From: Spirulina sp. | GTDB taxonomy: Bacteria > Cyanobacteriota > Cyanobacteriia > Phormidesmidales > Phormidesmidaceae | Direction of reading: 5' to 3' | Assembly: GCA_044070495.1 (NCBI GenBank) | Contig: JBIPSI010000015.1 | Location: 64,001 to 128,000 of the forward strand | Length of the DNA stretch: 64,000 bases | Part shown: positions 1 through 64,000 of the stretch, in pieces | How positions within the stretch are numbered: the stretch's first letter is position 1 | Layout: each line of letters starts with the position of its first letter | Notes under the pieces: generated by a model | What the model saw: only the letters and a program-made list of their open reading frames with translations | Databases searched by the model: none | Told to the model about the DNA's origin: nothing | Made by a program: the position numbers and the translations under genes

Positions 1-69
1 ATGCTCCTACTGCCGCCGCCGAGCAGGTCTAGCCCTGGGCTATTTTTTCACCCCCAAGGGGCCTATCCC

Positions 70-453
70 GTGACCCTTGATCCTCACCATCAGCGCCAAA
101 TCGAACGTCTGCGGGTCATTCTGATTCGTCGATGGTGGCTAACCAGTGTGCTCCTCTGGCTGACGGTGGGCAGCCTCAGCCTGTGGAGCCTGCGGGGGGA
201 ATGGGTCTATATCCGGCAGTACTTTACCTGGACGGCAGTGCGCTATGCCCTAGCCTACAACCGCCTCGCCGCCATCGGCCTGGGCCTGTGCGTGGGCCTC
301 ACGGTGGCGCTGTTGGTGTCCGAAAGCCGCCACATTCTCTTTGGCCTTAGCCGCACCGAGTACGAACGCCTCGACCATCTGCGCCAGCGTATTGAACAAC
401 AGGGGGAACGCCATCCCCTGTGGCCCGCCCTGCACCAGCGTCGCCAGAAATGA
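70..453 (+). CDS. Hypothetical membrane protein
   Basis: ORF 1..453 with two hydrophobic segments (RWWLTSVLLWLTVG..., LAAIGLGLCVGLTVALLV); the GTG at 70 is a plausible start. Confidence 0.6.
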   Translation: MTLDPHHQRQIERLRVILIRRWWLTSVLLWLTVGSLSLWSLRGEWVYIRQYFTWTAVRYALAYNRLAAIGLGLCVGLTVALLVSESRHILFGLSRTEYERLDHLRQRIEQQGERHPLWPALHQRRQK

Positions 454-472
454 TCCCCTCGCCCTTCTGGCC

Positions 473-736
473 CTAGTCCATCGGAGTCACTTGCCGGAGA
501 ACGGTATCGGGCAGCTTGTTGGGGGCCGGACTCACCTCAATCATCCGAATGCTGTACATCGGCAGCATCACCAGACGATCCTCCAGTTCCAGCGCCACCA
601 TGTTGGATTCCATCATGGTTTTGACGCGGCTGGCCATTTGCAACATCGTCGTCTGCTGGCTGTTGAGGCCATAGGTTTGCACCGTGCCATCGTTGAAGGT
701 GACGGTGATGTGGGCAATGGGGGTAGAATCGGTCAT
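473..736 (-). CDS. Hypothetical protein (87 aa)
   Basis: Clean ORF with ATG, purine-rich GAAGG upstream, natural amino-acid composition. Confidence 0.6.
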   Translation of the reverse strand: MTDSTPIAHITVTFNDGTVQTYGLNSQQTTMLQMASRVKTMMESNMVALELEDRLVMLPMYSIRMIEVSPAPNKLPDTVLRQVTPMD

Positions 737-962
737 GGTTAGGAGCCTTCCGTAGAAAGAAAACGCGCAAGTACGGGAAATGGCTCAAGAATAGCGAGAA
801 ATTGCGGCCTTGGCGACGCTTTGCCCGAAAAGTTCCCACCGCCTCTAGGGGGGTGGGCAGCATAGATAACCCTTCTCCGCTGGCCGCTATCCCGAAACTA
901 TTTTTGGCCGCATACACTAGGGGCTAGATCCATCCTGTGGAGGCTGTCCCGATGATTACCGA

Positions 963-1017
963 ATTTTCATGCTCGTTATCAGGAACAGGAAATTATTGTG
1001 GAAATAGAAACTGGGGT
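963..1017 (+). repeat. 55-bp exact inverted copy of an internal part of the DUF4160 gene (50641..50695)
   Basis: attttcatgctcgttatcaggaacaggaaattattgtggaaatagaaactggggt is the exact reverse complement of 50641..50695 (encodes FHARYQEQEIIVEIETG). Confidence 0.9.
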
Positions 1018-2006
1018 AAGTAGGTGACTCTAAATAAACGTAGTCTTCCTAGATCGTAAGGAACTTAGAGTTAGCTTGACGATTCGAGGCAAAACTAAAG
1101 CGTTTGAGCGTGTAGCCTGCCTGGGTTCCTCTACGGTTCAATCCACGAATCACACCCATCGCTAAGTCATAGGTATCCTCAAACATCGCACCTCGAATCT
1201 CATGGGCTTTGATCGGATGTACGTAGCACTGGTGAGGCTGCCGACGACTAAGCCATAGCTCATGTCTCGTCCCGGTTCCTAAAGCCCCAGAACACTCAGT
1301 CGTCGACTGCGCTTCGCCGCCTGCTCTTGGCACTTTTGGGTGCCCATTAACGACCAACTGTAGCTGACGGGACCCCAGCTATCAAAGCCCGATTCATCGA
1401 GGTACTTGAGCCGAATATAACCGTCTCGTGCCGCCTGGTGTAGGAGGTCTAAGTCAGCCTGTTTCCGGGCTCGCAGCACCAGGTCTTGGCGGCAGTGATG
1501 GCTGTGCCGGGTGCGTTTCCATCGATAGCTTTTTTTGAGTAAGCGTCTCAGGTGGCTTCGGCTGAGGCTGATGCCCTGAACCTCGGCCAGATGCTCCACC
1601 AGTTGACGACGATTAACAGTGCGCTCCTCTGTCAAGAGATGCTGCGCCAATGCGCTCATCACCGCTGGGGTACAGTGTGACGGACGACCTGGGCGACGAC
1701 TATCCCATAACCCATAGAGCCCCTCCCGCTGCCAACGATGAATCGCCCTGCGGGCCGTGGCGACTTGCCAGCCCAGATATTCAGCAATTTGGTCAGGGGT
1801 CCATCCCCGATGGCTTAACCTCAGCGCTTCAGCCCGGTCTTTGGTGCGTTGAGGCACGCCAGACGCCCCTCGCAACTCTTGCAGGGTGCGATCTTCCTCT
1901 ACACTCAGTTCCACTCGTAAGGGGGGCGTTGGCATCGCTGGAACAACCTCGATGGGGGCTCTTCAGCATACCTCCATCGCTACGTTTAATTCCGTCTACC
2001 TACTTA
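1017..2006 (-). mobile_element. IS630-family insertion sequence, internally deleted
   Basis: 27-bp imperfect terminal inverted repeats: taagtaggtgactctaaataaacgtag (1017) and the reverse complement of ctacgtttaattccgtctacctactta (ending 2006); TA at both ends; encloses transposase remnants. Confidence 0.85.
1049..1935 (-). pseudogene. IS630 transposase pseudogene
   Basis: 1279..1935 has HTH, winged-HTH and the first catalytic motif YLDESGF, then stops; the C-terminal motif KAHEIRGAMFEDTYDLA is in another frame; the central DNA..H and PxYSPxLNPIE segments are missing. Confidence 0.8.
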
Positions 2007-2312
2007 CTGGGACTCCAAAACGCTGTATGAGAGATTTCTTAGGTTGGGGACCTTGCTACGAGGCGAGCGTCTAGGATAATAATAAAGATAAGTTTATGAA
2101 AAGGTTAAGCCCTGGGCCTCAGGGCTAGTTTTAGGTTTCTGAATTGCCAATAAACTCACTGTTCTAGGCCGCATTGGAGCATGGATGTTCTCCAGATTTC
2201 ACCATAGAGTCCCATGGGCGTTTCCTAGAACTAGCCTTGATACCCTGAGGTATTAATAAAAACTAATACTAGGGAGCTAAACCTAAATTGTTGTTAGTTA
2301 ATTTTTTTGAAA

Positions 2313-3071
2313 ATGCCTAAATATCTCAGTCGCTTGGCCTCTAGCCAGGATTCAGAATCTATTGACTCACAAAGGGAAGGAATTGTCGAAAATGACTCTG
2401 AAGAAAATATGTTAAAGGGATCTCAGGACAGGGTGGCAATCCCTTCGCAATCACGAAGTTCCCTAGCTAAAGTCCTTTTTCTTCTCAGCCCAGCGTTTCT
2501 TGCCTTAGGCTTAGTAGCTACCTTACATTATTGGAAAGATATTCCGATACGATCCCTGACGGCGGATCCAGCCGCTATTGTAGGGCAATCTTTCCACTTG
2601 GGATTTCTATCTCAACTCGGTATTTTTCTGTGGTCAGCCATGGCTACAATTTGTTTTCTAACTGCCACGGTGTTAAAGATTCAGCCTGCATTCAGGTATT
2701 CCTATAAATTCTTTGTGTGGTCTGGCTGCTTGACACTGTGCCTAGGCCTGGATGATGTTTTTTTGCTTCACGAGGAGTTTTTCCCATTTTATTTGGGAAT
2801 TTCAGAGAAGTTAATCTATGCCTTATATGCTGGGTTCGTTACGGTTTATCTATGGCAATTTAAGCGGCTTATCCGGCGTACAGACTACACGTTTTTAGCG
2901 ATTGCATTTATCTGTTTTGCCCTGTCAATCGGCCTGGATATTCTAGAGTTGCCCTATATGAACCCCTACTTCTTTGAGGATGGGTTTAAGTTCCTTGGGT
3001 TGATGGCGTGGTTAGTTTACTTTTGGCAGACGGCCACTACTCTTCTGCGAAGTCACTACGCCCGACCCTAG
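2313..3071 (+). CDS. Polytopic membrane protein, function unknown
   Basis: About seven hydrophobic helices, LDDxFxxHE and EDGFK motifs; AT-rich relative to its neighbours; start uncertain (2307/2313/2408). Confidence 0.7.
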   Translation: MPKYLSRLASSQDSESIDSQREGIVENDSEENMLKGSQDRVAIPSQSRSSLAKVLFLLSPAFLALGLVATLHYWKDIPIRSLTADPAAIVGQSFHLGFLSQLGIFLWSAMATICFLTATVLKIQPAFRYSYKFFVWSGCLTLCLGLDDVFLLHEEFFPFYLGISEKLIYALYAGFVTVYLWQFKRLIRRTDYTFLAIAFICFALSIGLDILELPYMNPYFFEDGFKFLGLMAWLVYFWQTATTLLRSHYARP

Positions 3072-3442
3072 AAGGCGGAGGGAGATAGCCTAAGCTAGGA
3101 CAGAAAGGCAGAAGTATGAAAGCGGAAGGCAAAAGGGGATCCTCTTTCTGCCGGGGCTGCGCTTTTCGAGAATAGGGGGCTATTTCTGCCGTTGAGTACT
3201 AGGCCCCCACAAGTCGCTAGCTTCTGCACTTGGCCCAATCTGGACTTACTATGGGCCAAACAAGGCTGTGACATTTCGATAAGGAGTCTTGCGAATTTAT
3301 CGATACAAACGACGGCATTTACACTAAACTTAGGCGGCAATGGGTCAGGGAATGGTTATGGTATGGGCAACTGTCCCCCATCTTGGCCGAAAGCGTGCTA
3401 ACTTTTAGTACACGTGTCTTATGTCCGAGGCACCCCTAGCGA

Positions 3443-6400
3443 ATGCACATTAAGCGCGTCGAGTTGTCCCACTTCAAGTCCTTTGGTGGCACAACCCAGG
3501 TTCCCCTATTGCCTGGGTTTACGGTCATCTCTGGGCCAAATGGGTCTGGCAAATCGAATATTTTGGATGCGCTGCTGTTTGGCCTAGGGCTAGCCAGTTC
3601 TAAGGGAATGCGGGCGGATCGGTTGCCGGATTTGGTCAACCAAGGCCAGATGAGTCGCCGCACTACCTCCGAGGCCAGCGTTACCGTCACCTTTGATCTG
3701 AGTGATGTGCCGCCGGAGTTCTTTTTAAAAGATGCGGCGGATTTAATGGAGGAAGCCCACCGCGCCGCCAGTGAGGCGGATGGCAATGGTGACGGTTCAG
3801 CGGCCAGCGGAGCCAACGGCCAGAACGGCAACGGCAAAAAAAACGGTAATGGTAACGGATCTACAGCGGATTCACGACTGGTACCCCTGGCCATCAATCA
3901 CGAGTGGAGCGTGACCCGGCGGCTGCGCGTCACCAGCCAAGGCACCTACACCTCGAACTACTACATCAACGGCGAACCCTGCACTCTCAACGACCTGCAC
4001 GAGCAGTTGCAGCGCTTCCACATCTATCCCGAAGGCTACAACGTGGTGCTCCAGGGGGATGTCACCAGCATCATTTCCATGAACTCGCGGGAGCGGCGGC
4101 AGATCATCGACGAACTGGCCGGGGTGGCTTCCTTTGACCGCAAAATTGATCAGGCTAGGGGCAAGCTGGATGCGGTGCGCGAACATGAAGACCGCTTTCG
4201 CATTGTGGAGCGCGAACTGCAAACCCAGCTAGAGCGACTGGCTCAGGATCGTCAGAAAGCCGAAAAGTACCAAAAACTGCGGGCCACCTTCCAGGACAAA
4301 AGCCAGTGGGAGGCGGTGCTGGTGTGGCGGCAGCAGCAGCGGCAGATTGATCAACTCCAGCAGGCCATCGCCAAGGGCGAAACCGAGGCGACAAACCTGG
4401 CCCAGGCCATCACCCAGGCGGATCAGGCCGTGGTGGCCCTAGAGGCGGAATTGGCCACCCTCAACGCCCGCATTCGCGCCATGGGGGAAGACGAACACCT
4501 GGCCCTACAGGCCAAGGTGGCCACCCACGAGGCCGAACTGCGCCAGTTGCAGCGCCAGGAACAGGAGACTCGCACTGCCGCCAACCAAGCCTCAGCCCAA
4601 TTGCGGGACACGGAAATTGCCCTACAACAGCACCAGCGCACCCTAGCCCAGCTTCAGCGGGAGATTGAGGAGCAGTCTACGCGGGAAATCGTCACCCTCA
4701 CTCAGTCCAGGGATCAGGTGCAGCAGACCCTAGAGGAACGGCGACAGGCCACCAATGAGATTGCTTCGGCCTCCCAGGCTTGGGTGCAGCAGCAAACGGA
4801 ACTGCGCCATGCCATCGAAACCCTGCAATCAGCCCTAGAACCCCAGCGGGCCGAGCAAATTCGCCTGCAAGAACGGCGGCACCAGCTAGAGCAGCAAATT
4901 CAGGTGCAGCAGGGGCAACTGACGGCTCTCCAGGCCGAGGATGTCCTCGGTGGTGGAACGGCCCCCGACCTCAGCCAGCAGCTAGAGCGGGCCAAGGCCG
5001 AAATTCAGGCCACCGCCGAGAAAATTTCCGCCGCCGAAGCGGAACTTGCGGTGCAGCGGGAAACCCAAACCCGTCTGCTCAAAGAACAACGGGACAAGCA
5101 GCGCCAACTGGACAAGCTAGAGGCCCAAACCCAGGCCATGCAGGAAAGCCAGGGCACCCAGGCTACCAAGCTACTGCTGGATAGCGGCATTAAGGGCATT
5201 GAGGGACTGGTGGCGCAACTGGGCAAGGTGGAACCCCGCTATCAGGTCGCCCTAGAGGTGGCGGCGGGGGCGCGGCTGGGTTATTTAGTGGTCGCCAATG
5301 ATAAGGTCGCGGCGCAGGGGATTGATTTCCTCAAGCAGCGGCGGGCTGGACGGGTGACGTTTTTGCCGTTGAACAAAATCCGTGCCCCAAAATTCACCCC
5401 CGTACCGGACTGGAAGCGTCCCGACGGCTTTTTGGACTATGCCGCTGACCTGATCGACTGTGACCCCCGCTACCGCGACATTTTCGCCTACACCTTCGGC
5501 AGCACCGTGGTGTTTGACCGTCTGGAGATGGCGCGGCAGCATTTGGGCGATTTTCGCATCGTTACCCTGGATGGCGAAGTGCTAGAAACCAGCGGCGCGA
5601 TGACCGGGGGCAGCCTCAACCAGCGCTCCGGTAGTCTGCATTTTGGCACCGTAGAACCCGCTGAATCCGAGGAAGCCCAGGCCCTCCGGCAGCGGCTCAG
5701 CGACATTGACGTACTGCTAGAACGGTGCGAACGCAACCTGCAAACCACCTCTACCACCCTGCAAACCCTCACCCAAAGCCTGATTACCCAGCGGCAGCAG
5801 TACCGGGAAATGCAGCTTCAGGGCGAACAGCAGCAGACCCAGCAGCAACAGCTTGCCCAACGCCGCAGCCAAATTCAAACCCAGCTTCAGCAGGCCCAGC
5901 AGGAGTTTGCCGCCGCCGAAACCCGTCTTCAAGAGATCGCTAGGGTGTTGCCGACCCAGGAATCCGAAATTGCCCAAAAACGGTCGGAATTAGAGGTCTT
6001 AGAGCAATCCCAGACCCACAGTGAATGGCAAACTGCCCAGGCCGCCGTGCGCCAGCTAGAGCAACAATTGGCCGAGCGCCAAGCGGCCCTACAACAGGCG
6101 GAACGACACATCCAAACCCGCCAAAACCAGCGCCAACAGCTAGAGATCACTATCCAGCAGGCCCAGCAGACCATCGTCACCATCCGCCAACAGCAGGGGG
6201 AACGGGAGCAAGCGCTGGCCCAAATCAAACAGCAGCAGGAGGGGCTGAACCAGGAAATCGCCCAACTGCGGCAGGCCATGGCGGTGCTGGACCAAACCCT
6301 CGCCGCCGAAAAGGCCAACCGTGACCAATTAGAAGCCCGCCTGAGAGACCAACGCACCCAAAAACAACAGCAGGAATGGCAGCGGCAAAAGTTGCTCGAA

Positions 6401-7165
6401 ACCCAGCAGGAGCGGCGACAACAACTCACCGAAGCCCAAACTCTGTGCCAGCTTCAGGCTCAAGAACTGCCCGACCCGCTGCCGGAAATCCCCCCCGACA
6501 CTGACCTAGAGGAACTGCGAAAGGAACTACGTTCTCTCCAGCGACGGATGGAAGCCCTGGAGCCTGTCAACATGCTGGCCCTGGAGGAATACAACCGCAC
6601 CGAAGAACGCCTCAACGACCTGAGCGACAAGCTCTCCACCCTAGAGGAAGAGCGCACCGAACTGCTGCTGCGAGTGGAAACCTTTACCACCCTGCGGCGC
6701 AAGGCGTTCCAGGAAGCCTACGATGCCGTGGACAAAAACTTCCAGACCATCTTTGCCGAACTCTCCGACGGCGATGGCCACCTGCAACTGGAGGATCCCG
6801 AAGACCCCTTCAACGGCGGCCTGAATCTGGTGGCCCACCCCAAGGGCAAACCCGTGCGACGGCTGGCCTCCATGTCTGGGGGAGAAAAATCCCTGACGGC
6901 CCTCAGCTTCATCTTCGCCCTCCAGCGCTATCGGCCCTCCCCCTTCTACGCCTTCGACGAGGTGGATATGTTCCTGGATGGGGCCAACGTGGAGCGGCTA
7001 TCCCGCATGATTAAGCACCAAGCCGAACAGGCCCAGTTCATTGTCGTGAGTCTGCGCCGCCCCATGATCGAAGCCTCCCAACGCACCATCGGCGTTACCC
7101 AGGCGCGAGGGGCTTACACCCAAGTGCTGGGCATTGACCTAGAAACCCAAAGTGCCGCGCCGTAG
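3443..7165 (+). CDS. smc: Chromosome segregation protein SMC
   Basis: FKSF, Walker A GPNGSGKSN, long coiled coils, hinge (GRVTFLPL, GAMTGG), signature MSGGEKS, Walker B FDEVD. Confidence 0.98.
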   Translation: MHIKRVELSHFKSFGGTTQVPLLPGFTVISGPNGSGKSNILDALLFGLGLASSKGMRADRLPDLVNQGQMSRRTTSEASVTVTFDLSDVPPEFFLKDAADLMEEAHRAASEADGNGDGSAASGANGQNGNGKKNGNGNGSTADSRLVPLAINHEWSVTRRLRVTSQGTYTSNYYINGEPCTLNDLHEQLQRFHIYPEGYNVVLQGDVTSIISMNSRERRQIIDELAGVASFDRKIDQARGKLDAVREHEDRFRIVERELQTQLERLAQDRQKAEKYQKLRATFQDKSQWEAVLVWRQQQRQIDQLQQAIAKGETEATNLAQAITQADQAVVALEAELATLNARIRAMGEDEHLALQAKVATHEAELRQLQRQEQETRTAANQASAQLRDTEIALQQHQRTLAQLQREIEEQSTREIVTLTQSRDQVQQTLEERRQATNEIASASQAWVQQQTELRHAIETLQSALEPQRAEQIRLQERRHQLEQQIQVQQGQLTALQAEDVLGGGTAPDLSQQLERAKAEIQATAEKISAAEAELAVQRETQTRLLKEQRDKQRQLDKLEAQTQAMQESQGTQATKLLLDSGIKGIEGLVAQLGKVEPRYQVALEVAAGARLGYLVVANDKVAAQGIDFLKQRRAGRVTFLPLNKIRAPKFTPVPDWKRPDGFLDYAADLIDCDPRYRDIFAYTFGSTVVFDRLEMARQHLGDFRIVTLDGEVLETSGAMTGGSLNQRSGSLHFGTVEPAESEEAQALRQRLSDIDVLLERCERNLQTTSTTLQTLTQSLITQRQQYREMQLQGEQQQTQQQQLAQRRSQIQTQLQQAQQEFAAAETRLQEIARVLPTQESEIAQKRSELEVLEQSQTHSEWQTAQAAVRQLEQQLAERQAALQQAERHIQTRQNQRQQLEITIQQAQQTIVTIRQQQGEREQALAQIKQQQEGLNQEIAQLRQAMAVLDQTLAAEKANRDQLEARLRDQRTQKQQQEWQRQKLLETQQERRQQLTEAQTLCQLQAQELPDPLPEIPPDTDLEELRKELRSLQRRMEALEPVNMLALEEYNRTEERLNDLSDKLSTLEEERTELLLRVETFTTLRRKAFQEAYDAVDKNFQTIFAELSDGDGHLQLEDPEDPFNGGLNLVAHPKGKPVRRLASMSGGEKSLTALSFIFALQRYRPSPFYAFDEVDMFLDGANVERLSRMIKHQAEQAQFIVVSLRRPMIEASQRTIGVTQARGAYTQVLGIDLETQSAAP

Positions 7166-7205
7166 CGGTTTGCTCCGAACCCTCGGCCATGGGGAGGGAT
7201 CTCCC

Positions 7206-8261
7206 CTAGAACGCCATAACCTGAATGAGGGTGAGGCTGGTGAGGGCTAAAAACAGCCAGGACAGCCCCGCCAGCAGCAGCGGTTTGAGGCCCAGGTTCA
7301 CCAGCTTAGACAGGTAGGTTTCTAGACCCATGGCGGCGAGGGCCATACAGAGCAGGACTTGGTTGACCTGGGCCACGGCAGCCTTGAGGGCGGTGGGAAA
7401 AATCTGCAAACTATTCAGCAGTACCAATCCAGCAAAAAACAATACAAACCAGGGAATCGGTAGGGTTTTGGGTGAACCGCCATGGGCTTGAGATCCCCGC
7501 GCCTGCCAGCCTAGACCCAACAGAATCGGCACAATCAACAGCACGCGGGAGAGCTTGGCCACGGTGGCGATGTCGCCGCTGGCGGTGCTGTGCTGAAAGG
7601 CGGTGGCAATCACCTGGGCGACTTCGTGGATAGAAGCTCCGCACCAGAGGCCAAAGGTTTCGGGCGAAAGCTGTCCCAATCCTGCGATTAGGGGATAACT
7701 CACCATGGCCAGGGTGCCGAATCCGGTGATGGTGGCGATGGCGTAGGTCATGTCTTCTTCGGAACCATCCACCACGGCATTGGTGGCCACGATGGCCGAG
7801 GCCCCACAGATGGAGGTGCCCGCCGCAATCAGCCGCGTCAGTTTGGGGTTCACCTGCAACCGCTTGCCTAACCAGGTTGTGAGGTAAAAGGTGCTGACGG
7901 TGCTGGAGACAATAATCGTTAACCCCACAGGGCCAACGGCCAAAATTTCCGCCATGCTGAGCCGCAAGCCCAACAAAATTACCGCCAGCCGCAGAACGCG
8001 CTTCATCGCCAGTTGAATGCCGGGACGATAGACCCCAGGCAGGGGAACCAGTTGACGCACCGCAATCCCCAACAGCACCGCCACCAGCAAGGGGTTCAGC
8101 AGCTTGATCCCCGCACTATGGCTGAGGTGGCCAATTCCCAACGCCAGGGCCGCCAATAATCCCGTCAACCCCAGACCGGGAAGCCAAGCCTTCAATTGGG
8201 CTGTCCAGGAGAGAGAGGCCGAAGCCGGAGATGGAATATCCGTTTTTGCAGAAACTTTCAT
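7206..8261 (-). CDS. YeiH / putative sulfate exporter family membrane protein
   Basis: LLGLRL, GTSICGASA, GASIHEVAQV, KLSRV and PWF motifs; about ten TM segments. Confidence 0.9.
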   Translation of the reverse strand: MKVSAKTDIPSPASASLSWTAQLKAWLPGLGLTGLLAALALGIGHLSHSAGIKLLNPLLVAVLLGIAVRQLVPLPGVYRPGIQLAMKRVLRLAVILLGLRLSMAEILAVGPVGLTIIVSSTVSTFYLTTWLGKRLQVNPKLTRLIAAGTSICGASAIVATNAVVDGSEEDMTYAIATITGFGTLAMVSYPLIAGLGQLSPETFGLWCGASIHEVAQVIATAFQHSTASGDIATVAKLSRVLLIVPILLGLGWQARGSQAHGGSPKTLPIPWFVLFFAGLVLLNSLQIFPTALKAAVAQVNQVLLCMALAAMGLETYLSKLVNLGLKPLLLAGLSWLFLALTSLTLIQVMAF

Positions 8262-8285
8262 GGTTCAGTCCTTGAGGGGAAAGCA

Positions 8286-8569
8286 GTAGGGTGGGCACTG
8301 CCCACCATTGGGCTGGGATTGCTCTGGGATTCTGTATCGCCAGAGTGTAGGTTGATCGGCGCGAAGAGCAGTGGGGTGGGCAGTGCCCACCATTGGGCTG
8401 AGAGAGGTAGGTTGGGTGGCGCGAAGCAGAACCCAACACAATCGGCGCTTGAATTGGGGCACAAGTCCGGATTGAGGACTGGGTTTCGCGTCGTCTTTTA
8501 CTCAACCGATAAAGCTGGAGATAGCGTAGGCTCTGGGGTTGGGTTTCACTTCGTTTCACCCAACCTACG
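8286..8569. repeat. Cluster of GTAG-type REP-like palindromes
   Basis: gtagggtgggcactgcccacc (8286) and a variant at 8371 alternate with gtaggttg... units; inverted ...cacccaacctac ends at 8569. Confidence 0.8.
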
Positions 8570-8673
8570 AATCTAGAACCTCGGTTTCTCAGCCATAAAG
8601 CCAGTCATCTCGACAGAGCAGCAACCCAGCAACCGGGGTTCTGTGTTGCGTTTCGTCTAAAGGACTTGTGGGC

Positions 8674-9402
8674 CTAAACCACAATAGCCAGCAGGGAAAA
8701 CACCAGCAGTAAGGCCATCACCATGCGGCGAAAGTGGGCTTCGTTGACGCGCTTAAAGCAGAACTGACCTAGCAGCAGCCCCATCGCAAAGACGGGAACA
8801 AAGCTCAGGAAAAGCTGCCATACGGCGATGGACAAAATGCCGCCGAGCCAAAAGGAAACCAGGGCTGTGGTCTGGGTGAAGGCAAAAAAGATAATGAAAT
8901 TGGCCCGATTCGCCGCCGCCGCATTGTTGCCCGACATGGAGTACAGCACAACGGGCGGGCCACCAATTCCGGCAAGGCCAGTCAGGAATCCGCTGACGGC
9001 TCCGACCAGAGAGGTCAAGGACACATGGGCGCGGTTGTAGTGGCTTTTGCCCGACCACAGCAGCAGCACAAAGCTGAGGATCAACCCGCCAATCAGCCGC
9101 CGCATTAGCACAGGCTCTAGCAGGGAGAGAAAGTGCGCCCCCACCGGAACCATGATCATGGCACTGAGCACTAGGGGCAACACCTCGCGCCACAGGGTTT
9201 TGGGAATAGCGGCGGGTACCAGCCCCGCTCCGGCAATCATCTCCAGCAAAAGCACCGTGGCCACCACCTGCTGGGGTGGAAAGAACAGGCTGAGGGCAGG
9301 GGCGAGGATCATGGCGGAGCCAAACCCGGAGAAGCCACGGGTAAATCCGGCAATGGCCACAATGCCCCAACTCACCAGCCAAACCCCGATGCCCATAATC
9401 AT
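8674..9402 (-). CDS. Sulfite exporter TauE/SafE family protein
   Basis: GFTRGFSGFG and GFLTGLAGIGGPP motifs, about eight TM segments. Confidence 0.9.
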   Translation of the reverse strand: MIMGIGVWLVSWGIVAIAGFTRGFSGFGSAMILAPALSLFFPPQQVVATVLLLEMIAGAGLVPAAIPKTLWREVLPLVLSAMIMVPVGAHFLSLLEPVLMRRLIGGLILSFVLLLWSGKSHYNRAHVSLTSLVGAVSGFLTGLAGIGGPPVVLYSMSGNNAAAANRANFIIFFAFTQTTALVSFWLGGILSIAVWQLFLSFVPVFAMGLLLGQFCFKRVNEAHFRRMVMALLLVFSLLAIVV

Positions 9403-9503
9403 CCTCTGCCAGACGGAACATTAGAAAAGGATCCCCACGGTATCAGCTTAGTAACAGGAGTGAGGTGGAGTAGGGATCCAAATACTTCAAAACCTAGGAG
9501 CTT

Positions 9504-9581
9504 GTAGGTTGGGTGGCGCGATAGCAGAACCCAACATAGGGGCTGCGGCTGTTGGGTTTCGCTTCGCTGCACCCAACCTAC
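9504..9581. repeat. Inverted REP-like doublet
   Basis: gtaggttgggtggcgcgatagcagaacccaaca ... tgttgggtttcgcttcgctgcacccaacctac; same family as 8407-8569. Confidence 0.75.
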
Positions 9582-9588
9582 GAGTGGG

Positions 9589-10695
9589 CTACAAGTTGGC
9601 CGTTGCCAAGGCTGGGGCTGGCTCCACCTTGGCCCCAAAGGTGGCGTTTAACCCCTGGGCAATGTTGCCGAAAATTTGGCTGAGGGGGGCATCGGGTTCA
9701 CAGAGGGGCAGGGGCACTCCGGCATCGCCCTGGGCGCAGACACGGGGGTCGATGGGCACCTGGCCCCAGAGGGGAACCGAGAGTTCCGCCGCCATTTGGG
9801 CACCGCCACCGCTGCCAAAGATGGGGGTAGGTTCGCCGCAGTGGCCGCAGAGGAGGTAGCTCATGTTTTCCACCAGGCCCAGCACGGGCACCCCCACCTG
9901 GCGGAACATATGGACGCTGCGCCGCACGTCGGAAATGGCCACCTGCTGGGGGGTCGTCACCATCACCACGCCGCAGATGGGGCTTTCTTGGACGATGGTA
10001 ATCTGGGCGTCGCCCGTGCCGGGGGGCAGGTCAATCAGCAGATAGTCCAACTCGCCCCACTCCACATCATGGAGAAACTGGGTGATGATTTTGTGCATCA
10101 CCGGGCCACGCCACGCCAAGGGATGATCCCGTTCCGCCAGCAGCCCCACGGACATGAGCTTGATGCCGTGGGCCTCTAGGGGTCGGAACCGCTGCCCGGT
10201 GGGGGTGTCGATCACCTGCACCTGGGATTGGCCCAGGCCGAGCATTTGGGGCACATTGGGGCCGTAGATGTCGGCATCCAATAAACCTACCTTGGCCCCG
10301 GTTTTGGCTAGGGCAGCGGCTAGGTTCACCGCCGTGGTGGATTTGCCCACACCCCCTTTGCCACTGGAAACCGCCAGGGTGGTGCGTACCCCCGGAATGG
10401 TGCAGAGTTCGGCGTAGGCTTTTTTGCACCAGGGCAGTTGCGCCAGGGTAGTTTGCACCTGGTCTTGCAGGGCCAACTGGTGCCGCCCCACATACAGCCG
10501 CAGATAGACGTAATCGCCCACCACCCGCAGGTTTCGCACCATGCCCAGGCTCACCAAGTCGGTGCCCAGGGTGGGTTCTTTGAGGGTTTTTAGCAGGGCC
10601 ACCACCTCGGATTTACGATTCAATTCCTCAGGGCTGGGGGGCGCTTCGGCGGGGGCAGCATCGGCCCGATGGAAGGGAGAGGTGTGGCTAGACAT
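9589..10695 (-). CDS. apbC: Mrp/NBP35 (ApbC) Fe-S cluster carrier ATPase with N-terminal DUF59-like domain
   Basis: SGKGGVGKST, DADIYGPN, WRGP, DLPPGTGD, ENMS..CGHC; ATG at 10695 overlaps the upstream stop. Confidence 0.9.
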   Translation of the reverse strand: MSSHTSPFHRADAAPAEAPPSPEELNRKSEVVALLKTLKEPTLGTDLVSLGMVRNLRVVGDYVYLRLYVGRHQLALQDQVQTTLAQLPWCKKAYAELCTIPGVRTTLAVSSGKGGVGKSTTAVNLAAALAKTGAKVGLLDADIYGPNVPQMLGLGQSQVQVIDTPTGQRFRPLEAHGIKLMSVGLLAERDHPLAWRGPVMHKIITQFLHDVEWGELDYLLIDLPPGTGDAQITIVQESPICGVVMVTTPQQVAISDVRRSVHMFRQVGVPVLGLVENMSYLLCGHCGEPTPIFGSGGGAQMAAELSVPLWGQVPIDPRVCAQGDAGVPLPLCEPDAPLSQIFGNIAQGLNATFGAKVEPAPALATANL

Positions 10696-11665
10696 TGGAG
10701 GTCTCCGGCATAGACTTCTGGATGGTGTCGATGGCCCGCTGGGAGAAAATCCGCACGTCCATATCGGGATCGTGGAGGGTTTGGCTGAGGGCGGGCAGGG
10801 CATCGGGGTTGGAAAGCTTGCCTAGGGCGGTGGCCGCATCCCGGCGCACATCGGAGTAGTCGTCGGTGAGCGCTTTGATCAGGGCAGGCATGGCCCGTTC
10901 ATCCGCCACCTTTTGCAGAGCACGGGCGGTAAACTTCCGCACCTGCCATTCCGGGTCTTCCATCGCCTGCACCAGGGCGGGGATAGACTCAGCATTCGCC
11001 AGCAAGTCCAAGGACTGAGCCGCATTGCGCCGCACCTGCCAATCGCCATCGTTGGTCAGCAATTCACAGAGTAGAGGTACCACGCCCTCATCACTGAGGT
11101 GTCCCAGGGTGAGGGTCGTTGACCGTCGCACCGCCTCAGCGGGATCCTTCGCCAGGGCTAACGCAGGTTCGCAACGCACCACCTGGTTCAGGTAGCGCAG
11201 GGTGGTGACAGCGGCCTCCCGCAGGTCAGGATTTTCCGACTCGAAGAAGGGCAAAATGAAGGGCAACGCCTGGGCATCGTGGATTTTCCGCAGCAGCACC
11301 AGCACGTTCAGTTGGGCGTGAACGTTGCCCGTTTGCAGCAAATCCAGCAGCTTCATCAGGTCGTTGGTAGACACCAACTCCTTCAGGGCCGATAGCGCCT
11401 CATGGCGGACATTCTCATGGACCGAACCCAAACAATCCATCAGCGGATTAATCGCCACCGGATTAGCAAATTCCCACAGGCTGGTGATGGCAATTTCCTG
11501 CACCATGGGGCTTTCGTCGTACAGCGCCCCAATCAACGGTTCGATAGCATCTTCATCGCCCAGGTGTTGCAGGGTTTTTACCGCCACCAAACGCTCATCG
11601 AGTTCGGACGATTTCAACATTTCAACCCATTGGGCAACTTCGGGATCCATATCCGTGGAATACAT
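10688..11665 (-). CDS. HEAT-repeat (PBS lyase-like) protein
   Basis: Repeated L..AL.D....VR..AA..L motifs along the whole length. Confidence 0.9.
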   Translation of the reverse strand: MYSTDMDPEVAQWVEMLKSSELDERLVAVKTLQHLGDEDAIEPLIGALYDESPMVQEIAITSLWEFANPVAINPLMDCLGSVHENVRHEALSALKELVSTNDLMKLLDLLQTGNVHAQLNVLVLLRKIHDAQALPFILPFFESENPDLREAAVTTLRYLNQVVRCEPALALAKDPAEAVRRSTTLTLGHLSDEGVVPLLCELLTNDGDWQVRRNAAQSLDLLANAESIPALVQAMEDPEWQVRKFTARALQKVADERAMPALIKALTDDYSDVRRDAATALGKLSNPDALPALSQTLHDPDMDVRIFSQRAIDTIQKSMPETSNV

Positions 11666-11711
11666 AAGGCAGGTGTCCTAAATGACGGCAAGGAAAAGGA
11701 GCAGAAAAGAG

Positions 11712-11801
11712 GGAACAGGGGATAGGGAACAGGGGATAGGGAACAGCAAGAGAAATCTATCTGTCACCTGTCACCTGTCACCTGCCACCTGTCACCTGTT
11801 A
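11712..11801. repeat. Heptamer short tandem repeats (STRR type)
   Basis: gggaaca/ggggata x5 followed by ctgtcac x~6. Confidence 0.85.
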
Positions 11802-12026
11802 CCTAAGCAAGAAGGGAATTTGTACCGTAATAGCACCCGTCGGGCATTCCTTTTCGCAGGGTAGGCAGAACCAGCACTCGTCGTATTTCATGTAGGCTTT
11901 GCCCGTTTCGGGGTTTTTCACCAGCACATCCAAAGGGCAAACTTCAATGCAGGCGACACATTTTTCAAGGCATTTGGATTCGTCCACAATCACTGGGACA
12001 TCCACACGCTGAGTTGTCAAAGCCAT
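11799..12026 (-). CDS. 2x[4Fe-4S] ferredoxin (AsfB/AprB-like)
   Basis: CxxxCxxCxxxCP and CWFCLPCEKECP; start MALTTQ. Confidence 0.9.
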   Translation of the reverse strand: MALTTQRVDVPVIVDESKCLEKCVACIEVCPLDVLVKNPETGKAYMKYDECWFCLPCEKECPTGAITVQIPFLLR

Positions 12027-12089
12027 AGCAAAAGTCCTGAGATTTAATAAGGGTGAATAAGGTCTTTCCGGCTCCCCTCTCCTCCCTGG

Positions 12090-12256
12090 GCTACTAAGTA
12101 CACACATCTTGTTCTCATGCCGTCATACCTGGGGGATCCCCCTAAATCCCCCTTGGAAAGGGGGACTTTGACTCCGATCCCCCCCTTAAAAAGGGGGGCT
12201 AGGGGGGATCAACCCTAGGAACTAAGCGGAATAGAGGCTTATGTATAAGCGGCAGC
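12090..12256. mobile_element. MITE-like insertion nested in a dispersed repeat
   Basis: Interrupts the ctcccctctcctccctgggagagggg repeat (intact at 14581); flanked by ctccctgg (12082-12089) and cttcctgg (12257-12264); contains a ccccctaaatccccctt hairpin pair. Confidence 0.6.
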
Positions 12257-12322
12257 CTTCCTGGGAGAGGGGGTGGGGGTGAGGTGAGGGATTGTCATGG
12301 TGGGCAGTGCCCACCCTACGGT

Positions 12323-14026
12323 TTACCGTACGGCGACGTCGTAGACTTCTTCCTTCAAATTCACGTCTACGATGTAGGGTTCTACGACCCGCTTAAACAG
12401 TTCCATTTCGCCGTTTTCGCCCTTCTTCAGGTTGACGTGGCAGAACCATTCGGCATCGTTCTTTTCGGGATAATCCAGCCGATAGTGGTAGAGGCCCCAG
12501 CGGGTTTCTTTGCGGAAGAGGGAGGCACGGGCGGCCATTTCGGCGCAGTCGCGGATGAAGTGGACTTCCATGCAGCGCATCAGTTCGTGGGGATCGCTGG
12601 CACCCATCACGTTCAGGTCGCTTTCGTAGGCCACAAACTTTTCGAGGCCAATGTCCATCTTGTGGGGCGACTTGGGCGGTTGCAGATAGTCGTTCACCAG
12701 GCGGCGCAGCTTGTATTCCACCTGGGTATGGGGTACGCCGTTGGGCTGGTTCAGCGGGCGATAGATGCGCTCCTGCTCGGCGGAGAGGAAGTCGGCATCG
12801 GGTTCCACATGCTCTAGATCGCGCACGTAGTCCATGGCGTTTTCCCCGGCAATGCGGCCATAGACGAAGGCCCCAATCATGTAGTTGTGGGGCACACTGG
12901 CCATATCGCCAGCGGCATAGAGACCGGGCACCGTGGTTTCGGCCCGCTCGTTCACCCACACCCCAGAGGCGCTGTGGCCGCTGCACAGGCCAATTTCGGA
13001 GATGTTCATTTCCACGCCGTGGGTGCGGTAGTTTTCGCCCCGGCCTTCGTGGAAGCGCCCCCGGCTGGGACGCTCGTTGTCCCACAGCACCCGCTCGATT
13101 TCGGAAATCGTGTCGTCGTCCAGGTGGTACATCTTCAGGTGGACGGGGCCTTTGCCGGAGTTCAGCTCTTTGAAGACCTCCAGCATCATTTGGCCACTCC
13201 AGTAGTCGCAGCTAATGAAGCGGTGACCCTCGGCGTTGGCGGTGTAGGCTCCGAAGGGGCTGGCCACGTAGGCGCAGGCGGGGCCGTTGTAGTCCTTAAT
13301 CAGCGGGTTGATCTGGAAGCATTCGATGTTGGTCAGTTCCGCCCCGGCATGGTAGGCCATGGAGTAGCCATCCCCGGCGTTGGTGGGGTTTTCGTAGGTG
13401 CCGTAGAGGTAGCCGGAGGCAGGCAGACCCAACCGACCGCAGGCTCCGGTACAAAGCACGACGGCCTTGGCTTGAATTACCACCATATTGCCGTTGCGGA
13501 CATCCAGGCCCACCGCCCCGGTGACGCGACCATTTTGCACCATCACGCGGGTGGCCATGACGCGGTTGGTAACATTGACCTTATGGCGCTTCACCTGGCG
13601 AGCGAGGATTTTTTTCAGATCCTTACCTTCAGGCATGGGCAGCACGTATTTGCCGACCCGGTGAACCTGCTTGAGGTCGTAGTTGCCTTCGTGATCTTTT
13701 TGAAATTTGACCCCCCAGCTTTCCAGTTCTTGAATCACCTCAAAGCCTAAACGTCCGGTTTCGTAAACGGCTTTTTGGTTCACAATGCCGTCGTTGGCAA
13801 TGGTGATTTCACGAACGTATTGCTCTGGGGTAGAATTGCCGGGAATCACAGCGGTATTGACGCCATCCATGCCCATGGCAATGGCACCACTGCGACGAAT
13901 ATTGGCCTTTTCCAAAATCAACACATCGCTTTCGGGGCTGGCCTGCTTTGCTTTAATGGCGGCCATGGTGCCAGCGGTTCCACCACCGACTACCAAAAAA
14001 TCCGTTTTCAGATACTGAATATTCAC
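12323..14026 (-). CDS. Fumarate reductase/succinate dehydrogenase-family flavoprotein (AsfA/AprA-like)
   Basis: FAD motif VVGGGTAG, RSGAIAMG, GLYAAGD, C-terminal RKETRWGLYHYRLDYP; adjacent ferredoxin gene. Confidence 0.9.
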   Translation of the reverse strand: MNIQYLKTDFLVVGGGTAGTMAAIKAKQASPESDVLILEKANIRRSGAIAMGMDGVNTAVIPGNSTPEQYVREITIANDGIVNQKAVYETGRLGFEVIQELESWGVKFQKDHEGNYDLKQVHRVGKYVLPMPEGKDLKKILARQVKRHKVNVTNRVMATRVMVQNGRVTGAVGLDVRNGNMVVIQAKAVVLCTGACGRLGLPASGYLYGTYENPTNAGDGYSMAYHAGAELTNIECFQINPLIKDYNGPACAYVASPFGAYTANAEGHRFISCDYWSGQMMLEVFKELNSGKGPVHLKMYHLDDDTISEIERVLWDNERPSRGRFHEGRGENYRTHGVEMNISEIGLCSGHSASGVWVNERAETTVPGLYAAGDMASVPHNYMIGAFVYGRIAGENAMDYVRDLEHVEPDADFLSAEQERIYRPLNQPNGVPHTQVEYKLRRLVNDYLQPPKSPHKMDIGLEKFVAYESDLNVMGASDPHELMRCMEVHFIRDCAEMAARASLFRKETRWGLYHYRLDYPEKNDAEWFCHVNLKKGENGEMELFKRVVEPYIVDVNLKEEVYDVAVR

Positions 14027-14482
14027 TTAACCACGTCCTCAGCTTAAACGGCAGTGAAATTGAAATCTTGGTCGATTTATCAAGGCTAGGGATGACCTTT
14101 AGGGCTATCGATAATCGCCCTCGTTTCTACGCCTCGTGTATGCAGTGTAGGAGAGTCTAAAATGACCATCAATACAGTTTGTAACGATGGCTACGGTTTG
14201 ATCATCACAGGCTTCTATACACTCATAAAAAATATCTATCAATCCTTGAAAGCTTGATGTGTGCTGAATCCTCAGTCTCTTTGGGCTGGGTCATTGGGAG
14301 CAAATTCCTCTAGAATGGAGGCATCAAACTCGCCCTTGAATCAAGATTGGGCTATCTCAAACCATGAAGGTAAAATTTGATTCGTGAGTTGATGGATAGA
14401 TGGATTTTAGAATTACGTAGGATGCGTTAGCCTTGACCTAGGGTACGACAACATTATTCAGCGTTGATTGGCTTCGATAATC

Positions 14483-14669
14483 TAGTCTCAATAGATCACA
14501 AACATGCTCTCTTGCCGTAACCCAGCCCTCACCCTAAATCCCTCTCCCAAGATGGGAGAGGGACTTTGAAGAGCTTCCGGCTCCCCTCTCCTCCCTGGGA
14601 GAGGGGTTGGGGGTGTAGCTTGCTTCCCGTTAGGGTGGGCTGCGGGAACTTTGTGATCTACGGAGTCTA
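14483..14669. mobile_element. MITE-like element with 20-bp imperfect TIRs and TA ends
   Basis: tagtctcaatagatcacaaa versus the reverse complement of tttgtgatctacggagtcta (17/20); encloses ccctcaccctaaatccctctccc...gggagagggg hairpin repeats. Confidence 0.65.
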
Positions 14670-14797
14670 AAAAATTCATTTAATTCATCCTGATAACTTC
14701 CTATCAATTTAATTGCATTCAGTTTTGAGGTCTGTATTTAAGGTTAAATTTCGACCTGCATTGAGTTCCTTCCTACGCGCCCAAGACGCATCATGCC

Positions 14798-16837
14798 GTG
14801 GAAATCTATCAGCTTAAAGTTTTCCTAGAAGTGGCCCGCTGTCTCAGCTTCACCGAAGCCGCCGACACCCTAAATTTGACCCAGCCCGCCGTCAGCGCCA
14901 AGATCAAATCCCTAGAAGCTGAGTTAGAAACGCCGCTCTTTCATCGTTTGGGCCGACGAGTTGAACTCACCGAGATAGGGAATTACTTACTGGCCGAAGG
15001 GCCGCAACTGCTGGAGATGGAGCAGCGCCTCAAGGCCGAAATTGAGGAAATTAAGCAGGGAAAGCACAGTGCCCTAACCATCGGTGGTATGGCCGATGTG
15101 ATGGATCACTGGTTGCCGTCGGTGCTGTACGACTATCGGCGACTGCACCCAGCGGTGCAGACCCGCTGTGTGCAGTTCACTTCGGCGGAGGAATTGTATC
15201 GAGCAATTAAATCTGGGGAGGTAGATTTGGGAATTTCAGACCTCAGCTATGCCACCTTTGACGATTTAGCTGAAACGGCGATTGATTCGGTTCACTATTC
15301 CTTGGCCGTTTCCTCCAGCCACCGTTTAGCCCAACAACCCTGGTTGAGTTTACAAGAATTAAAGGATGAATCTTGGGTGCTGCTGCCGGAGGGTTCGCCC
15401 AGCCGCATTATGCTGCAAAAACGAATGCAGGAATTGGGGCTAGAACTGTCGGATTTTGCCCATGTGGAAGTGGTGGATTCCCTCAGTCAGGTGCGTACTT
15501 ATCTGATGCAGGGGCATTACCTCGGCTTTGTGTCCGATTTTGAGCTGCATTTAGAAAGTCAGGCTGGGCTAATTCGCCATGTGCCCCTAGAGGAATTTGC
15601 CCTAGGAAGTCCGCTTTTCTTACTCATGGCCAAGCGCCTGAATCGTGCCCTAGAATCTTCTGTACCCGGAGGATCTTCCCGGTCTAGCCTAGAAGCTGTG
15701 CGGCAGTTTGTGACGCTACTCAAAACGCGCCAAACGAGCCGTTCCCCGTTATTAGCAACCTCATCATATCCCCTAGCTCCCTCCCAGCCCGCTGCCACCA
15801 TGGCTAGGGTGCCCCAATTCCAAGCGCCCAACTTTTTGGTGCGTTCGGTTTCCCCTGGCAACACAGATACGATTCGCCTCACCATTGGCACCCAAAATCG
15901 CACCATTCAAACCATTACCGCTGGGCTAATTATTCAGCGGTTGGGCCTTCTGGAACACTTTTTGCCCCGCCACGGACGCTACAGCGGCACCCGCTACCAA
16001 ATCCGCTGGGCCGACTATAGCTCCGGTGCGCCCATTGTGGAGGGGCTGCAAACCCAACAGATTGATATCGGCATATTGGGAGACTATCCCCTACTGCTCA
16101 GCGCCCTCCCCGGTGCGGACAATCCAGCCTGCACCCGGCTGATTAGCTTTGTGGCCAGCAACCCCGACGGCACCGGAAACGACATCATCGTGCCCCACCA
16201 GTCCTCGTTGCACTGCATCGAAGACCTGGCCGGACGGGTGATTGCGGTGCCCTTTGGTTCGGCGGCCCACGGCATGGTGATGCGCTCCCTGCACCACTGC
16301 GACCTACTAGATGCCGTCACCCTCACCACCATTGATGCCTGCAACCAGTGCACCCGCCGCCCTTCTGGTTCCGCCAATCACGCCATCGACGGCTACGCCT
16401 ACTTCGCCCCCTTCCACGAAATTGCCAAACATAAGGGGCAATTTCGGCGGCTGTTGTCCCACCAACTCGATGGCCTGCCCACCTTCCACGGGGTGGTGAT
16501 TCGCGACGAACTGGCCGATCAGTATCCCGAAATTGCCGTGGCCTACCTGCGGGCACTCCTCGCCGCCCAGTATTGGTACGCCACCCAGCCCATCGCCCCC
16601 ACCTTGGTTAGCCGCTGGGTGAATATGGATGCCGCCATCGTCAGCAAAACCCTGCTGTCGGGTACAGGGGATTCCTTGGATGTGGTGTATCGCCCCGAAA
16701 CCCAACTGCGGGCCGACTGGCTCCAGGCTCACATTCAAGCGCTCAGCCAAATTGCGGGGCAAGAAACCCTGGGCCACATCAACCTAGAGGGCTGGATGCA
16801 ACCCGAATTTCTCGCCGCCGCCGTCGCCGCCCTTTAG
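14798..16837 (+). CDS. LysR-family regulator fused to a C-terminal ABC substrate-binding (SsuA/NMT1-like) domain
   Basis: N-terminal LysR HTH (SFTEAADTLNLTQPAVSAKIKSLE) and LysR effector domain; the C-terminal half aligns by eye with 18754..20265 (IGTQ, QIDIG.xGD.P, VPFGSAAHGM). Confidence 0.85.
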   Translation: MEIYQLKVFLEVARCLSFTEAADTLNLTQPAVSAKIKSLEAELETPLFHRLGRRVELTEIGNYLLAEGPQLLEMEQRLKAEIEEIKQGKHSALTIGGMADVMDHWLPSVLYDYRRLHPAVQTRCVQFTSAEELYRAIKSGEVDLGISDLSYATFDDLAETAIDSVHYSLAVSSSHRLAQQPWLSLQELKDESWVLLPEGSPSRIMLQKRMQELGLELSDFAHVEVVDSLSQVRTYLMQGHYLGFVSDFELHLESQAGLIRHVPLEEFALGSPLFLLMAKRLNRALESSVPGGSSRSSLEAVRQFVTLLKTRQTSRSPLLATSSYPLAPSQPAATMARVPQFQAPNFLVRSVSPGNTDTIRLTIGTQNRTIQTITAGLIIQRLGLLEHFLPRHGRYSGTRYQIRWADYSSGAPIVEGLQTQQIDIGILGDYPLLLSALPGADNPACTRLISFVASNPDGTGNDIIVPHQSSLHCIEDLAGRVIAVPFGSAAHGMVMRSLHHCDLLDAVTLTTIDACNQCTRRPSGSANHAIDGYAYFAPFHEIAKHKGQFRRLLSHQLDGLPTFHGVVIRDELADQYPEIAVAYLRALLAAQYWYATQPIAPTLVSRWVNMDAAIVSKTLLSGTGDSLDVVYRPETQLRADWLQAHIQALSQIAGQETLGHINLEGWMQPEFLAAAVAAL

Positions 16838-16847
16838 AGATTACCTA

Positions 16848-17672
16848 TCAACAGGCTTCCATGCTTTTCATGGTTTCTTCGCGGATGCAGTCGAATACCT
16901 GGCGATGGAGGTCAATGAAATCCTGGGAAAGGGTGTCGTCAAAGTGTCGCGGACGGGGCAAATGGACCGGGATTTCTGACTTGATTCGGCCTGGGTGAAC
17001 GCCCATGGTGCAAATGCGATCACCGAGGAAAATGGCTTCTTCGATGTCGTGGGTGACAAAAATCACGGTGGTTTTCAGATCGTCCCAAATGCTCAGCAAA
17101 AGCTCTTGCATCATGTGGCGAGTTTGGGCATCTAGGGCAGCAAAGGGTTCGTCCATCAACAACACCGAGGGCGAATTCACCAAGGCTCGAATAATACTGG
17201 CCCGCTGCTGCATTCCTCCCGAAAGCTGATGGGGGTAGCTATTGCGGTGTTTGTACAGCCCTACCCGATTCAGGTAATCATTTACCCGCTCGGTACGTTC
17301 CGCCTTAGAAACCCCTTGAATTCTTAGGCCCATTTCCACATTTTGAAAGGTGGTCTTCCAGGGTAATAGGGAATACTGCTGGAACACAAAGCCCCGATCT
17401 GCTCCAGGGCGGGTAATCGGCGTTTGATCGACCAAAACATAGCCACTAGAGGGCTTAATAAACCCAGCAATCACATTCAGAAGGGTAGATTTACCGCAGC
17501 CCGATGGCCCCAGCAAGCAGACAAATTCTCCGGGCTGAATGGAAAGTTGAATCGAATCTAGTACGCAATTTTCGTACTGTTTTCGGCGATAGACCACCGA
17601 CAAACCTTCGACCTGTACCGATCCCTTTAGGGTGGCTCGTTGGTCTTGTTCAATTTGATGCATCGTAACCAT
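16848..17672 (-). CDS. ABC transporter ATP-binding protein (TauB/SsuB/NrtD type)
   Basis: GPSGCGKST, LSGGMQQR, LLMDEPFAALD, FVTHD. Confidence 0.95.
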   Translation of the reverse strand: MVTMHQIEQDQRATLKGSVQVEGLSVVYRRKQYENCVLDSIQLSIQPGEFVCLLGPSGCGKSTLLNVIAGFIKPSSGYVLVDQTPITRPGADRGFVFQQYSLLPWKTTFQNVEMGLRIQGVSKAERTERVNDYLNRVGLYKHRNSYPHQLSGGMQQRASIIRALVNSPSVLLMDEPFAALDAQTRHMMQELLLSIWDDLKTTVIFVTHDIEEAIFLGDRICTMGVHPGRIKSEIPVHLPRPRHFDDTLSQDFIDLHRQVFDCIREETMKSMEAC

Positions 17673-17724
17673 AAACTCTCCTTGCTAATCAGTCCTAACT
17701 AGTCCGTGGGTTAGTTGTTGATCG

Positions 17725-18573
17725 TTAGCTCTGTTTTTTGATCACCCGCCAAGGCATGAGGGCGCGGGTCGCCTGATCTACCGCCCAGGAGCTAAAGGCT
17801 CCCATAAAGCCAATCAGCAGCATTCCCATCACAATGGGCGGATAGTTGGAGGTAACGTAGGATTCCCAAGTGATGTAGCCAATCCCATAACGTCCTGCCA
17901 AAATTTCGGCGGTTACTAAGCAAAACCAGGCATTACCCATACCAATCGTGAGGCCGCTGGCGATGCTAGGCATGGAGCCTGGAATTACAATGTCCTTAAA
18001 AATGTGCCAGGGATTGGCCCCTAAACATTGCCCTACTCGAATGAGAACAGTATCTCCAAGGGTACTTTCTACGCCCTTAATTGTACTGATCAAGATTGGA
18101 AAAAATGCACCGATAAAGGTGATGTAAACCATGCCGCTTTCAGCATTGGGAAACATCAAAATAGCCAGAGGAATCCAGGCCACGGCTGGAATCGGACGCA
18201 GAATTTCGAGGGGCGGCATCGTCAGATCTTCTACAACCTCAAACCAGCCCACTAAAACTCCTAATAGAACTCCTAAAACAGAGGCAATGGCATAGCCGAT
18301 TAAAACCCTCTGGATGCTAGACCAAAAATGTATCCAGGGGCTATTGGTAACAAATTTAGTCGTTGCCTTTAGAACCTCCCAAGGAGAAGGAAGAAACTGA
18401 AAGTTGATGAAGAAATTGAAGTTGATGCTGCTGAGAATTTGCCAAATACCAAAGAACAACACCAGCGATAGGGCTTGACGTAGGGGCCGATTACCCAACA
18501 CCGTCTTTGTCGCCACCGAACCGACCTGAGCCACCCACCCCATAGGATTTGGCTTGGACACCGTAACTGCCAT
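17725..18573 (-). CDS. ABC transporter permease (TauC/SsuC type)
   Basis: RPIPAVAWIPL, EAA-like loop GQCLGA, LVTAE. Confidence 0.93.
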   Translation of the reverse strand: MAVTVSKPNPMGWVAQVGSVATKTVLGNRPLRQALSLVLFFGIWQILSSINFNFFINFQFLPSPWEVLKATTKFVTNSPWIHFWSSIQRVLIGYAIASVLGVLLGVLVGWFEVVEDLTMPPLEILRPIPAVAWIPLAILMFPNAESGMVYITFIGAFFPILISTIKGVESTLGDTVLIRVGQCLGANPWHIFKDIVIPGSMPSIASGLTIGMGNAWFCLVTAEILAGRYGIGYITWESYVTSNYPPIVMGMLLIGFMGAFSSWAVDQATRALMPWRVIKKQS

Positions 18574-18753
18574 TATTTTCCTCCCAAACTACTGTGGGGT
18601 CAGGCCCCTAGGGCCACTGTACGGGGACACTATCTCCGTAGTCTGTGTATTCTGCGTCACCGAAAAGACGACCTTCATGCGGGGCAGACATTCGCCTCAG
18701 CCACCCCAAAGACCTGACCTAATAGACCATCGAACGACCGACCTTAACCTGAC

Positions 18754-20265
18754 CTAGCGAGTGCCTACGAGGGCAGGCTGCTGCGCGTAGAGGCTCTGCA
18801 ATTCCCGGAAGGCCGTCAGGGTTCCCCCAGTTTGAGACGCGTAGGCTTGGGCATCAGACTCTAGCAAAAAGGCCGCTACCTCATCACCATTGCTGACAAA
18901 GTAGGAGTTTTCAGCAAACAGTTTCCAGCCATTGTTGTGGTCATGCACAAACATGGCATTGGCCGCTTGGCCTTCCGCCTGGAGTGCCGTCAACGCCTTC
19001 ACCATATTGGCAATGGAGGCAAAGTTCGTGACCGTTTCCTCACCCTGTACCCAATATTGGGCGGCCTTTTTCGGGTCTTCAATGGCTTCTCCGGTTAGGG
19101 CATCTTCCCCCGTAATTTCGTAGGATTCAGCGGTGGCGATGACATCATCGTAGTTCAGTCCCATTTCCTCAATGGCGGTGCGGAGAAAGCCGTCATCAAT
19201 CCAGTTCACAACTTCGCTTGGATCGACGGGGTTTTCAATCCTGCCAAGGCTAGTTAGGGTGGCGATACTATTCTTGAGTGCATCCATTTGTACATCGCCA
19301 ATGGTGGGATTAAGGGCCTGCAACCCAGAGGGGCCAAGGAACATATAGACCACCTCTTTTTCAATGCCAGACCACTCTTGAATTTGGGCTGAAATTCCCT
19401 CAGGATCTTCCCGGAACATTTGGTTGGCTTCTAGCACCGCCTTCAGGTAGGCCACCACAATTTCGGGATGTTCTTCGGCAAAGTCAGACCGTACGGTGAT
19501 GCCATGGAGCGTGGGGACGCCCGTTTGAGCACCATCAAAAATCTTCTTGGCAAAGCCCCGAAAAGGAAACAATTCACCGAAGGGGACAAAGTTGGCGTGG
19601 GCATCGATTTGCCCGGTGCGTAGGCTAGATCCACCCACTTCGGGGGCTTGGCTAATCAGGTTGACATCGGTTTCGGGGTCTAGTCCGGCATCGCTAAGGG
19701 CCTTCAGCATCATCCCGTGGGCGGCTGAACCAAAGGGAACTGACACCGTTCCACCCTTCAGATCCGCGAGAGATGTCACCTCGCTATCCTTGGGCACCAT
19801 CACCGCATTACCTGCGCCATTGGGACTGTAGGCCAAGGTGCCAATGAAAATCGCGTCGGAATCCTGGGCTTCCTGGGCAAATTTGATCAGGTTAATCACC
19901 GCCGGAAAGTCGCCCATTAGGCCAATATCGATTTGATCAGCCAGCATTTTATTGGTGATCGGTGGCCCAGAGGTATAGCTAGACCATTGGATGTCGTACT
20001 CGACTCCGGCATATTCGCCATCCTTAGGCAGGTGCTTTTCTAGCAGCTCTAGTTCGCGTACAGCCGCTCCACCAACTGCTGTATTAATCACCTGATCTTG
20101 GGTGCCAATGGCGATACGAATGACCTTGCCAGAATTACCTGAAGACGCTGATTCTTCGCCTTCTGCTGGAACATTTGCTGTAGAGCAAGCACCTACAAAA
20201 AGCATAGATGCCGTTAGAAAACCAGCCGTAATTTTTTGCCGAGACCAACCCATTAAGCTCATCAT
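18754..20265 (-). CDS. ABC substrate-binding lipoprotein (AsfC/SsuA-like) with C-terminal NosL-like extension
   Basis: Lipobox FVGAC, SGPPI, IDIGLMGDFP; GAGGGAG upstream of the ATG at 20265. Confidence 0.85.
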   Translation of the reverse strand: MMSLMGWSRQKITAGFLTASMLFVGACSTANVPAEGEESASSGNSGKVIRIAIGTQDQVINTAVGGAAVRELELLEKHLPKDGEYAGVEYDIQWSSYTSGPPITNKMLADQIDIGLMGDFPAVINLIKFAQEAQDSDAIFIGTLAYSPNGAGNAVMVPKDSEVTSLADLKGGTVSVPFGSAAHGMMLKALSDAGLDPETDVNLISQAPEVGGSSLRTGQIDAHANFVPFGELFPFRGFAKKIFDGAQTGVPTLHGITVRSDFAEEHPEIVVAYLKAVLEANQMFREDPEGISAQIQEWSGIEKEVVYMFLGPSGLQALNPTIGDVQMDALKNSIATLTSLGRIENPVDPSEVVNWIDDGFLRTAIEEMGLNYDDVIATAESYEITGEDALTGEAIEDPKKAAQYWVQGEETVTNFASIANMVKALTALQAEGQAANAMFVHDHNNGWKLFAENSYFVSNGDEVAAFLLESDAQAYASQTGGTLTAFRELQSLYAQQPALVGTR

Positions 20266-20770
20266 TAATTCATCTCCCTCAACGTTTGTCAGCCCTATTA
20301 AATCCATCGAATTTGGTGTGGGACTGTAAATAGAGATACATCTTTTGTGAATCCTGCCTTTTATCCATAAAAGTAATCTTTGGATTAATTTTATTTTTTT
20401 ATCTATGGCTAATATTCGTTGATTGATGGATAATCAACGAATACCTACAGTCTGCTGATCGATCAGGCCGATGGTTGAGAGGGTGCTAATACTGGAGTAG
20501 TCTGACGGCGGGGCGTGAATGAGGTCGAGGAGCCATCGTTCACGCGAGGCGACCCATGGGGCAGACCGTAGCGAGTATCAGCAAAACGGCCAAGACCAAG
20601 GAGTCGCTACGCTAGCCTATTCCTAGGGAGATAGGGCCTTGGCCTCGGCAAAATAGCCGCCCATCCCGTGGAGAAATGAGCGGCCCCCAGATCTGAGGTT
20701 TGAGTAGGCGTTTTATACATTAGGGGCTTATCCGCACCCTATCTAAGCGGCCAAAAGCCTTGAACGTCAA

Positions 20771-20857
20771 CGGAGAGGGAGGGATTCGAACCCTCGTTAG
20801 GTTTGACCCTAAAACAGATTTCGAGTCTGCCGCATTCAACCACTCTGCCACCTCTCC
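20771..20857 (-). tRNA. tRNA-Ser(CGA)
   Basis: Reverse complement ggagaggtggcagagtgg...gcagactCGAaatctgt, long variable arm, ggttcgaatccctccctctccg. Confidence 0.95.
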
Positions 20858-20985
20858 TGGTGGTGAGTGATATTTTACCCTCTGATTAGGTCTTTCCGGT
20901 GGAAATTCTGTGGGAAATTCCTATCAGAGGGCGTTGTACCCCCTGAACTTCTTGGTGTTGGCGACCTAGTTTCTATGGAGCCAGA

Positions 20986-21312
20986 TTAAAGGGCCAGCAG
21001 TTGATCGAGGGCGTCGAGGGCCTCGCAGGGAGGAGAAGAGGCCGAGGTGGTGGGCAGGCCACCGTAGACAGGGACGGTTTGGCCGTAGGTTGCTCTCCCC
21101 TCAGCCAGGGATCGTGGCGGCCAAGGGGACGGGCTAGGGCGACCATGGAGGTAGTCGTCGCAGTATTTGCGAAAGACGGCTTCCACAGCGGCACGGGCAT
21201 TTTTGAGACCCCACTCGGCGGCGATGCGCTCGGCTTTTTCCAGCACATCGGGGCTGAGTCGAACTTTGTTGTCGGCCCTAGTGGGGGCGGTTTCACGGAT
21301 AACGTTGGCCAT
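20986..21312 (-). CDS. ParR-like (ribbon-helix-helix type) partner of the ParM-like actin
   Basis: Starts 2 bp after the ParM-like stop; VRLSPDVLEKAERIA..WG....AVEAVFRKY strand-helix-helix pattern. Confidence 0.6.
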   Translation of the reverse strand: MANVIRETAPTRADNKVRLSPDVLEKAERIAAEWGLKNARAAVEAVFRKYCDDYLHGRPSPSPWPPRSLAEGRATYGQTVPVYGGLPTTSASSPPCEALDALDQLLAL

Positions 21313-21314
21313 GG

Positions 21315-22373
21315 CTAGATCTCTCCGGCGGTGAGCAACAAGCCGCGCACGTTGGCAAATTGGGGGTCGCCCATGACGGCAAACAGGGGGTGGCCCTGGA
21401 GGCGGTCGGCAATTAGGTGGGAGCCGCCGCCGGTGACCAAAAAGCGGGTGACGCGGGGCATGTAGGGGGTGTATTGGGCCTTCACGGTTTGGAAAATGCC
21501 CTTAAACCAGGGGTCAAGGTATTCGTCAAGCCAGTCGGCCCAAGCAAGATCAGTGTCGGCGTAGGTGTGATCGACGCGGAAGCCATCCATGACAATGCAG
21601 GGGTCGGCGCTGCTGCCCAGGACATCGGTGAGGCGACGGTCGAAGCTGATGGCAACGGCCAGTTCGTAGGTGCCGCCCCGATCTAGGATGTTTTCGTCAA
21701 TCACTTCGCTGTCGGCATCCACCAATCGGGTGAGCCAAGTGCCGCCGCCAATGTCGATGACGATGGTGTAGCCGTGGTCGGGAATTTGGCCCTGAGCCTT
21801 GGCATAGTAGTAGGCTCCCATGCCTTCGCGCTCCACCGTCACGCTTTCGACGATGACGCGGAAGTCGAGGCCGTTGCGGTTAAATTCGTGCAGACCCAAC
21901 AGCTCGGTCTGAATTGCGTCCCCGTTGCGCAGGGGGTCGGGGGTGGAGGCCAGCAGGTTAAGGCCGTATTCTGTGACGCCTCCCGCCAGCGGTTCTAGGC
22001 AGGCGTAGAGGTGCAGGCGGGCCAGATCCACCTTGTTTTCGATCACCGTTTGCTGCTGCCGACGGTATTTATAGGACTGCGCTCCAAAGTGGTAGCGGCG
22101 GCCATCGGGCAGTTCAATCAACGGCGAAGCATCGGAATAGCTAACGGCATCGCGCCCCTGGGGCAGTTGGTAGCGCACGGATCGAATCGCCTTGGGATGA
22201 CGCTGGCCATTGCAGAATTTGAGGTCATAGTTGCCAGCATCCAGGGCCAGAATGGGCGTGGTGGCCAAGGGTTGGACGGTGCGGGTTTTGGTGGCCGCTT
22301 TTTTGGCGGTGGTTGTACGACCGCTGGCCGCAGCGGTGGTTGAAGAAACACTGGTGGAAACAGTGGTAGTCAT
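21315..22373 (-). CDS. ParM/StbA-family actin-like ATPase
   Basis: Actin phosphate-1 DAGNYDLK, connect EG, phosphate-2 DIGGGT, adenosine VTGGGS, ANVRG; start uncertain (22373 or 22424). Confidence 0.88.
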   Translation of the reverse strand: MTTTVSTSVSSTTAAASGRTTTAKKAATKTRTVQPLATTPILALDAGNYDLKFCNGQRHPKAIRSVRYQLPQGRDAVSYSDASPLIELPDGRRYHFGAQSYKYRRQQQTVIENKVDLARLHLYACLEPLAGGVTEYGLNLLASTPDPLRNGDAIQTELLGLHEFNRNGLDFRVIVESVTVEREGMGAYYYAKAQGQIPDHGYTIVIDIGGGTWLTRLVDADSEVIDENILDRGGTYELAVAISFDRRLTDVLGSSADPCIVMDGFRVDHTYADTDLAWADWLDEYLDPWFKGIFQTVKAQYTPYMPRVTRFLVTGGGSHLIADRLQGHPLFAVMGDPQFANVRGLLLTAGEI

Positions 22374-22473
22374 AGGGCTTGTGTTGTGGGACGACAGGGG
22401 GGACGGCTGTCCCCATAAGTACACTTGAATTACTTTAGTTTACTTGTACTATTCTGGCAAGCCCTAAATCTTG

Positions 22474-24906
22474 CTAGGGTGGGCAGTGCCCACCCTGCGG
22501 GGTCTGGTGCTGATCTAGCCAGGTAGTGAGGGGAGGAATGACTGGACAGGGGCGGGCTGCTTGCAGGTTGTCGGGTTTGCTCCAGGTGAAGGGGGCTTGC
22601 TGGGCGGCGGAGAGCCACAGCAGCCGTTTGGCGCGGGTCATGGCGACGTAGAGGAGGCGGTATTCTTCGGCGGTTTTGAGGGCTTTGGCCTGATCCCAAG
22701 CGGCGAGGGTGTCGGGGATGGGGGCGTTGGTGTAGGTCGTAAGGCTGGGATCTGAGGGTGTTTGAGGGGTGCTGAATGGATTCGTGATTCCCTGATTCGT
22801 GTGGGTTTGATTTCCGTGGACAGGATCGATGTGGGATTGGTGGGCGTGGGCGCGGATTTGGGCGCGGGCCACTTCGGACAGTGAAAAGTCGCCCAGGAAC
22901 TTGGTTTGGGGCGGCACCCACAGTTCGCCGGGGATGGTTTTTTCGTGCAGAAAGGGCAGAAACACCACGTCCCAATCTAGCCCCTTGGCCTTGTGCATGG
23001 TGATGATCGTGACCTGGCCGGGGCGGGTGTAGATCGAGTCGGTGTCCTCGGTTTCCACCGCCGTGAAGCGCTCGGAGCCGACGATCTCTTGCAGGACTTC
23101 GATGGCGGCGGTGAGGGTATTGTTTTGGCTAATCTGCTGGCTGACGCGGGCCGCAAGCTTGTCGGCGGTGGCCAGTTCGCTTTGGTTGTAGCCCAGGGTT
23201 AGCCCCAAAAAGGGAAACAGGCTGTAGGGCGACAGTTCCAACCGGGCGCGGAGCAGGCCCGTACAGAAGCGGCGGGCGGTGCGGGCGGCGTCGGTATTGG
23301 GGGGCGTATCCAGGGGGCCGGGGTAGAGGAACTGCTCTGGGGCTTGGGCCAAGAGGTTGAGGTCTTGGGTGGGCACCCGCTGGCGATCCACCAGTACCCG
23401 CAGGGCTTCCTTGAGGGCATCGGGGGAATGGGGCCGATCAATAAACCGCATCAGGGCCAGCATGTCCTCCGGCACTTGGGTTTGCCGATCCTGGTCGCCC
23501 ACGTCGTAGATGGGCAATCCGAGGGCAGCCAAATCTACCCCTACCTCCTCCGCATCCCGCAACCGTTGGGCGACGTACTGCCCCTGGCGACCCTCCCGCA
23601 CCAAAATGGCAAAGCTGAGGTCAGGATTTTCGACAAATGCCTCCTGCACCCGCTGGGCAATCAGGCGCACGGAATCCTGGATGGTGGGCGGCGTGTGAAC
23701 TTCCAGGCCCGCACCGAGGGCTTCTGGGTTGGCGTTGGGTTGGGGGTCGTCTACGGGGACGGGGTGGATAGCCTGATCTCGAAAGGGCACGATATCACCT
23801 ATCACCTGGGTACGGTTGGCCCAATTCAGCAGACGGTTGGCGGCTTCCATAATCAGGGCGGTGCTGCGTCCCGCCTGATCCATGGTGACAAGGTGATCCT
23901 GGCGGCGGCAGATTTCACAAAACTGGTTAAAGAAAACCGGGTCGGCGGGGGTGAAGGTGGAGTTAATCGCCTGGTTGGGGTCGCCCACCCGCACTAGGTT
24001 CGGTTCGGCATCGGGATCGTCGGGGTTGCCCGCCAGCAGGGTCAGCAACCGAGTTTGCAGGGGCGAAGAATCCTGGGCCTCGTCCTCAAATACGGCAAAC
24101 ACGCGAGCCTGCCAAAAGCGCAGGGTAGTCGGATCCGCCAGGGTACGCAGGGCGGCGAGGATCATGTCGTCGTAGTCGATGAAGCTGCGCTCCTGCATCA
24201 GGGCTTGGTAGCGCTCGTAGAGTCCGGCGGCAATGGCAAGGATGTCGTAATCGACTTGGCCCTCGGTGTAACGATGGTCGAGGGATTGAGCCAATTCCAT
24301 CACCTGATCAGGCAGTAGGCCAGAACTCTTGGCCTCCCGAATCACCGTATCCGCCAAGCTGGGCAACACCTCCGTCCGCAACACCGACTGCCGCCGCAGA
24401 ATCTCGGTTTCCTCCCCATCCAACTGCGCCCCCTCCAGCAACCGTTGGTACAGGGCCGGATTCGCCCCAATCCACTGCTCCACGGCATGGCGAACCAGCC
24501 GATGATTTTGGGCCGGAGACACCAGGGTGAGGCTATCTAAACTGAGGTTAGATAGCTCTGGGTTGCGGGTAGCAATGGTGAGGGCCAGCCCGTGCAGAGT
24601 AGAGACCGTGAAACTGGTCTGGGGTAGCTTCAGGCGTTTCAAATGGCCGCGCACCTTGGCCTTGAGGTTCGCCGCTGCGGAACGGGTAAAGGTCACCAAC
24701 ACCAACTGGCGGTTCAAATGCAGTTGATAGCGGGCGATGGTCAACGCCGCCGCCGCCGCCATCCCCGTCGATTTGCCCGAACCGGGCACCGCCGACACCG
24801 CCAAACTGCCCCCCGCCCAGTCGGCCAGTTCCCGCTGCCCCTGGCGCAGGCTGGCGTAGATATCCTGGAGGATCGTCTCTCGGTCGGGGGCATCAGTACA
24901 CATCAT
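22474..24906 (-). CDS. UvrD/REP-family ATP-dependent helicase
   Basis: AVPGSGKS, VTFTRSAA, DEAQD, VGDPNQAI, TMHKAKGLDW, RLLYVAMTRAK; start uncertain and overlapping the upstream toxin stop. Confidence 0.92.
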   Translation of the reverse strand: MMCTDAPDRETILQDIYASLRQGQRELADWAGGSLAVSAVPGSGKSTGMAAAAALTIARYQLHLNRQLVLVTFTRSAAANLKAKVRGHLKRLKLPQTSFTVSTLHGLALTIATRNPELSNLSLDSLTLVSPAQNHRLVRHAVEQWIGANPALYQRLLEGAQLDGEETEILRRQSVLRTEVLPSLADTVIREAKSSGLLPDQVMELAQSLDHRYTEGQVDYDILAIAAGLYERYQALMQERSFIDYDDMILAALRTLADPTTLRFWQARVFAVFEDEAQDSSPLQTRLLTLLAGNPDDPDAEPNLVRVGDPNQAINSTFTPADPVFFNQFCEICRRQDHLVTMDQAGRSTALIMEAANRLLNWANRTQVIGDIVPFRDQAIHPVPVDDPQPNANPEALGAGLEVHTPPTIQDSVRLIAQRVQEAFVENPDLSFAILVREGRQGQYVAQRLRDAEEVGVDLAALGLPIYDVGDQDRQTQVPEDMLALMRFIDRPHSPDALKEALRVLVDRQRVPTQDLNLLAQAPEQFLYPGPLDTPPNTDAARTARRFCTGLLRARLELSPYSLFPFLGLTLGYNQSELATADKLAARVSQQISQNNTLTAAIEVLQEIVGSERFTAVETEDTDSIYTRPGQVTIITMHKAKGLDWDVVFLPFLHEKTIPGELWVPPQTKFLGDFSLSEVARAQIRAHAHQSHIDPVHGNQTHTNQGITNPFSTPQTPSDPSLTTYTNAPIPDTLAAWDQAKALKTAEEYRLLYVAMTRAKRLLWLSAAQQAPFTWSKPDNLQAARPCPVIPPLTTWLDQHQTPQGGHCPP

Positions 24907-25180
24907 CGTGGGAGCCAAGATTTAACAACAAAATTGATTGCCCTTGTGACTCTGCATCATCACCCACAAACTCAAACAAAATTCTCAGCTTGTAATCAAT
25001 TGAAGCTGACCAGATTCCAGCTAAATCTCCTGTTAATTTATGGGTCTGCAAACTAGGATGAAAAGGGTCTTCAGCGAGTTGATTTAGTGTTCTTTCAATC
25101 GCAGGACGCAAATCCGGGTTACGTTTGACTAACCGCTTCAAGGCTCTCAACGATTTGGGAGTCCAGCCAATTTGCCTCAT
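24893..25180 (-). CDS. RelE/YafQ-type mRNA interferase toxin
   Basis: HPSLQTHKLTG, RILF, C-terminal GSHDDVY. Confidence 0.85.
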   Translation of the reverse strand: MRQIGWTPKSLRALKRLVKRNPDLRPAIERTLNQLAEDPFHPSLQTHKLTGDLAGIWSASIDYKLRILFEFVGDDAESQGQSILLLNLGSHDDVY

Positions 25181-25395
25181 TTGTCTAACTCAGCCATGAA
25201 GTCAGCAACGGTGCCAAATGTTACTTGTCCCTGAGCATATTCCTGCCGAACTTCAGTAATCTCACTCATCAATACTTTTCGTCGTTGCTCGATGAGGCGC
25301 TTTTGAAGAAGTTCGAGTAGAGCTTCCTGATCATTCAATGACAAGGTTTCAATTGTTTCAATTGCCTTCTGAAAAGTAGAGGATTGTTCAGGCAT
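25177..25395 (-). CDS. Putative antitoxin
   Basis: 72 aa, acidic, 4-bp overlap with the toxin start. Confidence 0.75.
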   Translation of the reverse strand: MPEQSSTFQKAIETIETLSLNDQEALLELLQKRLIEQRRKVLMSEITEVRQEYAQGQVTFGTVADFMAELDK

Positions 25396-25524
25396 AGTAG
25401 TACTCCAAAATGCGTTAAGTTAATTGCACTGTTCTTGATTGACAGCAGCTAGGGTTTTGACCCGAAGTTGGGCATCATTAAGGGTAGGAGCAAAATCTGT
25501 CATGGGGTTTCTCTCTGCATAGAA

Positions 25525-25770
25525 TCAACCAACCTCATCTAGCTCAGGAATATATTCAGCTTCGTAATTTTCAATTAAGACACCAATCACATCCATCATT
25601 GAAGCAAGGGGATGGGTCTCATCTTCACCGACCTGATCAATTAAACCATCTAGCAATTCAACTAACTGCTCATATTGTTGCTCGGTGTGCGGAACAAAAA
25701 CAGTCCTGGCAATTGAATTCCAGGCTCTAATTGTGTTGTCCAGATCGAGACTTAGCATAATTTCTTCCAC
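25525..25770 (-). CDS. HigA-like antitoxin (N-terminal domain only, no HTH)
   Basis: LLDGLIDQVGEDETHPLASMMDVIGVLIENYE; immediately downstream of HigB. Confidence 0.7.
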   Translation of the reverse strand: MEEIMLSLDLDNTIRAWNSIARTVFVPHTEQQYEQLVELLDGLIDQVGEDETHPLASMMDVIGVLIENYEAEYIPELDEVG

Positions 25771-26045
25771 CTCTTTTCGTCATATTCTGCATGAGTCAAC
25801 ACAGCCCGAATGTAAACCTTTCTTCGATTGTAGTGAATTGCTGCAATGAGCCTAACCTGATTGCCTCCAATATTGAAAACTGTCAACTTTCCAACCTGAT
25901 CAGCCGATGGAAATAATTCACGTAACTCAACAAATGACGAAAACTTGTTCTGCTTAATAAGTCTGTACCATTGAGCTAGAGCGTTCTTGACCTCTGGATG
26001 AAGTTTGGCAAATTCGTTAAGCCGCCTACGAGTAATCACATGCAT
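25752..26045 (-). CDS. higB: HigB-family toxin
   Basis: MHVIT, FPSADQVG..VFNIGGN..RLI, THAEYD. Confidence 0.9.
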   Translation of the reverse strand: MHVITRRRLNEFAKLHPEVKNALAQWYRLIKQNKFSSFVELRELFPSADQVGKLTVFNIGGNQVRLIAAIHYNRRKVYIRAVLTHAEYDEKRWKKLC

Positions 26046-26117
26046 ATTAATTCGTCCATATTCACTTTGCCATCGGTTCTCCCCGCCACCTTCCTATTTC
26101 CTAGCTCCTGATACCTT

Positions 26118-27845
26118 TTATCCTTCTCCCAGCCGCAACACTTTGGGATGATAGGCATACAACGATTCTCGGTGGCCAACGCTGATGTAGGTGGTGCCTG
26201 TGTGCTGAAGGTGGTCGTAGAGCTGGGCTTCGTTGGCGAGGTCGAGGGCGCTGGTGGCTTCATCCAAAATGGCGAAGGCGGGCTGGTTCAGCAAAAGGCG
26301 GGCAAAGGTGAGCCGCTGTTGTTCCCCTAGAGACAGCACATCACCCCATTCTTCTACGGCTTCAAAGCCGCCAAAACGTTCGGCTAGGTCGGCCAGGTTA
26401 ACCTTCTCTAGGGCCGCTTGCAGGGTGGTGTCGTCCACATCGGGGCTGGCGTGGGGATAGAGGAGTTGATCCCGCAGGGAACCGAGGATCATGTAGGGCT
26501 TTTGGGGCAAAAACAGCACGTTATCTAAGTCTGGGCGCTGGATGGTGCCGCTGCCGGATTGCCACAGTCCCGCAATGGCCCGCAGGAGAGAACTTTTGCC
26601 GCAGCCGCTTGGCCCCACAATCAGCAATCCAGCTTGGGCGGGCACCTCTAGGGAGAGGTGTTGGATCAGGGTGCGCTGGTAGTTGGGGGTTTGTAGGGTG
26701 AGGTTTTCGAGGGCGATGCGGTTGCTGGGTTTTAGGGTGATGAGGGGTTTTTCGGAATGGGACGGATCTTGATGGGTGGATTCCGTTTCTGGCTCGGCCA
26801 ATGGCTCTGCCTCGACCCTCTGATCGGTGGCCAATTCTTCGTGATTGAGGGCTTCGGCAAAGCTGTATAAACGGTCGATGCCTGCGCCAAAGGAGGTCAG
26901 TTCTTGGAAACGGGCCACGATGATATTGAGGGAGAAAAACACCCGCACAAAGGCCCCCTGGGCTTCGGAGACTTTGCCTACTTCCAAATCTCCTGAAAAC
27001 ACCGCTGGCGCTACGACTATGGCAGGCAGCACAAAGGGGATAAACTCGTAGGCATTGGTGAGGGCGTTAAGATTGAGTTCCCAGATAATGAGGCGCTTGA
27101 AGTTCTCAAAGGCTTCTAAAAAGCGGTTATTCACCTGGCTAGCTTCCTGGGCTTCTCCTCGATAAAAGGCGATGGCCTCAGCATTTTCACGAATGCGAAC
27201 CAGGCTAAAACGAAAGTTTGCTTCCTTTTTAAGCTGCTGGAAATTTAGTCGTACTAAGGGTTGCCCGAAAATTAGCACCGTCACCAACGTACCCAGCAGG
27301 GCATAGAGCACCAAAAATCCGACTAAACTTTTAGAAATGCCCAACAGTACACCGCTGAAAGCAATTACTTGCAACACCGAACTCACCACCACCAGCAACA
27401 GGGCGAGGGATTGCTGGGTGAAGTTTTTGACGTCTTCGGCGATACGTTGGTCGGGGTTGTCAATGTCGGGTTGAAATTGCTGAATATTGTAAAAGGCGCG
27501 ATCTCGAAAATAATCTGCCACAAACCGTCCCGTCAGCCAGCGCCGCCACTCTAAGCCCAGCCGCTTTTGCAGATAGTCGTACCCGGCCAGCAGGGGCGCA
27601 TAGGCCACCAGCACCGCAATGAACACCCACACCGTTTCCCAAAAGCGGGCCTCATCCTGGGCAGAGAGGGCCGAAATTAGCACCCCCCGCTTGTTGTTGA
27701 GCACCACACTCAGTCCGGTGTAGCCCAGCAAGAAGACGGCGATCAGCAGCAGCAGCCCCCCCGCTTTCCACTTTTCTTCCCCCAGCCAGTAGGTTTTTGC
27801 AATCGTCCAAAACCGCCGAAAGCCCGTCAGGTTAAATCGTTCCAT
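26118..27845 (-). CDS. ABC transporter fused permease/ATPase (YddA/ABCD type)
   Basis: DNPDQRIAEDV, EANFR, EAIAFY, GPSGCGKSS, LSLGEQQR, LDEATSALD. Confidence 0.92.
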   Translation of the reverse strand: MERFNLTGFRRFWTIAKTYWLGEEKWKAGGLLLLIAVFLLGYTGLSVVLNNKRGVLISALSAQDEARFWETVWVFIAVLVAYAPLLAGYDYLQKRLGLEWRRWLTGRFVADYFRDRAFYNIQQFQPDIDNPDQRIAEDVKNFTQQSLALLLVVVSSVLQVIAFSGVLLGISKSLVGFLVLYALLGTLVTVLIFGQPLVRLNFQQLKKEANFRFSLVRIRENAEAIAFYRGEAQEASQVNNRFLEAFENFKRLIIWELNLNALTNAYEFIPFVLPAIVVAPAVFSGDLEVGKVSEAQGAFVRVFFSLNIIVARFQELTSFGAGIDRLYSFAEALNHEELATDQRVEAEPLAEPETESTHQDPSHSEKPLITLKPSNRIALENLTLQTPNYQRTLIQHLSLEVPAQAGLLIVGPSGCGKSSLLRAIAGLWQSGSGTIQRPDLDNVLFLPQKPYMILGSLRDQLLYPHASPDVDDTTLQAALEKVNLADLAERFGGFEAVEEWGDVLSLGEQQRLTFARLLLNQPAFAILDEATSALDLANEAQLYDHLQHTGTTYISVGHRESLYAYHPKVLRLGEG

Positions 27846-28181
27846 CGGGTGGTCACCTCTCCTTAGGCCAGCAGCGTACTGGATTGATTGTACAAAGCGG
27901 CCCAGCCCTTCACCCAGAAGACTCTGGTGGACTGACAAAACTTGCGGGAACCCAGATTCGCCAAAGGGTCAGGAGACCTCCCCCTACATGAATCCAATAG
28001 GGTAGGGGCGCGGTTTCCGTGTCCGACGCAGGATCTCTTGTCAGTCCACCAGCAGAAAACCTGTCGCCGTCCCCCAAAATAGGGGGATCTAGCTCAGCCA
28101 GATCCCCCCTATGCACATCCGTCCCCGCGCCGATAGAAACGCCGTTTAGTTTGCCCGACGACGCGACTCAGCCGTGGATAG

Positions 28182-29447
28182 CTAGTCGAAGCGCTCGCGA
28201 GTTCGGATCTCGTCGAGTTGGTTAAAGATGCTGGTGATGCCCAGGATGGGATTGATAATGGCTGTAGCCGCTCCGCCCAAAAGGGTGAGGAAATCGGAGG
28301 TTTGGGTGAGGCCAGAGCGCGACACCACCACGATATCGTTCTCCCGCAGGGCCGGGTTGTTTTCGTCGCTGATGCCGGAGGCCAAATCGACCGAAATGGT
28401 GCGATTGGTAACCGTGCCATCGGCATTAAGCCGGATAAAGGCGACTTCGCCAGTCTGGGCACGGGGATCATCAAAGCCCCCCGCCGCCAAAATGGCCTGG
28501 TTTAGGGTCGCGTTGGGGCGAATGGTAACTCGGCCTGGGGCGCGTACCTCACCCACCACATCCACTTCCACCAGGTTGGGGGAGAAGTTGGCATCGGCCA
28601 GGGCTTGGGCTTCCTCAGGGTTGAGGGCCGATGCCGTGGGTACAACTACGGTATCCCCGTCCCGCAGCAGCAGGTTTTGGGCTTGGCTACCGTCCTCTAG
28701 GAGAGCAAAGAAGTCAATGGGAATGACTTGATCGGGGCCATTCAACTGGGGACGACGTACCTCAATATTGCGAATGTTGGCCAGTTGGGTAATGCCCCCT
28801 GCCGCTTGAATCGCCTGCACCACCGTACGCAGTTCGTTAGGGTTGGGCTGAATGCCGTCAGGGGCTTGCCCTGGGCCTGTGGTGTAGGCCCCCGGTCGCC
28901 GCACTTCACCCACCACCGCCACCCGCATGGGACGAGGGGTAAACAGGGTTAACGTCACCTCCGGCTCACGGATGAATTCGGAATAACGCTGCTCCACCGC
29001 CTGGGATGCCTCCGTCAGGTCTAATCCCCGCACAGATACCCGTCCAATCCAGGGCAGGTTGATGGTGCCGTCTACTAGGACGTTGTACAGGTTGTCGGAG
29101 ACGAGGCGGTTACCGCTTTGGTCGTTGGTTAACTCTGGCACATTAAAAATATCGAAGCGCACCACATCCCCTGGCCCCAGAACGTAGGCATCGTTATCGG
29201 CTTCGTTAATCAGAGCGGCATTGTTGGGCCAAGGCGATGGGGTGCCAAAGGCAGGATCCGTAGGGGAGAAGGGCTGGGAGTCTGCCGCTGAGTTGGCGGG
29301 GGAAAGGGGCTGGGAATCGGCGTTGGCAAAATCGGGAGACTCATGGGTTAGCCCCTGGGCCAACAGCGGCGTGGCATAGCTCGATAGCAGCCCCAGGGCA
29401 ATCAAAGAACTCAGTGCGGCACGATAGGTAGAAAACATAGCAACCAT
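28182..29447 (-). CDS. Polysaccharide export protein (Wza/SLBB domains)
   Basis: Signal peptide, YVLGPGD, DGTINLPWIG, VVGEVRRPG, AIQAAGG. Confidence 0.9.
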   Translation of the reverse strand: MVAMFSTYRAALSSLIALGLLSSYATPLLAQGLTHESPDFANADSQPLSPANSAADSQPFSPTDPAFGTPSPWPNNAALINEADNDAYVLGPGDVVRFDIFNVPELTNDQSGNRLVSDNLYNVLVDGTINLPWIGRVSVRGLDLTEASQAVEQRYSEFIREPEVTLTLFTPRPMRVAVVGEVRRPGAYTTGPGQAPDGIQPNPNELRTVVQAIQAAGGITQLANIRNIEVRRPQLNGPDQVIPIDFFALLEDGSQAQNLLLRDGDTVVVPTASALNPEEAQALADANFSPNLVEVDVVGEVRAPGRVTIRPNATLNQAILAAGGFDDPRAQTGEVAFIRLNADGTVTNRTISVDLASGISDENNPALRENDIVVVSRSGLTQTSDFLTLLGGAATAIINPILGITSIFNQLDEIRTRERFD

Positions 29448-29812
29448 TTGAATAACGCTCTAAACACCACAAGTTAAGGACTAGAGACCGGTGCAGATCT
29501 AGCAAGCCTGTCTTAGTAAAACCCATTTGTTTTCTGGGGCAACCTCCCGGTCTAACGTCAACGTTGAATAGCTCTAGAATCAGCGTGGTCAGAGGCGGTG
29601 ACCATCGCCCCTGGGTTACCGATTTGCACCGCCCCAGGCTCCCTGAAACCCGACCAACTCCGCCAAGGTGCCCAATCCCCTGGCAATGGAGGTTACGCCT
29701 TGGTCAAACAAGCTTTGCCCAGGGGCCATTTGAGGGGGTCTGTCACCACGCCGATACCGAGGCCTAAGAACGCATCTCGAAGCATCCTAGGCGATTTTGG
29801 CCGAGAAATCAC

Positions 29813-30802
29813 TTAGTTAAACTTGTAGTAAACATTATCTTTATGAAAAAGCGCCTGAATGCGACGGCTTAGGATGCCGGGAAAGCGCTGGAACAACACG
29901 GCGATAAACCCAGGGTAAGCGGAAACCTGGCCTAGGGCTTGGGCGTACTTCTTGCCTTTAAGGGGTTCAACCACGCTGTAGTAGTCTCGATATTTAGCCG
30001 TTTCCCTGAGTTTGAAGGCCAGAGCCTTGGCCAGATTGGGATGGCTGGCCAAGTACGATTGGTGCTCCGCCATGAAGCGGGTAATCGCCTCACATTCCTG
30101 GTCAAGGCGTAGGGTAATTTTCGTGCTGGAGGTCAGGGCTCCTTCGCGGCAACGATAGTAGTAGTAGGGCTTTGGCAGCAGCCAAAAATTGGCTCCATTG
30201 ACGAGACAGTCGAGGGCAATCCAAAAGTCTTGACTGACGATAATTTCAGGCCGGTAGGCCACGCTGTGATCGCAGAGAAACTGGCGCTTAAATATGGGTT
30301 TACTAAAGCCTAGCTTTAGCCCTCTCTGGCTTTCCACATCAGACTTTACGAAGTCTACCGGGCGGACATAGATGGGCTGGGTGCAAGTCGTTCCGCCCCA
30401 AGCCAGCAGCGTGGTTCTGGGTTGATTATGGCCATCCTCCACGATATAAAGATCGTCGGCGACCATGTCGGCCCCTTGGGCTTGGGCAAGGTTAACGAGG
30501 CGCTCCAAACGACCGGGAGCATACCAATCATCGGAATCAAGCACCGCCACCCAATCGCCGTGGGACTCCCGGATGGCTCGATTGCGGGAGGCTCCAGCCC
30601 CCATATTGTGGTCATTCTTAAACAGCTTTACCCGATTATCGGTAATTGACCTCACCACGGAGACGGTTTTATCGGTGGATCCATCATCCACCACCACCAC
30701 CTCAAAGTTCTGCCAGGTTTGATCGAGAACGGATCGGATCGCTTTCTCAATGTAGGCCTCGGTATTGTAGGCCGGGATGATCACCGATACGACTGGATTC
30801 AT
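29813..30802 (-). CDS. Glycosyltransferase family 2
   Basis: VSVIIPAYN, VDDGSTD, LDSDD. Confidence 0.92.
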   Translation of the reverse strand: MNPVVSVIIPAYNTEAYIEKAIRSVLDQTWQNFEVVVVDDGSTDKTVSVVRSITDNRVKLFKNDHNMGAGASRNRAIRESHGDWVAVLDSDDWYAPGRLERLVNLAQAQGADMVADDLYIVEDGHNQPRTTLLAWGGTTCTQPIYVRPVDFVKSDVESQRGLKLGFSKPIFKRQFLCDHSVAYRPEIIVSQDFWIALDCLVNGANFWLLPKPYYYYRCREGALTSSTKITLRLDQECEAITRFMAEHQSYLASHPNLAKALAFKLRETAKYRDYYSVVEPLKGKKYAQALGQVSAYPGFIAVLFQRFPGILSRRIQALFHKDNVYYKFN

Positions 30803-31319
30803 GGTTGGTACACCCTAGGTTCGGGGAACAATTATCGATACCGGAACTGGTCACCAGATGGAACTTCCATAGGCCGTTTGGTCATCACCCTAGCGCTATT
30901 TTGGCCCAGTGCCTACTATCTTAGGGACGACATGGTTGTTCCTAAGTGGTGTGCCCTGTGTTTACAGGTCTTGATTTAATCGTTGTGTTTTTAGTGGTGG
31001 GGCTGATTTTCTACGCTACCAGTGCCGATGGGGGTGGGTCGGAATTCAAGCCAGAACCCCTGACCTGGATGGTGGTGGTGGTGGTGGTGGGCATGATTTT
31101 GATGTCGTTGATGTGATGCGGTGGTGGGGATGGGGCGCAGGGGGTGGCTTGAAGTTATGACAAAGCCTTAAGTTTATTGAAAAAAACAATGGGTCGTTGG
31201 CCAAGGGTGGGCTTTCCAGTACAATTGCGTCCCAAAAGCCACGCAGTTGTCCACACCCTGCTCCCGCAGCGGACTTGACAGGATAAAGCCCTTTACCTTA
31301 CCCCCGTTAGGACGTTCCT

Positions 31320-32222
31320 ATGACCTCCGTTGTCCCCCGCCCCACGGATGACTCCCGCCTGAACCAACTGCCCGAGTCGGTACGGGCACACCTGCAAGAG
31401 CGCTTCCAGCTTGTGGTTCCGGCCTCGACGACTGCGACGCCCCCCCGACTTTCCCACCCTCACCCGTCTGCCCCTGTGCCCCCACGCCCCGCCAGCCCAA
31501 AAGCCAAGCCCCATTCCCACCCCGCGACCGCCGGGGATGCCAAGGCTCCGGCCTCGGCCATAGTTAGCCTAGATAGGGTAGAAAAAATTTATCCCAACGG
31601 CAGTACAGCCCTCACCGACGTGAGTTTAACGGTGAACCAGGGCGACTTTTTGTTTGTGACGGGGCCATCGGGATCGGGAAAATCCACTCTCCTGAAACTT
31701 CTCTACGGCTACGAGCGCCCCACGAGCGGGGAAATTTTGGTGGCCAACGAACCTATCGCCAAGCTGCGGGGCAACCAACTGGCGATGATGCGTCGCCGCA
31801 TTGGGGTAGTGTTTCAAGACTACAAACTGATCCCTCGCCGCACCGTGGCCGAAAACGTGGCCTTTGTGCTGTGGGCGCAGGGCTTCACCCGCAAGGAGGT
31901 GCATCGCCGCCTGTGGCCAGCCCTGAAAATGGTGGGGCTGCAAAACAAAGCCCAGTGCTTCCCGGAGGAGCTTTCCGGGGGCGAACAACAGCGGGTTAGC
32001 ATTGCCCGCGCCGTCGTCAACACACCGCCCCTGTTGCTGGCCGACGAACCCACCGGAAACCTGGATGCCGACAACTCCCTCCAGGTGATCAAGATCCTCA
32101 AAAAGCTCAACTCCATTGGCATCACCGTCATCGTTACCACCCACGACGAGCAGTTGGTGCGGATCTCCAACCACCCCGTCGTCCAAATCAAAAACGGTCG
32201 CCTGCACCACCTAGTTCGTTAG
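31320..32222 (+). CDS. ftsE: Cell division ATP-binding protein FtsE
   Basis: [37 protein letters not shown]; Pro-rich N-terminal extension. Confidence 0.85.
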
Positions 32223-32393
32223 CCTAGGAATCTATCGAAGCACCCAACCTACTCGCCTTGGTTCCGTCAACGCAACATTCCGTAACATCTGCGGGCGTGC
32301 CCTCGCCAATCAATAGGATAATGATCAGAGCCAAATCCAGGTGGTGTTTGTGGCCTGGATGCTTACGTTTTAGGTATCTGCGAGGAAAGTGCT

Positions 32394-33695
32394 TTGGTCA
32401 GTACAGCCCCATTAAAAACATCGAAATCCCAAGAGATTTTCACCGCCGCCCAAAACCTGATGCCGGGGGGAGTTAGTTCTCCGGTGCGGGCCTTCAAGTC
32501 GGTGGGGGGTCAGCCCATTGTCTTCGACCGGGTCAAGGGGGCGTACATCTGGGATGTGGACGGCAACCAATATATCGACTACGTGGGCACCTGGGGGCCT
32601 GCCATTTGCGGCCATGCCCACCCCGAAGTGCTCTCAGCCCTGGCGGCGGCGCTAGAAAAGGGCACCAGCTTTGGCGCACCCTGCTATCTCGAAAACGTGC
32701 TGGCCGAGATGGTGATCCAGGCCGTGCCCAGCATTGAAATGGTGCGCTTTGTGAACTCCGGCACCGAAGCCTGTATGGCGGTGCTGCGCTTGATGCGGGC
32801 CTACACCCAGCGCAACAAAATTATTAAATTCTCCGGCTGCTACCACGGCCACGCCGATATGTTCCTGGTTCAGGCTGGATCAGGCGTTGCGACGCTGGGC
32901 CTACCCGATTCCCCCGGTGTACCCAAGGCCGCAACTAGCGACACCCTGACGGCTCCCTACAACGATCTCGAAGCGGTGAAAGCCCTGTTTGCCCAAAACC
33001 CAGGGGAAATTGCCGGGGTGATTTTGGAACCCGTGGTGGGTAATGCGGGCTTTATTACCCCCGATGCGGGCTTCCTAGAGGGGCTGCGCGACATCACCCG
33101 CGAAAATGATGCCCTGCTGGTGTTTGACGAAGTGATGACCGGGTTCCGCATTTCCTACGGTGGTGCCCAGGCCAAGTTCAACGTCACCCCCGACCTCACC
33201 ACCATGGGTAAGGTAATCGGCGGCGGTCTGCCCGTAGGGGCCTACGGTGGTCGGCGCGAAATCATGGAAATGGTGGCCCCCGCTGGCCCGGTGTACCAGG
33301 CGGGTACCCTTTCCGGCAACCCCCTAGCCATGACCGCCGGGATCAAAACCCTGGAACTGCTCCAGCGCCCCGGCACCTACGAGGAACTGGAACGCCTCAC
33401 CGCCAAGCTCAGCGAAGGTCTGCTGCAAGCGGCCCGTGAAGCAGGTCACGAAGTCTGCGGCGGCCACATCAGCGCTATGTTCGGCATGTTCTTCCACCCC
33501 GGCCCCATCACCCGCTACGAAGAGGCCAAGCTGGCCGACCTAGACAAGTTCAGCCGCTTCCACCGGGCCATGCTGGAGCGTGGGGTCTACCTCGCCCCCT
33601 CCCAGTTCGAGGCCGGATTCACCTCCCTGGCCCACACCGACGCCGACATCGAGGCCACCCTCGCCGCCGCCCGCGACGTGTTCGCCACCCTGTAG
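32394..33695 (+). CDS. hemL: Glutamate-1-semialdehyde 2,1-aminomutase
   Basis: [41 protein letters not shown]. Confidence 0.98.
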
Positions 33696-33711
33696 GGGCG
33701 GTTAGGTGTTG

Positions 33712-33886
33712 GAGATCCCCCCTGCTCCCCTTGGGAAGGGGGCTGGTTCTTGGGTGCTTCTCAAAGTCCCCCTTCCTAAAGGGGCGACTCACGGTCACAT
33801 CTCAAAGTCCCCCTTTGCAAGGGGGATTTAGGGGGATCTCCGCTTCTCAAAGTCCCCCTTTGCAAGGGGGATTTAGGGGGATCTCC
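33712..33886. repeat. Cyanobacterial dispersed hairpin repeats (ccccctt..aaggggg family)
   Basis: 42-bp exact tandem pair at 33800..33841 and 33845..33886 plus degenerate and inverted units; relatives at 12131-12210 and 56535-56644. Confidence 0.85.
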
Positions 33887-33932
33887 AACGTCTGATGGCT
33901 CAATTCAATCTCTCGTACCCACCCCTAATCAC

Positions 33933-35477
33933 ATGGCTCCCTCTGACCCCACGGCTTCGGGCCTTTCCCTCAAGCGTTTGGCCCTGATTGTTGTGACAGC
34001 CCTGGTGTCTCTGGTGCTGGCACAGTCGCTATTGAATAGTCTGACCGAACCCCAGGTGGCCAGTCAGCTTCAGCTTTACCAAACCGATCTACTGCTGGAA
34101 AGTAGTGCCTGGGACGGAGCCGGATTGCCCCCCGACCAATGGCCTATGCTGCGCCAGGGCTTGCTGGGGAACAATCCCATCGCCACCGCCCAAAAGCAGT
34201 ACGAATCTGTGCGGGAGGAGGCCGCCACCCTGGCCCAGGAGGCTACACCCATTCCGGCCAACCTGGGGGAATCGGCCAACGACGGCAAACCCCTGCCCCG
34301 CCGCCAACAAAACGCCCTAGACCAACAGCAAACTCTGATCGCAGAACTGGATCTGCGTCTGGGGTTAATGGAAGCATCTCAGGACAACCTCCCTGCCGCC
34401 CTAGATCGCTGGAGCCAAGTGCGAGACAGTGAAACTGCTCCCGATACGCTCATCCGCACCGCCAACACCCTTACCCGCCTATGGCAGGAGGAAACCGCCC
34501 TGCCCGAAGACGAGGCTTGGCTGCGGCAATCTCTAAAAGGCTGGTTTGCCACCCGTGCCCTAGAACAGCTCTATCGCGTTGAAAACCGATCAGGGGATCG
34601 CCAGCAACTGCTTGACCAAGAGCAAACCACCGCTCAAGATCAACTGGTGAAGCTGGCCCTAGTGGGCACTCTTCCCGCCCTAGGATCCGTCCTGGGAATT
34701 GGGATTATCCTGGGCCTGGGCTTTCAGTGGTTCCTCAAGGGTGAGCGATCCCTCCTGCGCCGCCCCGCCAGCCCGGAGTGGGAGATTCCCTGGGACGGCG
34801 AAACCATCTGGCAAGTCCTCATCGTGGGCTTTTTCTTTGTCGGCCAAATTCTGCTGCCCCTGCTGCTGGGCGGTTTGGGCCTTAGTGGTGCCGCCCTCAG
34901 CAGTCGCGGACGAGCGATTTTTTCCCTCAGTTACTACCTGCTGATGGCGGCCGGGGGCCTAGGGGTGCTGTGGCTGTCGGTGCGGCCCTATCGTCCTCTG
35001 TCTGAGGGGCTGTTTCGGATTCGGCTCTCCCTCCCCGGCCTGCTCTGGGGCATGGGCGGCTATCTCGTCGCCCTACCGTTGATGCTGCTGGTGGCCCTGG
35101 TGAACCAGCAAATCTGGCAAGGCCAGGGAGGCAGCAATCCCCTCCTGCAAACGGTACTGGAAGAACAAGATCCCGTCGCCCTAATTGTCTTCTTTGTCAC
35201 CGCCGCCATTGCTGCCCCGCTGTTTGAGGAAACCCTGTTTCGCGGCTTTTTGCTACCATCTCTAACCAAATATATGACCGTGGGCTGGGCCGTTGGACTG
35301 AGTGGCCTCATCTTCGCCGCCGCCCACCTTAGCCTCTCGGAGGTATTGCCCCTGACGCTGCTGGGCTGCATTTTAGGGGGCGTCTACAGCCGATCCCGCA
35401 ACCTGCTCTCCCCCATGGTGCTGCACAGCCTTTGGAATAGCGCCACCATGCTAGGGCTGTTTATCCTAGGCGGCTAG
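33933..35477 (+). CDS. CPBP (CAAX/Abi) intramembrane metalloprotease
   Basis: EETLFRG, FAAAH, HSLWN motifs; multiple TM segments. Confidence 0.92.
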   Translation: MAPSDPTASGLSLKRLALIVVTALVSLVLAQSLLNSLTEPQVASQLQLYQTDLLLESSAWDGAGLPPDQWPMLRQGLLGNNPIATAQKQYESVREEAATLAQEATPIPANLGESANDGKPLPRRQQNALDQQQTLIAELDLRLGLMEASQDNLPAALDRWSQVRDSETAPDTLIRTANTLTRLWQEETALPEDEAWLRQSLKGWFATRALEQLYRVENRSGDRQQLLDQEQTTAQDQLVKLALVGTLPALGSVLGIGIILGLGFQWFLKGERSLLRRPASPEWEIPWDGETIWQVLIVGFFFVGQILLPLLLGGLGLSGAALSSRGRAIFSLSYYLLMAAGGLGVLWLSVRPYRPLSEGLFRIRLSLPGLLWGMGGYLVALPLMLLVALVNQQIWQGQGGSNPLLQTVLEEQDPVALIVFFVTAAIAAPLFEETLFRGFLLPSLTKYMTVGWAVGLSGLIFAAAHLSLSEVLPLTLLGCILGGVYSRSRNLLSPMVLHSLWNSATMLGLFILGG

Positions 35478-35525
35478 CACCACCGCCAGGATTTCGCCAT
35501 AGATACCAAACTCTAAGCCCACCTT

Positions 35526-35534
35526 TGCTATACT
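35526..35534 (+). promoter_or_regulatory. Extended -10 promoter of tRNA-Cys
   Basis: TGcTATACT about 15 bp upstream of the tRNA. Confidence 0.55.
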
Positions 35535-35548
35535 AATAAACCAAAGGT

Positions 35549-35620
<72 letters not shown>

Positions 35621-36038
35621 TTGATAGTCATGTAATTGTCTGAAGCTTTCCTAAAGGCTCAATTGGGTTACTAAGACCTGGTTGACTGACAGAGCTTACC
35701 AAAACCCAGATCCGTCAGCGAGCTAGGGGATCCTGCCTCCTACATGATCCAAATGCCGTAGGGGCATGGTTGCCGTGCCCAGCGCAATCTTTGGTTAGTC
35801 AACCAGAATCCATCCTGTGGACTGACTGCCCTAGCGTCTAGGTCAAGCCTCGGATCATTTAGGGGCTACTGTTTCTGCTGTGAAAAGCTTTAGCGTCATA
35901 GCGCTAGCTCATTCAGCGGGGTGTGACGGCAACCCGCATGGAGATCGGGGGGAACACCGATCCTGTTAACAATCCCTAACTTTCTACAATGCAACCATAG
36001 TGAATTTTGTAGAAAAACACCTAGCCGGAGCAATTCCT

Positions 36039-38654
36039 ATGCAACCTACCCAAGGTCAATTTACGGAAAAAGCCTGGGAAGCGATTATCCAGTCCCAGGA
36101 TCTGACCAAACAGTCTCAGCATCAGCAGATTGAGAGCGAACATTTACTGCTGGCCTTGCTGAATCAAGAAGGACTCGCTGCCAGCATTTTTACCAAGCTG
36201 GGGGCCGATGTGTCGCGCCTGCGGGAACGCGCCGAAGCCTTTATCAACAGTCAGCCTAAGGTTTCTGGGGCCGGATCCTCGGTGTATTTGGGCAAATCCC
36301 TAGACAGTCTGTTAGATCGGGCCGATACTTACAAAAAAGACTACGGCGACGAGTTTATTTCCATCGAGCACTTGATTTTGGCCTACGCCAACGATTCGCG
36401 TTTTGGCAAGGGGCTATTTCAAGAACTGGGCATTACCGAAGCTAACTTAAAACAAGCGATCCAATCCATTCGAGGCACCCAAAAAGTGACCGACCAAAAC
36501 CCTGAAGGCAAATATCAATCCCTGGAGAAATACGGGCGCGACCTGACGGAAGCCGCCAGCCAGGGCAAACTCGACCCGGTGATTGGCCGCGATGATGAAA
36601 TTCGCCGCACCATCCAAATTCTCTCCCGCCGCACCAAAAATAACCCGGTGCTAATTGGGGAACCTGGCGTGGGCAAAACCGCCATTGCCGAAGGATTGGC
36701 CCAGCGGATTGTAAAGGGTGATGTGCCGGAATCGCTACAAAACCGCAAGCTGATTACCCTGGATATGGGGTCGCTAATTGCCGGGGCCAAATACCGGGGT
36801 GAATTTGAAGAACGGCTGAAAGCGGTACTAAAAGAGGTCACTGATTCCGCCGGACAAATTATTCTCTTTATCGACGAAATTCACACCGTCGTTGGGGCTG
36901 GGGCCACCCAGGGGGCAATGGATGCGGGTAACCTGCTGAAGCCCATGCTGGCGCGGGGCGAACTGCGCTGTATTGGCGCAACCACGCTGGATGAGTACCG
37001 CAAATACATCGAAAAAGATGCCGCCCTAGAACGACGTTTCCAGCAGGTTTATGTGGATCAGCCCAGCGTGGAGGATACCATCTCCATTCTGCGGGGGCTG
37101 AAGGATCGCTACGAAACCCACCACAACGTCAAAATTTCCGACAGCGCCCTAGTGGCCGCTGCGACCCTTTCTACGCGGTATATTTCTGACCGATTTTTGC
37201 CGGATAAAGCTATCGATCTAGTCGATGAAGCCGCCGCCAAACTGAAGATGGAGGTCACCTCTAAACCTGAGGAACTGGACGAGGTGGATCGCAAGATCTT
37301 GCAACTAGAAATGGAGCGGCTATCTCTCCAAAAGGAAAGCGACAATGCCTCTAAGGAACGGCTGGATCGCCTAGATCGGGAACTGGCCGACCTGAAGGAA
37401 CAGCAAACCACCTTCAATGCCCTCTGGCAGTCGGAAAAGGACATGCTGGAAGAGCGCAAGGCGGTGAAAAGCAAGATCGATCAGGTGGAGGTGGAAATCC
37501 AGCAGGCGGAACGCGCCTATGACCTGAACAAAGCCGCCGAATTGAAGTACGGCAAATTGACGGAACTGCAACGCCAATTGGAAGCCGCCGAGCAGAAAAT
37601 GGCGGAGATGCAGGAGTCTGGTCGTTCCCTCACCCGTGAAGAGGTGATTGAGTCGGACATTGCCGAGATTATCTCCAAATGGACGGGCATTCCGGTTAGC
37701 AAATTGGTGCAGTCGGAAATGCAGAAACTGCTGCTGCTGGAGGACGAACTCCATCAGCGGGTGGTGGGTCAAGACGAGGCCGTCACCGCCGTGGCCGATG
37801 CCATCCAGCGTTCCCGGGCCGGACTGGCCGACCCCAACCGTCCCATCGCCAGCTTCATTTTCCTTGGCCCCACCGGGGTCGGCAAAACCGAGCTAGCCAA
37901 AGCCCTCGCCGCCTACCTGTTCGACACCGAAGAGGCCATGGTGCGCATCGATATGTCCGAATATATGGAGAAGCACGCCGTTTCTCGGTTAATTGGGGCA
38001 CCTCCCGGCTACGTGGGCTACGACGAAGGGGGCCAACTGACAGAGGCCATCCGCCGCCGCCCCTTTGCGGTAATTCTGTTCGACGAAATCGAAAAAGCCC
38101 ACCCCGACGTGTTCAACGTCATGCTGCAAATTTTGGATGATGGCCGCGTCACCGATGCCCAGGGCCGCACGGTGGACTTCAAAAACACCATCATCATCAT
38201 GACCAGCAACATCGGATCCCAGTACATCCTGGATCTGGCGGGCGAAGATGAGCAGTACGACGAAATGAAATCCCGCGTCATGGAAGCTCTGCGCGGCAAC
38301 TTCCGGCCCGAATTCCTCAACCGGGTGGATGAGATGATCATCTTCCACGGGCTGCGGAAATCCCAACTGCGGGAGATCGTCAAGCTGCAAGTGGTGCGGT
38401 TGGAACAGCGCTTGGCCGACCGCAAGATGGCCGTCAAACTCTCGGAAGCCGCCCTCGACTTCCTGGCCGAAGTGGGCTACGACCCCGTCTACGGTGCCCG
38501 TCCCCTGAAGCGGGCGATCCAGCGGGAACTGGAAACCCAGATCGCCAAATCCATCCTGCGGGGCGAATTTGGCGAAGGCGACACCATCTTCGTGGATGTA
38601 GAGAACGAGCGGCTCTCCTTCAAGCGTCTGCCCGCCGAACTGGTGACCACCTAG
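36039..38654 (+). CDS. clpB: ATP-dependent chaperone ClpB
   Basis: Two AAA+ modules ([16 protein letters not shown]), coiled-coil M domain, GARPLKR. Confidence 0.98.
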
Positions 38655-38672
38655 GCACGATCCTGTGTCTTT

Positions 38673-38794
38673 AGATCCCAGGGTTCTATCAGGTGTTGTG
38701 ACCCTAGGTTCATGCCCTGCATCAAGAACCCTGGGATCTTGCGTCAGGTGTTGTGACCCTAGGTTTATGCCCTGCATCAAGAACCCTGGGATCT
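38673..38794. repeat. 55-bp-period tandem duplication with inverted ends
   Basis: 38689..38739 and 38744..38794 differ at one base; agatcccagggttct (38673) is the reverse complement of agaaccctgggatct (38725, 38780). Confidence 0.85.
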
Positions 38795-38833
38795 CTGTAC
38801 TGGGCTGTGCTACCCTAGTAAAGTTGTCAAAAT

Positions 38834-38896
38834 CGCACATCCGAAATTTCGGGTCTCCCAACTTGGGAGCAGATTCGGATGGTGGCTAAACCCGAA
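38834..38896 (+). ncRNA. rpsB (S2) leader RNA, t44-like
   Basis: catccgaa/ttcggatg stem, inner ctccca/tgggag hairpin, ttcgggt able to pair with acccgaa (pseudoknot), directly upstream of rpsB. Confidence 0.65.
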
Positions 38897-38909
38897 AGGA
38901 GAAAACCCA

Positions 38910-39689
38910 ATGCCCGTGATTACGCTCCCTGAGCTACTAGAATCTGGCGTCCATTTTGGGCACCAAACCCGTCGCTGGAACCCGAAGATGGATCAATACA
39001 TCTTCACCTCCCGCAACGGCGTCCACATTATTGACCTGGTGCAAACCGCCCAGCTCATCGAAGAAGCCTACGCCTTCACCCGTTCCGCCGCTGAAAAGGG
39101 CCAAAAGTTTCTGTTCATCGGCACCAAGCGCCAAGCCGCTGGCATCGTTGCCCAAGAGGCGGCTCGTTGCGGCTCCCACTACGTGAACCAGCGCTGGCTG
39201 GGTGGGATGCTGACCAACTGGGCTACCATCAAATCCCGTGCCGACCGCCTGAAAGAGCTGGAGCGCATGGAGGAAACCGGGGCCATTGAACTGCGCCCCA
39301 AAAAAGAGGCCGCTGTGCTGCGTCGGGAACTGGAAAAGCTGCAAAAGTATCTGGGCGGCATTAAAACCATGCGTCGCGTCCCTGATGTAGCCATCATCGT
39401 AGACATCAAGCGGGAATATAACGCCGTTTCCGAGTGCCACAAGCTGGGCATTCCCATCATCTCCCTGCTGGATACCAACTGCGACCCCGACCTGGTGGAT
39501 GTGCCCATTCCCGGCAACGACGATGCCATTCGCTCCATCAAGCTGATCCTGGGCAAACTGGCCGATGCTATCTACGAAGGCTCCCACGGGGGCCAAGCCG
39601 TCAGCGACTACGATGACGAAGACTACGATGGTGCCGAGGACGAGGACTACGGCTACGATGCCCCCTCTGCCGATAGCGACGACGCCTAG
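38910..39689 (+). CDS. rpsB: 30S ribosomal protein S2
   Basis: [40 protein letters not shown]. Confidence 0.99.
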
Positions 39690-39991
39690 GATCTCCTATT
39701 CCGGCAAGATTCGGCATGGCGGATCGAATCTTGCTGGTTTAATCAACCTATCGCTCAGCCTGGAAAGGGATAGAGAGTAGGTGCGGGAGAGGCCATCTCT
39801 TCCCTCTCCCGCTACGGTTAGCGGGTTGAACGTCTCCTTAGCCGCATGACAGTTTGAGCCGCTGGCTGGGTAGAAAAACTGACAGGAAGATTCCCCTGGG
39901 GTTTAAGCTGAGTAAGGGCAGTGCCCAGGGTTTGCATTTGCCCAGGGTTTGTATTTGATAGTTGAAGAGCGCGTTAGGACGTTAAATCACC

Positions 39992-40762
39992 ATGGCAGAC
40001 ATTTCTGCAAAACTGGTTAAAGAGCTGCGCGATAAGACTGGCGCAGGCATGATGGACTGCAAAAAAGCCCTGAAGGAAAACGATGGCGACATCGAAAAAT
40101 CCATCGAGTGGCTGCGACAAAAGGGCATCGCCTCTGCCTCTAAGAAGGCGGGTCGGGTGGCCGCTGAGGGTATCATTGGCCAATACATCCACACTGGCGA
40201 CCGCATCGGCATCCTGGTAGAAGTGAACTGCGAAACCGACTTTGTGGCCCGCCGGGAGGAATTCAGAACCCTGGTGCGCGACATTGCCATGCAAATCGCT
40301 GCCTGCCCTAATGTGGAATACGTGAAGGTGGATGAGATTCCGGCGGACATTATCGCCAAGGAAAAGTCCATCGAAATGGGCCGCGATGACTTGGCGAACA
40401 AGCCCGAAGCCATGCGCGAGAAAATTGTCGAAGGCCGCATTCAAAAGCGCCTAAAAGAGCTGGCCCTGATGGATCAGCCCTACATTAAAGACCAAAACAT
40501 CTCCGTAGAAGAGCTGGTTAAGCAAACCATTTCTCAACTGGGCGAAAACATCCAGGTACGTCGCTTTGTGCGCTTTATCCTCGGCGAAGGCATCGAGAAG
40601 GAAGAGGTGGACTTTGCCGCTGAGGTAGCAGCCCAGACTGGGGCCAACAAAAAAGAAGAACCTGCCCCTGCTCCCGCCGCAGAAAAAGCTGAGGAAAAGC
40701 CCGCCGAAGCGAAGAAGGCTCCCGCAGCCTCTAGCGCCGCTAAGAAAAAGAAAAAGAAGTAG
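39992..40762 (+). CDS. tsf: Elongation factor Ts
   Basis: [26 protein letters not shown]; Ala/Lys-rich tail. Confidence 0.98.
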
Positions 40763-40809
40763 TGTCCTCTAACGGATGAAAGCTTCATCCCAAGACTAGA
40801 CACTACCCT

Positions 40810-40842
40810 AAAAAAGGAGTAGCAATCCGCTACTCCTTTTTT
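40810..40842. terminator. Bidirectional intrinsic terminator
   Basis: aaaaaaggagtagc-aatcc-gctactcctttttt between convergent tsf and the CsbD-family gene. Confidence 0.85.
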
Positions 40843-40941
40843 GTATGTTTGAAGCCTAAACTGTTGCGGCTCAACTAGATTGCGGCTCAACTAAATCAAA
40901 CCGTATCTAGGTCAGCAAATGCCTTTAGCTAAAGCTAGGAT

Positions 40942-41124
40942 CTAATCAATCACATCCTTGAGCTTATCCTTGGCATCTTCTTCGGCATGGGTAATGCGGG
41001 CTTCCGCCTGTTTGGCCTTACCCTCGGCCTGATCCTTAGGATCGCCAGTAATTTCGCCAACGGCAGCTTGAACCTTGCCTTCAATGTTTTTAGCCGTCGC
41101 CTGTACACGATCTTCAATAGCCAT
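40942..41124 (-). CDS. CsbD-family stress protein
   Basis: GKVQAAVGEITGD...AEGKAKQ. Confidence 0.88.
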   Translation of the reverse strand: MAIEDRVQATAKNIEGKVQAAVGEITGDPKDQAEGKAKQAEARITHAEEDAKDKLKDVID

Positions 41125-41300
41125 AATCAGTCAGTTCCTTGGTTTGAACGTCCCTTACACCTTAGGCGTTCATTCCCTGGTTTCTCCTCTGCACAGCGAT
41201 AGAAGCCTAGGTCTACCCAACTGTATAGATTGAATGCATGGTTTTCCCAAAGTCCATTGATAACGCTCTAAAAAACGGTGCTCTATTCCCAATATAGGAG

Positions 41301-41669
41301 CTAGTCAACTCCAGAGTTCAGCAATCTGAAGCGATGGCCATCTTTGGTCACAACCACAAAGGCCTTCTGCAACGCTTCCATCGAGTATTGGGTGATGACT
41401 CGGCTCAACTCCCGGTGTACGGCATCCATTGTGGATGGCACCATCCGTAGGTAAATAACTCCTGTGCCCTGGGATCGCACAAAAACCAAAGTGCCATAGT
41501 CTCGATCCCGAGTGATCAAGATTCGCCCTTGGGCTTGAGCTAAACTGAGGATGGTTTCATCTGTGGCTCGTGCCATTCCCAGGGATGAAACACGAACTAG
41601 GTCGTAGCCCTTGTCTTGCAAAAATCGTTCTGTCTTGGCATAGACATCTTGATCCAATAAAAACCTCAT
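41301..41669 (-). CDS. DUF5615 (Mut7-C/PIN-like) toxin
   Basis: MRFLLDQDV, ATDETIL, LITRDRDYG. Confidence 0.85.
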   Translation of the reverse strand: MRFLLDQDVYAKTERFLQDKGYDLVRVSSLGMARATDETILSLAQAQGRILITRDRDYGTLVFVRSQGTGVIYLRMVPSTMDAVHRELSRVITQYSMEALQKAFVVVTKDGHRFRLLNSGVD

Positions 41670-41896
41670 ACCGCAGACGGAACAAGATTGATGTCCTCAG
41701 CCGCAATTAAAGCAATGGCATAACGTAGACAAGCTTGGATATCTTCAACGGATAAGTCTGGATAGTAGTCGGTGGTAATTTCCCCAAAGGAAAGCCCTTC
41801 AGTCAACAGTTCCAGCACGTTTTGTACCGTAATGCGCGTCCCTGCCACACAGGGTTTTCCAAAGTGAATCTGGGAATCAACTGAGATTCTATTCAT
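41666..41896 (-). CDS. DUF433 antitoxin
   Basis: GKPCVAGTRITV, YPDLSVEDIQACLRYA; overlaps the toxin start. Confidence 0.9.
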   Translation of the reverse strand: MNRISVDSQIHFGKPCVAGTRITVQNVLELLTEGLSFGEITTDYYPDLSVEDIQACLRYAIALIAAEDINLVPSAV

Positions 41897-42169
41897 ATCA
41901 GTACCCAATCCTATTGAAAGAAACGTCTTCAAGCCGTTGGATTTAATCAAAAAAACTGAATACTGAAACCGTGGGTTTTAGGAAAGGAGAATGCTCCATT
42001 GGTCACTATCCAGCGGGTTTGCGATGCATGTAGTTTAGCGTAGGGTACAGGGCTTAAACTACAGATGCGATTCAAGGTCTTGCAGAAGACTCTGAGTGCG
42101 GCTTTCCTCGTCGTGAAACCTCGGTTCTGCTGATGGTGGGCAGTGCCCACCCTACAGGAACTCGGTGAT

Positions 42170-42955
42170 TTAATACTCCACAATCACCGGGGTATGGTCG
42201 CTGGGTTTTTCGAGGCGGCGGGGTTCGAGGTCGATGGTGCAGGCGGTAGCCCGCTCATACAGCGGGGGCGAAAGATAGTGATGGTCGATTCGCCAGCCCA
42301 GGTTGCGGCGGAAGGACGCGGCGCGATAATCCCACCAGCTAAAGTGTCCGCCCTCGTCGGTGAACTTGCGAAAGGCATCGGCCAAGCCCACGGAAAGCAC
42401 ATCCCGCAGGGTCTCCCGTTCCACCGGGGAGGACATAATGTGTTTCTCCTTGCCCTCTGGGTTATAGATATCTTTGTCCTCTAGGGCAATGTTGAAATCG
42501 CCGCAGACGTTGAGGTTGGGGTATTCCTGAAGTAAGGCCGCTAGGTACTCCTTCAAACAGGCCAGCCACTTCAATTTGTACTCATATTTTTCGCTGCCGA
42601 TGGAACTGCCGTTGGGCACATAGAGGTTCACCACGTAGGTGTCGCCCCATTGTCCGGCAATGACGCGCTTCTGATCGTCCAAATCACCGACCCGGTCTTC
42701 CCCCAACACGGCGGCAAATCCCCGCTGCACATTTTCCATGGGCTGACGGCTGATCAGGGCCACGCCGTTGTAGGATTTTTGGCCATAGATATAGGTGTGG
42801 TAGCCCAAGGCCTCAAAGGCCGCCGCCGGAAAATCGGTGTCCACCACCTTGGTTTCCTGTAAACACAGCACCTCCACCGGGTTCGCCTGGAGCCACTGCA
42901 CGGCATGGTCGAGGCGAGAGCGAATGGAATTGACGTTCCAGGTGGCAACTTTCAT
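42170..42955 (-). CDS. xth: Exodeoxyribonuclease III
   Basis: TWNVNSIR, LQETK, YVPNG, GDFN, WWDYR, GWRID, SDHTP. Confidence 0.97.
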   Translation of the reverse strand: MKVATWNVNSIRSRLDHAVQWLQANPVEVLCLQETKVVDTDFPAAAFEALGYHTYIYGQKSYNGVALISRQPMENVQRGFAAVLGEDRVGDLDDQKRVIAGQWGDTYVVNLYVPNGSSIGSEKYEYKLKWLACLKEYLAALLQEYPNLNVCGDFNIALEDKDIYNPEGKEKHIMSSPVERETLRDVLSVGLADAFRKFTDEGGHFSWWDYRAASFRRNLGWRIDHHYLSPPLYERATACTIDLEPRRLEKPSDHTPVIVEY

Positions 42956-43099
42956 GGCAGGCAGGGCGCAGAATCACAGTCTTCTAGCTTAAAGGGCTAA
43001 TTGACCTAAAGGAAATAAGAGTCTTTAGGGTGGTTTAAAAATTGGCCTCTATGCTAGGAGCATGCCGTACTGCGGTGTCCTGTCTTGAGGAAGTAGGCG

Positions 43100-44734
43100 A
43101 TGGCGAGTGTTTTTCGGCAATTGAAGGAAACCTTTGGTGGCTTTGGCACCGCGCTCACGGAGGAGGTGCGGGAGTCGGTGCGGGACACGCTGCGGGAGTG
43201 GTTAGAGGCCCATGGGGATAGCCTGCGACCCAAGCAGGGCGGCTTTAACGGCACCATGATGCAGTACTTCCATTGGTATACCCCCGCCGATGGCGAGCAT
43301 TGGAATCGGGTGCGGGAAGAAGCTCCGGCCTTGGCGGAGGTGGGGATTTCGGCGTTGTGGTTGCCCCCGGCCTACAAGGGCATTGGCGGTGGCTACGATG
43401 TGGGCTATGGGGCCTACGACCTGTTTGATTTGGGCGAATTTAACCAGCAGGGCACCGTTCGCACCAAGTACGGCACTAAGGATGAGTATTTGGCCGCTGT
43501 GAAGACCTGCCGCGACCTAGGGATTAATATCTATGCCGATGTGGTGTTTAACCACAAAATGGCGGCGGATTTTGAGGAAGAATTCAACGCCACGCCGATG
43601 GATCCCCAGAATCGCCATCGTCCTCTGGGGGACATGCGGCGGATTAAATCCTGGACGGGGTTTAACTTTCCGGGGCGGGGCAGCACCCATTCCAGCATGG
43701 CTTGGCACTGGTACCACTTCGATGCCGTTGACTACAACAGCTACGATCCGAACTACAGGGCCGTATGGCTGATGGAGGGCAAAGCCTTTGAGGATAAGGT
43801 GGGCTTGGAATTAGGCAGCTACGACTATTTGATGGGCTGCGATTTGGATATCGACCATCCCCAGGTGCGGGGCGAGTTGAAATACTGGGGCGAGTGGCTG
43901 CTGGATACCGTGGGGGTGGATGGCTTCCGGCTGGATGCCATTAAGCACATCTGCGGCGACTTTTTTGTGGACTGGATCGACCACCTAGAAGCCTATGCCC
44001 AGCGGGATTTGTTCTGCGTGGGGGAATACTGGACCTACGACCTGAACACCCTGCGATGGTATGCGGGCAATTCTGGCGGGCACCTGAACCTGTTTGATGC
44101 GCCGCTGCACAACAATTTCCACAGGGCCAGCAAATCCGGCGACCGCTACGACATGCGTACTATTTTCGACAACACCGTGGTGCAGGACATGCCCTTGCTG
44201 GCCGTCACCCTCGTCGAAAACCACGATACTCAGCCGCTACAGGCGTTGGAATCGGTGGTAGAAGCCTGGTTTAAGCCCCTGGCCTATGCCCTAATTTTGC
44301 TGCGGGCGGAGGGCTATCCCTGCATTTTCTACCCCGACTACTACGGTGCCCACTACAAAGACAAAGGCCGCGACGGCAACGAGTACGAAATTTGGCTAGA
44401 TTCCCACCGAGCAATCCTCGACCGCCTGCTGAAGGCCCGTCAGCACTTTGCCCATGGCCCCCAGTACGACTATTTCGATCATCCCAATCGGGTGGGCTGG
44501 ACGCGGCTGGGCACCGAAGCCAACCCCCGCGCCATGGCGGTGATGCTCAGCAATGGCCCCGGCGGCGGCAAGTGGATGGAGGTGGGGCGACCCAACACCA
44601 CCTTCTACGACCTCACGGGCCACATCCCAGATACCATCACCACCAACAACGACGGCTGGGCCGAATTCCGCTGCAACGGCGGTTCTGTCTCCGTCTGGGT
44701 GGAAGATCACCCCATCCTGCGGGCATTTCGGTAG
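43100..44734 (+). CDS. Alpha-amylase (GH13, cytoplasmic AmyA type)
   Basis: NGTMMQYFHWY, DVGYGAYDLFDLGEF, DVVFNH, GFRLDAIKH, GEYW, VENHDTQ. Confidence 0.95.
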   Translation: MASVFRQLKETFGGFGTALTEEVRESVRDTLREWLEAHGDSLRPKQGGFNGTMMQYFHWYTPADGEHWNRVREEAPALAEVGISALWLPPAYKGIGGGYDVGYGAYDLFDLGEFNQQGTVRTKYGTKDEYLAAVKTCRDLGINIYADVVFNHKMAADFEEEFNATPMDPQNRHRPLGDMRRIKSWTGFNFPGRGSTHSSMAWHWYHFDAVDYNSYDPNYRAVWLMEGKAFEDKVGLELGSYDYLMGCDLDIDHPQVRGELKYWGEWLLDTVGVDGFRLDAIKHICGDFFVDWIDHLEAYAQRDLFCVGEYWTYDLNTLRWYAGNSGGHLNLFDAPLHNNFHRASKSGDRYDMRTIFDNTVVQDMPLLAVTLVENHDTQPLQALESVVEAWFKPLAYALILLRAEGYPCIFYPDYYGAHYKDKGRDGNEYEIWLDSHRAILDRLLKARQHFAHGPQYDYFDHPNRVGWTRLGTEANPRAMAVMLSNGPGGGKWMEVGRPNTTFYDLTGHIPDTITTNNDGWAEFRCNGGSVSVWVEDHPILRAFR

Positions 44735-44778
44735 ATCGACGTCACTCTGAAGCCAAATTTCAAGCTGGATCTGAGGGG

Positions 44779-45264
44779 CTAGGGCTGGGATGGCAAAGGT
44801 AGCTCAATTCCTAACTTGCCGCTCAGAACAACCACGTTATCCACAAAGTCGTTGGTGGCCGCTACCCCGCCTGCCACCCCACCTAACGCGAGGGTAGCCG
44901 CTGTGGCCAAAGCCGTCAGACGCTTTTTAAGTTTGGGCAAACTGCGCTGATCTTCGGGCTTCTGGATTTCAGCTTCCACATCGTCAATGTCGATGATGAG
45001 ATCCTCTTGCACCGCTGGGGGAAACTGGGTGGCCATTTGACGCAAGCTAGCGATGATGGTCAACAATTCTGCGGTAGAAACGCCACTGCTTTGGTTCACC
45101 CCTGCCGCCACCACCTGGGCCTGATCCTTGGCCTCGTTGACCACGTTGGCGATGTTACCCCCGTTAATCTGCGTGCCGATTTTATGGCCCGCTACCTTGT
45201 CGCCCATCACCTTGTCTCCAGCAATATTGTCGCCGCTGCCGTGTTGATAAATTGTGTTGGCCAT
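44779..45264 (-). CDS. Small protein with N-terminal GD-repeat motif and C-terminal helical/hydrophobic domain
   Basis: ATG at 45264 preceded by GAGGAGG; MANTIYQHGSGDNIAGDKVMGDK..., C-terminal LTALATAATLALGGVAGGVAA. Confidence 0.75.
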   Translation of the reverse strand: MANTIYQHGSGDNIAGDKVMGDKVAGHKIGTQINGGNIANVVNEAKDQAQVVAAGVNQSSGVSTAELLTIIASLRQMATQFPPAVQEDLIIDIDDVEAEIQKPEDQRSLPKLKKRLTALATAATLALGGVAGGVAATNDFVDNVVVLSGKLGIELPLPSQP

Positions 45265-45316
45265 GGTTAAGTCCTCCTCAGAAATCGTATGGCTAGGACA
45301 AGGTTGTGTTAAAGGA

Positions 45317-45583
45317 CTACGGAAAATAACGATAAAATTCGCGACGGTGCATAACACGCACAAAAAACACGATATCTTCTTCTAAAAACAATCCAATTCG
45401 ATAGTCGCCTACCCGGATACGAAAGTAATTATCACCACCTTTTAGCTTCTTGAGGTTAGAGATCTCATCTAGACGCTCTGTCCGCTCTACAGACTCAATG
45501 ACTTCTTTGATCTTTCTGAACAAGATCTTGTCGCTAGCCTTTCTCAGATCTTTCTCAAAGGTCTTGCGAAATTCAACCTTCAC
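45317..45583 (-). CDS. RelE/ParE-family toxin
   Basis: KKLKG..YFRIRVGDYRIG, HRREFY. Confidence 0.9.
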   Translation of the reverse strand: MKVEFRKTFEKDLRKASDKILFRKIKEVIESVERTERLDEISNLKKLKGGDNYFRIRVGDYRIGLFLEEDIVFFVRVMHRREFYRYFP

Positions 45584-45789
45584 TCGTCAGACTCCAGGAT
45601 GCTAAAAATAGCTTCCCGACTAACCGCATCAGAGTCTTTACCCTCATCAATGGCTTTAACCAAGGCCAAATCTTCCAGAGCTTCGGCCACCAGATCTTGA
45701 AATAAGTCGCGACGCTCCTGAAAAATCTCAAGAATTGCAGATTTAATCAACTCCTTGATTTGAGTTTCACTAAGGCTTGACTCCAGCAT
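45580..45789 (-). CDS. Putative antitoxin
   Basis: Acidic 69 aa, EALEDLALVKAIDEG, overlaps the toxin start. Confidence 0.75.
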   Translation of the reverse strand: MLESSLSETQIKELIKSAILEIFQERRDLFQDLVAEALEDLALVKAIDEGKDSDAVSREAIFSILESDE

Positions 45790-45832
45790 GGGATCTTGCT
45801 CCTTCAGTGTTGATGGTGTTTAGCGTTTAGAT

Positions 45833-48505
45833 CTAGGGTGGGCCGTGCTTATCACCCTGTACCAGGTCGCCAGCTACATTATCGCCCTTACCATGCTGGT
45901 GGGTGTTGTCTTGCTTGATGTTGACGTGGATTCCCCCATAGCGTTCTTCAATGTCAATGCCGCGTTCTTTCATGTCGCGTTGGCGGCGGGCTTCCACAGA
46001 TTCGTAGCCATCGAGGAGTTGGCGCAGATTTACCTTAATCCGCAGTTTGCCGATGGGGTAATCGACAATGCCCATGCCCTCTAATCCCAAAAGCTCTTGG
46101 TAATCCAGGGGCGGATGGTCGGGATGGTTGGGGACGGGTACCCATTCGGTGACTTCTAAATCGGCGAAGCTCTTGTGGATGCGGGTGAAGGTGTCGCGGA
46201 TGAGGGAGAGGAAGACGCGGCGGGTGGTGTCTCGTCCGGCGATGGCGATGAAGATTTTTTTGTCTTCGGGGTCGGCTTTGATGCGGGCCATGTTGTAGAC
46301 CTCGTCGCCCTCGCGGTAGGCCAGCATGACACCGCTGCGCCAGTGGATGTGGTTGTGGATTTTGTCGTGGCTGAGGACGATGAACCGCGACAGCACGCTC
46401 TCCGGCAGGATGCGGTAGTGGTACTGAAATTCTAGGGTGTCGCCCTCTAGGCGGATGTCTTCCGGTTCTTCCTTGGGCAGCAGACCGGGGATGAGGAAGC
46501 GAGGGCAGGGGCAATCGGGCAGCGCAAAGCAGAGCTGAAATTCCTGCATCAGTTCGGTGAGGTAGCGGTGGCGTTCGGGGGGGTAGCGCTCTGGAGGCAG
46601 TACGCGGCTGAGGTCATCGTAATCGAGGAGGCCTTTGCCCTGGGTTTTGAGGGTGTCGTCGCTGAGTAGGGCGTAGATGCCCGTGGTCACCCAGTCGGGG
46701 TTGAGGACGTTGGTGTTTTGCAAAAAGGAATGGTTGCGAAAATTGAGCACCAGGCCCAAATTGTGCAGCAGGTCGATCAGTTGGGTTTGGTTCTGTTCTT
46801 CGGGAATTTGGTTTTGGTAGCAGATGCCGATGTATTCGCCGTAGCTAATAAAGTCTTTATCCAGGGCTTCAAGCTGTTCTTTGACCTGGAACCAGGAGAG
46901 GGGCAGCAGGTTATAGACTTCTCGCAGTTTGCCGACTTCTGCGGTAATGGTGGCCCGCAGTTCTTCAATGCCTTGGCCACTCTGGCAGGAGGTTTCTAGG
47001 ATGGCGCAAATGTTGGGATATTTTTGCCGCAGGGCTTTGCGGTTGATGTCTAGGGGTTGTTCGTCGCTTTTGTTGCCGACGATGATGACGGGCGATTCGC
47101 CGCCAAAGCTTTGGATGAGTTTGAGCCAATATTCAATGCGGTTTTCTTCTTCGCTGGTGCGGCAGTTGCAGACGAGAATGTAGAGGCTGCGTTTGGTGAG
47201 AAAAAACTGGTGGGTGGCGTGGTAAATTTCTTGGCCGCCAAAGTCCCACACGTTGAGGCGCACGTCTTTGCTGTTGACATGAACGCCCCACTCTCGAACA
47301 GCAAGCCCATCGGTTTGAGATTCGTTGGGATTAAAGGCTCCCTCCATAAGTTGTTTGATTAGAGAAGTTTTGCCCACACTGCCTTGACCAACCAGCAGCA
47401 TTTTAGCTTCGTTAAGAGGCTTAACTTCACCACTGCGGAGCTGGCGCAGATAGCCAAAGATGTCCTCCACAGAGCCGGGATCTTCATGCAGTTTCGACGA
47501 TCCTAAAATTTCTGGGGAAATAGGCAGCGGATTTCGCCTTACATCTAAAGTTTTGAGCTTAGGTAGAGTTTCAAGCCATTCAGGACACTCAGAGATGTGG
47601 TTGATTTTTAAGTCGAGATTCTCCAGCCTAGAAAGTTGTCTAAGGCAGTCCGGAATTGTCGTTATTTGATTACCATAAAGTCGAAGACCAGTCAGATTAG
47701 AGAGAGATGTGATGCAATTTGGAATGGCCGTAATTTGATTATTTTCAAGCCAAAGTTCAGTCAGATAGTTGAGTTCGCCTATACAATTTGGAATTATCTT
47801 GATTTGATTGCCACCGAGCCAAAGCATCTTCAGACTTTTGAGTTCACCTATAAAATTCGGAATCATTTCAATTTGATTACCATATAGCCAAAGTGTCGTC
47901 AGACTTTTGAGTTCACTAATACAATCTGGAATTGTCTTGATTGGATTACCACTCAGCCAAAGTGTCATCAGGCTTTTGAGTTCACTAATGCAATTCGGAG
48001 TTGTCGTGATTTGATTGCCACTCAGCCCAAGCATCGTCAGACTTGTGAGTTCACCAATACAATTCGGAATCGTCGTGATTTGGTTAAGATCAAGTCTGAG
48101 CGCTGTCAGATTTGTGAGATCACTAATGCAATTCGGAATCATCTTGATTTGATTGCCATGGAGCAAAAGTGTCGTCAGACTTGTGAGTTCACCAATGCAA
48201 TTCGGAATCGTCGTGATTTGGTTAAGATCAAGTCTGAGTACTGTCAGATTTGTGAGTTTACTGATGCAATCTGGAATTATTGCTATTTGATTTCTCTCGA
48301 GCCTGAGTAACATCAGTTTTTTTAGTTCGCTAATGCCATCCGGAATTGTCGCGATTTGATTGCTACTGAGGTTGAGCTTTTGGAGATGAGTAAGTTTGCC
48401 AATTTCGGGGGGCAGTTCCGTCAACCCTTGGCCAGAAAGGTCTAGCTCTGTCCAGCCCTCGGCGGCGGCTTGGTCAATCAGTTGCAGCAGCTCATCTTGG
48501 GTCAT
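45833..48505 (-). CDS. LRR-Roc-COR (Roco) protein
   Basis: 13 LRRs of 23 aa; Roc GTPase GQGSVGKTS, WDFGGQE, NKSD; COR (W..VK..L, LHNLG, LNPDWVT); start MTQDELL at 48505 or ATG at 48514. Confidence 0.95.
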   Translation of the reverse strand: MTQDELLQLIDQAAAEGWTELDLSGQGLTELPPEIGKLTHLQKLNLSSNQIATIPDGISELKKLMLLRLERNQIAIIPDCISKLTNLTVLRLDLNQITTIPNCIGELTSLTTLLLHGNQIKMIPNCISDLTNLTALRLDLNQITTIPNCIGELTSLTMLGLSGNQITTTPNCISELKSLMTLWLSGNPIKTIPDCISELKSLTTLWLYGNQIEMIPNFIGELKSLKMLWLGGNQIKIIPNCIGELNYLTELWLENNQITAIPNCITSLSNLTGLRLYGNQITTIPDCLRQLSRLENLDLKINHISECPEWLETLPKLKTLDVRRNPLPISPEILGSSKLHEDPGSVEDIFGYLRQLRSGEVKPLNEAKMLLVGQGSVGKTSLIKQLMEGAFNPNESQTDGLAVREWGVHVNSKDVRLNVWDFGGQEIYHATHQFFLTKRSLYILVCNCRTSEEENRIEYWLKLIQSFGGESPVIIVGNKSDEQPLDINRKALRQKYPNICAILETSCQSGQGIEELRATITAEVGKLREVYNLLPLSWFQVKEQLEALDKDFISYGEYIGICYQNQIPEEQNQTQLIDLLHNLGLVLNFRNHSFLQNTNVLNPDWVTTGIYALLSDDTLKTQGKGLLDYDDLSRVLPPERYPPERHRYLTELMQEFQLCFALPDCPCPRFLIPGLLPKEEPEDIRLEGDTLEFQYHYRILPESVLSRFIVLSHDKIHNHIHWRSGVMLAYREGDEVYNMARIKADPEDKKIFIAIAGRDTTRRVFLSLIRDTFTRIHKSFADLEVTEWVPVPNHPDHPPLDYQELLGLEGMGIVDYPIGKLRIKVNLRQLLDGYESVEARRQRDMKERGIDIEERYGGIHVNIKQDNTHQHGKGDNVAGDLVQGDKHGPP
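47525..48421 (-). repeat. 69-bp tandem LRR-coding repeats
   Basis: 13 units; 48034..48118 and 48172..48256 match at 82/85. Confidence 0.9.
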
Positions 48506-48517
48506 GGGTGGCATCTC

Positions 48518-48946
48518 TTAGACAATCAGATGAATCCAGGCGTAGGCATTACCCACAGAATTAACAAGGCGACGATCTGCCGTCCATAACTCAGCAGTTA
48601 ATGTTTCAGCCAAGGCCAAATAGTGAGCGTCATAGGTCGCTGGCAGTGAGAATTGGTTTGCGATTTACCAAGCTCGCTTGTGTAAACTGGCATCACCATA
48701 AAGCTCAATATTTAAGCCAAGAGCAATCTCTAAGAACCCATGGGCAATCTCTAGAGAAAACTGCCCTGCTTTTGCCAGTCTATACAGGGCATTTGTAACT
48801 TTATAGAGAATAAGACTAGGCGCTGAAATGCTTGTTCCAGCTTCTATCCAGCCATTCCAAAGAACATGATAGGGAGATTCTTCTGGATCTGAAATCAACA
48901 GCCGTACCACAAAGCTGGCATCCACACACACGTTATCTAGGCTCAT
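48518..48946 (-). pseudogene. VapC/PIN toxin with an in-frame nonsense codon
   Basis: VCVDAS...HKRAW* (TAA at 48665-48667) continues in the same frame as IANQFSLPATYDAHYLALAETLTAELWTADRRL...WIHLIV*. Confidence 0.85.
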
Positions 48947-49206
48947 AGGATTGGAGGGTTCGACAAGATGCCGCTGAGAACAGTTTTATCGCGCTGCTCC
49001 CGTTCTTGGTGAATCAACTCTGCGACGGGTAGGTCAGCCATGTCGGCTTCGTTAGATTGGCGCAGGCGTCGATGGAGGCTGCGTAGACGCTTTTGGCTGA
49101 CTTTCCAGGCGGCTTTGCGATCCAGCTTGGTATACAGCAAGCTCCGTTCCGCCTCAGAAAGGGACTCGATGACCTGAAGAAGGGAGTCTACTAACTTTGT
49201 GTTCAT
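48943..49206 (-). CDS. Putative antitoxin
   Basis: MNTKLVDSLLQVIESLS; overlaps the PIN gene start. Confidence 0.7.
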   Translation of the reverse strand: MNTKLVDSLLQVIESLSEAERSLLYTKLDRKAAWKVSQKRLRSLHRRLRQSNEADMADLPVAELIHQEREQRDKTVLSGILSNPPIL

Positions 49207-49254
49207 GGCCAAAGGTGCAGTGACTAAACCTATTGTAAGCTCCCTAGATAGTTA

Positions 49255-49395
49255 AGCTCCGTCCAGCCCTCGGCGGCGGCTTGGTCAATCAGTTGCAGCA
49301 GCTCGTCTTGGGTCATGGGCGTGGGGGTGGCGGGTGTTTTTCCATTTATAGCGGCGTTTAGGGGCTGTTGGCGAGGTCAGAAACCCGGTTTCTTG
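49255..49395 (-). repeat. Copy 2 of the LRR-Roc-COR 5' end plus upstream segment
   Basis: Encodes MTQDELLQLIDQAAAEGWTEL, then NYLGSLQ* (49316..49230). Confidence 0.92.
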
Positions 49396-49409
49396 AGCAG
49401 GTGCACTAC

Positions 49410-49802
49410 CTACCAGAGAACCTTGATGATTTCCGCGTCTCGCAGCATGGTGTCGCGGCTAATCAGGGTTGCTTCATAGAGTTTTGCGGTGGCCGCAATG
49501 ATGCGGTCATGGATATCCCAGTGGCTAGGTAGCTCCAAAAGGCGTTGAAACGTGGGCAAATCGAATGGCACAATCGCGAAACCGTCGCCAGCTTCCAGAC
49601 GAGCCATGACCTCTTCTATGCCAACCGGGACTCTCTGTCGCTGGGCAATGTATGTCAGTTCAGCCAGAACTAGCGTGGATACCAACACCTGAGCATCCCC
49701 TACCTCCGCAGCACTCAGTACCTCGTGGGCCAAAGGTGAAAGCCGTGAGTCTTCAGCAATGAACCACGCTAGCGCATGGGTATCTGCAACAAAGGTATCC
49801 AT
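49410..49802 (-). CDS. VapC/PIN toxin
   Basis: VADTHALAW, LAE, DIHDRIIAATA, LISRD. Confidence 0.88.
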   Translation of the reverse strand: MDTFVADTHALAWFIAEDSRLSPLAHEVLSAAEVGDAQVLVSTLVLAELTYIAQRQRVPVGIEEVMARLEAGDGFAIVPFDLPTFQRLLELPSHWDIHDRIIAATAKLYEATLISRDTMLRDAEIIKVLW

Positions 49803-49813
49803 GGACAAATGGG

Positions 49814-50008
49814 CTATTCCTCGTAGGCATGGCTAAAAACGGCTCGCTGTGCCGCTGCAAAGTCATCCTCTGAAAAATCCACCCCTCGCCACAGCCCTTG
49901 AAGCTGAGTGGAGCGCGGCCCCACCTGGGTTTGCTGGAGAACCGTCTGCCGTAGATGTTCCAACTCTTGCTGCAAAGCCTCGATGCGGATAAGGAGGTAA
50001 TGACTCAT
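49814..50008 (-). CDS. Putative antitoxin
   Basis: 64 aa with LQGLWRG motif, directly upstream of the PIN gene. Confidence 0.7.
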   Translation of the reverse strand: MSHYLLIRIEALQQELEHLRQTVLQQTQVGPRSTQLQGLWRGVDFSEDDFAAAQRAVFSHAYEE

Positions 50009-50072
50009 ATCACGTCTGGCCCACGAATATTCTGAAAAAGCTGGCTCTATTGTAAGCGCCCTAGACCGCTTT

Positions 50073-50231
50073 GCCGGAAAGGTCTAGCTCTGTCCAGCCC
50101 TCGGCGGCGGCTTGGTCAATTAGTTGCAGCAGATCAGCTCATCTTGGGGCATGGGCGTGGGGGTGGCGGGTGTTTTCCCAGTTATAGTGGCGTTTAGGGG
50201 CTGTTGGCGAGGCCAGAAACGGGGCTTCTTG
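50073..50231 (-). repeat. Copy 3 of the LRR-Roc-COR 5' end plus upstream segment
   Basis: Near-identical to 48431..48510 except a 5-bp insertion (~50131-50135); upstream part matches 49320-49395. Confidence 0.92.
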
Positions 50232-50237
50232 GTAAAG

Positions 50238-50492
50238 CTAGGCTGTTTGGGCAATGGGTTGACCGAGATCATACAGAAACTCTGGTGCAAAGTCTGCCCC
50301 GTTGGGCCATTCAATAGTGCTGGTCTCAGGATTTAGAAAGACCTGCTTAAAGTATTCGACATCCTTCAGGGGTGCAAAAATTTCGCCGTACAGTTCTTGG
50401 GCTAGATCAACATCCACGATGGCCTGGTTGTTAAACGTTAGTCTAAGTTTGTAGTTATCTAAATACTCAACCGTCTCAACATGAAGAAACAT
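50238..50492 (-). CDS. DUF2442 antitoxin-like protein
   Basis: YKLRLTF, GEIFAPLKD, TIEWPNGADFAPEFLY. Confidence 0.88.
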   Translation of the reverse strand: MFLHVETVEYLDNYKLRLTFNNQAIVDVDLAQELYGEIFAPLKDVEYFKQVFLNPETSTIEWPNGADFAPEFLYDLGQPIAQTA

Positions 50493-50504
50493 CGTTAACC
50501 TCAT

Positions 50505-50762
50505 TTACTGCAAAGGCTCTACTTCATTCAGTGCTTTTCTCTGCCGTGCCAGTTCCCAATTTGCTAGAAGTTCTGTCTGGTGTAAGTCTAGCCATTCCAA
50601 CACCATCCGCAAAGCCCGCTTAGACATTCTGCCTTCAACCACCCCAGTTTCTATTTCCACAATAATTTCCTGTTCCTGATAACGAGCATGAAAATGAGGT
50701 GGTTGATGATCGTTATAGTTCATAAAAATAACGATGCCGTAGAATCGGCTAATGGTCGGCAT
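50505..50762 (-). CDS. DUF4160 toxin-like protein
   Basis: MPTISRFYGIVIFM..DHQPPHFHARY, ELLANW. Confidence 0.9.
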   Translation of the reverse strand: MPTISRFYGIVIFMNYNDHQPPHFHARYQEQEIIVEIETGVVEGRMSKRALRMVLEWLDLHQTELLANWELARQRKALNEVEPLQ

Positions 50763-50812
50763 AGCTAATGCCTCAAATGACTAAGTCCATTGTAGGCTCT
50801 CTAGATAGTCCT

Positions 50813-50896
50813 GCCAGAAAGGTCTAGCTCTGTCCAGCCCTCGGCGGCGGCTTGGTCAATTAGTTGCAGCAGCTCATCTTGGGTCATGGGTGTGGG
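50813..50896 (-). repeat. Copy 4 of the LRR-Roc-COR 5' end
   Basis: 50813..50892 matches 48431..48510 at 79/80; reads MTQDELLQLIDQAAAEGWTELDLSG, then RTI*. Confidence 0.95.
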
Positions 50897-50923
50897 CAAA
50901 TGAAGAGGTGGAAATTGGAAAAA

Positions 50924-51361
50924 CTAAGACAAATTTTCAAGATCTGCTAAGTCTTGAAGTCGGCCTGAGGCACGCTTATTAAGCTTGAGATTTTCTAGGT
51001 CGATAAAGTTAACCACAATGCCATCCATCTCCACCGTCAAACGATTGGTATAGCAGGTGGCAAAGTCAACACCATCTGGCGTTGTAATAAGATCAATAAG
51101 ACTCGGAGGATAACCTAATTGAATCACCTGATCTGGAGTCAAAAAGTCCTCTGCTTGAAGGTTCAGTGATGCGAATCCAAACTGCTTTAGAGCTTTTAGC
51201 ATATTGGCAGCATTCTCAGGCGTCATCTCAACCCAAATATCAATATCTTTGGTGTAGCGAGGATAGCCATGCAAAGCCACAGCATAACCGCCGATTACCA
51301 AGTAATTAACCTGATTATCGTTTAGTGACTGTATAAACTCTTTGAAATCTTGGTTCAGCAC
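50924..51361 (-). CDS. Nucleotidyltransferase-fold protein
   Basis: IGGYAV..HG.PRYTKDIDI, K.ASGR.QDLAD. Confidence 0.85.
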   Translation of the reverse strand: MLNQDFKEFIQSLNDNQVNYLVIGGYAVALHGYPRYTKDIDIWVEMTPENAANMLKALKQFGFASLNLQAEDFLTPDQVIQLGYPPSLIDLITTPDGVDFATCYTNRLTVEMDGIVVNFIDLENLKLNKRASGRLQDLADLENLS

Positions 51362-51524
51362 CGTATTTCCAGCAATGATACTGTTGGCGAAGATTTTCTA
51401 GCGCCCCAATTCTATCGATATAGGGCTGTGTTCGCCAGTAAGTGGCCTCTTGCTTAGGCGCATGAAGGCTAGCCTTAGTTACGACGGCTTGTATAGTACG
51501 CCGTTCGGATTCTGTCACGGTCAA
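51315..51524 (-). CDS. Small partner of the nucleotidyltransferase
   Basis: YWRTQP..DRIGALE.LR, RFQRV; overlaps the NTase start; GGAGG upstream. Confidence 0.65.
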   Translation of the reverse strand: MTVTESERRTIQAVVTKASLHAPKQEATYWRTQPYIDRIGALENLRQQYHCWKYGAEPRFQRVYTVTKR

Positions 51525-51555
51525 TCCTCCATACAGTACCTAAGACCTATCTTAA

Positions 51556-51689
51556 TCCACCGCCTCGGCGGCGGCTTGGTCAATCAGTTTCAGCGGCTCA
51601 TCTTGGGTCATGGGCGTGGGGTGGCGGATGTTTTCCCAGTTATGGCGGTATTTAGAGGCTGTTGGCGAGGTCAGAAGCCCGGTTCCTTG
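51556..51689 (-). repeat. Copy 5 (most diverged) of the LRR-Roc-COR 5' end plus upstream segment
   Basis: Reads MTQDEPLKLIDQAAAEAVD*; upstream part matches 49320-49395 and 50155-50231. Confidence 0.9.
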
Positions 51690-51700
51690 GGTAAGCGGGT

Positions 51701-51750
51701 CTACCAGAGAACCTTGATGATTTCCGAGTCTCGCAGCATGGTGTCGCGGC
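51701..51750 (-). pseudogene. Orphan 3' end of the PIN gene at 49410
   Basis: Matches 49410..49459 at 49/50 (RDTMLRDSEIIKVLW*). Confidence 0.9.
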
Positions 51751-51866
51751 ACGGATCTAGCCCCACGTAGCCTGCGTCGAATCCGCCCCCTACCCCGTGA
51801 AACTTTAGTTCGCCCATGTACGTCCAGATAACTCTAATCTTGAAAGATAGGTCTTTGGCAGCCACC

Positions 51867-52424
51867 ATGAAGCGATCACCCCTGTTCTCCCTAGCCCTAG
51901 CGAGTGTGGCGCTGATGGGCGCTGTCCCCACAGCCTTTGCCGCCGAGGAGGTGGAGTTGCGGTATCGGGGGCTGAGCCGCACCGTAGCCGTAGCGGATTT
52001 GGCGACCCTAGCGGAAACCGGGGAAGCTCCGGCGAGGCTGGAGGGAATTTTGCAGATGGCCGGACAGTCGCCAGAAACCCTGCAAACGGTGCTCAACCAC
52101 AGGCTCGAAACCGATGCGGTGGTCTTAGACAAAGCCCTCAACAGCCTGCCGGGAGAATGGTTGCTCGATCAATTAGGGCAAACCCTGCGTCCGGTCAGTG
52201 GGGAGGCCAGTCGGCAGGCGTTGCGGTCGGCACTGGTGCTGTCGGCCAGCGACGATGGTGATGTGACCCTGCTGGAGGTGTTGCAAGCCTACCCCACCGA
52301 AACCGTCGTCCTTGAAGTCGATCAGCTTCAGTCGGCCTTTGAACGGATAACCACCTTCCTAGAGCCAATTTCGCGGGTGCTGGGCGAGAACATCCTAGAA
52401 ATTATTCTCCGGGGCGGATTTTGA
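51867..52424 (+). CDS. DUF1400 (alpha/beta hydrolase N-terminal-like) secreted protein
   Basis: Signal peptide AFA-AE, LATLAETGE, ALRSALVLSA, LLEVLQAYPT. Confidence 0.8.
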   Translation: MKRSPLFSLALASVALMGAVPTAFAAEEVELRYRGLSRTVAVADLATLAETGEAPARLEGILQMAGQSPETLQTVLNHRLETDAVVLDKALNSLPGEWLLDQLGQTLRPVSGEASRQALRSALVLSASDDGDVTLLEVLQAYPTETVVLEVDQLQSAFERITTFLEPISRVLGENILEIILRGGF

Positions 52425-52560
52425 ACCCCCAGGGGGCTGCGGTAGGATGATGACCTAGAAAAATGCAGAAAATACGGTTTTGTCCGGGTTTAGGGTCAGC
52501 GGTCGGGCGTCAGCATGGGCCAACCCTAGGGCGGATGGTGTTCTTTTAAGTCGGTGCCCT

Positions 52561-53793
52561 ATGGTTTCCCAACGTCAACGGCTGGTGCCCTGCCCCCTTG
52601 GCCCGCTTCAGGTGGCGGCATTGCCCCCAGCCAATGCCCTAGCCGATCCACCGATCACCCTATCCCTGGTGATTCCCACCTACAACGAGGGCCAAAACCT
52701 AGGGCCGCTGATCAACGCCTTGGTGACGATCCTCGATCCGGTGCTGCCCAACGACTACGAATTGATCGTGGTCGATGATGATAGTCCCGACCTCACCTGG
52801 CGGCAGGGGTTGGCCCTAGGGGAGCATATTCCCCAACTGCGGGTGATGCGTCGCCAGGAGGAACGGGGTCTCTCTTCGGCGGTGATTCGCGGCTGGCAGG
52901 TAGCCCAGGGGCAGATATTAGGGGTGATAGATGCCGACCTGCAACATCCCCCAGAAGTCCTGCTAGGCTTACTGGAAGCGATTCAGTCTGGGGCAGATTT
53001 AGCCGTGGCCAGCCGCCATGTGGAAGGGGGCGGCGTCAGTGAATGGAGCCTTGCCCGCCGCCTTCTGTCGCGGGGTGCCCAAACCCTAGGGCTGCTGATT
53101 TTACCGGGCGTCGTAGGCCAAGTCAGCGACCCCATGAGCGGCTTCTTTATGGTGCGGCGACAGGCCATCGCGGGGCCATTGCTCAACCCCAAGGGCTACA
53201 AAATTTTGCTAGAGGTGCTGGGCCGAGGCACCATCGACACCATCACCGAAGTCGGCTACGTCTTCCAGGAACGCCAGGAGGGCAGCAGCAAAGTCACCTG
53301 GCGGCAATACCTCGACTACATCCACCACCTGCTACGGCTGCGGGCCGGAGGTCGCCTGTCCCACTGGCATCGACGCTTTCCCTGGCGGCGGTTTGTGCGC
53401 TTTGGCCTAGTGGGGCTGAGCGGCGTGGTGGTGGATATGGCCATCCTTTATTTGATGCACACCGCCCTAGGATTTCCCCTCACCCGAAGCAAAATTGTGG
53501 CGGCGGAAATCGCCATCCTCAACAACTTTATTTGGAACGATTTGTGGACCTTTGCCGATGTCAGCCTGCACCAACGGGGTGGATCGGCTCGATTCAAGCG
53601 GTTCCTTAAGTTCAACTTAATTTGTTTGGCCGGACTGGTGCTCAACGTCCTGGTGCTGAACCTGGTGTACAACCTGATCTTTGGCCAGCGCTGGGCCTAC
53701 CTCGCCAACCTGATCGCTATCGGTCTGGTGACCATTTGGAACTTCTGGCTCAACCTCAAACTGAGCTGGCGGGTTACCCAGGTGAAATCGTAA
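52561..53793 (+). CDS. GT2 polyprenol-phosphate glycosyltransferase fused to a GtrA domain
   Basis: VIPTYNE, VDDDSPD, DADLQHPP, DPMSGFF; C-terminal RFGLVG..G..VD, NNF.WN..WTF. Confidence 0.9.
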   Translation: MVSQRQRLVPCPLGPLQVAALPPANALADPPITLSLVIPTYNEGQNLGPLINALVTILDPVLPNDYELIVVDDDSPDLTWRQGLALGEHIPQLRVMRRQEERGLSSAVIRGWQVAQGQILGVIDADLQHPPEVLLGLLEAIQSGADLAVASRHVEGGGVSEWSLARRLLSRGAQTLGLLILPGVVGQVSDPMSGFFMVRRQAIAGPLLNPKGYKILLEVLGRGTIDTITEVGYVFQERQEGSSKVTWRQYLDYIHHLLRLRAGGRLSHWHRRFPWRRFVRFGLVGLSGVVVDMAILYLMHTALGFPLTRSKIVAAEIAILNNFIWNDLWTFADVSLHQRGGSARFKRFLKFNLICLAGLVLNVLVLNLVYNLIFGQRWAYLANLIAIGLVTIWNFWLNLKLSWRVTQVKS

Positions 53794-53980
53794 CCTCGCC
53801 GACGCTGGTTGAGCCACAAAAGCCTTGGACTCGAAGTCCAAGGCTTAAAGCGGAAATCCTCTGAAGAGGATTGGGGTATGGGCACAGGTTTTCCTGCCTC
53901 GCATCAAGTTTCCCCTTCAAAATGACCTGGTTGTCCCTAAAACCCGTGGTTGGGGACAGTTGGGAACGTGGGACGGCGGC

Positions 53981-54379
53981 CTAGGACGGCTGATCCGGGG
54001 AAGGGGTGGCCAAAAACTGACGCAGGCGTACCATCACCAAACTTTGGCCAAAGCTGATGGGCAGTGCTGAAACCCCCTCCAGTTGGGACTGCACCCAGCG
54101 ATCCCCCCAGTACCACTCGTGGAAGCCGTCAATGCCACCGGAGAGCACCAGGCGCAGGTGATTTTGCGACAGTTCCTGAACTTCGTGGCGGATTTCCACA
54201 GGGCCGAAGTAGCTGTGGAAAACGAGATCACTGTGGAGGGCATCGGGCAATCCAATCTCGAAGCGCTGGGGCCACAGCCATTGCCGAAACTGATCGGGCT
54301 GGAGCAAGCTGGCCTGAATTTGCCCAGCGGCGGCATCAACTTCAATACGGAGGCGGCTTTGCTGAAAGGTGCCAATCAT
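53981..54379 (-). CDS. Conserved-looking hypothetical protein
   Basis: MIGTFQQSRLRIEV...GIDGFHEWYWGD; function not recognised. Confidence 0.65.
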   Translation of the reverse strand: MIGTFQQSRLRIEVDAAAGQIQASLLQPDQFRQWLWPQRFEIGLPDALHSDLVFHSYFGPVEIRHEVQELSQNHLRLVLSGGIDGFHEWYWGDRWVQSQLEGVSALPISFGQSLVMVRLRQFLATPSPDQPS

Positions 54380-54515
54380 AAACCGTTGGGAAAAACCGCA
54401 ACAACACCTCCCAGTATGCCAAAAGTCCATCCAAGCTTCAGCCCAACCCACTAGGCAAAGGAATCACGCCCCTACCCACCGACTCCCCAAGCGAGGAGAC
54501 CTCGCCCCTACCGAT

Positions 54516-54630
54516 CCATCACCGTCCCACCTTCCCACCCCATCACCGTCCCACCTCCCCACCCCATCACCGTCCCACCTTCCCACCTCCCCACCTTCCC
54601 ACCTTCCCACCTGTCACCCCACCCACCCAC
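54516..54630. repeat. C-rich tandem repeat (8-bp units in 24-bp blocks)
   Basis: ccatcaccgtcccaccttcccacc x3, then ttcccacc units. Confidence 0.85.
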
Positions 54631-54686
54631 ACTGAACCCCTTGTTTGCTATAACTGTCCATTGATCCCACCGGATATGAGGCGTCC

Positions 54687-55667
54687 ATGATTGAAGTTGA
54701 GCACCTCGGTAAAACCTATGGCTCCACCCCGGCCATTCGCGATGTCACCTTTGAGGCCCAGCCGGGGGAGATTCTAGGCTTTTTGGGGCCAAACGGGGCA
54801 GGCAAAACCACCACCATGCGGATTTTGTCGGGCTATCTGCCAGCCTCCGAAGGTACGGCCCGGATCGCGGGCTACGATGTCCACACCGATTCCATGGCGG
54901 TGCGGCAGCGGATTGGTTATTTGCCAGAATCGCCGCCGCTGTATCCGCAGATGACGGTGGAGGGGTATTTGAACTTTGTGGCAAAAATTAAGGGCGTTCC
55001 GGCGGGAATGCGGCCCCAGCGTGCCCAAATTGCCATGGAGCGCTGTGGGTTGTTGGATCGGCGGACGACGCTGATTCGTAAGCTGTCGAAAGGCTATCGG
55101 CAGCGGGTGGGCATTGCCCAGGCCATCATCCACGACCCGCCTGTGATCATTCTGGACGAACCTACCGTGGGCTTGGATCCTCGCCAAATCAACGAAGTCC
55201 GCCAGTTGATAAAAAGCCTCGCCGGAAGCCACACCATCATCCTCTCCACCCACATTCTGCCGGAGGTGAGTATGACCTGCGACCGGGTGACGATCATCAA
55301 CCGAGGTCAGGTGGTGGCGACGGATACGCCGGATAACCTGACGGCTCGCCTCGCCGGAGAAATGGCCTACGAGGTGGAAATTAAGGGCGACGTGAACCAG
55401 GCCCAACCCCTGCTGACCCATTTGGCCGAGGTGCGCCAGGTGGAAATCCTCAGTCCCGATCATTTGCCCGAGCATCATCATCGTTTGCGGGTGACGGGAA
55501 ATCAGGACGCTGGACTGGGCCAAGCCATTGCCGCTAGCCTCGTCCATGCGGGCCTAGAACTGCACGAACTGCGCCGCCAGCAGGCCACCCTAGAGGACGT
55601 GTTCCTCAACCTGACCACCACCGAACCCAGTGCCCCCCCAGTGCCCTCCGTGGAGGCGACCCGATGA
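54687..55667 (+). CDS. ABC transporter ATP-binding protein (GldA-like)
   Basis: GPNGAGKTT, LSKGYRQR, LDEPTVGLDP, STHIL. Confidence 0.92.
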   Translation: MIEVEHLGKTYGSTPAIRDVTFEAQPGEILGFLGPNGAGKTTTMRILSGYLPASEGTARIAGYDVHTDSMAVRQRIGYLPESPPLYPQMTVEGYLNFVAKIKGVPAGMRPQRAQIAMERCGLLDRRTTLIRKLSKGYRQRVGIAQAIIHDPPVIILDEPTVGLDPRQINEVRQLIKSLAGSHTIILSTHILPEVSMTCDRVTIINRGQVVATDTPDNLTARLAGEMAYEVEIKGDVNQAQPLLTHLAEVRQVEILSPDHLPEHHHRLRVTGNQDAGLGQAIAASLVHAGLELHELRRQQATLEDVFLNLTTTEPSAPPVPSVEATR

Positions 55668-56524
55668 CGAACGCAAACCCGAATTTGAATCCACCCTTAA
55701 AGAACAACTTGAACAATCTGATTTTCAAAAACATCCTGGCCATCTACCAGCGGGAGTTGCAAAGCTACTTCACCTCGCCCCTGTCCTACGTGATTGCGGC
55801 GGTGTTTTGGCTGCTGGGAGGCTTTTTTCTAGTGGCGATTTTGCTAGGGCCGCAGGGCCTCATTGCCCAGGCCGCCATGGCCGACCAAGCAGCTCAGATG
55901 GGCATGGCCCCGCCGCCCCCCTTTGATGTGGCCTACGAATTCAACAAAGCCTACGTGGGTCTGCTGGGTTCGCTGTCGATGTTTGTGCTGCCGATGCTCT
56001 CCATGGGTCTTTATACCGACGAACGCAAGCAGGGCACCCTAGAACTGCTGGCCACCTCTCCCATCCCCAACTGGGCCGTCGCCCTGGGCAAACTGCTGGC
56101 GGTGGTGACGTTCTACATCGGCATGGTGCTGCCGTTGATGGTCAGCCAGTCCGTAGCCTTGGGGGCGGCCACTCCGGCGGTGGGTTCGGCGGGGTTTGTG
56201 CTGTCCTATGTAGGGCTGGTGCTGATGGCCGCGAGCCTGCTGGCCCTGGGCATGTTCGTCTCCTCCCTCACCGATAGCACCGTGCTGGCGGCGATTATGA
56301 CCTTTGCCCTCATCTTGCTGCTGTGGCTGGTGGATGCCGTGGCCCAGGGGTTGCCCGGTGCTCTGGGGGAAGCCTTCAGCCATCTCTCCCTGCTGCGCCA
56401 CTTCACCACCTTTACCGAGGGCGTGTTTGACTCCAGCAGTTTGGTGCTGTTTTTGTCCTTCATCGGCCTCGGCATTTTTCTCACCGCCCAATCCGTCGAA
56501 GCCCTGCGGTTCCAACGCTCCTAG
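55664..56524 (+). CDS. ABC-2 permease (GldF-like)
   Basis: RELQSYFTSP, ERKQGTLELL.TSP, LGKL. Confidence 0.9.
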   Translation: MTNANPNLNPPLKNNLNNLIFKNILAIYQRELQSYFTSPLSYVIAAVFWLLGGFFLVAILLGPQGLIAQAAMADQAAQMGMAPPPPFDVAYEFNKAYVGLLGSLSMFVLPMLSMGLYTDERKQGTLELLATSPIPNWAVALGKLLAVVTFYIGMVLPLMVSQSVALGAATPAVGSAGFVLSYVGLVLMAASLLALGMFVSSLTDSTVLAAIMTFALILLLWLVDAVAQGLPGALGEAFSHLSLLRHFTTFTEGVFDSSSLVLFLSFIGLGIFLTAQSVEALRFQRS

Positions 56525-56534
56525 CTAGGGGGGA

Positions 56535-56644
56535 GGATCCCCCTAAATCCCCCTTAATAAGGGGGACTTTGATGTCGATTCTCTCTTTGAAAAGGGGAGT
56601 TTGACTCCGGTTCCCCCCTTACGAAGGGGGGCTAGGGGGGATCC
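56535..56644. repeat. Dispersed hairpin repeat (ccccctaaatccccctt family)
   Basis: Same family as 12131-12210, with one additional internal unit. Confidence 0.8.
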
Positions 56645-56700
56645 ACTAACGCCTCCTTTACTGTCAATTTCCCCTGACCCGTCCCTTTTGGTGTAGCTCC

Positions 56701-58380
56701 ATGAACGTTAAGGTGGCCTATCAGAAGTATCTCAAGTACCTGGCCCTGCCCGGTTTGGCCCTGGCTACGGCGGGGTTGATTGCGGGCTTTGTGGCGGGGT
56801 GGACGCCCCTACCCTCGGCCCTGCTGTTGGGCGGCCTGGGTCTGATGGTGGTGGGCCTAGGCTTTAGCGAGTATGGCCGCAACCGCTTCTGGAGTCAGCG
56901 TTCCACCGAGGCGGGGGCCAATGCCCTAGTGTCGGTGCTGGCGGTGCTGGTAATTTTGGGCCTGGTGAACTTTCTGGCGGTGCGCTACTCCAGTCGGGTG
57001 GATCTGACCGAAAACCAGATCTTCACCCTGGCCCCAGAGTCTCAGCAGGTGGTGCAAGCCCTGGCCGAACCGACGCGGGTGCTGGTGTTTGACCCCAACC
57101 AAAATCCCCAGGATCGGCAGCTTTTGGAGAGCTATCGACGGGCCGGGGATAACTTCGCCTTCGAGTTTGTCAACCCCTACGACAACCCCCGGTTAGCCCA
57201 GGACTTTAACGTCACCCAGCCGGGGATGGTGTTTGTGGAACAGGGAGAAACCCGCCGCCCGGTGCAGACGCTCACGCCATCAGATCGGCTGTCGGAACGC
57301 ACCCTCACCAATACCCTGGCGCAGTTAGGTACCGAAAACGCCCTCAAGGCCTACTTCACCCAGGGGCACCAGGAATTTGCCATCGACGGCAGCGAAACCG
57401 GATTTCTCCAGGCCGCCACTGCCCTAGGGGAAAAGGGCTTCATGGTAGAGCCGCTGGACTTTGCCACCACCCCCACCGTGCCGGAGGATGCCAGCGTCGT
57501 CATCGTGGCGGGGCCAGCGACGGAATTCTTTGATGCCGAAGTCAATGCTCTGAAGACCTACCTAGATCAGGGGGGCAGCCTGATGCTGCTGATCGACCCG
57601 CGCACCAACCCCAATTTGGGCAGTTTGTTGGATCCCTGGGGCGTTACCCTCGACAACCGAATTGTGCTGGATACCTCCGGCGCAGGGCAACTGGTCGGCC
57701 TTGGCCCCGCCGCCCCCCTCGTCACCGACTACGGCGATCACCCCATCACCCGAGACTTTGGCACCGGGCGATCCTTCTTTCCCTTGGTGCGGCCCATCAA
57801 TGTGGAAGAGGTGCCGGACGTAACCGCTGTCTCGATTCTCAACAGCAACGCCCAAAGCCGCGCCGAAGCTCTCTCTGCCGAAGGGGAACTTCAGTTCGAC
57901 GAAAACGCGCCCCCCTCCGGCCCCTACAGCCTCGGCGTGGCCCTCAGCCGTCCGATTAGCAAAGACAATGTAGCGGATTCTCAGCCAGAGGAAGCTGCCG
58001 CTGAAGACGGGGCCACCGACGAGGAGAATCCTGACGCTGAAGCGGAGGAGGATACCCTCCTAGAGGACTTAGTAGAGCCAGGGTCGTCCGCCGACAGCGA
58101 CCGCACCGCCCAAGAAGCCCGCCTAGTGGTAATCGGCAACGCCTCCTTTGCCACCGATGGCCTGTTCGAGCAGCAGCTTAACGGCGATGTCTTTCTCAAC
58201 TCCGCAAGCTGGCTGGGCCAAGCCGATGACGCCACCCTCTCCATTCGCCCCCGCGAAGTCACCAACCGTCGCATTACGATGACGGTACAGCAACAGATTG
58301 GCCTTGGGGTATTTGCCCTGCTGATTTTGCCCCTAGTGGGCGTCATCCTGGCCGTGCTGCTATGGCTGAAACGACGCTAG
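56701..58380 (+). CDS. GldG-family ABC auxiliary protein
   Basis: DLTENQIFTL, YFTQGHQE, YLDQGG.L, N- and C-terminal TM segments. Confidence 0.88.
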   Translation: MNVKVAYQKYLKYLALPGLALATAGLIAGFVAGWTPLPSALLLGGLGLMVVGLGFSEYGRNRFWSQRSTEAGANALVSVLAVLVILGLVNFLAVRYSSRVDLTENQIFTLAPESQQVVQALAEPTRVLVFDPNQNPQDRQLLESYRRAGDNFAFEFVNPYDNPRLAQDFNVTQPGMVFVEQGETRRPVQTLTPSDRLSERTLTNTLAQLGTENALKAYFTQGHQEFAIDGSETGFLQAATALGEKGFMVEPLDFATTPTVPEDASVVIVAGPATEFFDAEVNALKTYLDQGGSLMLLIDPRTNPNLGSLLDPWGVTLDNRIVLDTSGAGQLVGLGPAAPLVTDYGDHPITRDFGTGRSFFPLVRPINVEEVPDVTAVSILNSNAQSRAEALSAEGELQFDENAPPSGPYSLGVALSRPISKDNVADSQPEEAAAEDGATDEENPDAEAEEDTLLEDLVEPGSSADSDRTAQEARLVVIGNASFATDGLFEQQLNGDVFLNSASWLGQADDATLSIRPREVTNRRITMTVQQQIGLGVFALLILPLVGVILAVLLWLKRR

Positions 58381-58422
58381 CCCCCGTAGGGTGGGCACTG
58401 CCCATAACTCAACTAAGCGCCA

Positions 58423-58650
58423 TTAAGCGCCATGCACCTCTTCTTCCCCCCGCTCAAGCATGGATTCCTGGACATGCTCCTGCTCATGGAGCTTATTGGC
58501 CATGGCTAAGCGGGCTTTTTCTTCCACGGTGGAAGGCGCGTCTTCATGCAGTTCTTCGGCGCTGCGCTCTAGCATGGCGTCCTGGCGGAGTTCCTCCTGC
58601 TGACGTTGCTGGGCCAAGAGTTCGCGGGCTTGTTCGGTTTGCTTATCCAT
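58423..58650 (-). CDS. Small protein with two glutamine-synthetase inactivating factor (IF7)-like motifs
   Basis: QARELL...RQDAMLERSAEEL and KARLAM...QESMLERGEEEV; AGGAGAGG RBS. Confidence 0.6.
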   Translation of the reverse strand: MDKQTEQARELLAQQRQQEELRQDAMLERSAEELHEDAPSTVEEKARLAMANKLHEQEHVQESMLERGEEEVHGA

Positions 58651-58991
58651 AGGATCTAGCCTCTCCTAAAGGTCTTTGGGCGGTTTAAGCCCTGGGTCAA
58701 CAACCCTACTAACCATGCAGGGAAACGGCATCATCCCGAAGCCATACCGCCTTGGCTTTCGTGATCTCCTGCATGATCTATCGTGATCCCTATTCCATTG
58801 TTAAAGGTGTGGGGTCTGGTTCGTAGGGTTGATACTATTCTTAAATACCCCTCAACCCTGCCTTGCTTGGGTCGCCCCTAGAGGACATAGTCTTGGGGAA
58901 GGGTGAGCATCGGCAAGACTGAGCCCCATCTCAACCCAGGCTGGCAACAACCAGAGCCCTTCAGGCCCTCCAGGCCATCCCCCCTAGGGGC

Positions 58992-59750
58992 ATGTTATGT
59001 TACAACTATGTTAACTTGCCTCTAAGGTTTCCATTGAGTCTCTCCCCTGGCCTAACCCCGAGTAAAAGTCTGTTGCTGTGGCTCTCTGCGGCCCAGGACT
59101 GGCTTAGTCATTCCCAACGCCAGCTACAGGTTTTTGGGGCTTCCTTAGGTTTAGTGATTTTACCAGTGTTTGTGCAGGCTCCCCTAGTTCGCTATTTTCC
59201 CTGGGTGAGTTTGGCCATCACGCCCCTGTGGATCTGGCTGGGGGCTGCGATGATGAAGCGCCCTCGCTGGGAGGTTTGGGGTGATCTGATCGTCGGTTTT
59301 GGGTGGATTTGGCTGACCGGATCTCTCTACTGGGGCTGGTTTCGGTGGGAACCCGTCATGCACCTACCCATCGAAGCCCTAGGAATGCCCATTGCCGTCC
59401 TGTGTTTATACAAGGGCTGCGGACGGGTGGGCAGCTATTTCTTCTTAGGTTCCTTGCTGGGTACCGCCATTACCGATCTCTACATCAACTGGATGCATTT
59501 GTTCCCCAGTTGGCGACAGCTCATGCAGGTGGAACCCGATGTGGCTCCGGTGGTGTTACAGGCCGCAGCGGTGGCCTTAGAAACCGATATTGCCGCCTGC
59601 CGGGCGGTGGTGCTAGCTATTTTTCTACTGGTGGCCACAGCCATTGCCCTATTCACGTCGCGCCAACTGGCTTGGTGGGCCTTTGGGGGAGCGGTACTCA
59701 GCACCTTAATTGTGGATGGGCTGTTTTTCCTCGGCGCGATGCTGGCTTAA
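58992..59750 (+). CDS. DUF3120-like membrane protein
   Basis: PVFVQAPLVR.FPW, GSLYWGWFRWEP..HLPIEA; start uncertain. Confidence 0.8.
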   Translation: MLCYNYVNLPLRFPLSLSPGLTPSKSLLLWLSAAQDWLSHSQRQLQVFGASLGLVILPVFVQAPLVRYFPWVSLAITPLWIWLGAAMMKRPRWEVWGDLIVGFGWIWLTGSLYWGWFRWEPVMHLPIEALGMPIAVLCLYKGCGRVGSYFFLGSLLGTAITDLYINWMHLFPSWRQLMQVEPDVAPVVLQAAAVALETDIAACRAVVLAIFLLVATAIALFTSRQLAWWAFGGAVLSTLIVDGLFFLGAMLA

Positions 59751-60092
59751 TCCCCAACGTCTGTCTCAGCGGCTAGCCCTGTTTCTCGATTGGCCCTAAG
59801 TCCTTAAGTACCTATGGACCCAACGTTCAGGTGTTTCCTCAGCCATTGAGAAGATCGGCCATAATAGGGCTATTCATCATGGCTATTCATAATTAATAGA
59901 TCGGGTGATACCTACCCCTTAGGTAGGCAAGTTCGTCTATCGTTGAACCTGAGCCCATGGTTTAACCGACGATTCCTACCCCATCCCAGCGATCTGCGCT
60001 GTACCATAGCTCCAGTATCCTAACCAAGGCTGGTGTGCTCCAAGAGGTGTGCCTAGGAGGTAACGCCCCCTCACCTCCTCACGGGCTGCGGC

Positions 60093-61127
60093 TTGGGATT
60101 GCTGCTTGCGTTCATCATCGTGTCCTCAGATTGTCAGTTAGCTGCGGTGAACACCCCCGAATCTGGCCCTTACCTTACCCTGAAAACTCAGTCTAGCCCT
60201 CGGTATCTGTCCTTGGCTGGGCTGGCCTGTTGGACAGTGGGACGTAGCGACGACAACAACCTGGTTTTGCCGGATCGCTGGATTTCTCGCAACCATGCCA
60301 TGCTTCAGGGCATGGAGGATGGCTCCTTTTATCTGATTGATTTAGGCAGCCGCAATGGCACCTTCATCAATGGGCAACGGGTGACGGTACCCGTGACGCT
60401 AAAGGATGGCGACTCAATTATCTTTGGCCAAACGGAGCTGACCTTTTCCCATCCCAAGGCCAAGTCCCAGTCCATCGAGGCTACGGCTACCGGCACCGAT
60501 TCCACCGCCACCGCCATGCTCCATGTGCGGCGGTTAATTTCAGTCATGGTGGTGGATATCCGCGACTTCACCGTTCTAGCCCGCCAAATGGATGAAAAAA
60601 TCCTCTCGGAGGCCATTGGCACCTGGTTTCGACGGGCGGGAGAAATTATCACCCAGTACGGCAGTGGGGTGGATAAATACATTGGCGATGCCGTCATGGC
60701 CGTGTGGGTGCATGGTTCGGGCGGGGCTAACAACGACGAAATGCTGCACATTCTCCAGGCCGTCAGCACCCTGGCGACCATGACCAGTCGCCTCCATGAG
60801 CAGTTTCCCCTCCCCTTTCCCCTGCGCATCGGGGCCGGGCTGAATACGGGCTATGCCATGGTGGGCAACACCGGATCGGCTAATCGCCCCGACTACACGG
60901 CCCTAGGCGACACCGTCAATGCCGCCTTTCGCCTAGAGTCTGCCACGAAGGCCCTAGGGATAGACCTAGCCATGGGCGAAACCACCTACGACTACCTCCA
61001 GCTCCTCGGAGCCAGCGAACCCTACTTCCAGCGCCATACGGTCTTACTGAAGGGCTACGACAGCCCCATTACGGCCTACGGCGGCACCTTTACCCACCTC
61101 AATCAATTTCTAGTGCGCCAGGAATAA
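60093..61127 (+). CDS. FHA-domain class III adenylate cyclase
   Basis: FHA (GR, SRNHA, DLGSRNGT) plus DIRDFT, KYIGDAVM, DYTALGDTVN.AFRLE; start uncertain. Confidence 0.92.
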   Translation: MGLLLAFIIVSSDCQLAAVNTPESGPYLTLKTQSSPRYLSLAGLACWTVGRSDDNNLVLPDRWISRNHAMLQGMEDGSFYLIDLGSRNGTFINGQRVTVPVTLKDGDSIIFGQTELTFSHPKAKSQSIEATATGTDSTATAMLHVRRLISVMVVDIRDFTVLARQMDEKILSEAIGTWFRRAGEIITQYGSGVDKYIGDAVMAVWVHGSGGANNDEMLHILQAVSTLATMTSRLHEQFPLPFPLRIGAGLNTGYAMVGNTGSANRPDYTALGDTVNAAFRLESATKALGIDLAMGETTYDYLQLLGASEPYFQRHTVLLKGYDSPITAYGGTFTHLNQFLVRQE

Positions 61128-61234
61128 CGAGCGAGGGTTGGGCGTAGCAGAAAGCCGGGGATGGGCTAGGCTACTGTCTATAGTCATTGCCCTAGGGAAC
61201 ACCCTGAGGCCCCTAACCTAGGATCCGTAATACC

Positions 61235-62281
61235 GTGGTCGATAGCCTTTCCCCCTCAGAGCGTCGCCTGTTTCGTGTGGGCACCTTTAACCTCTCAAAC
61301 CTGGCCTTGCCGGAGCGCGACTTTTACCCCGGCGAGTCCTACAGCCGCGACGACTACCTGAAAAAGCTCACCTGGATCGGTCGTCAGCTCGACCGCATGA
61401 AGGTGGATATTGTGGGCTTTCAGGAGGTGTTTCACCAGGGAGCCCTCAAGGAAGCCCTGCACCGCAGTGAGTATCACCGTCAGCACACCATTGTCATGGC
61501 CGAGGGGGCAGGGCGTGGCCCTGGGTTGGCCCTGGCCACTCGGTTCCCGGTGCTAGATCAGCGGGTCTATGAGGACTTCCCCCCCGGCAGCGCCCTAGAA
61601 CTCGATGGATCCGAACTGCCCATTAGCCAATTTTCCCATCCGGTGCTGGCGGTGGATTTGGCCCTCACCGAAGCGATTCAATGTACGGTCTTTGTGATTC
61701 ACCTCAAATCTAAGCGTCCCACCCTGGCCGATGGCGTAGACCGGGGGGATCCGGTGGAGGTGGCCAAGGGCTATGCTCGGTCGCTGATTCGGCGGGCAGC
61801 GGAGGCCACGGCCCTGCGCTGCATTCTCATGGAAGTGCTGCAAGATCGGCGCTATCCGGTGATTGTGATGGGGGATGTGAACGACAACCACACGGCGGTA
61901 ACCACCCAAATTGTGGCCGGGCAGCCCCCCTGGGAATGCTGGCCCTACCGCAAAAAGGCCCCGGTGTGGGATGTACTGCTCTACCAGGTGAAGGATATCC
62001 AGGCCCGCCTGGGCTACGGTGACCACTACTACACCCACATCCACAACGGCCACTACGACAGCCTCGATCACATCATGGTGAGCGAAGAATTTGCCGCCCA
62101 AAACCGAGATCGCATTGGCCGCGTCACCTATGTCTCGGTCTATAACGACCACCTTTTCGACCAAACCCTCCTCGACGAAACCATCGAGCCGTGGAAATCC
62201 GACCATGGCCAAGTGGTCGCCACCATCGAGCTGGATCCACCCCCTTCGCCGCTGCCCAATGTTCCCGTGCGGCGGGGGTAG
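61235..62281 (+). CDS. Endonuclease/exonuclease/phosphatase family protein
   Basis: TFNL.NL, FQEV, HLKS, GDVN, LDHI, SDHG. Confidence 0.9.
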   Translation: MVDSLSPSERRLFRVGTFNLSNLALPERDFYPGESYSRDDYLKKLTWIGRQLDRMKVDIVGFQEVFHQGALKEALHRSEYHRQHTIVMAEGAGRGPGLALATRFPVLDQRVYEDFPPGSALELDGSELPISQFSHPVLAVDLALTEAIQCTVFVIHLKSKRPTLADGVDRGDPVEVAKGYARSLIRRAAEATALRCILMEVLQDRRYPVIVMGDVNDNHTAVTTQIVAGQPPWECWPYRKKAPVWDVLLYQVKDIQARLGYGDHYYTHIHNGHYDSLDHIMVSEEFAAQNRDRIGRVTYVSVYNDHLFDQTLLDETIEPWKSDHGQVVATIELDPPPSPLPNVPVRRG

Positions 62282-62287
62282 TTACCG

Positions 62288-63949
62288 TTAATGGGTCCAG
62301 CGGGCACGGTCAGGGCGGGCATCGATATGCACCAGGTGCGGATAGCGGTGATAACGCCCCAACCCTCCGGGCCACCAGGGATCGAGGAACCAGTAAACCT
62401 GGCTACCCGTGAGACCGGCGCAGTAAACATCGATGGCGTCACCGATGCCATGGCGACTATGGAAGGGGCGGCCCTGCGGAGGACTAACCTCGAACGGGTG
62501 ATACCAACGGGTAACCATGAAGGGACGACCTAGGCGGTCACGGGCCTGCTGGGCCAACTGGGCAATGCGGATCATGGCATCTACGGTAGCCTGGTTCGGG
62601 GGCATATGCACCCCGCCACGGGTCGCCTCGGCCCAGGTGAAATGACCATTGGACACAATGCTGGCTGCTAGTTGAATATTCTGGGGTGTCCAGTGCGGAG
62701 GCCGAGGCGGGGCCAAGGTCGGCAGAGGCATCGGCATTGCGTCGGGGGAGGTGGGGGCGGCCCGTTCCATCCGTCGCACATCCTCCAGCAAGGCTTGCAC
62801 GGTGGCGGTGCGGTTCTCCAGCCCGCGCCAAAGCTGCACCAGACCAATTAGGGTTTCCCGCTGGGCCTCCGTTTCGTCGTAGGTAGTGGGCAGGGTTTGG
62901 ACAAAATCCACCAAGGCTCGATCTAGGGTTTGGGCGGTGGCCATCAGGGCATCGGGATGATCGGCCTGGGCCACCAGATCATCGGGGTTCACCCCCAGTC
63001 GTTGCAGGGCCACATTGCGAGACTCTAGGCCGTACCATTGCCGATAACCCTCGGTGAGGGCAAGGCGTTGATTCCCCTGCCCCCGATAGCGAGGGGGGAT
63101 GGTCTGTACGACCGCCATCAGAGCCGCATCAAGCACGGGCAGATTGATGGCGTGGGCAAAGGGATCGCGGGCCAGCAACATCCCAATAGCGGCCTCGCGG
63201 GAGTCGCACCTATGCCAAAGCTGCACGAGGCGAAGCAGGGCCTCGCGCTGGTGAGGATAGCCCCCATAGTCGCGCAGGGCCACCAGGGTAAACGCCAGCA
63301 GGGCTTGATCTAGGGCGGTTTCGTCCGGCACCTGATCTACCACGGGCACCTGCATCATCCCGTAAACATCATGGACGTCATCCCCCTGCCGCCAGATCCG
63401 CGCTGCCTCCACGAGGGCCTGCCGCTGTGTTTCTAGCCGACTATAGTTGGGGGGCACCCGCTCCACAAAGGCGAGCAGGGTAGGGTCTAGCTGGGCCATC
63501 TTCTGGGGCATGGGGGCACCGCCATAGTCCGCCGCCCAGTCCTCTAAATACGCCTGACGCAGGGCAGCCTCATCACAGGACTCAAGCTGAGCCGCATCCT
63601 GTTCGTGGGCAGAGGGGGTATAACCCTGGGCCACCTGCCCTAGGAAGCGGTCGGCGTAGCGTCCGGCGGCAGCATCCCAGAGATCGGTGCTCGGCCAACC
63701 CTGATCAATCAATCGCAGAGTGAGGCGACGCAAGGTATTGGCGGCAAAGCGCACCTGCCCCATAAAGGTGTCCACCTGGGCCAGATCAATCTGATGAATC
63801 GGCACAAGGCCCAACCCCGTTTCCCCATCCGTCAGGGGGGACGGCCTCTGCACCCTGTGGAGAGCCGCCAATAAAGGCTTGTGAATCCCCGTGCGGCCCG
63901 CCTCAATGAGATAGTAGTGATTGCGCTGATCCGGTGCTAGCTTGTCCAT
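62288..63949 (-). CDS. Peptidase M15A (D-Ala-D-Ala carboxypeptidase-like) protein with repetitive N-terminal region
   Basis: C-terminal SRH..GDAID and HIDAR Zn motifs; internal LD.AL..FV repeats. Confidence 0.82.
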   Translation of the reverse strand: MDKLAPDQRNHYYLIEAGRTGIHKPLLAALHRVQRPSPLTDGETGLGLVPIHQIDLAQVDTFMGQVRFAANTLRRLTLRLIDQGWPSTDLWDAAAGRYADRFLGQVAQGYTPSAHEQDAAQLESCDEAALRQAYLEDWAADYGGAPMPQKMAQLDPTLLAFVERVPPNYSRLETQRQALVEAARIWRQGDDVHDVYGMMQVPVVDQVPDETALDQALLAFTLVALRDYGGYPHQREALLRLVQLWHRCDSREAAIGMLLARDPFAHAINLPVLDAALMAVVQTIPPRYRGQGNQRLALTEGYRQWYGLESRNVALQRLGVNPDDLVAQADHPDALMATAQTLDRALVDFVQTLPTTYDETEAQRETLIGLVQLWRGLENRTATVQALLEDVRRMERAAPTSPDAMPMPLPTLAPPRPPHWTPQNIQLAASIVSNGHFTWAEATRGGVHMPPNQATVDAMIRIAQLAQQARDRLGRPFMVTRWYHPFEVSPPQGRPFHSRHGIGDAIDVYCAGLTGSQVYWFLDPWWPGGLGRYHRYPHLVHIDARPDRARWTH

Positions 63950-64000
63950 AGCCCTGTTTCTGCCTCCCCAAACCTTGTCAAACAGCCGTCTGGGCTGTCT

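Follow-up and report, generated by a model that had tools for sequence, protein, structure and literature searches.

Copies of a Roco gene start separate toxin-antitoxin cassettes in Spirulina sp.: a putative hot spot for insertion with target duplication

The window considered here, the whole 64-kb stretch of DNA that was analysed, carries an intact gene for an LRR-Roc-COR (Roco) protein whose start is the ATG at 48505 (MTQDE). Upstream of this gene stand four two-gene cassettes, all on the minus strand, spaced apart by copies of the gene's own beginning. Five such copies, the real start being counted as copy 1, lie at 48431-51611 (minus strand); each has 57-80 nt of the 5' end of the gene, and three of the five (2, 3 and 5) also carry its promoter segment of about 85 nt. 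The parts are listed below, where U is the upstream segment, N the gene start, x the letters just ahead of the start in units 1 and 4, and L a motif that lies past the break in homology.

45317..45789, minus: RelB-like/ParE pair (Pfam ParE_toxin 4.5e-10, RelB_like_antitoxin 3.1e-17)
45833..48514, minus: LRR-Roc-COR (Roco) gene, intact, 893 aa (Pfam LRR_8 2e-46, Roc 6.2e-32, COR-A 8.6e-40, COR-B 1.8e-32)
48431..48505, minus: copy 1 (N1), first 25 codons of the real Roco gene
48517-48431, minus: x1 and N1, running on into the intact Roco gene
48518..48946, minus: PIN1 toxin gene, inactivated by an in-frame TAA after codon 93
48943..49212, minus: AT1, presumed PIN1 antitoxin; orthologues upstream of Roco in relatives G012 and G018
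49213..49409, minus: repeat unit 2 (U2 49409-49317, N2 49316-49255, L2 49254-49213)
49410-49808 and 49814-50008, minus: PIN2 and AT2 (Pfam PIN 9.9e-16)
50047..50237, minus: repeat unit 3 (U3 50237-50153, N3 50152-50073, L3 50072-50047)
50505-50762 and 50238-50504, minus: DUF4160/DUF2442 cassette, DhiT/DhiA-like (Pfam 1e-22 and 1.8e-13)
50781..50923, minus: repeat unit 4 (x4 50923-50888, N4 50887-50813, L4 50812-50781)
51315-51524 and 50924-51361, minus: NTa and NTb (NTb Pfam DUF6036 2.1e-08)
51555..51700, minus: repeat unit 5 (U5 51700-51612, N5 51611-51555)
51701..51752, minus: PIN2 3' remnant, last 17 codons and stop, the distal edge of the array

This is the order that an earlier note had read from the letters (copy 5, nucleotidyltransferase pair, copy 4, DUF4160/DUF2442, copy 3, antitoxin/PIN, copy 2, antitoxin/PIN, Roco), and every element is where it was said to be. 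The copies are mutually 88-99% alike. Copy 4 agrees with copy 1 at 79 of 80 nt (98.75%; 74 of 75 coding bases), exactly as claimed, and its upstream homology ends about 9 nt before the ATG, inside x4. Copies 2, 3 and 5 do keep an upstream segment; in a self-repeat comparison they form, with that segment included, one 97-nt family. The palindrome and TATAA-like box attributed to U are both present (U2 is a REP-like hairpin plus a TATAAA box), the palindrome being one of a dispersed family with 91 genome copies at no more than one mismatch. Here, N2 holds 62 nt of the gene start, N3 holds 25 codons with the frame shifted by a 5-nt insertion, and the homology of N5 is clear over 48 nt and degraded up to about 57 nt. 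Past the break in copies 2-4 comes L (tctagRgNgcYtacaatRg, 19-32 nt), which is absent elsewhere in the genome and homologous across all units that bear it, that of G012 included. The PIN2 remnant matches 49410-49459 over 50 nt (98%). A search of the 5.3-Mb genome with the repeat gave seven matches, namely the five array copies and two weak matches of 26-43 nt. The gene-start repeat is far above chance, is not dispersed, and is confined to the Roco locus in this genome.

The cargoes are unrelated families, as had been proposed. PIN1 is broken by its single TAA and not by a frameshift; the intact orthologue in G012 (142 aa) matches Pfam PIN at 1.2e-05. AT1 drew no match in a family search. The DhiT and DhiA models of NCBIfam score 7.6e-19 and 4.6e-05, both under their curated cut-offs, and NTb is by its Pfam match a DUF6036-type nucleotidyltransferase. 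That all four cassettes are AT-rich is true of two (GC 0.42-0.47 at 50.2-51.4 kb) but not of the others, for example AT2/PIN2 at about 0.54-0.55. The stop of PIN1 lies just 12 nt from the Roco ATG, and the gene is therefore without a promoter segment of its own. Directly downstream of Roco sits the RelB-like/ParE pair, which gives the gene toxin-antitoxin (TA) pairs on both flanks; the self-repeat comparison found no repeat bounding it.

Relatives, most of whose assemblies are short-read, have none, one, three or four cassettes at the Roco locus. In G007 and G024 the site is empty, with a single Roco start and no cassette. In G012 and G018 a stranded start is followed by AT1/PIN1 and then by the real start, just as expected if entry of a cassette duplicates the gene start. 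The stranded copy in G012 has kept the native upstream region, which aligns with that of G007. AT1/PIN1 in G012 and G018 has diverged about as much as Roco itself (72-76% against 71% aa). This proximal cassette, the most widely shared of the array, is thus the oldest, being common to both genomes at Roco-like divergence.

The array of G005 also has the AT2/PIN2 cassette, its PIN2 mostly deleted (PIN1 of G018 carries deletions as well), and an equivalent PIN2 remnant, after which come U and N. Junctions DUF2442-U-N-L-AT2 and PIN2-U-N are common to G005 and the source genome; the other cassettes of G005 differ. NTa/NTb occurs at different loci in six of the 53 genomes of the genus (five besides the source), flanked in G005 by an unrelated 80-nt direct repeat. 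Metagenome contig X4 spans 50724-51090 (367 nt, 1 mismatch), the whole of unit 4 with unique DNA on either side, and has the AT2/PIN2 slot (808 nt) replaced by 711 other letters. Contig X7 spans 49353-50130, X9 spans 50135-50761 with G005-type junctions, and metagenome contigs carry still other arrangements. Three more assemblies of the genus have comparable arrays, as do two genomes of Microcoleus, of which one is a complete chromosome. The earlier suggestion that the orthologous locus be compared is answered by cassette number and content that vary among relatives and metagenomes. Judged by shared junctions with other cassettes in G005, X4 and X9, these arrays are dynamic.

Nor is the architecture restricted to gene starts. 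At least four more loci in the same genome hold TA-type pairs enclosed between the 3' end of a gene and a stranded copy of it, which contradicts a target specific to the beginning of genes:

C39: ABC-transporter 3' end, 104-nt repeat
C44: UvrA-like 3' end, 175-nt repeat
C27: DnaE-N/intein 3' end, 104-nt repeat
C9: TPR gene 3' end, 92-nt repeat in three copies

The four repeat sequences are unrelated, and G027 and G005 have the empty C39 site with a single copy. Among other cyanobacteria, two of the 51 Roco loci with a recognisable start have a stranded start and a cassette, DUF433 or VapB (Microcoleus L086 and L105). Going by these two loci, the architecture at the Roco start has recurred independently in Microcoleus.

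The junctions are partly variable and partly orderly. The duplicated stretches measure from about 43 to 387 bp, the longest (about 387 nt) flanking a 2.4-kb insert inside the G005 array. On the left side the breaks are at +36 (G005, where an MNT gene is fused on), +48/57 (copy 5), +62 (copy 2) and, for both copy 3 and copy 4, +75. The right junctions of AT1/PIN1, NTa/NTb and the G005 MNT cassette fall within about 10 nt of one another, 6-16 nt upstream of the ATG, a closer clustering than illegitimate joining at random would give. In three unrelated cassettes L comes directly past the +75 break, which requires either that cassettes were replaced behind L or that a site is recognised. Cassette ends coincide almost exactly with those of the ORFs: between the source genome (G000) and G005, the NT unit is homologous over 51522-50923 only, ending 2 nt inside the first base of the NTa start codon and 1 nt past the last base of the NTb stop.

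In many cases a stranded copy and its functional counterpart resemble diverged alleles. The differences between them lie at third codon positions in 12 of 14 cases for the G012 Roco start, 12 of 14 for C39, 4 of 4 for C9 and 5 of 7 for C27; the bias is absent at C44 (4 of 8, counted by hand in the true reading frame), L086 (7 of 17) and L105 (9 of 29). Compared with G005, the functional copy of C39 matches at 91 of 92 positions and the stranded copy at 93 of 105.

We place slightly better than even confidence in the reading that the Roco start is a hot spot, where insertions that duplicate the gene start are followed by unequal homologous recombination among the copies. In a first step, to which the junctions and empty sites point, incoming cassette DNA would be joined so that the gene start, roughly from -8 or -95 to +36...+83, flanks it on both sides. 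The downstream copy would leave the gene intact; the upstream copy would be stranded, usually with the native promoter. The likeliest chemistry would combine homologous recombination by the host, with the conserved gene start as its anchor, and a single illegitimate join; Campbell-type integration of a circle bearing one start copy would be equivalent. Both routes would make a dedicated integrase unnecessary, and the variable junction positions support illegitimate joins. In a second step, suggested by comparing arrays, two or more copies would let unequal homologous recombination, with partners in the same genome or in DNA of other strains, concatenate, delete and swap cassettes. The five-copy array would be such a concatenation, and copy 4 may be an "x-N" left half (right-junction type) joined to an "N-L" right half (left-junction type). 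TA addiction may slow the loss of cassettes while their toxins decay. This differs from strict serial insertion with the newest cassette beside the gene, as the earlier note had it: proximal AT1/PIN1 is the oldest, and the nucleotidyltransferase pair lies inside a distal, already stranded unit. Duplication with entry, variability and absence of a recombinase survive from that interpretation; its strict model does not.

Alternatively, the cassettes might be non-autonomous elements moved by a site-specific recombinase coded elsewhere, the attP of a circular cassette replicating the Roco start much as tRNA-targeting islands carry a tRNA 3' end. The array would then result from elements integrating in tandem, comparable to the accretion of tycheposons or integrons. 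We judge this unlikely. The clustered right junctions, the two left junctions exactly at +75 with a shared L, and the ORF-trimmed cassettes all favour it, and tycheposons, in the published account (10.1101/2020.12.28.424599), stack at one site with partial target copies between them. The window's 68 ORFs hold no integrase or transposase catalytic domain, and no cassette encodes a recombinase; the absence asserted earlier is correct for the array and its surroundings, but an IntI-family integrase lies on a different contig, C33 (466.7 bits; the cut-off is 265). The genome has two more clear tyrosine recombinases and two Y1_Tnp homologues. The C33 homologue and the tyrosine recombinases could act in trans; a Y1/RAYT-type enzyme on the REP-like hairpin is a further candidate. 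Against this, the repeat units fold as single strands no better than shuffles (z +0.85 and +2.13), in keeping with the earlier failure to see an attC-like site. Moreover, L is restricted to the Roco array and absent from other TA cassettes, break points vary from +36 to +75 with yet other ends at the 387-nt duplication, unrelated genes with unrelated repeats show the same architecture, and a proximal cassette that is oldest is the reverse of accretion at an intact target.

It is improbable that AT1/PIN1 was inserted once, in ancient times, and that local tandem duplication with replacement or divergence of cargo did the rest. The homology of L in all units, G012 included, does imply that the N|L junction arose once, the similarity of the copies is what gene conversion gives, and G005 has an internal duplication. 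However, none of the unrelated cargoes is derivable from another, at least three left junctions lack L (+36 MNT, +48/57 NT and the 387-nt duplication), and the NT cassette is found elsewhere in relatives, which, with its flanking repeat in G005, goes part of the way towards an independent donor locus.

We give equally little credence to a selected regulatory design, in which each stranded start would supply promoter, leader and a mini-ORF of 16-32 codons to drive a TA pair, with Roco expressed by read-through as part of a stress or defence operon. The 12-nt spacing between PIN1 and Roco would suit this, as would stranded starts that keep the peptide with mostly synonymous differences and a -35/-10-like pair (CTGGCA-17-TACAAT) across the N4|L4 junction. 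Yet a promoter scan gave 3 sites where chance alone would give 3.8, copy 3 carries a frameshift and copy 5 a truncation, the toxins are decaying (the PIN1 nonsense codon here, the deletions in G018 and G005), and relatives without any cassette exist. That the assembler mis-joined repeats or invented the cassette order is very improbable: the repeats do exceed a typical short read in this 74-contig draft, reaching about 190 nt, but the arrays in five other assemblies and the crossing of individual junctions by X4, X7 and X9, contigs from other studies, speak against it.

How, then, does the array stand beside known systems? Integrons and CALINs share with it small co-oriented cassettes trimmed near their ORFs, and chromosomal integrons typically carry TA pairs; an IntI-family gene is, of course, in this genome. 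Unlike them, the array has no adjacent integrase, its cassettes hold two genes, and its repeats duplicate the start and promoter of a host gene and have no hairpin potential. Orphan toxin/immunity arrays of rhs and cdiA, thought to arise by recombination in a conserved segment, likewise place conserved fragments of the main gene between displaced cassettes. As generally outlined, however, those are alternative 3' ends lying downstream of the main gene, whereas at Roco it is the 5' end that is repeated, with independent operons upstream of the gene.

Tycheposons, as characterized in 10.1101/2020.12.28.424599, resemble the array in elements parted by partial target copies, an intact target at one end and older remnants scattered through the island. 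They carry tyrosine recombinases, use a fixed crossover site and put newcomers beside the intact target; the present array lacks a recombinase, has break points at differing positions and keeps its oldest cassette next to the gene. In Microcystis aeruginosa PCC 7806, the MaOC1 orthocaspase gene is followed by a TA module that lies between two direct repeats of 152 bp (PMC7935541), again a cyanobacterial type II TA pair in long direct repeats beside a signalling/protease gene. Those repeats are intergenic, begin 14 bp past the stop codon and include an inverted repeat of 16 bp; they form no array and are not presented in that paper as copies of a neighbouring gene's end.

The closest parallel is "insertion with long target duplication", described for restriction-modification (RM) genes (Furuta, Abe and Kobayashi 2010, PMC2853133), so the mode is not the unnamed one that had been supposed. 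In the cases that paper sets out, repeats are 30-420 bp, often span a start or stop codon, and come without mobility genes; most cases are in naturally competent species, and one is from the cyanobacterium Microcystis. The likeness extends to a selfish "addiction" unit without mobility genes, flanking direct repeats, tens to hundreds of bp long, with a single copy at the relative's empty site, and repeat lengths that vary by case, start- or stop-spanning repeats leaving the target gene intact. Set against that account, the present locus carries type II TA pairs rather than RM genes, its events have piled up at a single gene start to give an array of five repeats, that start has been hit in several lineages, copies often resemble diverged alleles rather than fresh duplications, and the L part of the repeat is not target-derived. 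The array is probably best regarded as a TA variant of this known mode of insertion, with a mechanism inferred from comparison of sequences.

The array that the earlier note described is real. Within 51752-48431 on the minus strand of the window stand five copies of the start of the Roco gene and four two-gene cassettes, ending at an intact LRR-Roc-COR gene. Its protein bears its domains in the order by which the Roco family is recognized: LRR, Roc GTPase, COR-A/COR-B. The parts are these:

51752-48431, minus strand: array of five gene-start copies (N1, the real start; N2-N5, stranded) and four cassettes
45833-48514, minus strand: intact Roco gene, 893 aa
N: coding start of the Roco gene, from the ATG to +75 at most
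U: about 85-93 nt upstream of N, with a hairpin and a TATAAA box
L: 19-32-nt motif that copies 2-4 carry past the break
x: a few C-rich bases before the ATG in copies without U

Read on the minus strand, with cassettes in brackets, the order is PIN2 remnant, U5-N5, [NTa/NTb], x-N4-L4, [DUF4160/DUF2442], U3-N3-L3, [AT2/PIN2], U2-N2-L2, [AT1/PIN1], x-N1-Roco. N4 is identical to N1 at 74/75 positions, N2 at 60/62 and N5 at 48/57; N3 carries a 5-nt insertion. Every cassette (0.5-0.7 kb) has direct repeats of 57-190 nt on both sides, and all four are single-copy in the genome. PIN1 is broken by one in-frame TAA. The cassettes had also been called AT-rich, which holds for the two distal ones, to which low GC (0.42-0.47) is confined, and not for the others.

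Judged from gene layout and family matches, each cassette is a putative type II toxin-antitoxin (TA) pair: two small, co-oriented genes that abut or overlap, of which one belongs to a recognized family of toxins or antitoxins. Pfam recognizes the Roco protein, PIN2 (to PIN, E-value 9.9e-16), DUF4160 (1e-22), DUF2442 (1.8e-13) and a DUF6036 nucleotidyltransferase; the orthologue of PIN1 matches at 1.2e-05. The DUF4160/DUF2442 pair is DhiT/DhiA-like, with scores under the NCBIfam cut-offs. Profile searches gave no family for AT1, AT2 or NTa, so that only the nucleotidyltransferase half of NTa/NTb has one.

An Rfam scan of 44500-52500 at E<=0.1 matched nothing, and a consensus scan for promoters and terminators returned 3 sites of promoter type, where chance would give 3.8, and no terminator, which weighs neither for nor against. 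Annotation calls for caution here: stranded gene starts give spurious small ORFs, and the real Roco gene is now without its own promoter.

A genome-wide search confines the repeat to the array. The 186-nt unit matches the 5.3-Mb genome in seven places, five in the array and two weak (26-43 nt). The idea of a dispersed element was rejected; only a 13-15-nt palindrome inside U is dispersed. L was likewise rejected as a genome-wide marker of cassettes, being present only in this array (3/3 exact matches there; one unrelated genome match at <=2 mismatches).

U opens with the palindrome, GAAACC(C/G)GGTTTC (window 49380 in U2), of which the genome has 91 copies at <=1 mismatch; the first 2 Mb hold 42, versus 3 in a shuffle. 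Sixty-six copies are outside ORFs; for 36 of these a stop codon is <=60 nt away, and the usual place of the palindrome is just 3' of a stop. Microcoleus has the palindrome too, and in two genomes of that genus it also lies upstream of Roco genes (L086:6854-6926, L105:6789-6946). For comparison with REP/RAYT systems, two Y1_Tnp homologues (IS200/RAYT-type) are encoded in this genome. One of them lies about 240 nt from a paralogous DUF4160/DUF2442 pair (C16:81795-82704). The open-access papers searched included none with the palindrome as a literal string.

Related genomes differ in their cassettes, as the earlier note had anticipated, and empty, single and multiple states are all seen. The repeat has a match at E<=1e-5 in 19/53 genomes of the genus, this one included; more than one copy at one locus occurs only here (5), in G005 (4) and in G012 (2), and by a separate blastn also in G018 (2). 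G007 and G024 have a single Roco start and no cassette. G012 has a stranded start, then an intact AT1/PIN1, then the real start; its native upstream DNA, which aligns with that of G007, sits on the stranded copy. G018 is arranged in the same way, with an internal deletion in PIN1.

G005, the closest relative judged by flanking genes, has a truncated Roco gene and a longer array. This runs DUF2442, U-N-L, AT2, a 2.4-kb insert with a duplicated stretch of about 387 nt on either side, the 3' part of DUF2442, U-N-L, AT2, PIN2 remnant, U-N(+36), x-N and Roco, with the U-N(+36) in in-frame fusion to an MNT gene. The two copies of the duplication (L032, G005:C179, 7207-7593 and 10024-10411) match in two parts, at 97% and 92%; the insert holds a 409-aa ORF that has no Pfam or NCBIfam match.

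Logan contigs from four metagenomes add further array states. X4 has 711 other letters in place of AT2/PIN2 (808 nt), X9 has junctions of the G005 type, and contigs of X4, X7 and X9 cross single repeat units. Two joints were set aside for having few letters on one side, 49324>50165 in X1 (30) and the joint in X7 that goes back, 50763>49001 (39). No sequencing run covers half or more of the stretch; the best share is 0.21, and none of the runs listed as containing it is of RNA.

A survey of Roco genes in other genomes covered 80 loci, of which the 51 with a recognizable start were taken in and the 29 without were left out. A stranded second start, 600-970 nt upstream, is present in 2/51, both from Microcoleus. 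In L086 a DUF433 gene lies between the start copies, within a 202-nt duplication; in L105 the place is taken by a VapB gene and a truncated PIN gene, within one of 162 nt. Second N-like matches in L074, L098, L104 and L116 were dismissed as weak (12-15 residues), and distant or on the opposite strand.

The same architecture occurs at other genes. Comparison of the genome with itself, for direct-repeat pairs 40-400 nt long and 300-4000 nt apart, gave 158 local pairs, many of them intragenic. Of the clean ones, four hold TA-type pairs, enclosed by the 3' end of a housekeeping-type gene on one side and a stranded copy of it on the other (loci L038-L041).

TA-type pairs at duplicated gene 3' ends (position; gene; repeat; cargo)
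C39:9037-10030; ABC transporter; 104 nt; RelE-like pair
C44:4033-5204; UvrA-like gene; 175 nt; DUF433/DUF5615
C27:41258-43725; DnaE-N with intein; 104 nt; XisH/XisI and UPF0175/DUF3368
C9:8635-10251; TPR gene; 92 nt, three copies; DUF433/DUF5615

In 4/4, repeat similarity stops at the stop codon or a few codons before it. C39 has its empty site in G027 and G005, where the gene end is single, the downstream flank is the same and the TA pair is lacking.

The NTa/NTb unit, in turn, is found in 6/53 genomes of the genus, in differing contexts. Homology between this genome and G005 runs from 51522 to 50923, just the two ORFs, and in G005 the unit is bracketed by an unrelated 80-nt direct repeat (88% identity). 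In G069, G061 and G075 no flanking repeat was found around it.

Other repeats and TA-type genes were seen along the way. Three copies of a 69-95-nt intergenic repeat form a cassette-like row at C51:2079-5954, bracketing a PIN pair and a block with a likely DNA methyltransferase gene (motif by eye); a HicA/HicB-like pair adjoins. At C3:53898-58751, a row of co-oriented genes (260-390 aa) has five copies of a 75-92-nt repeat between its members. The window itself holds a DUF433/DUF5615 pair accompanied by one more small ORF (41301-42183) and a HigB-like toxin (25752-26045). At 959-1018, next to an IS630-like HTH fragment, stand 20 residues that match the array DUF4160 protein at 95% identity. 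A RelB/ParE pair lies between the Roco gene and the downstream gene for a 194-aa protein. The Roco C-terminal tail (HQHGKGDNVAGD..., window 45833-45900) shares an 18-residue motif with the N-terminal region of that protein (45200-45300), and does so in all relatives examined (L032-L037).

Are the stranded copies fresh duplicates? Often they are not. Third positions account for 12/14 differences between stranded and functional copies at the G012 Roco start, 12/14 at C39, 4/4 at C9 and 5/7 at C27; there is no such bias at C44 (4/8, true frame derived by hand), L086 (7/17) or L105 (9/29). The Roco-start copies of this genome were left out as too alike. Such a bias fits two alleles that were under protein constraint before they were juxtaposed, or a later allelic replacement of the functional copy. 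At C39, the functional copy agrees with G005 at 91/92 positions and the stranded copy at 93/105, and in L105 the stranded peptide and the real gene resemble different allele classes of Microcoleus.

The locus is most likely a variant of a known, mechanistically unexplained mode, insertion with long target duplication. It is a variant rather than a strict member because its cargo is TA-type pairs and not restriction-modification (RM) genes. What the genomes show directly is how the states vary, where the junctions lie and that empty sites exist; the chemistry and the order of events would have been as follows. Conserved gene ends may serve as the last homologous anchor beside variable DNA. Incoming cassette DNA could then enter by one homologous exchange and one illegitimate join, or as a circle via a single crossover, and either would leave the anchor on both sides of the cassette. 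Once repeats were present, unequal homologous recombination could account for the remaining changes to the array. Removing the stretch from N2 to N1 from the present array gives exactly the state of G005 before its MNT insertion, and the unit of PIN2 remnant and U5 corresponds to the PIN2 remnant-U unit in G005. Copy 4, in which x-N runs into N-L, resembles what a crossover between two array haplotypes would leave.

The earlier note had proposed serial insertion at the gene start. Of this, duplication of the start and variable cassettes stand. The order, with the newest cassette next to the gene, does not: the proximal AT1/PIN1 is common to G012 and G018, at Roco-like divergence. Nor does the mode lack a known name, as that described by Furuta et al., 2010 (PMC2853133) fits.

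The chief rival is a site-specific activity that moves the cassettes in trans. This is unlikely, and is kept alive by three features: three unrelated cassettes end 6-16 nt before an ATG, three have L after +75 in common, and the cassettes are cut to their ORFs. As the earlier note observed, the array has no integrase or transposase and no attC-like site: no catalytic domain of either enzyme is present in the 68 window ORFs scanned, and the window has one IS630-like HTH fragment (1279-1935). Three clear tyrosine recombinases are encoded in the genome, all on other contigs. One, the only one of the IntI family, lies at the very start of its contig (C33:338-1309; 466.7 bits versus a cut-off of 265). 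No cassette array is assembled beside it. Its upstream region and first ~50 codons recur as fragments, at 79-100% identity, on at least eight other contigs (C60:1-672, both ends of C28, C23:35092-35346, C17, C53, C43, C4, C25).

More doubtful still is a dedicated cassette-moving activity, so far undescribed, in cyanobacteria. This would install promoterless, ORF-trimmed TA cassettes where the ORFs of conserved genes begin or end, and with them a replacement gene end, through an enzyme in trans that recognizes the N|L junction and/or the REP-like hairpin. The same cassette ends, L motif and trimming would support it. Such an activity, if real, would amount to an integrase-distant, gene-end-targeted analogue of the integron. 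An attC-like identity of the repeat units was rejected: as single-stranded DNA they fold worse than shuffles (z +0.85 for unit 3, +2.13 for unit 2). The ORFs are only 10-40 nt apart besides the repeat, too little to hold any further site.

Genome comparisons have made insertion with long target duplication known since 2000, and its mechanism was never demonstrated. The locus, read as such an insertion, is an unusually rich natural record, with several independent events at one target of about 170 bp, covering empty, single and multiple states in related genomes, and 3'-end cases in the same genome. It suggests that such events, with unequal recombination, may build integron-like cassette arrays without an integron. 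Should a cultured or transformable relative carry an array of this kind, a RecA-dependent anchor with an illegitimate join, circle integration and a recombinase in trans would become separable.

How, then, does the locus compare with known systems? Among the open-access papers searched, none was found to report a stack of TA cassettes between duplicated gene starts; on TA cassettes that duplicate their target, the search brought up the Microcystis MaOC1 case and work on RM systems only. The Microcystis TA pair is fenced by 152-bp direct repeats, which are not described as gene-end copies (PMC7935541). Unlike an integron or CALIN, the array has no adjoining IntI (none is in the window) and no attC. 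It differs from tycheposon-like islands (bioRxiv 10.1101/2020.12.28.424599) in three ways: no cassette bears an integrase; the break points vary (+36, +48/57, +62, +75) where tycheposons have a fixed core; and the age order is reversed, with the oldest cassette (AT1/PIN1) adjoining the intact gene. To orphan rhs/cdi arrays the likeness is in logic only.

The closest likeness is to RM genes, for which insertion with long target duplication was described. Its criteria are repeats of >30 bp, a relative with an empty site whose single repeat can be aligned to either copy, no mobility gene in or beside the insert, an insert of <20 kb and RM cargo, and its repeats often span a start or stop codon (PMC2853133); a later review gives this mode for RM systems only (PMC3874152). 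Here also are long, variable, target-derived repeats over start or stop codons, no mobility genes, and empty sites: G007 and G024 are single where G012 and G018 are filled, and G027 and G005 are single at C39. Unlike the RM insertions, the cargo is PIN, DUF4160/DUF2442 and nucleotidyltransferase pairs; with these the phenomenon, described for RM systems, takes in type II TA pairs as well.

Follow-up and report, generated by a model that had tools for sequence, protein, structure and literature searches.

Little is understood of how chromosomal toxin-antitoxin (TA) pairs move when no transposase or integrase is involved, and a locus in Spirulina sp. raises this question in compact form. In the window, by which we mean the whole 64,000-nucleotide stretch of contig JBIPSI010000015.1 that was analyzed, small gene cassettes are strung together upstream of a Roco gene, and a short motif recurs where stranded copies of the Roco start give way to a cassette. 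A first-pass annotation had taken this motif to be a cassette-borne promoter and/or a recombination site, that is, the cis element of the array. Judged from sequence comparisons, the motif is most likely an ordinary promoter box and no new cis element. At the Roco locus and two others in this genome, TA pairs are flanked by long duplications of the target gene end, a signature previously described for restriction-modification genes, and relatives supply single-cassette and single-copy states of the site, which makes for a concrete test system.

Layout of the Roco array

All features described here lie on the minus strand. The intact LRR-Roc-COR (Roco) gene (45833..48514; 893 amino acids) is assigned by Pfam to LRR_8 (2e-46), Roc (6e-32), COR-A (9e-40), and COR-B (2e-32), and its first ~85 nt (RS0, 48431-48514) are duplicated upstream. 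The array consists of four small cassettes, namely two VapBC-like pairs (c1 and c2), a DUF4160/DUF2442 pair (c3), and a small open reading frame (ORF) with a DUF6036 nucleotidyltransferase (NTase; c4), and a stranded Roco start precedes every one of them (4/4). NCBIfam returned no family for seven proteins, comprising six cassette proteins and a 194-amino-acid ORF downstream of Roco.

The second gene of c1, a PIN-type vapC (48520..48946), is broken by an in-frame TAA (48665-48667), where the ORF ends in ...HKRAW, and the reading frame is open beyond that codon. The G012 orthologue is intact (142 amino acids; PIN, 1.2e-5 in Pfam) with Q at the TAA codon, and blastn alignment covers 1-427 at 78%. 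The gene stops ~6 nt from the Roco ATG, so the native Roco upstream region is absent at this position. The first c1 gene (48943..49212) is an antitoxin-like ORF of 87-89 amino acids that falls in no Pfam family; among 173 genomes of the order, 8 (counting G000) have an orthologue. Before it comes a stub unit (49255..49409) in which a stranded Roco start (RS1, 49255-49319) is joined to U (49320-49409, with GCTATAAAT), a copy of what natively lies upstream of Roco; the single-copy alleles of G024 and G027 are preceded by sequence similar to U. A clear hairpin is present in the U region of G024 and L096.

Cassette c2 (49410..50008) pairs a 64-amino-acid antitoxin-like ORF (49814-50008) with a PIN toxin (49410-49808; Pfam, 9.9e-16), and the second stranded start with a U copy (50069..50237) includes RS2 (50069-50155), in which a 5-nt insertion shifts the frame. 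Cassette c3 (50238..50762) carries DUF4160 (50505-50762; Pfam, 1e-22) and DUF2442 (50238-50504; 1.8e-13). The stub before it, RS3 (50813..50892), lacks U, has the end of the NTase gene directly before it, and is 98.75% identical to RS0 over 80 nt. Cassette c4 (50924..51524) contains the small ORF (51315-51524) and the DUF6036 gene (50924-51361), and in the outermost stub unit (51563..51750) RS4 (51563-51614) is accompanied by a U copy and by 50 nt left over from the 3' end of a c2-type PIN gene (51701-51750; 98% identical to 49410-49459).

Copies of the motif

The consensus TCTAGRGNGCYTACAATRG occurs three times on the minus strand (49230-49248, 50047-50065, and 50787-50805). The reported match of 27 in 32 positions between two of the copies was confirmed (minus-strand 49252..49221 versus 50809..50778), and each of these 32-mers has the other as its sole match at ≤8 mismatches in the entire 5,313,730-base genome. 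When up to three mismatches were allowed, the consensus still found only three matches in the window, every one with 0 mismatches, compared to a mean of 0.17 expected from shuffled sequences, and 0 of 100 shuffles reached three, a test that is partly circular because the pattern was derived from the copies themselves. Genome-wide, the number of TCTAGRGNGCYTACAATRG matches rises from 3 at 0 to 1 mismatch to 4 when up to two mismatches are allowed and to 26 when up to three are; the other 23 all lie outside the array. We rejected the reading of the motif as a dispersed element, since the genome holds only three matches of its own.

Each copy follows the end of the Roco-start alignment, as had been claimed, and the genes that come next are indeed nonhomologous: c1 and c2 each begin with an unnamed antitoxin-like ORF followed by a PIN gene, and c3 is DUF4160/DUF2442. 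Copy 1 (49221..49252) is the c1 leader, with TACAAT at 49237..49232 and 25 nt from box to ATG, and is kept in c1 orthologues. Copy 2 (50047..50065) preserves the core only, with TACAAT at 50054..50049 and 40 nt to the ATG, and copy 3 (50778..50809) is a c1-type leader placed before c3, with TACAAT at 50794..50789 and a distance of 26 nt. For the NTase cassette, a weak variant (TACTGT) had been proposed, but a better counterpart is TAAGATAGGTCTTAG (51554..51540), made up of TAAGAT (51554..51549) and AGGTCTTAG and lying 24 nt before the c4 TTG. It aligns with the TAAAAT/TACAAT plus AGG(G/T)TT of c4 orthologues, among them TAAAATAGGTTTTAG in L102, TACAATAGGGCTT in L088, and TACAATAGGTTTAG in G023.

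Cyanobacterial promoters often have the form TAnnnT, with a -35 element that is weak or absent. The four hexamers fit TAnnnT/TATAAT at their respective distances from the start codon, and transcription from copy 1 is predicted to start near A49225/G49224. A scan for two-hexamer promoters passed copy 3 only (CTGGCA-17-TACAAT, 9/12) and found 3 promoter-like sites in 3.6 kb compared to 3.8 in shuffles, so no convincing -35 element is seen.

Conservation of the box in cassette orthologues

The case for a promoter comes from orthologues of the cassettes at other loci and in other species, where the box before c1, c2, and c4 takes the forms TACAAT, TAAAAT, TAGAAT, and TAAGAT. TAnAAT is kept in c1 orthologues spanning 44 to 100% amino acid identity. 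Diverged c1 leaders in G012, G018, the metagenome contigs L085/L086, G025, and G067 have an invariant core, C[CT]TA[CA]AAT[AG]G, which lies 24 to 26 nt before the ATG where this was counted (window, G012, G018, L085, and G025); more distant relatives (44 to 48% amino acid identity) have TAGAAT in place of this core box. An alignment of eight c1-type leader sequences leaves TA.AAT as the invariant core, and the confinement of variation to position 3 of the hexamer is the pattern expected of a -10 box. On contig C576 of G025, the c1 leader, box included, comes after the stop of an unrelated gene, where no Roco start can be recognized; an origin of the motif from degenerate Roco codons (the EIGKLT region) was rejected for this reason.

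Three orthologues of the c2 antitoxin elsewhere (G020, G068, and G017; 59 to 69% amino acid identity) have CTACAATTG 31 to 32 nt before the ATG, compared to 40 nt in the window, which leaves homology of copy 2 to the native c2 box unproven. In c4 orthologues, TACAAT, TAAAAT, or TAAGAT followed by AGG.TT occupies a single aligned position, and G023 has the same arrangement in a non-Roco context. The motif is missing from the c3 relatives of G031 and G003, and c3 of the window has ~20 nt before the ATG in common with L096 and no more; beyond that point the window has the c1-type leader and L096 (=G068) has the 3' part of a c1 vapB. The promoter half of the original proposal is thus supported by comparison, as the spacing between TAnAAT and the first gene hardly changes among c1, c2, and c4 orthologues. 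The label "cassette-borne" fits c1 and c4, probably fits c2 as well, and does not fit c3, which has a c1-type leader in the window and relatives without the motif elsewhere.

We consider it probable, though well short of certain, that the cassette operons have their core promoter in this motif, that it is no dedicated recombination signal, and that the window copies are related by descent within the array. This core promoter would consist of the TAnAAT -10 box and the short stretch to a transcription start predicted ~7 nt past the box. The motif resembles sigma-70-type -10 elements of type II TA operons in lying 24 to 40 nt before the first gene where counted and in varying among orthologues only at hexamer position 3 (and at position 4 in c4 of the window); it differs in having no evident -35 element and in an extra conserved RGG-YTTAG common to unrelated cassettes. 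Within its own genome, TAnAAT+RGG+YTTAG is confined to the array, and the 14-mer TACAATAGGTTTAG is identical in c1 of G012 and the c4-like gene of G023; together these exceed what a generic -10 box predicts.

Array variants and distribution of the motif

Comparison of array variants in relatives and metagenome contigs did not bear out a role of the motif as the recombination site or cis element of the array, as the variants differ by whole units bounded by the Roco-start/U repeats and not by the motif. In L102, c4 is the only cassette between two Roco starts, c1 is the sole cassette of G012 and G018, and in G005 the unit running from the DUF2442 end through U, the Roco start, and the motif to c2, and with it the junction of copy 2, is present twice. 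Metagenomic DNA contigs from four runs, at 90% likeness to the window and low depth, contain joints that skip c2 (49328->50137 in X1 and X2, whose identical figures may reflect one data set) or c4 (50901->51577 in X3) and joints that reorder the array (50893->50161 in X3 and 51694->50238 in X9); given the low depths, the missing letters between the two sides of each joint, and the partial repeat overlaps that some joints imply, they are only a weak sign that the ends fall in repeats, and interpretation was confined to covered parts. A scan of metagenomes with a Roco-start pattern gave 21 loci, 7 of which were dropped as unrelated proteins that merely contain DQAAAEGW.

A search across the genus likewise speaks against a dispersed element. 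In its 53 genomes a 17-mer version has 32 matches and the reversed control 24, and at the 30 loci inspected (2 of them the window's own) a cassette gene follows in 4. A pattern extended from c1 and c2 has 21 matches in 173 genomes against 7 for its reversed control; we rejected it as a general TA signal of the order because only 5 of the 21 precede TA genes, all of them c1 or c2 orthologues.

Proposed history and alternative explanations

What we observe are the repeats, the homologous junctions, and a TAnAAT box retained by orthologues; promoter activity and the order of events that we propose are inferred from them. The history would have begun with insertion of a c1 (VapBC-like) cassette, its own leader included, ~87 nt into Roco, together with duplication of the Roco start, and subsequent units may have been built on copies of this insertion junction. 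In the c3 unit, DUF4160/DUF2442 would have been placed behind a c1-type leader. The c2 unit matches the c1/c3 junction from the Roco stub up to TACAATAG and no further, and c2 relatives carry the box there natively. The extra similarity of the motif within the window is best read as shared descent. Among the alleles compared, gain, loss, and duplication of units run via the 50- to 200-nt Roco-start/upstream repeats, and the c1 promoter may now read through into Roco, whose native upstream region is lost.

An alternative is a passive role, in which the shared -10 region served as a short homology that fused new gene pairs to an existing unit without being recognized as a site; it would then mark a breakpoint of short-homology or illegitimate recombination, which is compatible with the promoter reading. 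The homology of c2 to the c1/c3 junction stops directly after TACAATAG, the native c1 and c2 promoters of other genomes are alike over ~20 nt (GTTTGGGTAGCTCCTACAAT versus GTTTGGGCGGCTCTACAAT), and the extended-pattern matches that precede antitoxin genes belong to these same two families. This is a single informative case, however; c3 was joined not at the box but ~14 nt further downstream, and the breakpoints differ at the c4 and G005 MNT junctions, so that we regard a passive joint as unlikely. The RGG-YTTAG extension could instead belong to an operator or 5'-leader element recognized by a common factor or, in trans on the units that inherited its leader, by the c1 antitoxin, an idea that draws on the 14-mer shared between c1 and c4-like promoters of different genomes, on the restriction of the extended motif to the array within its own genome, and on CCTAnAATAGG, which in several c1 orthologues forms a 4+4 palindrome spanning the box. 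Yet the palindrome is short and broken in the window copies, no fold exceeds that of shuffles (z-scores of 0.06 and -0.37), and the proteins encoded first in the four cassettes bear no relation to one another, which makes such a regulatory site quite improbable.

A dedicated attC- or att-like site, at which a recombinase encoded elsewhere captures cassettes, would account for the position of the motif at the left edge of three cassettes and for five junctions with four cassette types that share the same break in the Roco start after GGCCA(A)GGG. Against this, a Pfam scan of 47 ORFs between 20,989 and 63,949 (13 in or beside the array and 34 others) detected no family of recombinases, integrases, or transposases, the three copies share no inverted repeat or structure, and the spacing between the Roco breakpoint and the box ranges from ~10 to 50 nt. 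The box also lies at a fixed distance from the start codon in orthologues at non-array loci, two further arrays of the same architecture in this genome (C9 and C51) are without the motif, and unit gain and loss map to the Roco-start/U repeats; we therefore hold a recombination site to be very unlikely. Chance likeness of unrelated AT-rich leaders would be helped by the abundance of TACAAT alone (GCYTACAATRG has 16 genomic matches against 8 for its reversed control), but it is refuted for the 32-mer pair by the uniqueness of that match in 5.3 Mb and by the shuffles, and has next to no probability.

Relation to known systems

The array itself resembles iterated insertion with long target duplication, as known for restriction-modification genes. 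Such insertion was reportedly described by Nobusato et al. in 2000. In the account given by Furuta, Abe, and Kobayashi (2010; PMC2853133), small addiction-type units carry no mobility genes and lie between direct repeats of >30 bp that are single copy in other genomes; the cases include a cyanobacterial one from Microcystis, and the mechanism is given there as unknown. The Roco-start copies measure 52 to 87 nt, with up to ~90 nt of upstream sequence in addition, at 73 to 99% identity. A single Roco start with its native upstream region is found in G007, G024, G027, and others, where "empty" is defined solely by Roco's own upstream region, as synteny is not conserved further upstream. The definition used there calls for inserts of <20 kb free of other mobile elements; the cassettes here are 0.55 to 0.7 kb and contain TA-type Pfam families only. 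The cargo consists of PIN/antitoxin, DUF4160/DUF2442, and NTase pairs in place of restriction and modification genes, so the claim is one of likeness in mechanism and not of membership in the restriction-modification set. Both systems comprise small addiction-type units with direct repeats and no mobility genes; apart from its TA-like cargo, the Roco locus differs in having gone through four iterations at one gene start, which yielded an array, and in a duplicated target that includes the promoter and first codons of the gene. Searches of a paper library for "insertion with long target duplication", alone and together with "toxin-antitoxin", returned no report of TA cargo.

More tentatively, it is possible that in this lineage minimal promoter-led addiction cassettes, both TA pairs and restriction-modification genes, are spread by one insertion process that duplicates 50 to 110 nt of a gene end, producing arrays at 5' and 3' gene ends from which units may be released and reinserted via the stubs. 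The cassette promoter would in this case have replaced the native Roco promoter, with the result that a TA autoregulatory circuit sets the expression of a conflict-system GTPase.

Integron arrays (attI/attC) are likewise one-directional runs of small, mostly two-gene cassettes, TA pairs included, beside a fixed point, but the Roco array has no nearby integrase or attC-like imperfect inverted repeats, and it is bounded by copies, unequal in length, of the start of a host gene. Another parallel in organization is that with the promoter-early stem-loop (PeSL) cassettes of T4-type phages, described by Arbiol et al. (2010; PMC2839356) as short regulatory modules between small nonessential genes, where recombination adds, removes, and shuffles genes and circles from exchange between neighboring modules are proposed as vectors. 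As far as that description goes, repeated modules between small genes and recombination that reshuffles them are common to both; the Roco repeats differ in being copies of a host gene start and its upstream region on a bacterial chromosome rather than phage promoter/terminator units, and while circles are proposed for PeSL, the Roco array is known here from its sequence alone. A terminator scan gave 0 sites, and the U copies of the window fold no better than shuffles, unlike the PeSL stem-loops, so we refrain from describing the U of this genome as a terminator-promoter module. In the tandem paralogue cluster lpl of Staphylococcus aureus, as outlined by Tsuru and Kobayashi (2008; PMC2568036), a conserved block within or at the edge of the ORF is the site of homologous recombination, and the evolving unit consists of a gene end, the spacer, and the next gene start. 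On that outline, lpl and the Roco array are alike in using a conserved block as the recombination site and in having a unit that crosses gene boundaries, with paralogues repeated in lpl and unrelated cassettes separated by the stubs of one gene in the Roco array.

Organization of the Roco array

The window carries a Roco gene of LRR-Roc-COR type (893 aa, defined by its ORF and Pfam; 45833-48514, minus strand) with four small cassettes upstream of it, all in the same orientation: c1, an antitoxin-like ORF and a PIN gene that contains an in-frame TAA (48520-49212, minus); c2, a 64-aa ORF and a PIN gene (49410-50008, minus); c3, DUF4160 and DUF2442 (50238-50762, minus); and c4, a small ORF and a DUF6036 nucleotidyltransferase (50924-51524, minus). 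Ahead of every cassette lies a stranded copy of the Roco start (RS), 52 to 87 nt long and beginning just before the ATG, which in three cases is joined to a copy (U, about 90 nt) similar to the native upstream region of Roco in relatives. The duplicated extent varies by unit: about -9 to +87 in c1, -15 to +50 in c4, and U in its entirety in c2 and c3. No further copies of RS or U occur anywhere in the 5.3-Mb genome. Roco itself lacks a U copy and its ATG follows the c1 vapC stop by about 6 nt, an arrangement in which it would probably be transcribed from the c1 promoter. The in-frame TAA of the c1 PIN gene (48665-48667; a Q codon in the orthologue of genome G012) precedes the YDAHY segment, so this toxin is probably dead, with its putative promoter and antitoxin-like gene still present.

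Comparison with relatives and metagenomic contigs placed the unit boundaries at RS/U in every case. A single Roco start with native upstream sequence is found in three genomes (G007, G024, and G027), while G012, G018, and metagenome contigs L085/L086 have the order RS, c1, RS-Roco and are about 78% identical to the window, indicating that the c1 insertion is old. Locus L102 has the order U-RS, c4, RS-Roco and is 99% identical to the window c4. In genome G005, a block of DUF2442 end, U, RS, motif, and c2 is present twice; in G030, an RS fragment is followed 41 nt on by GAGCTTACAAT and then by yet another antitoxin-like pair; and in G064, GTACAAT and a large NTPase gene come after an RS stub, in the position of Roco. 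As weaker evidence, metagenome contigs have joints that omit c2 or c4, and the ends of these joints lie inside the repeats.

Two of these loci have further features. On G005 contig C179, a foreign AT-rich block (15217-13988, minus) with a 409-aa ORF, assigned to no tested family, breaks up one of the c2 antitoxin gene copies; on the same contig, a 12-codon Roco-start stub is in frame with an MNT-type nucleotidyltransferase (13018-12683, minus; 111 aa; NTP_transf_2, 6.8e-12), a fusion whose promoter and start codon would be those of Roco. The G064 stub (contig C65, 3453-6284) retains the native upstream region, and its ORF of about 880 to 940 aa is NACHT/STAND NTPase-like by eye; the Roco locus seems to exchange whole conflict-system genes as well.

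The shared leader and its probable promoter box

The first-pass annotation had described a leader shared by unrelated cassettes, and this similarity is real: copies 1 and 3, in front of c1 and c3, match at 27/32, and copy 2, in front of c2, has the 19-nt core as well. Within the whole genome, each of the two 32-mers has the other as its sole match within 8 mismatches, and the consensus has three sites in the window against 0.17 expected, with three sites genome-wide at 0 to 1 mismatch, which leaves chance a scarcely credible explanation. For c4, a better counterpart than the weak variant proposed is TAAGATAGGTCTTAG at 51554..51540; it aligns with TAAAATAGGTTTTAG (L102), TACAATAGGGCTT (L088), and TACAATAGGTTTAG (G023), all ahead of c4 orthologues.

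The anticipated enrichment at toxin-antitoxin (TA) pairs was not found, and the motif is neither a dispersed nor a TA-linked element. Across 53 genomes of the genus, a 17-mer version had 32 matches at one mismatch compared with 24 for the reversed control; among 30 loci examined from that search, including two window copies, a cassette gene lay downstream in four: these two plus c1 orthologues in G012 and G025. For GCYTACAATRG, the genome has 16 occurrences versus 8 for the control, in some cases ahead of DUF29- and Uma2-like genes (families assigned by eye from N termini), and the longer form TAnAAT+RGG+YTTAG is confined to the array. The 14-mer TACAATAGGTTTAG is identical in the c1 leader of G012 (L105) and in G023 (L012, 1400-1460), where it precedes unrelated first genes, an antitoxin-like ORF of c1 and a c4-like small ORF, respectively.

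Conservation across species points to a promoter. Among the order's 173 genomes, 8 have c1 orthologues, which are also present in L085/L086, and C[CT]TA[CA]AAT[AG]G is invariant in their otherwise diverged leaders (alignment A3), with 24 to 26 nt from box to ATG in the five counted (window, G012, G018, L085, and G025). The hexamer is TAAAAT in G067 and TAGAAT in 44 to 48% relatives (G034 and G025 contig C358), the variation being confined to position 3. On G025 contig C576, the c1 leader comes straight after an unrelated gene's stop codon, so the box is part of c1 and not of the Roco stub. Likewise, CTACAATTG lies 31 to 32 nt ahead of the ATG in the three c2 antitoxin orthologues outside Roco arrays (orthologues in 6 of 173 genomes), and the box is also present in c4 orthologues, one of which, in G023, is a solitary small gene with unrelated genes on either side. 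Against a promoter, the window c2 box is 40 nt from its ATG, and a two-hexamer promoter scan flagged copy 3 alone, with a count not above that of shuffled sequences.

The box is conserved ahead of c1, c2, and c4 orthologues, but the idea that each cassette brought its own promoter fails for c3, the clearest case of how similarity between unrelated cassettes came to extend beyond the hexamer: G031 and G003 contain c3 relatives that lack the leader. In L096 (the same sequence as G068 contig C11), c3 is preceded by the 3' part of c1 vapB within Roco upstream context, and its agreement with the window c3 reaches back only some 20 nt from the ATG; above that point the window has a c1-type leader, TACAATGGACTTAGTCAT, nearest to the L085 c1 leader TACAATGGGCTTAGTCAT. 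Judged from these alignments, a c1 unit was the setting in which the c3 unit formed, and the 27/32 match is inherited. For c2, homology to c1 and c3 runs from RS through TACAATAG and no further, and the putative native promoters of c1 and c2 in other genomes are similar over about 20 nt, so the box may have provided the short homology for joining c2. All three window copies share TCTAGRG.GCYTACAAT and are closer to one another than to c1 leaders of other species (TTTGGGTAGCTCCTACAAT), which suggests copying or conversion inside the array.

Origin of the array

We favor, with some reservation, a reading in which the motif is a promoter box handed down by descent in an array that would have been made by repeated insertion accompanied by long duplication of the target. 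A passive short-homology joint, as the end of the c2 homology would allow, is compatible with this reading but unlikely to be the main explanation, and a shared operator or leader element is somewhat less likely still. More doubtful again is the dedicated recombination site of the first-pass annotation: RS/U and not the motif bounds the units, the copies have no shared inverted repeat or fold, and the 47 ORFs scanned in the interval 20,989 to 63,949 include no recombinase family. The first-pass interpretation is half right, in that the motif is probably a promoter but not a recombination site. The motif itself is ordinary.

Self-comparison of the genome recovered two more arrays of the same architecture, and neither contains the motif. 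On contig C9 (8635-10251), a TPR-type gene (10144-11574, minus) has its 3' end present in three copies of 73 to 92 nt (95 to 98% identical), which alternate with two two-gene pairs resembling TA pairs by eye, one RelE/ParE-like with an antitoxin and the other like the DUF5615/DUF433 pair at window positions 41304-41950; unlike the Roco array, this one sits at a gene 3' end. On contig C51 (2079-5931), a gene-end repeat of 57 to 70 nt, present in three copies, borders a pair resembling VapBC and a 3-kb block that includes a C5 DNA-methyltransferase-like ORF (by eye). This architecture is the signature of insertion with long target duplication as presented for restriction-modification genes, including a Microcystis case, in a report that gives its mechanism as not known (Furuta et al. 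2010, PMC2853133). A full-text literature search on that phrase did not turn up any report in which the cargo was TA genes. The array adds an example to an insertion kind already known yet unexplained. Shuffling of units via repeated start modules is also reminiscent of the PeSL cassettes of T4-type phages, as outlined in PMC2839356.

Surroundings of the Roco gene

Immediately downstream of Roco is a RelB-like/ParE pair (45317-45789, minus), so that Roco has TA pairs on both sides, and more TA-type pairs (ParE/YafQ-like, HigB, and DUF5615/DUF433) occur amid housekeeping genes at 24896-26045 and 41304-41950. The next ORF after Roco (194 aa; 44779-45363, minus) has no family in Pfam or NCBIfam. 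Paired adaptor domains have been described for NTPase conflict systems, and a GDN/GDK repeat common to the Roco C terminus (..HGKGDNVAGDLVQGDKHGPP; 45833-45900, minus) and the N terminus of this ORF (..GSGDNIAGDKVMGDKVAGHKIG) is reminiscent of them.
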